Source: an archaeon
GTDB taxonomy: Archaea; Iainarchaeota; Iainarchaeia; Iainarchaeales; CSSED10-239
Length of the DNA: 32,000 nt
Reading direction: 5' to 3'
Assembly (NCBI GenBank): GCA_035400625.1
Contig: DAOMZT010000002.1
Span: forward strand, 90,001-122,000
Notes under the pieces: model-generated
Database searches by the model: none
What the model saw: the letters and a program-made list of their open reading frames with translations, nothing else
Told to the model about the DNA's origin: nothing
Position numbers and translations under genes: made by a program
Shown here: in pieces, positions 1-32,000 of the stretch
How the letters are laid out: each line of letters starts with the position of its first letter
Numbering within the stretch: position 1 is the first letter of the stretch

Positions 1-461
1 AATATTATCTAGACACTAAATTTAAAAATCAAAAAATACCTACCCCAAGATATCCTTTAAAGCTGATTAGAACTTGTGTTAAAAAATATTATCCAAAAGA
101 TTATGATACATTTAAAAAAAGAATTAAATTATCAATAAACAGCTTAATTTTCTATGATTTAGTAAATAGATTTATAATTAAGAAAATAGTAAATGCTAGA
201 TACAGAAAAGAAAAATATAAAACAAAGCTATCTATTCTTAATGTTCCTTTTAAAATTGCAAGGCTATCTAAACATCAAAAATTAGGGTATGATTATAAAG
301 CACTATTAAACCCTGATATTTCTATTAAAAAGAAACATACAGAAAAAATGTATAAAATATATCTAAAAGCAAAAGAAGAGTTTATAGATTTTGTAATTGA
401 TTATGAGCTTCATATCTCTGACTATACTTCTAAGCAAAAGAAAATTGTAGATTTCAAATAA
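1..461 (+). CDS. Hypothetical protein, C-terminal fragment (5' end outside window)
   Basis: Frame 3 is open from the window edge to TAA at 459-461 (about 152 codons, ...KIPTPRYPLKLIRTCVKKYYPKDYD...KKIVDFK*). It is absent from the ORF track because it has no start codon in the window. No recognisable motif. Confidence 0.5.
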   Translation, partial: YYLDTKFKNQKIPTPRYPLKLIRTCVKKYYPKDYDTFKKRIKLSINSLIFYDLVNRFIIKKIVNARYRKEKYKTKLSILNVPFKIARLSKHQKLGYDYKALLNPDISIKKKHTEKMYKIYLKAKEEFIDFVIDYELHISDYTSKQKKIVDFK

Positions 462-479
462 GGAAAATGATTTTTTAGA

Positions 480-830
480 TTAGATGACTTTTATTGTAAC
501 AATTGTTTCTGTTTTATCATCTATGACATTATAATCGTTATTATGTTCTCCAACTCTTATTTTTATTTTTTTGGTTCCTGGGTATGTGCCTGCCACAGGA
601 AAAATATGATATCTTAGTTCTTTTACTTGCCCTGGACCAAACTCTCCAATTCTTTTGTAGTCTGTATTTACAGGTTTAACAGAATTAAAACTTATGTCTT
701 CATCTATAACTATATCAATACTTAGCAGTCTTTTATTCTGGCCATTTGTCAATTTTATATAAAATTCTAAAGGCTCTTTACTTTTAGAATCTAATCTATA
801 CGGGAAAGTTCTAGTATTTATTCCAATCAT
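480..830 (-). CDS. Small hypothetical protein, predicted all-beta (Ig/CARDB-like sandwich), no signal peptide or TM
   Basis: 116-aa ORF with ATG start. Alternating beta-strand pattern, with a C-terminal ...AGTYPGTKKIKIRVGEHNNDY...TIVTIKVI that resembles the ectodomain of ORF 28360-28872. Confidence 0.5.
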   Translation of the reverse strand: MIGINTRTFPYRLDSKSKEPLEFYIKLTNGQNKRLLSIDIVIDEDISFNSVKPVNTDYKRIGEFGPGQVKELRYHIFPVAGTYPGTKKIKIRVGEHNNDYNVIDDKTETIVTIKVI

Positions 831-892
831 CTTTTTAAATCACCATTTATAATAATACAATAGACAAAAGAAATTATAAATGTTATCTTAAA

Positions 893-1177
893 TTATTTTC
901 TTTTATAAACATTATCTCTATGTTCAAAATCAAGAAATATAATGTGATTCTTTTCTTTTTTTACAGAAAATAACAGAACAAAATTGTTTCTTATATGCAC
1001 TCTTTTTTTATCTGAATAATCATATTTTAAATTTTTATAATGTTCTATATTAATTTCATCAGAATTGATTATTTCTCTAATCTTTCTATATAACTCTTCT
1101 GCTAGCTTTTTATCTTTTTTATTAAGCTTTGCAATAATTTTCTTTAAATTGTCTGTAAATTCGAATGTAAATGTCAT
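893..1177 (-). CDS. relE: RelE/ParE-family type II toxin (mRNA interferase-like)
   Basis: Typical family layout: N-terminal F.FTDNLKKIIAKLNKKDKKLAEELYRKIREI, then YKNLKYDYSDKKRVHIRNNFVLLFSVKKEKNHIIFLDFEHRDNVY. The track start at 1186 is a TTG; the ATG at 1175-1177 (MTFTFEF...) is more likely. Lies downstream of a small RHH protein. Confidence 0.7.
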   Translation of the reverse strand: MTFTFEFTDNLKKIIAKLNKKDKKLAEELYRKIREIINSDEINIEHYKNLKYDYSDKKRVHIRNNFVLLFSVKKEKNHIIFLDFEHRDNVYKRK

Positions 1178-1242
1178 AAAATTCAATAGAATTATGAATT
1201 TACTACTTTATATGCTTTTTGAGGGTAGATGTCCAGTGCGAA

Positions 1243-1524
1243 TTATTTATTAAAAAGCTTATCTAGTTCTTTTTTGCTCATTTTCTTTAGACCATATTTC
1301 TTTAGATGATCTGATTCTAGTTTGCTTATCTTTTCTAGATATTTTGAATCAATCTCTGGCTCAACTTCTGAAACACCATAGATTTCTACAAACTTATTTA
1401 GAGCTTCGCTTTTATCAGTTAAATTATATTTTGCCTTAATCACACCAAGCACTCTATTTGTATAATCTGTTAATTTCACTCTTGCGTGAATAAAATTATC
1501 TTGTGTATTTCGTGTGTATTCCAT
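1243..1524 (-). CDS. Ribbon-helix-helix (CopG/DUF2683-like) putative antitoxin
   Basis: 93 aa. The N-terminus ARVKLTDYTNRVLGVIKAKYNLTDKSEALNKFVEIY fits a strand-helix-helix pattern. Sits directly upstream of the RelE-like gene. Confidence 0.55.
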   Translation of the reverse strand: MEYTRNTQDNFIHARVKLTDYTNRVLGVIKAKYNLTDKSEALNKFVEIYGVSEVEPEIDSKYLEKISKLESDHLKKYGLKKMSKKELDKLFNK

Positions 1525-1525
1525 A

Positions 1526-1540
1526 TGTATATTATATACA
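1526..1540. promoter_or_regulatory. 15-bp perfect palindrome TGTATAT-T-ATATACA immediately upstream of the antitoxin start codon (candidate operator / TATA-overlapping site)
   Basis: Read directly: tgtatattatataca, centred on 1533. It fills most of the 19-bp gap between the NTase stop (1544) and the antitoxin ATG (1522-1524). Confidence 0.3.
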
Positions 1541-1543
1541 CAT

Positions 1544-2074
1544 CTATTTATATATCTTTTTATTTATTTGTTTGCTTTTGAATTGTTTGCTTATCTTTTC
1601 ATATTCTAAATACCTTTTAATAAGTTCTATTTTTTTAAGATGTTTTTCTTTTTTATATTTATTATATGCAAATTTATAGCATTCTAGTAGGGCTAACAAA
1701 GAACTGATATTTACTTTGTGATTTTGTATTTTTATAGTGTCATAATCTTTATTTTTCAAAAATAAATAGGATTCTTTATTATATATTGGACTAATTCCTA
1801 CAAATTCAACATCTGTTTCTGAAATAATTAAATTTAAATAATTTTTTTCTTTTTTTTCAGAAGGCACAATATATTCTGCAAATATTTTTTTTAATTTTGT
1901 AAAGTCTTTGTAATTTACAAAAAAATCAACATCTTTTGTTTCTTTAATAATTCCTTTAAGTAAAAGGGCAGTTCCGCCAGTTATAAAATAATCAATCTGA
2001 TTTTTATCTAGTTCTTTTACTATCTTTAAAATTACTTGTTTTATCTTTGTGGTTGATAGTTTTGTTGATTTCAT
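1544..2074 (-). CDS. Pol-beta superfamily nucleotidyltransferase-fold protein
   Basis: Signature hGG-x13-DVD (ITGGTALLLKGIIKETKDVDFFV) plus a downstream acidic strand (SETDVEFVG). The start is only 2 nt after the stop of the upstream kinase-deaminase gene, so it is probably co-transcribed. Confidence 0.55.
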   Translation of the reverse strand: MKSTKLSTTKIKQVILKIVKELDKNQIDYFITGGTALLLKGIIKETKDVDFFVNYKDFTKLKKIFAEYIVPSEKKEKNYLNLIISETDVEFVGISPIYNKESYLFLKNKDYDTIKIQNHKVNISSLLALLECYKFAYNKYKKEKHLKKIELIKRYLEYEKISKQFKSKQINKKIYK

Positions 2075-2076
2075 TT

Positions 2077-3156
2077 TTATTTTGCTCCGTATTTTTGAGT
2101 ATCATCTATGATGTCTTTTTTCTTCCAATCTTCTACCCAATCTTCAACATTAAAACACATGTATTTACCATCTGCTGTTGAGCACACAACTCTTTTTAGT
2201 CCTGCATTTATTATCATCTTTTTACAAATAAAGCAAGGAAAAGCATCAACGAGTTTTTCTATACCTAGATGTGTTTTTTTGCCAAATATGTATATTGTTC
2301 CACCAACAATGGAAACTCCTTCTCTTGCTGCATTAATTATTGCGTTTTGCTCACCATGAACACTTACGCAAAGTTCATATTGCTGACCAGAAGGGATGTT
2401 TAATTTTCGTCTAAGACAATAACCTTTCTCAAAACAATCTTTTGTACCCCTTGGTGCACCTGCATAGCCTGTTGATTTTATAACATTGTCTTTAACAATA
2501 ACTGAACCAATCATTGCTGATAAACAATTCCCTCTTAAAGAAACAACTTCTGCAATCTTTAAGAAATATTCATCCCATGATGGTTTGTTCCTGTTTTTTA
2601 TTTGTATCTTTAAAAGCAAATCATCTACTTTCTTTTCTAAGTCTTCTAAAGTTCCATTATTGTCTATTGTAAATTCTGCTAAAACCTTACATTTTTCTAA
2701 ATTTTGAGAATTTGGATCATTACTTGTGAGTTCTTTCTTTTCTGAAGCCATAAACTCATCAAAAGAAGATATCTGTTCTTTTTCTCTTAGTCTTTTTTTT
2801 GCTCGCTCATACCTTGTCATCGCCTCTGCATCTATAAACACCAAAGAAAATTTAGGAAGTTTCTTTAGTTCCTCAATTTCTCCAGATGTCCTAATTGATT
2901 CAACCACATAGTTTTTATCAAGACCTTCTCTTTTTATTCTATCAACTAGCCTTTTTGCAAGGACATTTGGCCCAAACTTTTCTCTAAGCTCATTGCCTAC
3001 CTTTTGAAGGTTTTCTCTTGTTAGCTCTATATTGTTTTTTCTGCATTCTTCTCTAATCTCATCAGAACAAGAATAAACAATAAATCCTTTTTGTTTTAAG
3101 ATATCAGAAACTGCCCCTTTTCCACAAGCTAAAAAACCAGTTATGCCTATTATCAT
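2077..3156 (-). CDS. Fusion protein: N-terminal P-loop nucleotide-kinase-like domain + C-terminal dCMP (deoxycytidylate) deaminase
   Basis: N-terminus: MIIGITGFLACGKG (Walker A-like) followed by an adenylate/dephospho-CoA-kinase-like layout. C-terminus: zinc motifs HGEQNAI and PCFICKKMIINAGLKRVV, typical of the ComEB/dCMP deaminase family. Confidence 0.8.
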   Translation of the reverse strand: MIIGITGFLACGKGAVSDILKQKGFIVYSCSDEIREECRKNNIELTRENLQKVGNELREKFGPNVLAKRLVDRIKREGLDKNYVVESIRTSGEIEELKKLPKFSLVFIDAEAMTRYERAKKRLREKEQISSFDEFMASEKKELTSNDPNSQNLEKCKVLAEFTIDNNGTLEDLEKKVDDLLLKIQIKNRNKPSWDEYFLKIAEVVSLRGNCLSAMIGSVIVKDNVIKSTGYAGAPRGTKDCFEKGYCLRRKLNIPSGQQYELCVSVHGEQNAIINAAREGVSIVGGTIYIFGKKTHLGIEKLVDAFPCFICKKMIINAGLKRVVCSTADGKYMCFNVEDWVEDWKKKDIIDDTQKYGAK

Positions 3157-3168
3157 TTTTTCACATCC

Positions 3169-4695
3169 TTAATGTATTGAAGATATTGGATCGTCATAAT
3201 AATCTTTTAAATTATTTCCAATATTTGGTGTTTTCTTCTTTATTTCCTCTACACAATAATGCACAAACAATCTATATGAGAAATGAGCATGTTCTGTTGT
3301 TCTTGTTTTTGAAACATGATCCATCTCTCTAGCATTTATTGTATACAATATCTTTGCATTAGTTCCAAGTGGACAAACACATTGGCAAAATTCTTTACTA
3401 AATCCATTTTTAAGAAGTTTAATCCACAAGCCATATGCTTTATTTAAACCAGAGATATATTCTCCTTCTGCATCTTTTGGCAAAAAAATAGGAATTGCAA
3501 ATCCATATTCTGGAGAAATAAAACTACTAATCCATGTTAGCATCCTGTTTCTATGAAGATCTCTCCATGCTCCAAAGTCAATAATTCCTTCAAAATTATA
3601 ATTTGCAAGTTCTGTTGCTCTGTGTGGGCGATAGCCTGTACAATCATATTCAAAGGCTTGTTTTATATATTTGTCTATTTTCTCTTGTGTTAATTTCTGA
3701 GAATTAAGATAAACTTCTTCGTTTTTATATTCTACGGTGTGTCCATTATCAAGAAGATAGTTATAAACTAATAGCTTATCTGAATTATCTGTGTGTCCAA
3801 TAATCTTAACTTGGCTTTCTATATTTTCAAAAATAAGATCATCTATTTTTATGTTTTTTTTATTGCCAAAAATCAAAGGAGTGATAGTGTTTGATGTGTT
3901 TTTTATTTCTTCTCTTTTTTTATCAAATATACATGTGCTTTTTTCAAGAAGTGTTGGATAGACTTTTTCAAGTTTTTTTTGCATTTCTTCTCCAATCTCA
4001 TTAAATTCCTTAATATTACTTGTAAAAAGATCAACAATTAAGGATCTAAAAACTTGAGAATTTGTAGTCATTGCAAAATTAGTATATGCACTTGCAGGTA
4101 GAATATATCTTGCAGAATCAAAGGCTTTCTTTTTTATTAGTTTTTCTTCTACAACAATGTTTCTTTTTGAAAATTCATTTTTTATTTCATTTATTATTTT
4201 TGGAAGAATCTTGGAATACACTTCAAAAAGATAATCCATTGTCTCAATATATTCTTTTTTCAGTTCAGGCTTGCCATCAAGTTCCTTAGGAATAATATAG
4301 CACGGTTTAGAAAAGTCCTGATATCTTGTTGATTTTTCCAAGTATGCTGCAAGTCTTTTATTTTCACAATATTTGTTTGTTGCAATCATGCTTGTGTTCT
4401 CAAAACAAAGAGTAACATTACCATGTTGTTCAATAGAATGGTGAGCAACACCAAGAGTAATGCTTTTATGAAAGTTACCTATCTTTTCTCTGTTAAATCC
4501 TTCTTCATTTAATATTTCTCTAACAATCTGCTCAAAAGACTTTGCACTTTGGCTAAGTCTTGCAACAGTTCTACAATGAGCTTCTGCAAAGTTTTCTGTT
4601 GAAATAGAACAAGGGATATTTTCTTTTTCTATAACTTCATAAACTATATCATCTAACAATTTTATTTTTCTTTTAAATTCATCCATATTTTTCAC
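3169..4695 (-). CDS. thyX: Double-length flavin-dependent thymidylate synthase (ThyX/Thy1)-like protein, two tandem ThyX-like halves
   Basis: N half: HHSIEQHGNVTLCFENTSMIATNKYCENKRLAAYLEKSTRY and ARYILPASAYTNFAMTTNSQVFRSLIVDL. C half: NFEGIIDFGAWRDLHRNRMLTW and PLGTNAKILYTINAREMDHVSKTRT. Both follow the ThyX pattern (RHRxxS...SxRY; LP...t.N.R.l.hf). Flanked by SHMT and dCMP deaminase. Confidence 0.65.
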   Translation of the reverse strand: MKNMDEFKRKIKLLDDIVYEVIEKENIPCSISTENFAEAHCRTVARLSQSAKSFEQIVREILNEEGFNREKIGNFHKSITLGVAHHSIEQHGNVTLCFENTSMIATNKYCENKRLAAYLEKSTRYQDFSKPCYIIPKELDGKPELKKEYIETMDYLFEVYSKILPKIINEIKNEFSKRNIVVEEKLIKKKAFDSARYILPASAYTNFAMTTNSQVFRSLIVDLFTSNIKEFNEIGEEMQKKLEKVYPTLLEKSTCIFDKKREEIKNTSNTITPLIFGNKKNIKIDDLIFENIESQVKIIGHTDNSDKLLVYNYLLDNGHTVEYKNEEVYLNSQKLTQEKIDKYIKQAFEYDCTGYRPHRATELANYNFEGIIDFGAWRDLHRNRMLTWISSFISPEYGFAIPIFLPKDAEGEYISGLNKAYGLWIKLLKNGFSKEFCQCVCPLGTNAKILYTINAREMDHVSKTRTTEHAHFSYRLFVHYCVEEIKKKTPNIGNNLKDYYDDPISSIH

Positions 4696-4710
4696 CTGTT
4701 TTTTAATTAT

Positions 4711-5928
4711 CTATATATTATCTATTGGATATTCTTTTAACATCTCTATAATTTTGCCTTTTAGATTTGATTTTAGTTTTTGGTTTTCTGGCTCACAGAT
4801 TACTTGGTTAATATAGTCTGCTATTACTTTTATTTGCTGTTCTTTAAAACCACGAGTTGTTATTGCTGGCGTTCCTATCCTGATACCAGATGTTATAAAT
4901 GGCTTTTGCGGGTCTTTTGGTATTGCATTTTTATTAATTGAAATATTTATTTCTTCTAATACCTCTTGAGCAACCTTTCCAGTAATGTTTTTGTTTCTGA
5001 GGTCTACAAGGATTAGATGATTATCTGTTCCATCTGTTACTAGCTTAAAACCGTATTTTTGAAGCTCTTCTGCCAGAGTTTTTGAATTCCTAAGAACCTG
5101 CTCTTGATAAATTTTAAAATCTGGTCTTAAGGCCTCTTCAAAACAAATTGCCTTTCCTGCAATTATGTGCTCTAATGGACCGCCTTGAAAACCAGGAAAA
5201 TTATTTTTGCTAATTTTACCACCAATTTCCTCATTGTCTGTTAAAATTAGTCCACCTCTTGGGCCTCTTAAGGTCTTGTGAGTAGTTGATGTTACGATAT
5301 CTGCATAAGGCAAAGGCGATTCGTGAAGCTTTGTTGCGACAAGACCAGCAATGTGTGCCATGTCTGCCATAAGATATGCACCAACAGAATCTGAAATTTC
5401 TCTAAATCTTTCAAAATCAATCTTACGAGGATAAGCAGAAGCACCACAAACTATCATTTTTGGTTTTTTGGTCCTTGCAAGTCTTTCAATCTCGTCATAA
5501 TCAAGAAAGCCATTGTCATCTGTTCCATAGCTATAGCTTTCAAAAAGTCTTCCTGAAAAATTTAGTTTAAAGCCATGTGTCAAATGCCCTCCACTATCAA
5601 GAGACATTCCTAATATATTGTCTCCTTTTTCAAGAAGAGAAAAATAAGCAATAAGGTTTGCACTTGATCCAGAATGAGGCTGAACATTAGAATATTTACA
5701 ATTAAAAAGCTCTTTTGCTTTCTCTCTGGCATAGTCTTCTATCTCATCAACTACCTCACAACCAGAATAATATCTTTTACCAGGATAGCCCTCTGCATAT
5801 TTGTTTGTAAGAACAGAGCCACATGCTTCTCTTATCTCTTTAGAACAAATATTTTCTGAAGCAATCATCTCTACTGTTTCTTGCTGTCTATTTTTTTCTT
5901 TTTTTATAAGCTCTAAAATTGTTGTCAT
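4711..5928 (-). CDS. glyA: Serine hydroxymethyltransferase
   Basis: Canonical SHMT motifs: [46 protein letters not shown] and the PLP-lysine block [17 protein letters not shown]. 405 aa. Confidence 0.95.
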
Positions 5929-5936
5929 GATAAATC

Positions 5937-6896
5937 TTATTTAAGTATTTCATCAAGCTTTTCATACATTTTTTTCCTGACTTTCTCTTTTGAATCATAA
6001 ATATTAAATCTATAGATTACTGGCAAATACCCTGAACTATTTAGCCTACAGCCCTCTTGATAAAGCTTGTCAAGCCAAACACCAGCATATCTTTTGTTAA
6101 CAAACAATTGATAATCTGAATTTAGTTCATGATCATCAAGTATTCTTCCATTACTTCTTTCTTCTTTTAATTTAAGATATTTTTCTTTTTTCCAGGATAT
6201 CGGCCCACAAACCACAAACAAATGTGTTGGAGGAAACCCAAAGGCTACTTTATGACCTGGAAGAGAAAGATATTCTTTTAGTTTTATTCCTTTCTGGTTG
6301 TTTTTCTTATCATAAACTTGATAACAAGCAGATTCTTCGCTTCTGCTTCTAATAATTATTTTATTATTGTCTCTTAAAATTTTTCTTATTCTATAAAACT
6401 CGTCAATTCTGTATGCCTGATGAACAAGAGCTGCAGAATACCCATCAATTGTTTCTTTAAAATCAAATAGGCTTCTATTCTGCTCAATTACCCTGTTTAC
6501 TTGCCCAGCTCCTCTTCTTGTTGGTTCTTCAATTATCCAGACATCTGCTGAGTTAGGGTCTATATATGTTGTTATCTTATTTTTTTTAAAAGACGCAACC
6601 AAAAGATCAGATGACTTTTTATAACCAGAAAGAAGAGAATAAATCTCTAGAAGAAGATTATTTTTTTCATCTTTTGAAAAGTTATCAGAATCTAGAAACT
6701 CCTTTAAAGACATAAAATTCTTATTGTATTTCTCAAAAACTTCTGCATGAAACAACAAGTCCATTTCTGTTCCGCGAATATCTCTTATTATTTTGCCTTT
6801 TTCTTTAAAATAATTTATAAAATCAGAAATTTGTGTGCTTGTTCCAGACATGTCAGGACCGCAAATAACAATATCTAAGAATTTCGTGTTGTTCAT
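5937..6896 (-). CDS. Thymidylate-kinase-fold protein with degenerate catalytic motifs (Tmk-like)
   Basis: Tmk-like order of blocks: [14 protein letters not shown] (P-loop position, Lys replaced by Thr), [17 protein letters not shown] (REP..G..iR block), [16 protein letters not shown] (DRY..S.AYQ block, DRY changed to RSR), PTHLFVV (PDL..lLd block). About 100 aa longer than typical Tmk. Confidence 0.5.
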
Positions 6897-6982
6897 TTCA
6901 GATCACAAAATATAATAACTAGTAAAATGTTTATAAATTGTTTCTATAAATAATTATGTATAGACAAAAAATACTGATTTAT

Positions 6983-7792
6983 ATGAATATCTTGCTTATT
7001 TGTTCAAAAACCGATCTTGCAGCCATTAATTTCTTTGAAACTCTAACCACACCAAACTTTGGATTTGAAAAATTAGAAGATAATCTTTGGGTTTTGGATA
7101 GAAAAAACAAAATATTTCTGGCTTTGACTGAAAAAACACACCTATATATGAGTGACAAAGATATTTTAGAAATCGAAAAAAAAGCAAACATTATATTTGA
7201 ACAGATTATCTTTCTTTCTAGGCACTCCACACTTGGAGATCAAAAACCTCGTTCAATTACTGCTCATTCAGTAGGCAACTGGGGAAAAGCAGAGCTTGGT
7301 GGTCTTGATGAAAAGCTTGTAAAAACAGATGCAATTTTGATTCGCTCTTTGCTTTTGGATTTACATAATAACAAGCCAAAAACACTAGAATATGAAATTA
7401 AGCAAGAAGCAACACATCACGGACCATATCTTGAAAAAAGCACAATATTTTTAGAGATTGGATCAAATGAAAAGGCCTGGCAAGACAAAACAGCATCTGT
7501 GTTTGTTTCTAAAGAATTAATTAAAATAATTTCTGAATATGATAAAGAAAAAATAAAACAAGAAAATAACTGGATAGAAGTGGTTGGCTTTGGTGGTTCA
7601 CATTATTGTACAAGATTCAATCACTTGACTTTAAATTCTAAAAACAAATATTGCTTTGGACATGTTATTCCTGATTATGCATTAAAGCAAATTACAGATA
7701 AGCAAAAACTAAAAGAGCTATTGAAACTTGCAAAAATAAAAAGCAATTCTTTTTTGGTTTTAGATGACAAGCTAAAAGAAATTACTTTTTAG
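6983..7792 (+). CDS. dtdA: D-aminoacyl-tRNA deacylase, archaeal type (DTD2/DtdA)
   Basis: Strong family blocks: LSRHSTLGDQKPRSITAHSVGNWGKAELGG, QEATHHGP, IFLEIGSNEKAW, GFGGSHYC, FGHVIPDYAL. The track ORF starts at 6956, but the ATG at 6983 (MNILLICSKTDLA...) matches homolog N-termini better. Confidence 0.85.
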   Translation: MNILLICSKTDLAAINFFETLTTPNFGFEKLEDNLWVLDRKNKIFLALTEKTHLYMSDKDILEIEKKANIIFEQIIFLSRHSTLGDQKPRSITAHSVGNWGKAELGGLDEKLVKTDAILIRSLLLDLHNNKPKTLEYEIKQEATHHGPYLEKSTIFLEIGSNEKAWQDKTASVFVSKELIKIISEYDKEKIKQENNWIEVVGFGGSHYCTRFNHLTLNSKNKYCFGHVIPDYALKQITDKQKLKELLKLAKIKSNSFLVLDDKLKEITF

Positions 7793-8936
7793 AAATCTTC
7801 TTTGGTTTTTCTTTTGTTTTCTTAAGATATACTGTTTCTATTTTTGTTTTTAATTTCTGATGTATGGCAAATATTGTCTGAATATTAATGTTCTTAGAAT
7901 AGTATGTTTTATCTTTAAGTAAATCTTCAAATAGTTTAAAGAATAAATTTTTGTCTTTTGTTCTATTATAGTATATGGCCTCGGCAGAAAGATCATAAGC
8001 CATTTGATAAAGTAACGGATATGTGCCACCTTTAAGCAATGCTTTTGTTGCTAAATCTAATGATTTAATTTCTTTGTCTAAAATCTTTTGTAATTTAATA
8101 TCTATTACTTTGTCTAAATTTGAATTTTGTGTTTTGAGATTATCAATAAAATAATGATTGTATATTAATTCTTTATTGTTGTTTGCAATATTAAAAATAG
8201 TACATCCATTATTCAATTTAAATATTAAGCTTAATGAGGGTGTGTTTGATTTATAAAATTCAAATTTTTCTAAATCTAGATTGTAAAAATAACTAAAAGC
8301 AATTAAGTGCCTTGCAAGCCACATTTTATTCTTAAAATACAGTATTTTCTTAAATTCTGACAATGGCCCTGAAGGGTATGTGTAATTATCCAGATTTTCC
8401 TTTTCATATTTACTTTCAAAATCTGTAAGTATCACTTTGTTTATTGATTCTTTATTGTGTTTTTGAAATTGTTCAAAAGAAAAGAACTGATGAGTTACGA
8501 ATTGTATTTTCACTCCTTTGTTTTTTACTTCATTAATGATTATTTTCCCTGAGTATATTATAGGTTCAAGATTTAATAGGCAAAGATCTTTATATTCTCC
8601 AATTGTTGCTAAAATTAATTTTATTGAATCTATTCCTACCAGATCAGAAATAACCAAGTCACAATTGCTTGCTTTTAGAAATTGATTATATTGTGTGTAA
8701 TCATAAAAACACCTAATATTTAATTCTTCAATTATTTGCTCAGCACCATCTTTTGTCGGGAAAAAAACAATATCTGGCCTTATTTCTTTAATTTGTTTTT
8801 TAAAAAAATCTAGTTTTTTCTCATCACTACACATTAGACCAGATATTTTATATTTGCTTGGATATTTAGAGAAAAATACTATTGCCTCTTGTGATTTCTT
8901 TCTTTGACTTGCAAGCACTAAAATTCGTTTTATCAT
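7782..8936 (-). CDS. DXR (1-deoxy-D-xylulose-5-phosphate reductoisomerase)-fold protein lacking NADPH and metal-binding signatures
   Basis: Collinear with Dxr: ILVLASQRKKSQ (vs ILGSTGSIG), LVGIDSIKLILATIGEYKDLCLLNLE (vs [26 protein letters not shown]), IQFVTHQFFSFEQF (vs LLPVDSEHNAIFQ), ILTDFES (vs LLTGSGGPF), NKMWLARH (vs NKGLEYIEA). 384 aa, similar to Dxr length. Its 3' end overlaps the dtdA 3' end by 11 nt (convergent genes). Confidence 0.45.
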   Translation of the reverse strand: MIKRILVLASQRKKSQEAIVFFSKYPSKYKISGLMCSDEKKLDFFKKQIKEIRPDIVFFPTKDGAEQIIEELNIRCFYDYTQYNQFLKASNCDLVISDLVGIDSIKLILATIGEYKDLCLLNLEPIIYSGKIIINEVKNKGVKIQFVTHQFFSFEQFQKHNKESINKVILTDFESKYEKENLDNYTYPSGPLSEFKKILYFKNKMWLARHLIAFSYFYNLDLEKFEFYKSNTPSLSLIFKLNNGCTIFNIANNNKELIYNHYFIDNLKTQNSNLDKVIDIKLQKILDKEIKSLDLATKALLKGGTYPLLYQMAYDLSAEAIYYNRTKDKNLFFKLFEDLLKDKTYYSKNINIQTIFAIHQKLKTKIETVYLKKTKEKPKKISKK

Positions 8937-9001
8937 AATTATATATTAGAAGAAAAATCTTTTAAAAAAGTTGTTTTTGTGATTTTTAAAAAAATAGAAA
9001 T

Positions 9002-9045
9002 GAAAGTAAAAAAAGCAAAAATTAAAATCATCCTTTTTTACTTTC
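9002..9045 (-). terminator. 12-bp perfect inverted repeat (GAAAGTAAAAAA / TTTTTTACTTTC, 20-nt loop) downstream of the polybasic micro-ORF
   Basis: Arms read directly at 9002-9013 and 9034-9045. Lies 13 nt after the micro-ORF stop on the minus strand, and T-runs follow. Confidence 0.35.
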
Positions 9046-9057
9046 TAGTTGATTAAT

Positions 9058-9117
9058 TTATTTCTTCTTTTTTGCTGCAGGTTTCTTTGCTGCTGCTTTC
9101 TTTTTCTTTGCTGCCAT
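9058..9117 (-). CDS. 19-aa polybasic micro-protein MAAKKKKAAAKKPAAKKKK (candidate)
   Basis: ATG at 9115-9117 and TAA at 9058-9060. A G6 run (AAAAGGGGGGAAAGAAA-ATG) lies 8-13 nt upstream. TATA-like TTTATAAA (9175-9182) and ATATATAAAT lie 40-65 nt upstream, and a hairpin lies downstream. Below the ORF-track size cutoff. Confidence 0.4.
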   Translation of the reverse strand: MAAKKKKAAAKKPAAKKKK

Positions 9118-9395
9118 TTTCTTTCCCCCCTTTTAATGTTAATATTAAAATTATCTATTTATATATGGAATAGATTTATAAACCTAATTATTTTGGGTTG
9201 TCCAAGATTTAAAGAGTGTTTTTGAATTGATTTTTCACAGGGGTTGCTGAAAGAATAGATGTTTGGCTTAACAGGAGTTAGTGAAAAACAAATAGTCCAA
9301 GAAATTGTGTGTTGTCCAAGAAATAGTGAATAATTGAAAATCCGTTGTTTAGAAAAAATTAAAATAAAATAAAATTTTTCTAGGATAAAGCAAAG

Positions 9396-9513
9396 CTTTA
9401 ATCCACTAGAAAAATAAAATATTTTTCTGCATCTTAAAGTCAAAAATGACTTTAATCCATAAGAAAAATAAAATATTTCTCTGCATCTTAAAGTCAAAAA
9501 TGACTTTAATCCA
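9396..9513 (-). repeat. 54-bp tandem direct repeat (about 2.2 copies) duplicating the last codons of EF-2 plus a 9-bp stem hairpin and a T-rich tract
   Basis: The unit agaaaaataaaatattt[t/c]tctgcatcttaaagtcaaaaatgactttaatcca occurs at 9408-9459 and 9462-9513, with one mismatch. The anchor ctttaatcca also occurs at 9396-9405. Hairpins TTAAAGTCA-aaaa-TGACTTTAA lie at 9434-9455 and 9488-9509; the latter contains the EF-2 stop codon. Confidence 0.85.
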
Positions 9514-11704
9514 TGAAAAACTCTGCAGGCTTTGGCTCTGGTTCTAAGCCTTTTCTTGTTCTTATCTCTGTTATGGTTGAGTTAAGAATTGATTTTGGTA
9601 TCTTTTCATAACCTGCATATTCAGCTGTCCAGATTGCCCTACCTTGAGTTTCTCCTCTCATATCTTGACTTAATCCTATCAATGACTTAACAGGAATTAT
9701 TCCAATAATGATACAAGAGTCGCCTTCCATATCTATTTTTTCTATCTGTGCTCTTCTACTAGACAAAACCCTGTTTACTGCGCCCATGAAATCTTGAGGA
9801 ACAGAAACTGAAAGCTTTTGCTTTGGCTCAAACAATGTATAGTCTGCTGAAAGAATACAAGCCCAAATTGCTCTTGTAATTGCAGGAAGAACTTGAGCAG
9901 GACCTCTGTGTATTGCATCTTCGTGAAGAGTTGCATCTTCTAGATTAACAATAATTCCAGAAACCTTTTCTTTTGCAACAGGCCCTTCTTTTGTTGCATC
10001 CATAAAAGCATCAATTATAAGTTCTCTAGTTTCGAAAAGATTTTGAATACCTTTTGTCCTATTAATCAAGATACAGTTATTATGCACTGCCCAGATATTT
10101 TTAGATTCGTCTTTTGTAAACCCTGCATCTACAAGTTTATTTTGTATTTCAACATCCTTATTAATTCTGATTCTGCCATCAAATCTCATTGCTTTAATCT
10201 TTGCTAGCATCTCTGGTTCAATTGGCTCAACAGAAATTTTAAACTTGTTATGCTTGTTTGGAGATTTTCCTTCTACTGTTAATGATTCCTTTTGTATTGT
10301 TTCATAATATAAAACAATTGGAGGACTTACAGTTATTGGAATATTATTATCTTTCTCAATCTTATATTGAGTTATTTCCAAGTGAAGCTCTCCCATACCA
10401 GAAATTAAGTGTTCTCCAGTTTCTTGATTTAGTTCAGCTCTAATATTTGGATCTTCCTTTGTTATGTTATGAACAACTTCAATTAATTTTGGAAGATCTT
10501 TACTATTCTTCGCTTCAATTGAAACTGTCATTACTGGTTCAACATCAGACATAAAGCTTTCAAATGTTTTTATTTCTTTATTTGATAATGTTTGGCCAGC
10601 ATAAACTTCTTTCATACCTATAACACAAACAATATTACCAGCAACAACTTCATCTAATATTACTCTTTCAGGACCTAAGTATATACCTACTTGCTGAACT
10701 TTTGCTGTTTTATCTGTGCCGACAACATTCAAATCCATCCCTTTTTTTATTGTCCCCATATACACTCTTCCAGATGCAACGTCTCCAGCATGCTTATCAA
10801 GAACAACATCTGTAACCATCATTGCAATATTTTCTTCTGAGTGATTACATTCAGCCATTGCTTTTCCTTCTACAGATTCCATATCTCCACCCCAAATTAT
10901 TGGAATTCTATATTTTTGTGATTGAATAGGGTTTGGAAGGTGTTGTGCAACCATCTCTAAGAATACTTCGCTTACAGGAATCTTTTGTGCAAGTTCTTTT
11001 TGTTTTTCGTTTTTACAATAATTTACAATATCACTAAACTTCATATTGTATTTTGTCATTGCTGGAACTGATAAAGCCCAGTTATGATATCCAGAACCAA
11101 AACAAACAGAACCATCTTTGATATTAACTTGCCATTCTTGTGCAAATTCTTTTGGTGCATTCTTTGCTATAAGATTATTAATATCCATTACAACCTTTAT
11201 GAATCTTTTTTGCATATCTTCTGGTGCAACATTCATTTCAGTTATTAATCTATCAACTTTATTAATAAATAGAACAGGTTTTACTCTTTCTCTTAATGCT
11301 TGTCTTAAAACAGTTTCTGTTTGTGGCATAACCCCCTCAACAGCATCAACAACCAAGACAGCACCATCAACAGCCCTCATTGCCCTAATAACATCTCCAC
11401 CAAAGTCAACGTGTCCAGGCGTGTCAATAATATTTACAAGAAATTTCTCTCCATTGATTTCACAAGGAACAGAAACATTTGATGAATTTATTGTGATTCC
11501 TCTTTCCTGTTCTAGAACATAAGAATCCATATATACTTGTTGACCAGCTAACTCTTTAGAAATAAGTCCAGCTGTTGCTACAAGATTATCAGTTAAAGTT
11601 GATTTCCCATGATCAATGTGAGCAATAATAGCAATATTTCTAATGTTCTTTGTATTACTCATTAATTTTTGTGCAAGTTCTGCAACAATTTCTTTTCGTC
11701 CCAT
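9506..11704 (-). CDS. fusA: Translation elongation factor 2 (aEF-2)
   Basis: GTPase motifs AHIDHGKSTLTDNL, DTPGHVDF, NKVDR. Diphthamide-site block HEDAIHRGPAQ. 732 aa. Confidence 0.97.
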   Translation of the reverse strand: MGRKEIVAELAQKLMSNTKNIRNIAIIAHIDHGKSTLTDNLVATAGLISKELAGQQVYMDSYVLEQERGITINSSNVSVPCEINGEKFLVNIIDTPGHVDFGGDVIRAMRAVDGAVLVVDAVEGVMPQTETVLRQALRERVKPVLFINKVDRLITEMNVAPEDMQKRFIKVVMDINNLIAKNAPKEFAQEWQVNIKDGSVCFGSGYHNWALSVPAMTKYNMKFSDIVNYCKNEKQKELAQKIPVSEVFLEMVAQHLPNPIQSQKYRIPIIWGGDMESVEGKAMAECNHSEENIAMMVTDVVLDKHAGDVASGRVYMGTIKKGMDLNVVGTDKTAKVQQVGIYLGPERVILDEVVAGNIVCVIGMKEVYAGQTLSNKEIKTFESFMSDVEPVMTVSIEAKNSKDLPKLIEVVHNITKEDPNIRAELNQETGEHLISGMGELHLEITQYKIEKDNNIPITVSPPIVLYYETIQKESLTVEGKSPNKHNKFKISVEPIEPEMLAKIKAMRFDGRIRINKDVEIQNKLVDAGFTKDESKNIWAVHNNCILINRTKGIQNLFETRELIIDAFMDATKEGPVAKEKVSGIIVNLEDATLHEDAIHRGPAQVLPAITRAIWACILSADYTLFEPKQKLSVSVPQDFMGAVNRVLSSRRAQIEKIDMEGDSCIIIGIIPVKSLIGLSQDMRGETQGRAIWTAEYAGYEKIPKSILNSTITEIRTRKGLEPEPKPAEFFMD

Positions 11705-11790
11705 ATTAAATTCTCCATTTTTAGTTTATATAAGTATAAATCATTGATTTTTAAATTAAAAAAGAAAAACAAAGCAAGGTTCTTTTTTAT

Positions 11791-12399
11791 TTATCTAGAA
11801 CCTTGTGCAATTCTTTCAATTTCATCTTTTCTTTTTACAGAAAAGCTTTTTGGGTCATTTTTTGACGCATCGATTATTTCTTCTGCTAAAGCAGTAGCAA
11901 TATCTTTCTTACTTTTATATGTGTTCTTGAAAGCAGCAAGAGCTATATTTTTTAAAGCCTCATCTAGTCTTTTGATTGGAGACAAATCAACTGATTGTGT
12001 GTAAGTTATATCTCCTTTCTGAAGCTTTGTGATATCTTCTCTTGGTGCAGAATATTCAATTGCAGTTACAAGAACTTGAATAGGATTTTCCTTTGTAACC
12101 TTATGAATATGCTCAAACGCAGCTTCAACAGTTTTTAATATCTGCTCTTTCTTTCCACAACCCATTCTGTGTCTTACAAACTTGCCAGAAAGCTTTTTCT
12201 TTCCTTGTCCAGATCTCATCATCTTGTTAACTAATCTTTCAACAATATTGATTTTTGTTTTTCTAGAAGCTTCTTTGTTTGTTGCACCAAATGAATGTGG
12301 TATAACTTTGTCTTCTAAATTCATATATTTAGCAAGACCTGCATCTTTGAAGTTTATTCCTTTTGTTTCCCATTTATCAAATAATTTCATTTTTAACAC
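11791..12399 (-). CDS. rps7: 30S ribosomal protein S7 (uS7)
   Basis: Archaeal S7 N-terminus KLFDKWETKGINFKDAGLAKYMNL, 202 aa, positioned between S12 and EF-2. Confidence 0.9.
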   Translation of the reverse strand: MLKMKLFDKWETKGINFKDAGLAKYMNLEDKVIPHSFGATNKEASRKTKINIVERLVNKMMRSGQGKKKLSGKFVRHRMGCGKKEQILKTVEAAFEHIHKVTKENPIQVLVTAIEYSAPREDITKLQKGDITYTQSVDLSPIKRLDEALKNIALAAFKNTYKSKKDIATALAEEIIDASKNDPKSFSVKRKDEIERIAQGSR

Positions 12400-12404
12400 C
12401 CTAT

Positions 12405-12830
12405 CTATCTCTTAGTCTTTTCTTTCTTACCTTTTCTTAACATTTCAAGTGATTGGTCATTTACCTTAACAACCTTATATCTCACACCCCAAAGATCACC
12501 AATTGGTCCGCCTTTTCTTCCACCAATTCCTTCAACCGTTACTTGGTCGTGAGCATCAATATACTTGATTGCTTTGTCTTTTGGAGCAAATGCAGTAAGT
12601 TCTTTTCCGTTTTTTATCAGCTGAACTCTTACACATTTTCTAATACCAGAGTTTGGCTGTCTAGCTGTAACCCCTTTTTTATCAAGAACAATTCCTCTTG
12701 CTTGAGGCGCTCCTCTCATTAGCCCTTCCTTTTTATCAACTTTTAATTTTCTTTTGTTTCTAGGATCTTTCTTAACCCATTTCTTTCTATCCTTTATTAA
12801 TTTTCTTGCTGAAAATTCTCCATTTGCCAT
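12405..12830 (-). CDS. rps12: 30S ribosomal protein S12 (uS12)
   Basis: [44 protein letters not shown] and VTVEGIGG blocks. 141 aa. Confidence 0.95.
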
Positions 12831-12845
12831 AATATTTCACCTTAA

Positions 12846-13424
12846 TTATTTTTTCTTTATTTTGATGATATCCTTAAACATCTTATCCTCTAAGATTGGA
12901 ATTTCATCTTCTTCTTTTGTCTCTTCAGTTTCTGATTTGACTTTTGTTCCTTTTGCTGCTTTTTTAGCATCTCTTTTTTTCTTTAATTTTAATTCATCTT
13001 CTGAATAGTCATCATCAGAGTCTTTCTTTGATTTTTTCTCTTTCTTAGCTAATTTTTTCTCTTCTTTCTTTGCTTTCTTTGCAATTAATTTCTTATCTTC
13101 CTTTGTACCTGAATCTTTCTCATTAATTACTTCTAAGATTGAAGATTTTCCTTCATTTATTATTGCAATAACTGAAATAGAGAAAGGTTTTCCACATACA
13201 GAACCAAGTTCTATGCTTCCTTCAGGATATTCAATTACTGGTATTTTTAAAAGCTTTGTATAGTACTTGAATAAGTCCTCATCTGATTTATTAATTGTAG
13301 AACTAATAATTATTAATTTTGGTTCTCCAATTAAACATTCTTTCTTTGCTTTATTACTACCATAAATTATTTTACCAGTATCTATTGTATTTCTCAATTC
13401 TTGATTGAATCTTGTCCAATTCAT
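12846..13424 (-). CDS. rpl30e: 50S ribosomal protein L30e (eL30) with a ~90-aa Lys/Glu/Asp-rich C-terminal extension
   Basis: The first ~100 aa match L30e (TGKIIYGSNKAKKECLIGEPKLIIISS...IPVIEYPEGSIELGSVCGKPFSISVIAIINEGKSSIL). Residues ~101-192 are low-complexity and charged (KKAKKEEKKLAKKEKKSKKDSDDDYSEDELKLKKKRDAKKAAKG...). Confidence 0.85.
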   Translation of the reverse strand: MNWTRFNQELRNTIDTGKIIYGSNKAKKECLIGEPKLIIISSTINKSDEDLFKYYTKLLKIPVIEYPEGSIELGSVCGKPFSISVIAIINEGKSSILEVINEKDSGTKEDKKLIAKKAKKEEKKLAKKEKKSKKDSDDDYSEDELKLKKKRDAKKAAKGTKVKSETEETKEEDEIPILEDKMFKDIIKIKKK

Positions 13425-13516
13425 ATTTTGTTCACTTTCCTTTTTAATTTACTTTGTCTTGCGCATCTTTTTAATATCTAAAACAGTATATATTTTAGCT
13501 ACAAAAATATTATAAA

Positions 13517-14689
13517 CTACTCCTCTTTTTTCTTATCCTGCATTGCCTTAGCTTTTATCATCTTTTCAAGGCCTTTAGCATCTAAAGTCAATCTGACCTT
13601 TCCTGTTCCTGCTGAAATTGGCTGGCCAACAATTATGTTTTCAGTAATACCAACAAGGCCTTCAACTTCGCCATTAAATGCAGCAGAAATAATATGTTTA
13701 ATCGTCTCTTCAAATGCAGCTCTAGCAAATGGACTTTTCTTCTTGCCTGTAATTCCAGTTCTTACAACTCCTTGTATTACACCTGAAGAAGTCATCAAAT
13801 CTGCTAATATGTAAATATGTCTAATATTAACAACAATACCATTAACATCAAATGTGTTTTTTAATTCTCTAACTATTGCTTCTCTTGCAGCCTCTACACC
13901 AAATGCCTTGTATATTTCAAAGATATCGTTTGTCTTTGTTCTAAAAGTATCTACTCCTTCTGTTTTTAAAACTTCTTTAAGGTTTGAACCTTTTGTTTGT
14001 ATTAGTTTTTCTCCATTCTCTTCAATTACAACTGCTTTTTCTATTCCTTTAACACCATATATTGGTATTTTGTTCCATTTTAATATTGCTTTTCTAATAT
14101 TATATAATGGGGTTTTATTAGAAAAGTGGAAATTTATCTGTTGTTTATTATTTGTAAATCTTTTAGAATCGTAAGTATCTTCTATTTTCGCATAGATGCT
14201 CTCCATTACATCTTCTTGATTTACTCCCAAGATGCCTGCCTTCTCAGAATCAAATTTAAATGAAACTAATCTTTCATTAAAATCTTCTGCAAAAAAACCA
14301 ACATCTCCAACTTTGACATCCACTAGGTTTTTACAAAAATCATCAACATCTTTTTCTCTCTTTAATATATTTCTATCTAAATATATCTTCATTGACGGAT
14401 ATCTTGCTTGTGACCTAGCATCAACAATTTCAATAACTCTTTGTATTCCCTGACCAACAGAAACTTCTAAAGAACCAGCATAGTGCTTTGTTCTAAGTGT
14501 TAGCTGCGTTCCTGGCTCACCAATTGACTGTGCAGCAATTAATCCTACTGCATCTCCTGGAACAACTAAGCCATCATTATATTTTTTTGTAACAACATCA
14601 AGAAGTTTTTTCTTCTTATCATTGCTTAGTTTTTTCATTGAGGAATATTTTTCTACTTTTTCTACAATTGCAATTGGTAATGCTTTCAT
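13517..14689 (-). CDS. rpoA2: DNA-directed RNA polymerase subunit A'' (Rpo1C)
   Basis: [28 protein letters not shown] trigger-loop block. 390 aa, directly after rpoA'. Confidence 0.95.
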
Positions 14690-14708
14690 ATTATCACTTT
14701 TTTATTAT

Positions 14709-17300
14709 TTATTCATTAAAGAAATTAATGTTCTTTCCAAGATATGCTTTTTCAGGAGATAAACCGTCTTCTCCATACATAAACTGTATTACTTGTCCAT
14801 CAGCAGTGGTAACCTTTAACTCATCATTAACAACAAGATCCTTTAAAGCATTTGACAATCTTCTATAAAGATAACCAGATACTTTTGTTGCAACACCAGT
14901 GTCAATTTCACCTTGTCTACCACCTATAGCGTGACAAAAATATTCTCTTGGACTCATACCATCAAAGAAATTACTTTGAACAAATCCGTAATCCATTACT
15001 TGGTTACTGCCTTTTGGACTTGAACTTAATAGCCTTTCAGAAAAGCCTGCTTTTGGTCTTCCTGTTCTAACAGTTACCTGCCCCCAAAGTCCAAGCATAT
15101 TTACAACATTTAATATTCTTCCACGACTTCCGCCAATACTTGCAACAAGTGCGGTGTTATTGTTTGATTCCTTTACTTTAGAAAACAATTCATCAAGCTT
15201 TATTTCCAATATTTTATCAGAAATCTTATCTTTCATATCTCCTGTTACCCTTAAAATCTCATTTTCAAAAGTTTCTTCAAGGTTCTTTCCAGGTATCAAT
15301 GGTAAGCTTCTGTCTTCAAATTTCTTAACTATTGAATTTGAACTAGCAACCATTCCTTTTATTTTTGCTTTTATATCTTTTTGTAATTCATCACTTGCTT
15401 TATACTCATCAAGAGCAACTGTTAAACCTTGTTTTGCAATATTTAAAAATACAAGTTTTGAAAACTTATAATAGAAATCCGCAAGTTCTTCTGCACCATA
15501 ATATCTATAGATTGTTTCTATCAAACCTTTGTGCATATCCATTTTTTCATCCATAACTCCGGAAATAATTTTCCCTTTTTCTATCTTTAGATAACAATCA
15601 TAAGGACATTTTTCTTTTTTACATCTTTTACATTCTTTTGCTTTAGAGACTATGCCACAAAGTTTATTCTTATATTCAACATTTAGACCTTTTGGTAAAA
15701 TCTGACTAAATATTAATTTACCTGAATAACAACCCCTTCCTCTATCTGCTGGTGGAAGCTCTGTTATTCCAATAGCATATAATAACTCCATTGCTTGTTT
15801 TTTTGTAAATTCTGTTTTTTCTCTTGTTAAAAGATAAGCACCAGATATTAGATCATGATCAGGAGCAATAACTGGTTTTCCTGTTCTGATGCTAATTACG
15901 TGTTTATCAGCAATCATAAGCTCCTTGACTTCAGTATATGACTCTTCACTTTGTGGAACATGAAGATTCATATCATCACCATCGAAGTCAGCGTTATATG
16001 GATCACAAGATATAGGGTTTAGTCTAAAGGTTCTTCCTGGAAGAATCTTAGCATAGTGCCCCATCATTGAAACTCTATGAAGTGTTGGCTGTCTATTAAA
16101 GATAACAACATCTCCATCTTGTAGTTTTCTTTTAATTGTCATTCCTTCAGTTAATTGTTCAGCAATTTCTTCTTTGTTCTCAGGTGTAACAATTTTTCTT
16201 AATCCTTTCTCTGTTAAAAGGTATGAAACTTTATCTTTAAGTATATAGTCCTTTAATCTATCTTTATTCCAAGCAGTTACTCTTTCTGGAACAGTCAAAG
16301 TATTTGCAACTTGTTCAGGTATTCCAAGTTCATTAAACTTAATATCAACACAAGGTGTAATTGTTGAACGAGCAGAAGCATTTACTCTTTTACCAATAAG
16401 ATTAAATCTAAATCTTCCTTTCTTTCCTTTTAGTCTTTGTGCAATTGTTTTTAATGGTCTTCCTGATCTTTGCTTTGCTGGTGGAACTCCTGCTGTGTTA
16501 TTGTCAATATATGTTGTAATATTATATTGTAAAAGATCCCAAAGGTCTTCAATAATTATTTGTGGTGCTCCTGCATTAATATTTTCTTGTAACCTAATAT
16601 TAATTCTTACAATGTCAAGCAATTTATGTGTCAAATCATCTTCAGAAGTTATAACGTTTTCTAAAGACAAAGATGGTCTAATTGAAACAGGAGATATTGG
16701 CAAAACAGAAACTATAAACCATTGTGGTTTTAGCTTATTTGAATAACCATACAAGAACAGATCCTTATCTGGAATCTTAACTAACCATTCTAAAATCTCA
16801 GAAGGATATATCCTATCCCCGTTTTTGAAAAAATTTGTTGGTTTATCTAAAACAATTTTATTTACTTGAGCTTTACAATGTGGGCATTTCTTTTCTCCCT
16901 TTACTCTATTTAATATTTCTTTTACACATTTGTCTGTATCTTCAGAGATTAGCATTAACTCGTTTATTTCTTCTTCTTCCAGAAGTATTCTTCCACATTC
17001 TTGACAAGTTGAAGCAAGAATATTATATAGCTTATCACCAAACTTTGGATGGATTACTGGCCTAATCAGTTCTAAAGAACCAAAGTGACCTGGACAGCCT
17101 TTCATTGTTTGGCCACAGGTTTTACATCTTAGTCCAGGGGAAATGATTCCAAGATGAGGATCCATAAGCCCTCTTTCAATTGGATAGCCATCTTTATCAT
17201 AGGTATCTGCTCTTGTTATCTCTACAGCAGACATCTTTCTGATCATCTCTGGACTTAAAACTCCAAACTCAATGCTTTTAATTTTCTTTGATGTATTCAT
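14709..17300 (-). CDS. rpoA1: DNA-directed RNA polymerase subunit A' (Rpo1N)
   Basis: Zn-ribbon Cys clusters at the N-terminus and the catalytic NADFDGDDMNLHVPQ motif. 863 aa. Confidence 0.97.
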   Translation of the reverse strand: MNTSKKIKSIEFGVLSPEMIRKMSAVEITRADTYDKDGYPIERGLMDPHLGIISPGLRCKTCGQTMKGCPGHFGSLELIRPVIHPKFGDKLYNILASTCQECGRILLEEEEINELMLISEDTDKCVKEILNRVKGEKKCPHCKAQVNKIVLDKPTNFFKNGDRIYPSEILEWLVKIPDKDLFLYGYSNKLKPQWFIVSVLPISPVSIRPSLSLENVITSEDDLTHKLLDIVRINIRLQENINAGAPQIIIEDLWDLLQYNITTYIDNNTAGVPPAKQRSGRPLKTIAQRLKGKKGRFRFNLIGKRVNASARSTITPCVDIKFNELGIPEQVANTLTVPERVTAWNKDRLKDYILKDKVSYLLTEKGLRKIVTPENKEEIAEQLTEGMTIKRKLQDGDVVIFNRQPTLHRVSMMGHYAKILPGRTFRLNPISCDPYNADFDGDDMNLHVPQSEESYTEVKELMIADKHVISIRTGKPVIAPDHDLISGAYLLTREKTEFTKKQAMELLYAIGITELPPADRGRGCYSGKLIFSQILPKGLNVEYKNKLCGIVSKAKECKRCKKEKCPYDCYLKIEKGKIISGVMDEKMDMHKGLIETIYRYYGAEELADFYYKFSKLVFLNIAKQGLTVALDEYKASDELQKDIKAKIKGMVASSNSIVKKFEDRSLPLIPGKNLEETFENEILRVTGDMKDKISDKILEIKLDELFSKVKESNNNTALVASIGGSRGRILNVVNMLGLWGQVTVRTGRPKAGFSERLLSSSPKGSNQVMDYGFVQSNFFDGMSPREYFCHAIGGRQGEIDTGVATKVSGYLYRRLSNALKDLVVNDELKVTTADGQVIQFMYGEDGLSPEKAYLGKNINFFNE

Positions 17301-17321
17301 CTTATCTACCTTTTAAATACT

Positions 17322-19142
17322 CTAGTCTATTTTATCTCCAATATTTAACTTTGGATATACTCCCATTGCTTTTAGTTCATCAAGCAAAAGCTTGAAACCA
17401 TAACTTATTTTTACTTGGTGTACATTTGTTCCATTACATATTGGACAAAATTTCTTGTTTCTTATCTTATCATCAACAGCAGGGATACCACAGTCTTCAC
17501 ACACCATGATATTCATCTCATCTGCATCATCCATTAATTTTTCCTGAAGAGTCATTGCTGCACCGTGAGCAACCAAAGCTTCGCCTTCCATTTCACCGAA
17601 TCTTAGTCCTCCACCTTTTTGCTTTCCTTCAGTTGGTTGTCTTGTTAATAACTGTACAGGTCCTTTATCTCTTGCTTGTATTCTATTAACAATTAAGTGT
17701 GTTTGTAATCTCTCAAAACCAAGAGGCCCAACAAATATTGGCATCTCTATTTTCTCTCCTGTCTTACCATCATAAAATGTTTCTTTACCATCTGGTCTAA
17801 ACCCATACGCTTGTAACATTTTGAAAACTTCATCTTTGTCATTATAGAAAGGGGTTCCATCAATTGATTTTCCACTTGTAGCAACTGTTTTTCCTGCAAT
17901 ACTTTCAAACAAATGACCAAGAGTCATTCTTGAAGGAATAGAGTGTGGATTTAAAATAAAGTCTGGCTTTATTCCTTGACTTGTAAATGGCATATCCTCT
18001 TCCTTGATTACTGCACCAACAACGCCTTTCTGTGCGTGATGTGAAGTAAATTTATCTCCAACTTGTGGTTCAAGATATGTTCTTACTCTTACCTTACATA
18101 ACTTTGTTCCAGAAATTGTTTCTGAAAGCATAACTCTATCAACATAGCCTTTTAGATGTTTTCTTGCACAAACAGAAGTATCTCTTCTTTCTTCTGTAAC
18201 AACGCCAAACTCAGAAACCTCTTCTACAAATCTTGGAGGTGATGTCATACCTATAACTACCCCACCTTCAGATACTTTTGATTCTACATTAACAATTCCG
18301 TTTTCATCAAGATTAGCATATGCATCAAGCCCTCTATAGCCACTTGCATCTTCTGTTGGAACACAAAACTTGTCTGTTTGTCCAGAAGGATATCTTGTTT
18401 CAGATTGAGAATATGATCTATAATATGATGATCTTGACATCGCTCTTTGTATCGCACCCTGATTAATAATAAAAGCATCAAGCATATTAAATCCTTTATA
18501 AGGCATAATTGCAACAATTGCATTCTGTATCATTGGCCTTTTTTCCATATGTAAAAGCTTTGATGTTCTAGTATAAACTAAAGGCTTTTGTGGGTAATAC
18601 AAACAATGCATTTCAGTATCAAACCTTAAATTATAATTAGAAGCAGGAATACCAATTGCCTGTTTATAAAGTTTAGCACCATGAATTGCTTTACCAGCCA
18701 TGTTGTGCTCAATGAATGGAATCATAGAAGAAACAATACTGAAGATTGCAGTTCCTGATATTTCTAAATGTGTGTGATCAGGGGTTAGTTCTTCTTCTGT
18801 TAAAGCAATATATGCATTTTCCTCTTCTTCAGCATCTAAAAACTCAACAATTCCTTTAGAAAGAATATCTTGCCAAGACAATTTCTTTGATTTTAAGTCT
18901 TCTACAATTTCAGGTGTTAATTTTGATTGTCCTTTTTCTACAACAATTACTGATCTTTGTACTCTTCCAGCATCTGTGTTTATGTAAAGTTCATTTGTTG
19001 TTTCATTATATGCTATGTTTACTTGTGGATCGATCTGAAGAGATCTTCTTTTCTTAAGTAACTCTGCTCTTAATTTTTCTGGATCATCATGAAATCCAAC
19101 AATTCCGCCATTAACATAAATTTTTGCTTTTGATTTTGCCAT
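17322..19142 (-). CDS. rpoB1: DNA-directed RNA polymerase subunit B' (C-terminal part of split Rpo2)
   Basis: GDKFTSHHAQKGVVG, ILNPHSIPSRMTLGHL, GGLRFGEMEGEALVAHGAA and a C-terminal CxxC...CxxC Zn motif. 606 aa. Confidence 0.95.
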   Translation of the reverse strand: MAKSKAKIYVNGGIVGFHDDPEKLRAELLKKRRSLQIDPQVNIAYNETTNELYINTDAGRVQRSVIVVEKGQSKLTPEIVEDLKSKKLSWQDILSKGIVEFLDAEEEENAYIALTEEELTPDHTHLEISGTAIFSIVSSMIPFIEHNMAGKAIHGAKLYKQAIGIPASNYNLRFDTEMHCLYYPQKPLVYTRTSKLLHMEKRPMIQNAIVAIMPYKGFNMLDAFIINQGAIQRAMSRSSYYRSYSQSETRYPSGQTDKFCVPTEDASGYRGLDAYANLDENGIVNVESKVSEGGVVIGMTSPPRFVEEVSEFGVVTEERRDTSVCARKHLKGYVDRVMLSETISGTKLCKVRVRTYLEPQVGDKFTSHHAQKGVVGAVIKEEDMPFTSQGIKPDFILNPHSIPSRMTLGHLFESIAGKTVATSGKSIDGTPFYNDKDEVFKMLQAYGFRPDGKETFYDGKTGEKIEMPIFVGPLGFERLQTHLIVNRIQARDKGPVQLLTRQPTEGKQKGGGLRFGEMEGEALVAHGAAMTLQEKLMDDADEMNIMVCEDCGIPAVDDKIRNKKFCPICNGTNVHQVKISYGFKLLLDELKAMGVYPKLNIGDKID

Positions 19143-19166
19143 ATTGTTTCACTTTTAAAAATAATT

Positions 19167-20633
19167 CTAGTCAGAGGTAACACCCTCATTCTTTAATATG
19201 CCTTTAACATCTTCTGGATCTGTATCTGTTGTAATCTTTGCCATCATTGAGAGGTTCTTAACAAGACCACAATTAGGTCCATCTGGTGTTTCTATAGGAC
19301 AAAGTCTTCCCCAGTGTGTTCCGTGAACATCTCTTGCTTCATAAAGTTCTCTTGAGGAATCTAAAGTTGATTTTACTCTTCTTAAATCAGTAATTGATGT
19401 CAAGAAATTATCTCTTGACATATATTTACTAACGCCCGTTAATTGCCCTATCCAATTACCTGTGCTTACAGCAAACATAATTCTTTCAGTAATAGCATCT
19501 GGTCTAATTACTGTATTAATATTTAATTTTCTGTGTCTTGATATTGTTCTGTCAATCTGGAATTTTAAATCTTTTGTAAAATGTTTAAAAGAAAATCTGA
19601 AAAGGTTTTCCATTAACTTACCAGAAAGCTCAAGTCTTTTGTTAGCATAATGATCTTTGTCTGCTTGTGTTCTTAAGTTATAGGCTTTTTCAATAATCTT
19701 AACAGCCATTGCCACAAGAAAGTGTGCCTTCATTGTTCTTGCGTCTTTTTCTTGGCCTAAGTGTGGTAATAAGAAAGAATCGATTACTTCTTTTGCTCTT
19801 CTTAGTCTGTATGTTTTTGTTTGAGATGGTGCAACAGATCTTCCAATCTTATCTAATGCCTCTTCCTCTGATTGTAGTTCCACTTTGTCAAGGTTAAGAA
19901 GAACTTCATTTTGAATAATTTGCTCCTTTGGGAAAAGATCTAGAATCTGACTTGGTTTTGTATAACCTATTGCATTTAATAATTCGATAAGCATTAGCTT
20001 TCTTGGAGATGAAGGAAATGTTACTGAAAATAATCCATCTTGTGTTCTTGAGATTCTAACTTTTCCTTTAAATGCTCCTTTAACAGAAATTACTTGAGCA
20101 TTAATCACGTCTTCTGTGTCATTAAGTAGAATTCTATCAAATGCTAGAACTTCTTGAGTTATTAATGCTTTTTCTGAACCATTAACAATCATGTAACCTC
20201 CTCTATCCATAGGATCTTCTCCATTCTCTATTAGTTCTTCTGGAGACAAACCATAAAGGTTACATCTATTTGATTTTACAAGAATCGGTATTTCTCCAAC
20301 ATATGCTCTTTTCTCATCTTGAAGAACCCCTTTTCTGTAAAGCTTAATATCTAAATAAATAGAACCAGAGTATGTTAGATTTCTAAGTCTTGCTTCCATT
20401 GGCATTAATCTAAATTTTGCTGTCCTGTCTGCTTCAACAATTTGTGGGTTTGTGATTTCTACATTTGACAATGTAACATCTACATTATTTGTAGAACTAA
20501 TAAATCCATTTTCTTCAACAATCTCTGAAATCTTTTCATCAATAAACTGATTAAAAGAATTTATTTGTTGTTGAACTGGACTATACAGCTCATAATATGA
20601 CTCAATTACTGACCATTTATCTAAATTTTTCAT
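19167..20633 (-). CDS. rpoB2: DNA-directed RNA polymerase subunit B'' (N-terminal part of split Rpo2)
   Basis: N-terminal Rpo2 blocks (QQQINSFNQFI..., GGYMIVNGSEKALITQE, HGTHWGRLCPIETPDGPNCGLVKNL). 488 aa, 24 nt upstream of B'. Confidence 0.95.
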   Translation of the reverse strand: MKNLDKWSVIESYYELYSPVQQQINSFNQFIDEKISEIVEENGFISSTNNVDVTLSNVEITNPQIVEADRTAKFRLMPMEARLRNLTYSGSIYLDIKLYRKGVLQDEKRAYVGEIPILVKSNRCNLYGLSPEELIENGEDPMDRGGYMIVNGSEKALITQEVLAFDRILLNDTEDVINAQVISVKGAFKGKVRISRTQDGLFSVTFPSSPRKLMLIELLNAIGYTKPSQILDLFPKEQIIQNEVLLNLDKVELQSEEEALDKIGRSVAPSQTKTYRLRRAKEVIDSFLLPHLGQEKDARTMKAHFLVAMAVKIIEKAYNLRTQADKDHYANKRLELSGKLMENLFRFSFKHFTKDLKFQIDRTISRHRKLNINTVIRPDAITERIMFAVSTGNWIGQLTGVSKYMSRDNFLTSITDLRRVKSTLDSSRELYEARDVHGTHWGRLCPIETPDGPNCGLVKNLSMMAKITTDTDPEDVKGILKNEGVTSD

Positions 20634-20688
20634 AATCTTTCACACTCTGTTAAATACAACATAATTTTTATTTTAAAAAGAAAAACCG

Positions 20689-21117
20689 TTATACAGCAAT
20701 TACTCTTCTATAATAGATTACTTCGCCTATTATTCTGTTTACTCTAGTAATCTTAATCACATCTCCAACTTTTATCTCTAAGTGAGCGATGCCAGGATCT
20801 GTAATATAGATTAAAGGAAGTTTTTCCGGATTTATGTTTTGTTCAGAAATAAGTTTTTCTAATTCTTCGCTTGAAACTAGTTCATGTTTAGGTATATAAG
20901 AATGTTTTATTTCTTCTTTTATTTTTCTTGCTCTTTTCTTTACCTTCTTTCTTTTGCCTTTGCCTTTTGTTTCTTCTTCTTCATCATCAGAGGTATCAAA
21001 AGTAACTTTAATTTCTTTTTCTTCTTCCTCTTCTTCTTCGTTTGGTGTTTTAATATCTATATCATCATCAAAATTATAATCATCTTCTAAACTTATATCT
21101 GTTTTTATTTTTGGCAT
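20689..21117 (-). CDS. rpoH: DNA-directed RNA polymerase subunit H (Rpo5) with an acidic/basic low-complexity N-terminal extension
   Basis: The C-terminal 75 aa match RpoH (IPKHELVSSEELEKLISEQNINPEKLPLIYITDPGIAHLEIKVGDVIKITRVNRIIGEVIYYRRV). The N-terminal ~68 aa are D/E/K-rich. SD-like AGGTG lies 9-13 nt upstream of the ATG. Confidence 0.9.
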   Translation of the reverse strand: MPKIKTDISLEDDYNFDDDIDIKTPNEEEEEEEKEIKVTFDTSDDEEEETKGKGKRKKVKKRARKIKEEIKHSYIPKHELVSSEELEKLISEQNINPEKLPLIYITDPGIAHLEIKVGDVIKITRVNRIIGEVIYYRRVIAV

Positions 21118-21355
21118 GACCTTACACCTTTGATTGTAATGTTTTTGCTTTTCTGTCTTTAAGTTGTTTGCCGATAGCTCACGCTAAACAATGTTTCTTT
21201 AATATGGGCTGATAGATAGGCTCAAATTAACGCCCTTATATTTACAAAAATCGTCAATAGTATAAATGTTTTTTGTAAAAAATATAAATATAGCTAATAA
21301 ACTAGACAGGAGCATATTATATTTATAATAACAAAAGATTTATAAATACTTTGCT

Positions 21356-22900
21356 TTATCTGGTTTTTCTCTTTTTCTTTGTTTCTTGTGATTTTTCCGT
21401 TTTCTGTGTATTTATGCTTTTAAACAGTTCTTTTTCTTTGTTTGTAAGTTCATCAATTTTTTTATTTATTGTTTTTTCTTCCTTTTTTAACCCTTTCTTT
21501 AAATCTTTCACTTCTCTATACATTTCAAGAAGTATAACTTCCCCTTCTGCTTTTGTAAAATTTAAAAATTGAGTTACTCCAAAAATTATTGGCCTTTGTA
21601 AAATTATGTTTTTTGGAATGTTGATTTCGTCTTTGTTTTTGTCTTCTATTTTATTAACAAAACCAATTGTAAATAATCTAAACAAAATGGATATTCCAAA
21701 AATAAGTAAAAGACCATAGGCTTCTAAACCCATATACCAAAATTTAGGAGTGGTGGATATTATCCCACCAATAATTGATCCTAACAACATTGCTGTTGAT
21801 TGAAATATCATAAAGAAAGACACGTGGTTTATCATGTCATATTTTACATTCTGATAGAAGTACCCATATATAGAAAGAGTTAATCCTGCCATCAAAACAC
21901 CATCAAAAAGATTTAGTAAAAATAACAACAACACATTATTTCCAAACAAAATCACAAATAATGGATAAACTGGCAAGAATAAGATTATTGCTTTAAGTAC
22001 TTTTGTTGCCCCAAACTTATCACAAATCTTGCCCCAATAATAAAAGCTTAATACTAGTCCTAAAATTGAACCAATTTCTAAAATGATGTACTGCTTATAA
22101 TCAAACAAAAGAATATTCAAAAAATAATATCTATAATATGGTGCAGCAATATACATGCTAAAATATATTAGCGAAACAATAGTTATAAAATAAAGAAATT
22201 GCTTGTTCTTCAAAACTAAATTATTAAAAACCTTAAAAACAGGTTTTGACATCTCTTGGGATTTTTTGGTAAGGTGTTCTTGGTTCTCGGTCTCGCTCAT
22301 TTTACTCATCACTACTACAGAACCAAACCTAAACAATCCAGCAACTATAAAGATAATACTAAACCCATAAGCTGCATTGTTTTTACTTATCGCATCCATT
22401 ACAACGCCAGCCAAAAACAATGGCAAAATAGAAAACAGGCTTTGTATTAGTTGTTTTTTCGAGGTATATTGTACTATCTTGCTTGTATCAAATAACTTGC
22501 CAATCCATTCTCGATATACTGGATAAGGCAACTGCTCCATAATTGTTATTAAACAATAAAAAATAATTACTAACCAAACAACAACTTTGCTTTTTATTAT
22601 AAAACCGACCAAGGCCAAGGGTATCCAAAAAAACGCTTGTAAGGCAATAAAAAAAATAACAAAATGCTTTTGTGATTTAAAATATTTAACTAAATCATAT
22701 GAAAGCAAACCAAAGAATGAAGCAATAAATATTGGCAAAACATTTAACAGGCCAATTTGAAAAGTACTTGCCTTTAAAGATATAAGATAAGGAACCAAAA
22801 ATACTAATCCAAGATAATACATCCCTGCCCAAAATATACCGTCTGTAAGATAATACTTCAAATCTTTTTTTTGCTGGTTAGCAGTTTGTTTGAATTCCAT
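21356..22900 (-). CDS. Multi-pass membrane transporter, MFS-like, with a charged coiled-coil C-terminal tail
   Basis: 514 aa with about 12 hydrophobic segments arranged 6+6 around a central charged loop (SETENQEHLTKKSQEMSK). The ~80-aa K/E-rich tail overlaps no other gene. Confidence 0.55.
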   Translation of the reverse strand: MEFKQTANQQKKDLKYYLTDGIFWAGMYYLGLVFLVPYLISLKASTFQIGLLNVLPIFIASFFGLLSYDLVKYFKSQKHFVIFFIALQAFFWIPLALVGFIIKSKVVVWLVIIFYCLITIMEQLPYPVYREWIGKLFDTSKIVQYTSKKQLIQSLFSILPLFLAGVVMDAISKNNAAYGFSIIFIVAGLFRFGSVVVMSKMSETENQEHLTKKSQEMSKPVFKVFNNLVLKNKQFLYFITIVSLIYFSMYIAAPYYRYYFLNILLFDYKQYIILEIGSILGLVLSFYYWGKICDKFGATKVLKAIILFLPVYPLFVILFGNNVLLLFLLNLFDGVLMAGLTLSIYGYFYQNVKYDMINHVSFFMIFQSTAMLLGSIIGGIISTTPKFWYMGLEAYGLLLIFGISILFRLFTIGFVNKIEDKNKDEINIPKNIILQRPIIFGVTQFLNFTKAEGEVILLEMYREVKDLKKGLKKEEKTINKKIDELTNKEKELFKSINTQKTEKSQETKKKRKTR

Positions 22901-22958
22901 AAGTGTTCTATAAAATAGAAAGAGAATGTGTTTTTAAAGGTTGTTTAAAAATAGAAAG

Positions 22959-23032
22959 TGCTCGAAGGGGGATTCGGACCCCCGTTATTAGCGTGAGAGG
23001 CTAATGTGATTACCGGGCTACACTATTCGAGC
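22959..23032 (-). tRNA. tRNA-Glu (anticodon CUC), 74 nt, no encoded CCA
   Basis: Hand-folded cloverleaf: acceptor GCTCGAA/TTCGAGC, anticodon stem TTAGC/GCTAA, loop CTCTCAC, T arm GGGGG-TCCGAAT-CCCCC, discriminator A. Confidence 0.85.
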
Positions 23033-23075
23033 AAAGGTATATATTTTAATTCTAAAAACATTTAAAAATAGGAAT

Positions 23076-23417
23076 TTAATCTAATCCTAAACTAATCTTT
23101 ATTGCATTATCAACTTTATGCATTGTTTCTTCAGATAGGCTTCCTAATTTCTTTTTTATTCTAGTTATTGAAATTGACCTAATTTGATTAAGTTGTATAT
23201 AACTATTCTCAAGTAAATTCCCTTCTCCTTTTAAGACACATACTAAATAAGGATAACTTTGATCTAATTTAGAGGTAATTGTGGCAATAATTGTAGTGCT
23301 TGAAAACTTATTTCCTATATTGTTTTGAATAATTACACAAGGTCTTGTCTTTCCTTGTTCAGAACCAATAATTGGATCTAAATCCACAATTACAACATCT
23401 CCACGCTGTATTAACAT
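23076..23417 (-). CDS. mazF: MazF/PemK-family endoribonuclease toxin
   Basis: MLIQRGDVVIVDLDPIIGSEQGKTRPCVIIQNNIGNKFSSTTIIATITS is the canonical PemK/MazF N-terminal signature. 113 aa, 10 nt downstream of an AbrB/SpoVT-type gene. Confidence 0.85.
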   Translation of the reverse strand: MLIQRGDVVIVDLDPIIGSEQGKTRPCVIIQNNIGNKFSSTTIIATITSKLDQSYPYLVCVLKGEGNLLENSYIQLNQIRSISITRIKKKLGSLSEETMHKVDNAIKISLGLD

Positions 23418-23427
23418 TTTTTACCCT

Positions 23428-23667
23428 CTAATCAGAAGTATATTTCCAATCCTCTGCAGTTTCTAAATCTAATTTTGATGTTTTTTTATAACCATCAATC
23501 ATTAATTTTTCTTTTTCTTTTTTAGATAATGGCTTTTCTATAACTATGTTTTGATTTTCTATTTTTACTATCAATCTTGATTTGGGTTTAATGTTTGCTT
23601 TTTCTCTAATTATTTTAGGCAATGTTATTTGACCTCTTTCACCAACCGTTGTATAAGATTCGTACAA
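23428..23667 (-). CDS. mazE: AbrB/MazE/SpoVT-family antitoxin
   Basis: TTVGERGQITLPKIIREKANIKPKSRLIVKIENQNIVIEKP swapped-hairpin motif. TTG start with a G7 run 8 nt upstream. Confidence 0.75.
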   Translation of the reverse strand: MYESYTTVGERGQITLPKIIREKANIKPKSRLIVKIENQNIVIEKPLSKKEKEKLMIDGYKKTSKLDLETAEDWKYTSD

Positions 23668-23685
23668 TTTAGTTCCCCCCCTTTT

Positions 23686-23706
23686 AAATATGTATTATAC
23701 ATATTT
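23686..23706. promoter_or_regulatory. 21-bp perfect palindrome AAATATGTAT-T-ATACATATTT upstream of mazE (candidate operator overlapping promoter)
   Basis: Read directly. It lies 18 nt upstream of the mazE start, just beyond the G-run. Confidence 0.4.
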
Positions 23707-23835
23707 ATTCATACCATTACATATTTAAATAGATCATATATATCTTGTATTTTCTCATTATTAAAATGCATAGTTTACTTTTTTTGGAAAATCACAATAA
23801 AATAAGCTTTTTTAATAAATACACAAAAATGTATA

Positions 23836-23908
23836 TGCTTCGAGGCGGATTCGGACCGCCGATTTCCAGATTATGAGTCTGGCGTTCTAACCACTAAACC
23901 ACCGAAGC
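23836..23908 (-). tRNA. tRNA with CAU anticodon (elongator Met or Ile2), 73 nt, no encoded CCA
   Basis: Hand-folded: acceptor GCTTCGG/TCGAAGC, D arm GTTT-AGTGGTTA-GAAC, anticodon stem CCAGA/TCTGG, loop CTCATAA, T arm GGCGG-TCCGAAT-CCGCC. It lacks the A1:U72 pair and triple G:C anticodon stem of archaeal initiators. Confidence 0.85.
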
Positions 23909-23961
23909 AAAAATTAGTTTTCTATATATATTTAAAGTATAAATATATATATAAAATGTGC

Positions 23962-24684
23962 TTATTTTTCTGCAACTATTCGATAAATATCACATATTTC
24001 TAAATGAGTAGTATAAAGGGTTCTATATTGTGCAGGGATTTTAGAAACATCTACCCTCTCTGTACGATAAGACAAAAAATTGCTTTTTTTTAAAGCAGTA
24101 TCTAAATTTCTTTTAAAATACAAATTGCTACCACTTCTTTCTACAAAATAATATGCAATAAATTTGCCTTTTGGTTTAAGCTTTTTATAAATTAAATCAA
24201 ATGTTTTTTGAGTATATTCTTCTGAACCAATATTAACATACTGTTGACTTATGTCTTTAGCTGCTTTTGCATTTTTTTTAACTTTTCTATAAGTTTTTTC
24301 TTCTTTATAAAAGCCTACTGCAAAATCACTTGTAATGATATCTACTGAATTATCTGGAAACCTAGAAAGACCTTTATTAAAATCTGCTTTTATCTGTTCT
24401 AAATTTTTTGGCTTTTTTTTCTTTAATCTGCTTTTTCTTATTACTTTAAGTTTTGGATTTTTTTCTGCATCAAAATGTAAAAATCTTTTACTTCTTAAAC
24501 CTTTCAAATCAATTCCATAAAAATTAAAATTAGAAAATCTTTCAGCTAACATTTTTGAACGATATGCCCTATCGTCTCCAACATTACCTAAATGAACTAC
24601 ATTTTTTTTACCTAATTGAACTTGAGCTGTTTTTGACCTTCTAATCCATCTTATTGGTCTTTTCTTAGGTGTCCTTACTATCAA
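23962..24684 (-). CDS. Class I SAM-dependent methyltransferase-like protein with a Lys-rich insertion
   Basis: VVHLGNVGDD (motif I-like), FYGIDL (motif II acidic residue), FPDNSVDIITSDFAV and LKPKGKFIAYYF (motifs IV-V-like). TTG start 9 nt after the upstream stop. Confidence 0.45.
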   Translation of the reverse strand: MIVRTPKKRPIRWIRRSKTAQVQLGKKNVVHLGNVGDDRAYRSKMLAERFSNFNFYGIDLKGLRSKRFLHFDAEKNPKLKVIRKSRLKKKKPKNLEQIKADFNKGLSRFPDNSVDIITSDFAVGFYKEEKTYRKVKKNAKAAKDISQQYVNIGSEEYTQKTFDLIYKKLKPKGKFIAYYFVERSGSNLYFKRNLDTALKKSNFLSYRTERVDVSKIPAQYRTLYTTHLEICDIYRIVAEK

Positions 24685-24693
24685 AAAAAATCA

Positions 24694-25368
24694 CTATTTA
24701 ATATTGCTTGTGGTTTTTATGTTTATTTGGTCATGGGCATCAATAATAAAGAAAATATCTGCTAAACCAATAAACACACCTGTTTCCAAAACTCCAGGTA
24801 TATTTTTAACAGAAAACTCAAAATCATCAAGAGAGATATTTTTATCTAAAGTTATTCTTGCTAGAAAATGGCCTGTTTCTGTCTTAACAAAATTGTCATC
24901 TGTATCTTTAACAACCCTAGCAAAACCAAAGCTTTGAAGATTAAGTATTGTTCTTTCCCAAGCAAAAGAACTAATCTCAACATAGACATCTTTATCTATT
25001 GTTTCAACAACATCTTGATATTTGGAAACAACAACTAGGTTTAAAGCAGACTGAGCAATCATCTTATCTCTAATAAAAGAACGAGTATCTTTTTTTATAA
25101 AATTATTATAGGTATCTACTTGGCTAGAAAACTCTATAGCCACATCTATTTCTCTTTCACTTAAAGAAATAATCTGTTGTCCAAGATTATATAGTTGTGC
25201 TGCTTGTTTTGCTGTTGTTGCGACAAAAATTACTTTTTTATTTTTTGCATGTAATATCTTTACTAATTCATCAACAAAATCAGAATCCTGTTCGCTTGTG
25301 CCTATGGCAACGATTGCTCCTTCTTTTATAAAGGTTTCAAACTTTTCTACAATTTTTGGAAGATTCAT
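24694..25368 (-). CDS. Ribose-5-phosphate isomerase A (RpiA)-family protein, active-site motifs degenerate
   Basis: Collinear with RpiA: GAIVAIGTSEQ (vs GVGTGST), IDVAIEFSSQVD (vs IYVDGADEI), FIKKDTRSFIRDKMIA (vs MIKGGGAALTREKIIA), IPGVLETGVFIGLADIFFI (vs IPGVVTVGLF). 224 aa. Confidence 0.55.
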   Translation of the reverse strand: MNLPKIVEKFETFIKEGAIVAIGTSEQDSDFVDELVKILHAKNKKVIFVATTAKQAAQLYNLGQQIISLSEREIDVAIEFSSQVDTYNNFIKKDTRSFIRDKMIAQSALNLVVVSKYQDVVETIDKDVYVEISSFAWERTILNLQSFGFARVVKDTDDNFVKTETGHFLARITLDKNISLDDFEFSVKNIPGVLETGVFIGLADIFFIIDAHDQINIKTTSNIK

Positions 25369-25438
25369 ATTTTACCTTTTTTATAACTTAATTCTATACA
25401 TTTTAATTTAAATATATTTCCTTTCTTATGTTATTTAA

Positions 25439-25499
25439 GACAAATGATGAAAAATGAACACCTGCTGATTTGTGATGATAAAATGGGCGGGCTGATGTC
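25439..25499 (+). ncRNA. C/D-box sRNA (2'-O-methylation guide)
   Basis: Terminal stem GACA (25439-42) / TGTC (25496-99). C box ATGATGA 25444-50, 14-nt spacer, D' box CTGA 25465-68, 3-nt linker, C' box GTGATGA 25472-78, 13-nt spacer, D box CTGA 25492-95. TATA-like TTTAAATATA lies about 25-30 nt upstream. Located in an intergenic gap. The D' spacer 25455-63 is identical to plus-strand 31003-31011, so it is complementary to the minus-strand 23S transcript. Confidence 0.8.
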
Positions 25500-25796
25500 T
25501 TAAACTTTTTTCTTTCTCTTATATTTTGTTATTGGGTATTTTGTGGTTTTCTTTTTTTCTTTTTTTACAATTGCCTTTACTGTTTTTGGCTTCTCTTTTT
25601 TTCTTTCTTTTTGTTCAAGACGAGATACTCTTTTATTTAATACGTCCACTTTAGAATTTATTATCTCTTGACTTGCAGAGCCAAGTGGCAATCTCTTTAC
25701 TGCTTTTTGCTGTCTTTTTTCAAGAACCAACAAAAGTATGTTTCCTATTAAAAACACTCCAATAGCAAACAAAAGAACCGTTGTTAATGTTTCCAT
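25500..25796 (-). CDS. Small membrane-anchored protein (one N-terminal TM, Lys-rich coiled C-terminus)
   Basis: 98 aa: TVLLFAIGVFLIGNILLLVL hydrophobic helix, then a charged tail. GGAG SD lies 12 nt upstream. Confidence 0.5.
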   Translation of the reverse strand: METLTTVLLFAIGVFLIGNILLLVLEKRQQKAVKRLPLGSASQEIINSKVDVLNKRVSRLEQKERKKEKPKTVKAIVKKEKKKTTKYPITKYKRKKKV

Positions 25797-25848
25797 ATCT
25801 TTTTCTTCTCCTTTTTTTATTTTTACTTGTTTTTCATTTCTCCTTTTC

Positions 25849-26637
25849 TTATACTAGACAATAAATATTTTTTCTTTTTTCAATAATTACTCCTTCTTCT
25901 TTTAGAAACTCTATAGCTATTTTAAGAAGATCTATTTCTTTATTGAGCTTTTTAGAAAGATCTTCGATTGAGAAGTTTTTATCAAGGCCACTAGAAAGTA
26001 TTTGTTTTCTTATATTGTTATAAAGATACACATCAATAACATAAAAATTACCATCAAATGATTTCTGGCCTTTTATTTCATTATTCTTAAATTTAGAATA
26101 AAATTCTTTTGTGAATTTGTTAGCAGTTGTTATAGACTTAATTAATGCAAATTTCTTTTTTAGAAATTCCTTCATTATTGCTTCTGCATTTTCATCAACC
26201 ACTGTTTTTGCACTCGTAGTTGTTGAAACCGAGGTCGCTGGTTTTCCTTGGTTAACAACATAAATTGCCTTTTTGTATTTTTCTGATTGTTTGTAAGTAA
26301 TAACTTCTTTGTTTTTTAACATCTCTTTAAAGACCAAAAGATCTTCTGGTTTAAGAAGGGTTTCAAACTTGCCTTCGACTTTGTCTTGGAAAGGAAAGTT
26401 TTTATCTAAAAGTATTTTTATAATCTTATTTTTGATTTGTTCTTTATTTGTTTCTGCTGGTTGTTGGGTTGCGTTTTTAGATACAAGTTGCGTTTTATCT
26501 ATAACAGAAAAAGCAATTGCCTGAGAATTTATTATTTTTATCTCTAATTGTTTATTTACATAGTTATCTATATCTTTGCTTTCTGTATCATTATCAAAAT
26601 TCAAAAAATATGTTTTGTTCTTTTTTACTATTTTCAT
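25849..26637 (-). CDS. Hypothetical protein with two winged-helix-like segments
   Basis: 262 aa. wH-like stretches at IKNKIIKILLDKNFPF...EVITYKQSEKYKKAIYVV and IRKQILSSGLDKNFSIEDLSKKLNKEIDLLKIAIEFLKEEGVIIEKRKNIYCLV. The start is 19 nt downstream of the PIN gene. The fold call rests on pattern only. Confidence 0.35.
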   Translation of the reverse strand: MKIVKKNKTYFLNFDNDTESKDIDNYVNKQLEIKIINSQAIAFSVIDKTQLVSKNATQQPAETNKEQIKNKIIKILLDKNFPFQDKVEGKFETLLKPEDLLVFKEMLKNKEVITYKQSEKYKKAIYVVNQGKPATSVSTTTSAKTVVDENAEAIMKEFLKKKFALIKSITTANKFTKEFYSKFKNNEIKGQKSFDGNFYVIDVYLYNNIRKQILSSGLDKNFSIEDLSKKLNKEIDLLKIAIEFLKEEGVIIEKRKNIYCLV

Positions 26638-26656
26638 TATTTCTTCTCTTTTTTCT

Positions 26657-27328
26657 TTATTTTATATTAATTAAATATTCTTCAATCTCTTCAAAAGAAA
26701 CTGCACAGCCATTAAATTTTAAAGAATACAAAGCAGATCTAAGATATTCTTTATTTGTTATTATGCCTTTAAGAAGATTTTTCTCATAAGCGAATGCTAA
26801 AAGATCAACCGAGCGAATTACTATTGGGTTACCTATCAGTTGTTTAAACTTATCATATCTTTCTTGAACTAATTCTATTCTCTTATTTGATCTCTTTCTT
26901 TTTAAAATGTCTAAAAGCGCATATGGATCTTCAATCAAAAGCCTTGTTGTTCTTTCATCTACAGCTAAACAGTTAGATTTACTAATAGATAAAAGTGCCA
27001 TACACTCTGCTTCTCCAAAATCTACAATATGAAGTGGCGTTCCATTTATTAGAAAAATGCTGTTTGTTAGATTAAGTATTTCTTTTGTCATATCATCTAG
27101 TTCTTTGTCGCTTTTATATACTGTGAAAATAAATTCATTTAATTGATCGTTTATTCTTAAAGAACTAAGCTTAAATCTCATATTGTTTCTGACCCTATCA
27201 ATACATTCAAACTTAACTCCTGTTGTTATTACGAATTCACCAATATCGTCTCTTATATTAGAAAATACAGGCAAAAGGCAAGTTTGTGAAAAACTTATTA
27301 AAACCCCCGTGTCAAAAACTATCTTCAT
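26657..27328 (-). CDS. PIN-domain protein (COG2405/DUF3368-like putative toxin nuclease)
   Basis: MKIVFDTGVLISF (first acidic PIN motif), VDFGEAECMALL, CLAVDERTTRLL. Its start overlaps the upstream gene's stop (ATGA at 27325-27328). Confidence 0.6.
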   Translation of the reverse strand: MKIVFDTGVLISFSQTCLLPVFSNIRDDIGEFVITTGVKFECIDRVRNNMRFKLSSLRINDQLNEFIFTVYKSDKELDDMTKEILNLTNSIFLINGTPLHIVDFGEAECMALLSISKSNCLAVDERTTRLLIEDPYALLDILKRKRSNKRIELVQERYDKFKQLIGNPIVIRSVDLLAFAYEKNLLKGIITNKEYLRSALYSLKFNGCAVSFEEIEEYLINIK

Positions 27329-28260
27329 TTCTTAATCACATTTTTATGCATTGTCATTTCTTTAAGTAAATTTACTTTTTCTTTTAGTGTTTTGCCCTTA
27401 ATTATAGAATCTTCATCTGGGATCTTTGTTTGGCCAATTACTGCCATAACGGAATCTTTATCTGCAGATAACAGATTGGTTGCCTGAGATAATGACAAAC
27501 CATAAGCATAAGCGCTTGATGCTATTTTTGCTCTTGCATTAAACACAATATCATGTATAAAATGCCCCAATAACTTATCTGTATTCTCAATATCAGTTTG
27601 TATCTCTTTTATTTTTTTAGTAAATTCAGTTAAGTCTGGTTTTTTGGATAACTCACTGGCAAGCTTTAAATCAATTATTGTTTTTTCTTTAAATTTCTTC
27701 CAGTTAGGACTATAAAAGATGTGTTTTTTAGAAATTAATTTTCTATAAGAATAAGCAATTACTGCCATCTCTGCAATTAACTTATTGTTTGAAATAATTG
27801 CTTCATCCAATAATTTTTCATCAATGGCATGCAGTTTTTGAAGATCTACATTTTGAAATTGTTCATTTATTGCAAGCAATATTTGGGACCAATCTTTAAA
27901 GTTAAGACTTGAAATATATTTTATAACATCTGGATTTTGAAACTTACCATGTTTCTTTGGAAAATTGAATTGCTGATTATTTTGGTTTTGATAATTATTT
28001 CTATTATTGTTTTGTTTGTTATTGTTTTTGTGTCTGTTGGGGTTGTGTGTACGAGAATTTATTTGCTTATTAAATCTGTTTGCATTACGCCCAAAACTAG
28101 AATTGTCTTGTTCTTTAAAATTTCTTGTGTTTCTTCTAGCATTAATAAAAGAAACATTTTCGTTATTATCTCCTACTGCATAAAATTGTTTAGAATTATC
28201 TGGGTTTTTTACTAAGCGATTCTTACCAGAAAATTTGCGATTTTTTTTCATTTTGTGCAT
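27325..28260 (-). CDS. Extended UPF0175-like putative antitoxin: Asn/Gln/Lys-rich disordered N-terminus, helical middle, C-terminal HTH
   Basis: The C-terminal ARAKIASSAYAYGLSLSQATNLLSADKDSVMAVIGQTKIP resembles the UPF0175/COG2886 pattern (a..Ly..G.lSlg.AAel.g.s...f...l...gIP), the usual partner of COG2405 PIN proteins. The N-terminal ~110 aa are low complexity (NNNKQNNNRNNYQNQNNQQ). Confidence 0.4.
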   Translation of the reverse strand: MHKMKKNRKFSGKNRLVKNPDNSKQFYAVGDNNENVSFINARRNTRNFKEQDNSSFGRNANRFNKQINSRTHNPNRHKNNNKQNNNRNNYQNQNNQQFNFPKKHGKFQNPDVIKYISSLNFKDWSQILLAINEQFQNVDLQKLHAIDEKLLDEAIISNNKLIAEMAVIAYSYRKLISKKHIFYSPNWKKFKEKTIIDLKLASELSKKPDLTEFTKKIKEIQTDIENTDKLLGHFIHDIVFNARAKIASSAYAYGLSLSQATNLLSADKDSVMAVIGQTKIPDEDSIIKGKTLKEKVNLLKEMTMHKNVIKK

Positions 28261-28359
28261 TACACCTGCTCTTAATTATATAAAGCTCATAAATATATAA
28301 ATCAAATATATTTAAATATGTTTATTTAATATATTTATTAAGACAATAAGGATAAATAT

Positions 28360-28872
28360 GTGAAGTATATGGGTTTATATGATGACAAAATTAATTCTAT
28401 AATAAAAAAAGACAAAAAATATATAGTCATAGGAATTGTGGCTTTTGTAATTGTTATTCTTTTGGCAATTGGAATTTTTTCAATAGATTGGTCAAAATTA
28501 AGTTCAGGATTAAAGGGCAGTAATATTTCTGTAAAATTTAGTAACAACCCATATGTTCTTTCTAAGGATAAAGAGTTAAAAATAAATGTTACTGTAAAAA
28601 ATAACAGCAAAGTTGATGCAACAGATTCAGTGGTTACAATTATTCCAGTAGAAGATATTTTCTTTATTACTTGCGGTGCCTCAAATTTGGAAAACAATAA
28701 TGTTGTTATTGCTATGATGTCTAAAGACAGTTCTAGAATTGTTAGTTGTGATGTTAAAATTGCACCAACATTAAGCAAATCAGATATATTAGCAGGAACG
28801 TATAACTTTGATGTACATTATACACTTAATAATGAAAATTATGAAACTAGGGCAACTTTAAAAGTTAAATAA
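28360..28872 (+). CDS. Membrane-anchored protein with extracellular beta-sandwich (CARDB-like) domain
   Basis: GTG start with AAGGA 7 nt upstream (alternative ATG at 28369). TM helix YIVIGIVAFVIVILLAIGIF. Ectodomain KELKINVTVKNNSKVDATDSVVTIIPVED...LAGTYNFDVHYTL...RATLKVK. Confidence 0.55.
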   Translation: MKYMGLYDDKINSIIKKDKKYIVIGIVAFVIVILLAIGIFSIDWSKLSSGLKGSNISVKFSNNPYVLSKDKELKINVTVKNNSKVDATDSVVTIIPVEDIFFITCGASNLENNNVVIAMMSKDSSRIVSCDVKIAPTLSKSDILAGTYNFDVHYTLNNENYETRATLKVK

Positions 28873-28886
28873 AAGAAGGTAAAAAC

Positions 28887-29618
28887 ATGTTAGAAAGTTT
28901 AATTAAAGGCTTTAAAATTTTTGCAAGTAAAAAAACATTACTAATTATTGTTCTTTTTTTAATTTCAATGTTTGGAGTGAATTACATAGGTAATTACATT
29001 GTTGATACAATTACATTTTCTCCATCAATTTCAGAATATCCTACATTCTTATTTAATTATTATGGTTATATTTTGTTATTTATTGTACTAGGGTATTTCG
29101 TTGCATTTTTTATAAGTAATTATGTAACTTATCTTATTGCCCACACAATGTTGAAATCAAAGAAAAATTACAAAAAAGCAATAGCTAATGTTTTTGTTTA
29201 TACTTTATTTTTATTTGTTATCTTTTTGTTTTTTATATTTTTTATTTATTTAATTGCATTGATATTTAAATTTGGATTTATCTTTATAATATTATTACTT
29301 ATAATTGCAATATCTGCATTTGTTGTTTCGTTAGTTTCTGGACTAGCAATTATCTTCTTACCTGTTTCTAAAACACTAAATGAGAGCTTTGAGAGAGCTT
29401 GGTTGTTTTTAAAAAAGAAATTTTGGGGACTGGTGCTGTTGATATTGCTTCTTGCAGTAATTAATTTTATAATTTCTTATGCTTTAACTTATTTAATATA
29501 TTTGGCATTTACTAAAAGTTATTATTTAGAATTAATATTAGAATCTGTATTAAGCACTATATTAACAATGTACAGCGTAGCAGTAGTTGCTTGCTATATA
29601 AAGAAAAAGAAAAAATAG
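28887..29618 (+). CDS. Polytopic membrane protein (5-6 TM), unknown function
   Basis: 243 aa, mostly hydrophobic helices, with the start 14 nt after the previous gene's stop (AAGGTAAAAAC-ATG). Probably co-transcribed with 28360-28872. Confidence 0.55.
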   Translation: MLESLIKGFKIFASKKTLLIIVLFLISMFGVNYIGNYIVDTITFSPSISEYPTFLFNYYGYILLFIVLGYFVAFFISNYVTYLIAHTMLKSKKNYKKAIANVFVYTLFLFVIFLFFIFFIYLIALIFKFGFIFIILLLIIAISAFVVSLVSGLAIIFLPVSKTLNESFERAWLFLKKKFWGLVLLILLLAVINFIISYALTYLIYLAFTKSYYLELILESVLSTILTMYSVAVVACYIKKKKK

Positions 29619-29625
29619 TTTTTTA

Positions 29626-30423
29626 CTATTTCTTATATTTTTTTAATTCTTGAACTAATATTTTTACCTGTTCTGTAGATAAACCAAGTGCACGCCTTGT
29701 TGGGTCAAGGCCAACATGGCGAACAGTTTCTATAACTCCATTATATTTTGCATATTCTCTTACATCTTGTAATGCATCATAATTTTTTATCTTAGAAAAT
29801 ACAGCTTGTGCAGCACGATTTACTTCTTCTGCTCCTAATATTTTCATAATCTTTCTTTTCCCACCGTATGCATCATTAATTGTCTTCATCCCAAATACAC
29901 GATAGGCATCTTCAAGACCATATTTTTCAACAATTTTCATAAATCCTACTTTAATAACATTATCTTTTTCAATTATACGACGAGAGCGAGATTGCTCTTT
30001 TTCAACAACACCAACAGAACGAGCTAATTCTTTATCACCAAATAATAAAGCAGCTTTTTCAAGACCTCCGACTTCACTTATTACTCTTTTTGTACCATAC
30101 GCTCTTGCAGTATCTTCAAAACCAAATACCTTTAAAGTTTCGTTAACAGGAATTCCCTTTGCTCTTAATTGTCTAGCATCAATTCCTCTTTCTAACAGCG
30201 CCATTTTTCTACTTGGTTGAGTTTTTGAAAATTTAAGAGCAACATCAACTCTTGCTTTATCAAAAGACCTTATACTTTTTTTAAAAGCTCTTGTTGTATT
30301 TTTCCCTTGTGCTTTCTTTAATGAAACAACTCCTTTAGGACTTGTTTTTTTAACAATATTAGGATTTAATATTCTTCCTGTTTTTGTTCTTATCATTGGT
30401 CTTGGTTTTGGTGCTCCTGGCAT
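29626..30423 (-). CDS. Basic protein with internal ~29-aa helical repeats (helix-hairpin-helix-like), unknown function
   Basis: Repeat GFEDTARAYGTKRVISEVGGLEKAALLFG / GLEDAYRVFGMKTINDAYGGKRKIMKILG plus weaker copies. Lys/Arg/Pro-rich N-terminus MPGAPKPRPMIRTKTGR. GGAG SD lies 12 nt upstream. Visibly less AT-rich than its neighbours. Confidence 0.5.
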   Translation of the reverse strand: MPGAPKPRPMIRTKTGRILNPNIVKKTSPKGVVSLKKAQGKNTTRAFKKSIRSFDKARVDVALKFSKTQPSRKMALLERGIDARQLRAKGIPVNETLKVFGFEDTARAYGTKRVISEVGGLEKAALLFGDKELARSVGVVEKEQSRSRRIIEKDNVIKVGFMKIVEKYGLEDAYRVFGMKTINDAYGGKRKIMKILGAEEVNRAAQAVFSKIKNYDALQDVREYAKYNGVIETVRHVGLDPTRRALGLSTEQVKILVQELKKYKK

Positions 30424-30644
30424 ATTTTAATCATCTCCATTATTATTTAATTATCTCTATAATAATAAAAAACAATAACATTTAAAAATAGTGTGATGAC
30501 AAAAAAAGATTGTAAATTTTAAAAAAAGAAATCCGTTTTAAAAGTTTTAAATTTAATTACGGATAAAGAAAGTAAGTAATTTGTGCTACGAAACTGTCTA
30601 GCTATAAGATTTGACCTCTTTATATTTGTTCGAATCATATTTTA

Positions 30645-32000
30645 GTTTGGTTTTTTCTCGGACCCTTAGTATCAGAAAACTTAAACAGTCACAATTGCTT
30701 GCTCCCGTCTTACATTACTGACCTATCAAACCGGTGTTCTTCCGGAGTCCTCGTCCTGTATCTCTACAGAAATGGCTGTCTCGTCTTAGGGATTGCTTCG
30801 AGCTTAGATGCTTTCAGCTCTTATCAATTACGGCGTAGCTACCCGACAGTGCCTTGTCAGACAATCGGTACACCAGAGACCGCGACGCGCCGTTCCTCTC
30901 GTACTAAACGCATCTTCCCTTCAGACAACCTACGCTGCCAATAGATAGGAACCAAACTGACTCGCATCGTTCTTAACCCAACTAACGTACGGCTTTAATG
31001 AGTGAACACCTCCACCCTTGGCTAATTATGCCCAGCCAGGATGCCGTGAGCCGACAGCGAGGTAGCAAACCGCGGGGTCGATGTGAACTCTTGCCCGCGA
31101 CGACTCAGTTACCCCCAGGGTAAGTTTACTGTCAGACTAGGCCCCCACTAATAGGGACACTAGCGTTCGCTAGACCCATATTTCTATCCAGCGTTTCGTG
31201 CTTTGAGAAACACTGTTAAGCGTGCTTTTGGTCTTGTCCTCTACAGCAGATTTCTGACCTGCTTGAGCACACCTTTGGACACCCCTGATATTCTTTCAGG
31301 GGTGTACCGCCCCAGTCAAACTACCAGATCAAATGCTGTCCGTTTATTCAACGTAGAGTTGCATTTTTTCTACTAGATGGTGTTACATTGTTGTCTATTT
31401 ACCCCCTAGCGAGGATAACATCGGCGACTCCCATCTACTCTCTATAGTAGAAAGAATACAACCACATCAGACTGTAGTAAACCTCCATGGGGTCTTATCC
31501 TCCCATTGACAGTTCGTGGCGTATTCACCACGTGTGCAAGTTCACTAGGCTTAAACTTGGGACAGCGATAATCTCGTTACTTCCTTGGTGCAAGCCGGCA
31601 ATTAACCGGCAAGGTATTACGCTACCATGAGAGCCTCAGAGTTAGGCCCGCTCTTTACCAGCGCTTGGACCAGTTGGACCTGGTATTCACGTACTAGCAG
31701 TGAGCAGAGGTCAGTGACTATACACACCGTTGCCGGCTAGCAGTCACCTGTGTTTTTGATAAACAGTCGGACTATCCTTGTTACTAAGACTTACAGTTTA
31801 CTGAACCGTAAGCACCCCTCATACCTAAGATACGGGGCCAATGTTGCCGAATTCCCTAAGTTTAATTATCCTATTACGCCTGAGCCTACTCAGCTAGGGA
31901 CACCTTTCTCAGTTCTTGGTACGATTAACAAAACACTGCATAGTTTTCTTTTCAGGGGTCCTTGGCCTCGATAAAAGATTTCTCCCATTCATACCTTTAA
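30645..32000 (-). rRNA. 23S rRNA, 3' ~1.36 kb (domains IV-VI); 5' part lies beyond the window
   Basis: Reverse complement contains: sarcin-ricin loop AGTACGAGAGGAAC (~30886-30899); PTC region CCTCGCTGTCGGCTC and GGGGGTAACTGAG; A-loop GGTGTTCA (~31003-31011); GACTGGGGCGGTAC (~31300); AAGACCCCATGGAGGTTTACTA (~31490); GACTGTTTATCAAAAACACAG (~31750). Landmark spacing is collinear with E. coli 23S, so no large insertions. The 3' end is estimated from alignment to the E. coli 3' terminus and is approximate. Confidence 0.95.

Follow-up and report, generated by a model that had tools for sequence, protein, structure and literature searches.

What does the short gap between two protein genes on this stretch of archaeal DNA encode, and, if it encodes an RNA, on what would that RNA act? 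The window, by which we mean the whole 32,000-nt stretch that was analysed, has a GC content of about 30% outside its rRNA, and a 131-nt gap within it separates the gene for ribose-5-phosphate isomerase A (RpiA) from an ORF of 98 amino acids. An initial annotation had placed in this gap, on the plus strand, an archaeal box C/D sRNA closed by a 4-bp terminal stem (GACA/TGTC), and had proposed that its D' guide pairs with the A-loop of the 23S rRNA encoded in the same window. On re-reading the sequence we find every box coordinate correct and the GACA/UGUC flanks as given, but the stem is longer than proposed, extending to 7 bp (25436-25442 with 25496-25502). Judged by its sequence, the element at 25436-25502 is a box C/D sRNA, complete in all its parts and about 65 nt long, from Candidatus Iainarchaeota (Diapherotrites, DPANN), lying on the strand opposite to both neighboring genes. 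The features on which the argument draws are these:

24694-25368, minus strand: RpiA gene (Pfam PF06026)
25407-25414, plus strand: TATA-like box TTTAAATA, about 29 nt upstream of the first stem base
25436-25502, plus strand: whole element, UAAGACA-A-AUGAUGA-AAAAUGAACACCUG-CUGA-UUU-GUGAUGA-UAAAAUGGGCGGG-CUGA-UGUCUUA
25436-25442, plus strand: 5' arm of the terminal stem, UAAGACA, pairing with 25496-25502
25444-25450, plus strand: C box AUGAUGA, of which UGAUGA is invariant in 33/33 family members
25451-25464, plus strand: D' spacer of 14 nt, AAAAUGAACACCUG, with the putative guide UGAACACCU at 25455-25463 for 23S 2549-2557
25465-25468, plus strand: D' box CUGA, read from the sequence and conserved in the family alignment
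25469-25471, plus strand: D'-C' linker UUU, the loop of the internal K-loop
25472-25478, plus strand: C' box GUGAUGA, read from the sequence and conserved in the family alignment
25479-25491, plus strand: D spacer of 13 nt, UAAAAUGGGCGGG, with the proposed guide AUGGGCGG at 25483-25490 for 16S 1399-1406
25492-25495, plus strand: D box CUGA, read from the sequence and invariant in the family
25496-25502, plus strand: 3' arm of the terminal stem, UGUCUUA, whose last 3 bases overlap the stop codon of the 98-aa ORF
25500-25796, minus strand: 98-aa ORF, convergent with the sRNA (ORF list)
25506-25511, plus strand: T6 run downstream of the 3' stem arm
31003-31011, minus strand: target site in 23S helix 92 (A-loop), 5'-AGGUGUUCA-3', located by Rfam LSU_rRNA_archaea (30646-32000) and by alignment to E. 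coli

The element has the features by which the class is recognized: a C box of the form RUGAUGA near the 5' end and a D box CUGA near the 3' end, together capable of forming a K-turn, a terminal stem by which these two boxes are drawn together, and internal D' and C' boxes linked through a short loop (UUU). Among relatives this linker is free to vary in length (3-7 nt) and sequence, as an unconstrained loop would. The spacers, at 14 nt (D') and 13 nt (D), depart from the canonical 12; those of other Iainarchaeota measure 13-14 and 12 nt and those of Altiarchaeota 12 and 12 nt, and the surplus bases sit in the unpaired 5' portion of each spacer. In the minimum-free-energy fold the D' and D guides pair with each other (z = -3.4), which in our view is a by-product of their G+C-rich targets and would need to be opened in the RNP.

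With gathering thresholds applied, the Rfam matches in the window are limited to two tRNAs and the archaeal 23S rRNA (30646-32000, minus strand, truncated by the end of the window). A permissive scan returns full-length plus-strand matches at the sRNA that are almost exclusively to C/D families, and these matches, together with the four canonical boxes, bear out the architecture originally proposed. The best scores, 32.7 bits for snoPyro_CD (RF00095) and 31.8 bits for sR2 (RF01139), stay below the gathering thresholds of 45 and 42 bits of these two Pyrococcus-derived families; going by its sequence, the sRNA is of the same class as both and a member of neither. Neither a pattern search nor the permissive Rfam scan found a second C/D sRNA in the window, and the four-box motif, which occurs once in the window, is absent from all 300 first-order Markov simulations (32 kb, both strands).

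Signals around the element are consistent with its being a transcription unit of its own. The TATA-like box TTTAAATA stands at the usual archaeal promoter spacing from the first stem base and is likely the promoter of the sRNA; the divergent RpiA gene may use it as well. In the window and in seven of the ten syntenic relatives described below (L131, L132, L134, L136, L074, L095 and L020), the C box is preceded at 35-37 nt by a TTTAWATA-like octamer; a weaker one is found at the same distance in the remaining three (L040, L042 and L137), and Altiarchaeota have a TTTAT(T/C) motif at a similar distance upstream. Beyond the 3' stem arm, the T6 run is a possible archaeal oligo-T termination signal, and every one of the 11 Iainarchaeota sequences but L134 has at least five consecutive Ts no more than about 35 nt downstream, a feature shared by few Altiarchaeota. 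Matches from scans for sigma-70 promoters and hairpin terminators were set aside as bacterial signals, inapplicable to an archaeon.

The target of the D' guide can be read within the window itself. The 9-mer TGAACACCT occurs there only twice, at 25455 and at 31003, both times on the plus strand, and the 23S gene lies on the minus strand, so that the plus-strand sRNA is complementary to rRNA 5'-AGGUGUUCA-3'. The D' guide forms nine Watson-Crick pairs with this stretch through positions 2-10 upstream of D', leaving position 1 free, and we thus recover exactly the identity of 25455-25463 with 31003-31011 that the initial annotation had pointed out. Across the full 23S region of the same organism (contig L001) this is the sole site of 9 Watson-Crick base pairs. 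Alignment to E. coli K-12 rrlH equates 31008 with U2552 and 31003-31011 with 2557-2549; since the U at 31008 has as its partner 25460, five nucleotides upstream of D', this confirms the proposal that the N+5 rule selects the U2552 equivalent, and it is this U that we predict to be methylated. For a perfect 9-mer, with site and register both fixed, the probability is 4^-9, about 4e-6, in line with the earlier judgement that a 9-mer landing on U2552 by the N+5 rule is unlikely to be chance; if the match may fall at any point of the roughly 4.5 kb of rRNA, the figure becomes about 0.02 for each guide and register. In the Rfam archaeal LSU consensus, helix 92 reads cgGGcUGUUCgCCcg with the closing pair C2551-G2557, whereas the window organism's helix 92 carries G2551 and A2557, and the guide, whose positions 4 and 10 are C and U, is thus fitted to the lineage's own A-loop and not to the archaeal consensus. 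The two tRNAs in the window offer the guides no match of more than 7 pairs.

The D spacer appears to hold a second guide, for which we add a target beyond the initial annotation. Against the E. coli 16S rRNA, the D guide forms 8 contiguous pairs (7 Watson-Crick and 1 G-U) with ACCGCCCGUC at 1399-1406, the best Watson-Crick-rich site in that rRNA being 1398-1410, ACCGCCCGUCACA. The run of contiguous pairs is 8 long for the window's clade, rises to 9 for other Iainarchaeota and reaches 10 for Altiarchaeota (16S 1400-1409), and in all cases the nucleotide at N+5 upstream of D is set against C1402, with 25487 as its partner in the window. It is plausible that the D guide selects 16S C1402. As the pairing was computed against the E. 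coli 16S, this assignment rests on the universal conservation of the 16S stretch, which is where the universal 1392/1406 primers are located and which is expected to be identical in the window organism. Neither the window nor any of the loci compared includes the 1400 region of a 16S gene. No convincing site for the D guide was found in the 23S rRNA or in the window's two tRNAs. E. coli carries m4Cm at C1402, with RsmI responsible for the ribose methylation, and the equivalents Cm1639 in yeast, Cm1703 in human and Cm1645 in plant are methylated, the plant one under the guidance of the C/D snoRNA AtU43 (PMC11542601). Among archaea, Cm1402 has been detected in the DPANN archaeon Nanoarchaeum equitans, where the corresponding sRNA was not found, and Iho sR11 of Ignicoccus (I. 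hospitalis) is a candidate Cm1402 guide (PMC5389701).

If the element is functional, one might expect it to persist in relatives whose surrounding sequence has diverged. We gathered distant relatives by a pattern scan of one genome per species and from contigs encoding RpiA homologues. Ten of them (L131, L132, L134, L136, L074, L095, L020, L040, L042 and L137) carry the sRNA in the gap that separates the RpiA gene from the 98-aa ORF, with RpiA identities from 83% down to 52%, and, as in the window, it is a few kb from the 23S gene. In L138, whose RpiA is 42% identical, the sRNA is absent from the site and a tRNA is found there instead. Across 11 Iainarchaeota sequences nothing changes in the boxes or in the cores of the D' guide (GAACACCU) and the D guide (AUGGGCGGG); what varies is the 5' portion of the D' spacer that stays unpaired, the linker between D' and C', and the stem sequence, the last in compensatory variants (UAAGACA/UGUCUUA, UACAC/GUGUA, AGGC/GCCU and UAGC/GCUA). 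The A-loop GGAGGUGUUCACUC is identical to the window's in all six relatives in which it is readable (L074, L095, L131, L133, L136 and L137), so that guide-target complementarity is maintained, and with a target invariant within the clade no guide-target compensatory change is observable there. The exception is L131, in which guide position 10 is G instead of U while the rRNA is unchanged, leaving 8 pairs; an uncompensated change of this kind suggests that the pair at position 10 is dispensable. The initial annotation had named a loss of boxes or of complementarity in relatives as evidence that would count against it, and both are kept across the related genomes. The locus also recurs in identical form in numerous metagenome assemblies, two of the contigs being 813 and 521 kb long. 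Ten contigs with an identical RpiA protein (L001-L010) were considered as a test of selection and are too similar to inform, having 12 variable columns in 1 kb, none within the sRNA.

Beyond this phylum, we scanned with a pattern consisting of a C box, GAACA with its last A fifth upstream of D', a D' box and a C' box; the D box was not part of the pattern, and at least 120 loci matched. Among the matches listed, 85 loci are archaeal and 35 bacterial, and a D box follows 9-15 nt after C' in 80 of the 85 archaeal loci versus none of the 35 bacterial ones. The archaeal D' guides, again among the matches listed, form few discrete classes, each of which extends the complementarity to the A-loop: GAACACCU in Iainarchaeota, GAACAACC in Micrarchaeota and Altiarchaeota, GAACACCC in records labelled Woesearchaeota, Undinarchaeota, Nanoarchaeota or Methanosarcinales, and GAACAGAC in records labelled Crenarchaeota, Nitrososphaerota or Njordarchaeota. 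Random, unrelated guides would not be expected to cluster in this way. In Altiarchaeota, guide positions 11-10 are either GC or AU, which implies, if the pairing is as we propose, that rRNA 2557-2558 is GC or AU, both of them pairable with U2551-G2550 in helix 92; this gives indirect support to the idea that the guides track real helix 92 variants. The loci from Altiarchaeota, Micrarchaeota and other groups include no 23S gene. For Micrarchaeota and Altiarchaeota the guides would predict rRNA GGUUGUUC(A/G), and for the Thaumarchaeota-type class GUCUGUUCG.

Iainarchaeota and Altiarchaeota together yield a dual-guide family of at least 33 distinct sequences. In an alignment of 33, boxes and guide cores are invariant and linkers variable, and the D guide core AUGGGCG is common to both phyla; a D' guide that varies between phyla beside a D guide that stays constant agrees with a helix 92 stem that varies and a 16S target that does not. 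The terminal stem in this alignment is 84% paired with 73 double-change cells, a result reached in 0 of 500 shuffles, and sliding the partner by 1-3 columns as a control lowers pairing to 25-47%. A covariance model built from 28 members, with the window's own clade left out, finds a single site in the window, 25436-25503, at 57.4 bits and an E-value of about 9e-13 over the full model length, the next-best match in the window scoring 10.8 bits. By both this model match and its shared genomic position, the window element belongs to the dual-guide U2552/C1402 family as defined in the present analysis.

We consider it very probable, reasoning from these sequence comparisons, that the sRNA directs ribose methylation of two universally conserved rRNA nucleotides, one in each ribosomal subunit. 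The assembly of the RNP, the pairing of guides with nascent rRNA and methylation by fibrillarin are drawn from the established biochemistry of archaeal C/D RNPs. On this model the sRNA would be transcribed from its own TATA-box promoter; L7Ae would bind the C/D K-turn and the C'/D' K-loop, and Nop5 and fibrillarin would assemble next. The D' guide, through positions 2-10, would open helix 92 of the nascent 23S rRNA and set U2552 opposite its fifth nucleotide, where fibrillarin would methylate the 2'-OH. The D guide, through positions 2-9 upstream of D, would pair with the universal 16S stretch CCGCCCGU (1399-1406) and direct 2'-O-methylation of C1402 in the P-site decoding centre, so that one RNA might install two of the few ribose methylations common to all three domains. 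Structures of C/D RNPs (Lin et al. 2011; Yang et al. 2016, PNAS) reportedly contain a guide-substrate duplex of about 10 bp, and pairing at positions 2-10 with position 1 free seems to fit such a duplex.

The window contains no gene for fibrillarin, Nop5 or L7Ae. Its one L7Ae-family protein was considered as L7Ae and rejected, since it is L30e. Approximate fibrillarin and RlmE queries gave no tblastn match in the 1.19 Mb of compared loci DNA, which is not a whole genome. Were an RlmE homologue encoded outside the window, the D' guide might be superfluous. We take the COG1498 protein to be Nop5. Fibrillarin (COG1889) and COG1498 are among 38 single-copy genes used to gauge archaeal genome completeness (PMC9258230), which makes their presence in the window organism likely rather than proven. 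Where the RNA itself is concerned, the short duplexes (9 bp and 8 bp, the latter including a G-U pair) and the 14- and 13-nt spacers are points against the mechanism.

How else might these observations be read? A chance cluster of short motifs in AT-rich intergenic DNA, with no functional RNA behind it, would account for boxes that are short and for Rfam scores under the gathering thresholds. It would not be expected to give a motif absent from 300 simulated windows, an element that keeps its syntenic place while flanking proteins diverge to as little as 52% identity, compensatory changes in a stem, or a 57-bit match to a model made from other clades; syntenic conservation, stem covariation and the covariance model effectively refute this reading, to which we assign next to no probability. 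It is also conceivable that the sRNA is real and aimed at other RNAs (tRNAs, other rRNA sites or mRNAs), the A-loop match being a coincidence. The guides were scanned against only the organism's 23S rRNA and two tRNAs, and for each guide and register there is a chance of roughly 2% that a 9-mer match turns up at some point in the 4.5 kb or so of rRNA, which leaves some room for such a coincidence. Against it, the match picks out a nucleotide that is among the few methylated universally and is conserved in ten relatives, the D' guides of other archaeal lineages fall into few classes that all extend A-loop complementarity, and the window's tRNAs give nothing beyond 7 pairs. We regard a different target as very improbable.

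[quoted passage not shown] Duplexes of 8-9 bp, spacers that deviate from 12 nt and the uncompensated loss of the position 10 pair in L131 would all sit comfortably with it. Chaperone roles have been proposed for archaeal C/D sRNAs (PMC4644070, PMC5389701), and an RlmE homologue is thought to be responsible for Um2552 in haloarchaea (PMC11542601). What tells against it is the register: both guides set at N+5 a nucleotide that is methylated in other organisms, and this register is retained in 33 of 33 family members, whereas a pure chaperone needs no such register. Pairing at positions 2-10 also suits a duplex of about 10 bp, as Yang et al. 2016 are said to have described. We therefore retain guided methylation of U2552 and C1402 as the preferred reading of the element.

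Having arrived at a two-target guide RNA, the next question is how much of it is new. RNA-guided methylation at U2552 is already known: Dennis et al. 2015 (PMC4644070) examined seven archaea and in five of them predict an sRNA for the equivalent nucleotide, their A-loop predictions for S. acidocaldarius agree with the experimental sites of Hansen et al. 2002 (PMC4644070), and a 2025 paper counts the RNA-guided yeast snR52-Nop1 among the known routes to Um2552 (PMC12123411). The window sRNA is thus not a new mechanism, and since the archaeal RNA-guided route was already established by prediction, the understanding of how Um2552 is formed is unchanged. A full-text search of one literature collection found no paper on a box sRNA in Iainarchaeota or Altiarchaeota. 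The family in these two phyla, the joining of a U2552 guide and a C1402 guide on one RNA, and the wide occurrence of U2552 guides in DPANN lineages all appear to be undescribed so far.

What does the family mean for these organisms? Small-genome, low-GC DPANN archaea are predicted to retain RNA-guided ribose methylation at the most conserved functional sites of the ribosome, and the D guide offers a concrete, testable archaeal Cm1402 guide, for which the only precedent we found is a tentative candidate. Standard Rfam thresholds miss this conserved family at the locus, and annotation of DPANN genomes is therefore probably without it. We find it tempting to speculate, with more doubt than belief, that this is a core and possibly ancestral DPANN guide RNA, a single molecule that installs Um2552 and Cm1402 and replaces RlmE-type and RsmI-type enzymes in reduced genomes; as its guides address different subunits, it might link the maturation of both, and homologues might supply the Cm1402 guide of N. 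equitans. For specialists the result holds no surprise; it is a well-supported gain in annotation with a two-target design.

The closest known systems share either a class or a target with the window sRNA. The archaeal sRNAs of Dennis et al. are of the same class, with four boxes, the same target nucleotide and the N+5 rule; the window sRNA differs in coming from an uncultivated low-GC DPANN lineage whose helix 92 has G2551 and A2557, and in having its U2552 guide joined to a guide for 16S C1402, whereas theirs is joined to one for a nearby 23S site. With snoPyro_CD (RF00095) and sR2 (RF01139) all boxes align and the guides are unrelated. Yeast snR52, which addresses 25S Um2921 with Spb1 as back-up, is likewise a case of RNA-guided, fibrillarin-type methylation of the U2552 equivalent (PMC11542601, PMC12123411), but it is a eukaryotic snoRNA, larger, and its likeness to the window sRNA is known for the boxes only. 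E. coli RlmE/FtsJ (Um2552) and RsmI (Cm1402) modify the same two nucleotides that the window sRNA is predicted to target (PMC11542601). These enzymes are protein-only, with no guide RNA, and their choice of target is mechanistically unrelated to that of the window sRNA. In yeast, snR70 guides Cm1639 of the 18S rRNA. Together with U43 (plant AtU43, for 18S Cm1645, which equals human Cm1703; PMC11542601) and Iho sR11, the archaeal precedent and a candidate only (PMC5389701), it resembles the proposed D guide in that a C/D RNA addresses the C1402 equivalent; unlike any of these three, the window sRNA carries its putative C1402 guide and its U2552 guide on one RNA.

The 23S gene of this archaeon departs from the consensus at position 2503 and in helix 92. 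A2503 is a 23S nucleotide conserved nearly universally, located at the tunnel entrance and targeted by RlmN/Cfr. The nucleotide equivalent to E. coli position 2503 (window 31057, minus strand) is a C, in the context UACCUCG-C-UGUCGGCUC, whereas an A stands there in E. coli as well as in the Rfam consensus for archaea. The same C is found in the same-species locus L001 and in four relatives (L074, L131, L133 and L136). In helix 92, which carries the A-loop, the closing pair is a non-canonical G-A (window 31009/31003, minus strand; 23S 2551/2557) in place of the consensus C-G, and this pair is unchanged in all six relatives with a readable A-loop. The arrangement of the rRNA genes is also of note: upstream of the 23S gene (L001 1-4945; window 30646-32000), the place of the 16S gene is taken by a gene for a YchF/OLA1-like GTPase, and the rRNA genes are therefore unlinked, with no 5S or 16S gene found within 10 kb.

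Several protein-coding genes elsewhere in the window deserve mention.

Other protein-coding features in the window
893-1186, minus strand: ParE-like toxin gene
3169-4695, minus strand: gene for a 508-aa ThyX protein with two Thy1 stretches
23076-23417, minus strand: PemK/MazF toxin gene with an adjoining 79-aa MazE-family antitoxin ORF
23962-24684, minus strand: gene for a 240-aa protein, adjoining the RpiA gene

The PemK/MazF-MazE pair, which adjoins two tRNA genes, and the ParE-like gene represent toxin-antitoxin modules within a small DPANN genome. The ThyX protein is about twice the usual length, and the neighbors of its gene are an SHMT gene and a gene that fuses a kinase-like part to dCMP deaminase. 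The 240-aa protein has no NCBIfam name and only weak, below-threshold matches to class-I methyltransferases (Methyltransf_31); synteny of its gene is kept in L114 and L095. An Rfam match to Plastid-ycf2 at 23835-23908 (plus strand) scores 57.1 bits, below the threshold of 65.7, lies antisense to tRNA-Met, and almost certainly arises as an artefact because the sequence is tRNA-like.

In the predicted fold of the free box C/D sRNA (z-score -3.4), the D guide is base-paired to the D' box and the 3' portion of the D' guide, joining CACCUGCU to GGGCGGG within window 25459-25494 (plus strand). Such guide-guide pairing may merely reflect the G+C-rich targets, and with the Altiarchaeota guides (GAACAACC), judged by eye, part of the complementarity would be missing.

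Among the matches listed, Micrarchaeota (L011, L013, L021, L028, L033, L038, L047, L060 and others) have a distinct dual-guide sRNA, whose D' guide shares the U2552 register with the sRNA in the window and whose D guide belongs to the GGCUGACAGCGU type. This D guide would pair with 23S 2501-2510 and select U2504, provided that 2503 is a C. Two further D-guide classes occur among the matches listed: GCGGAAGUAACU, seen in records with the label Methanosarcinales or Woesearchaeota, and GGGAAGAGCCGNU, seen in those labelled Crenarchaeota, Nitrososphaerota or Njordarchaeota.
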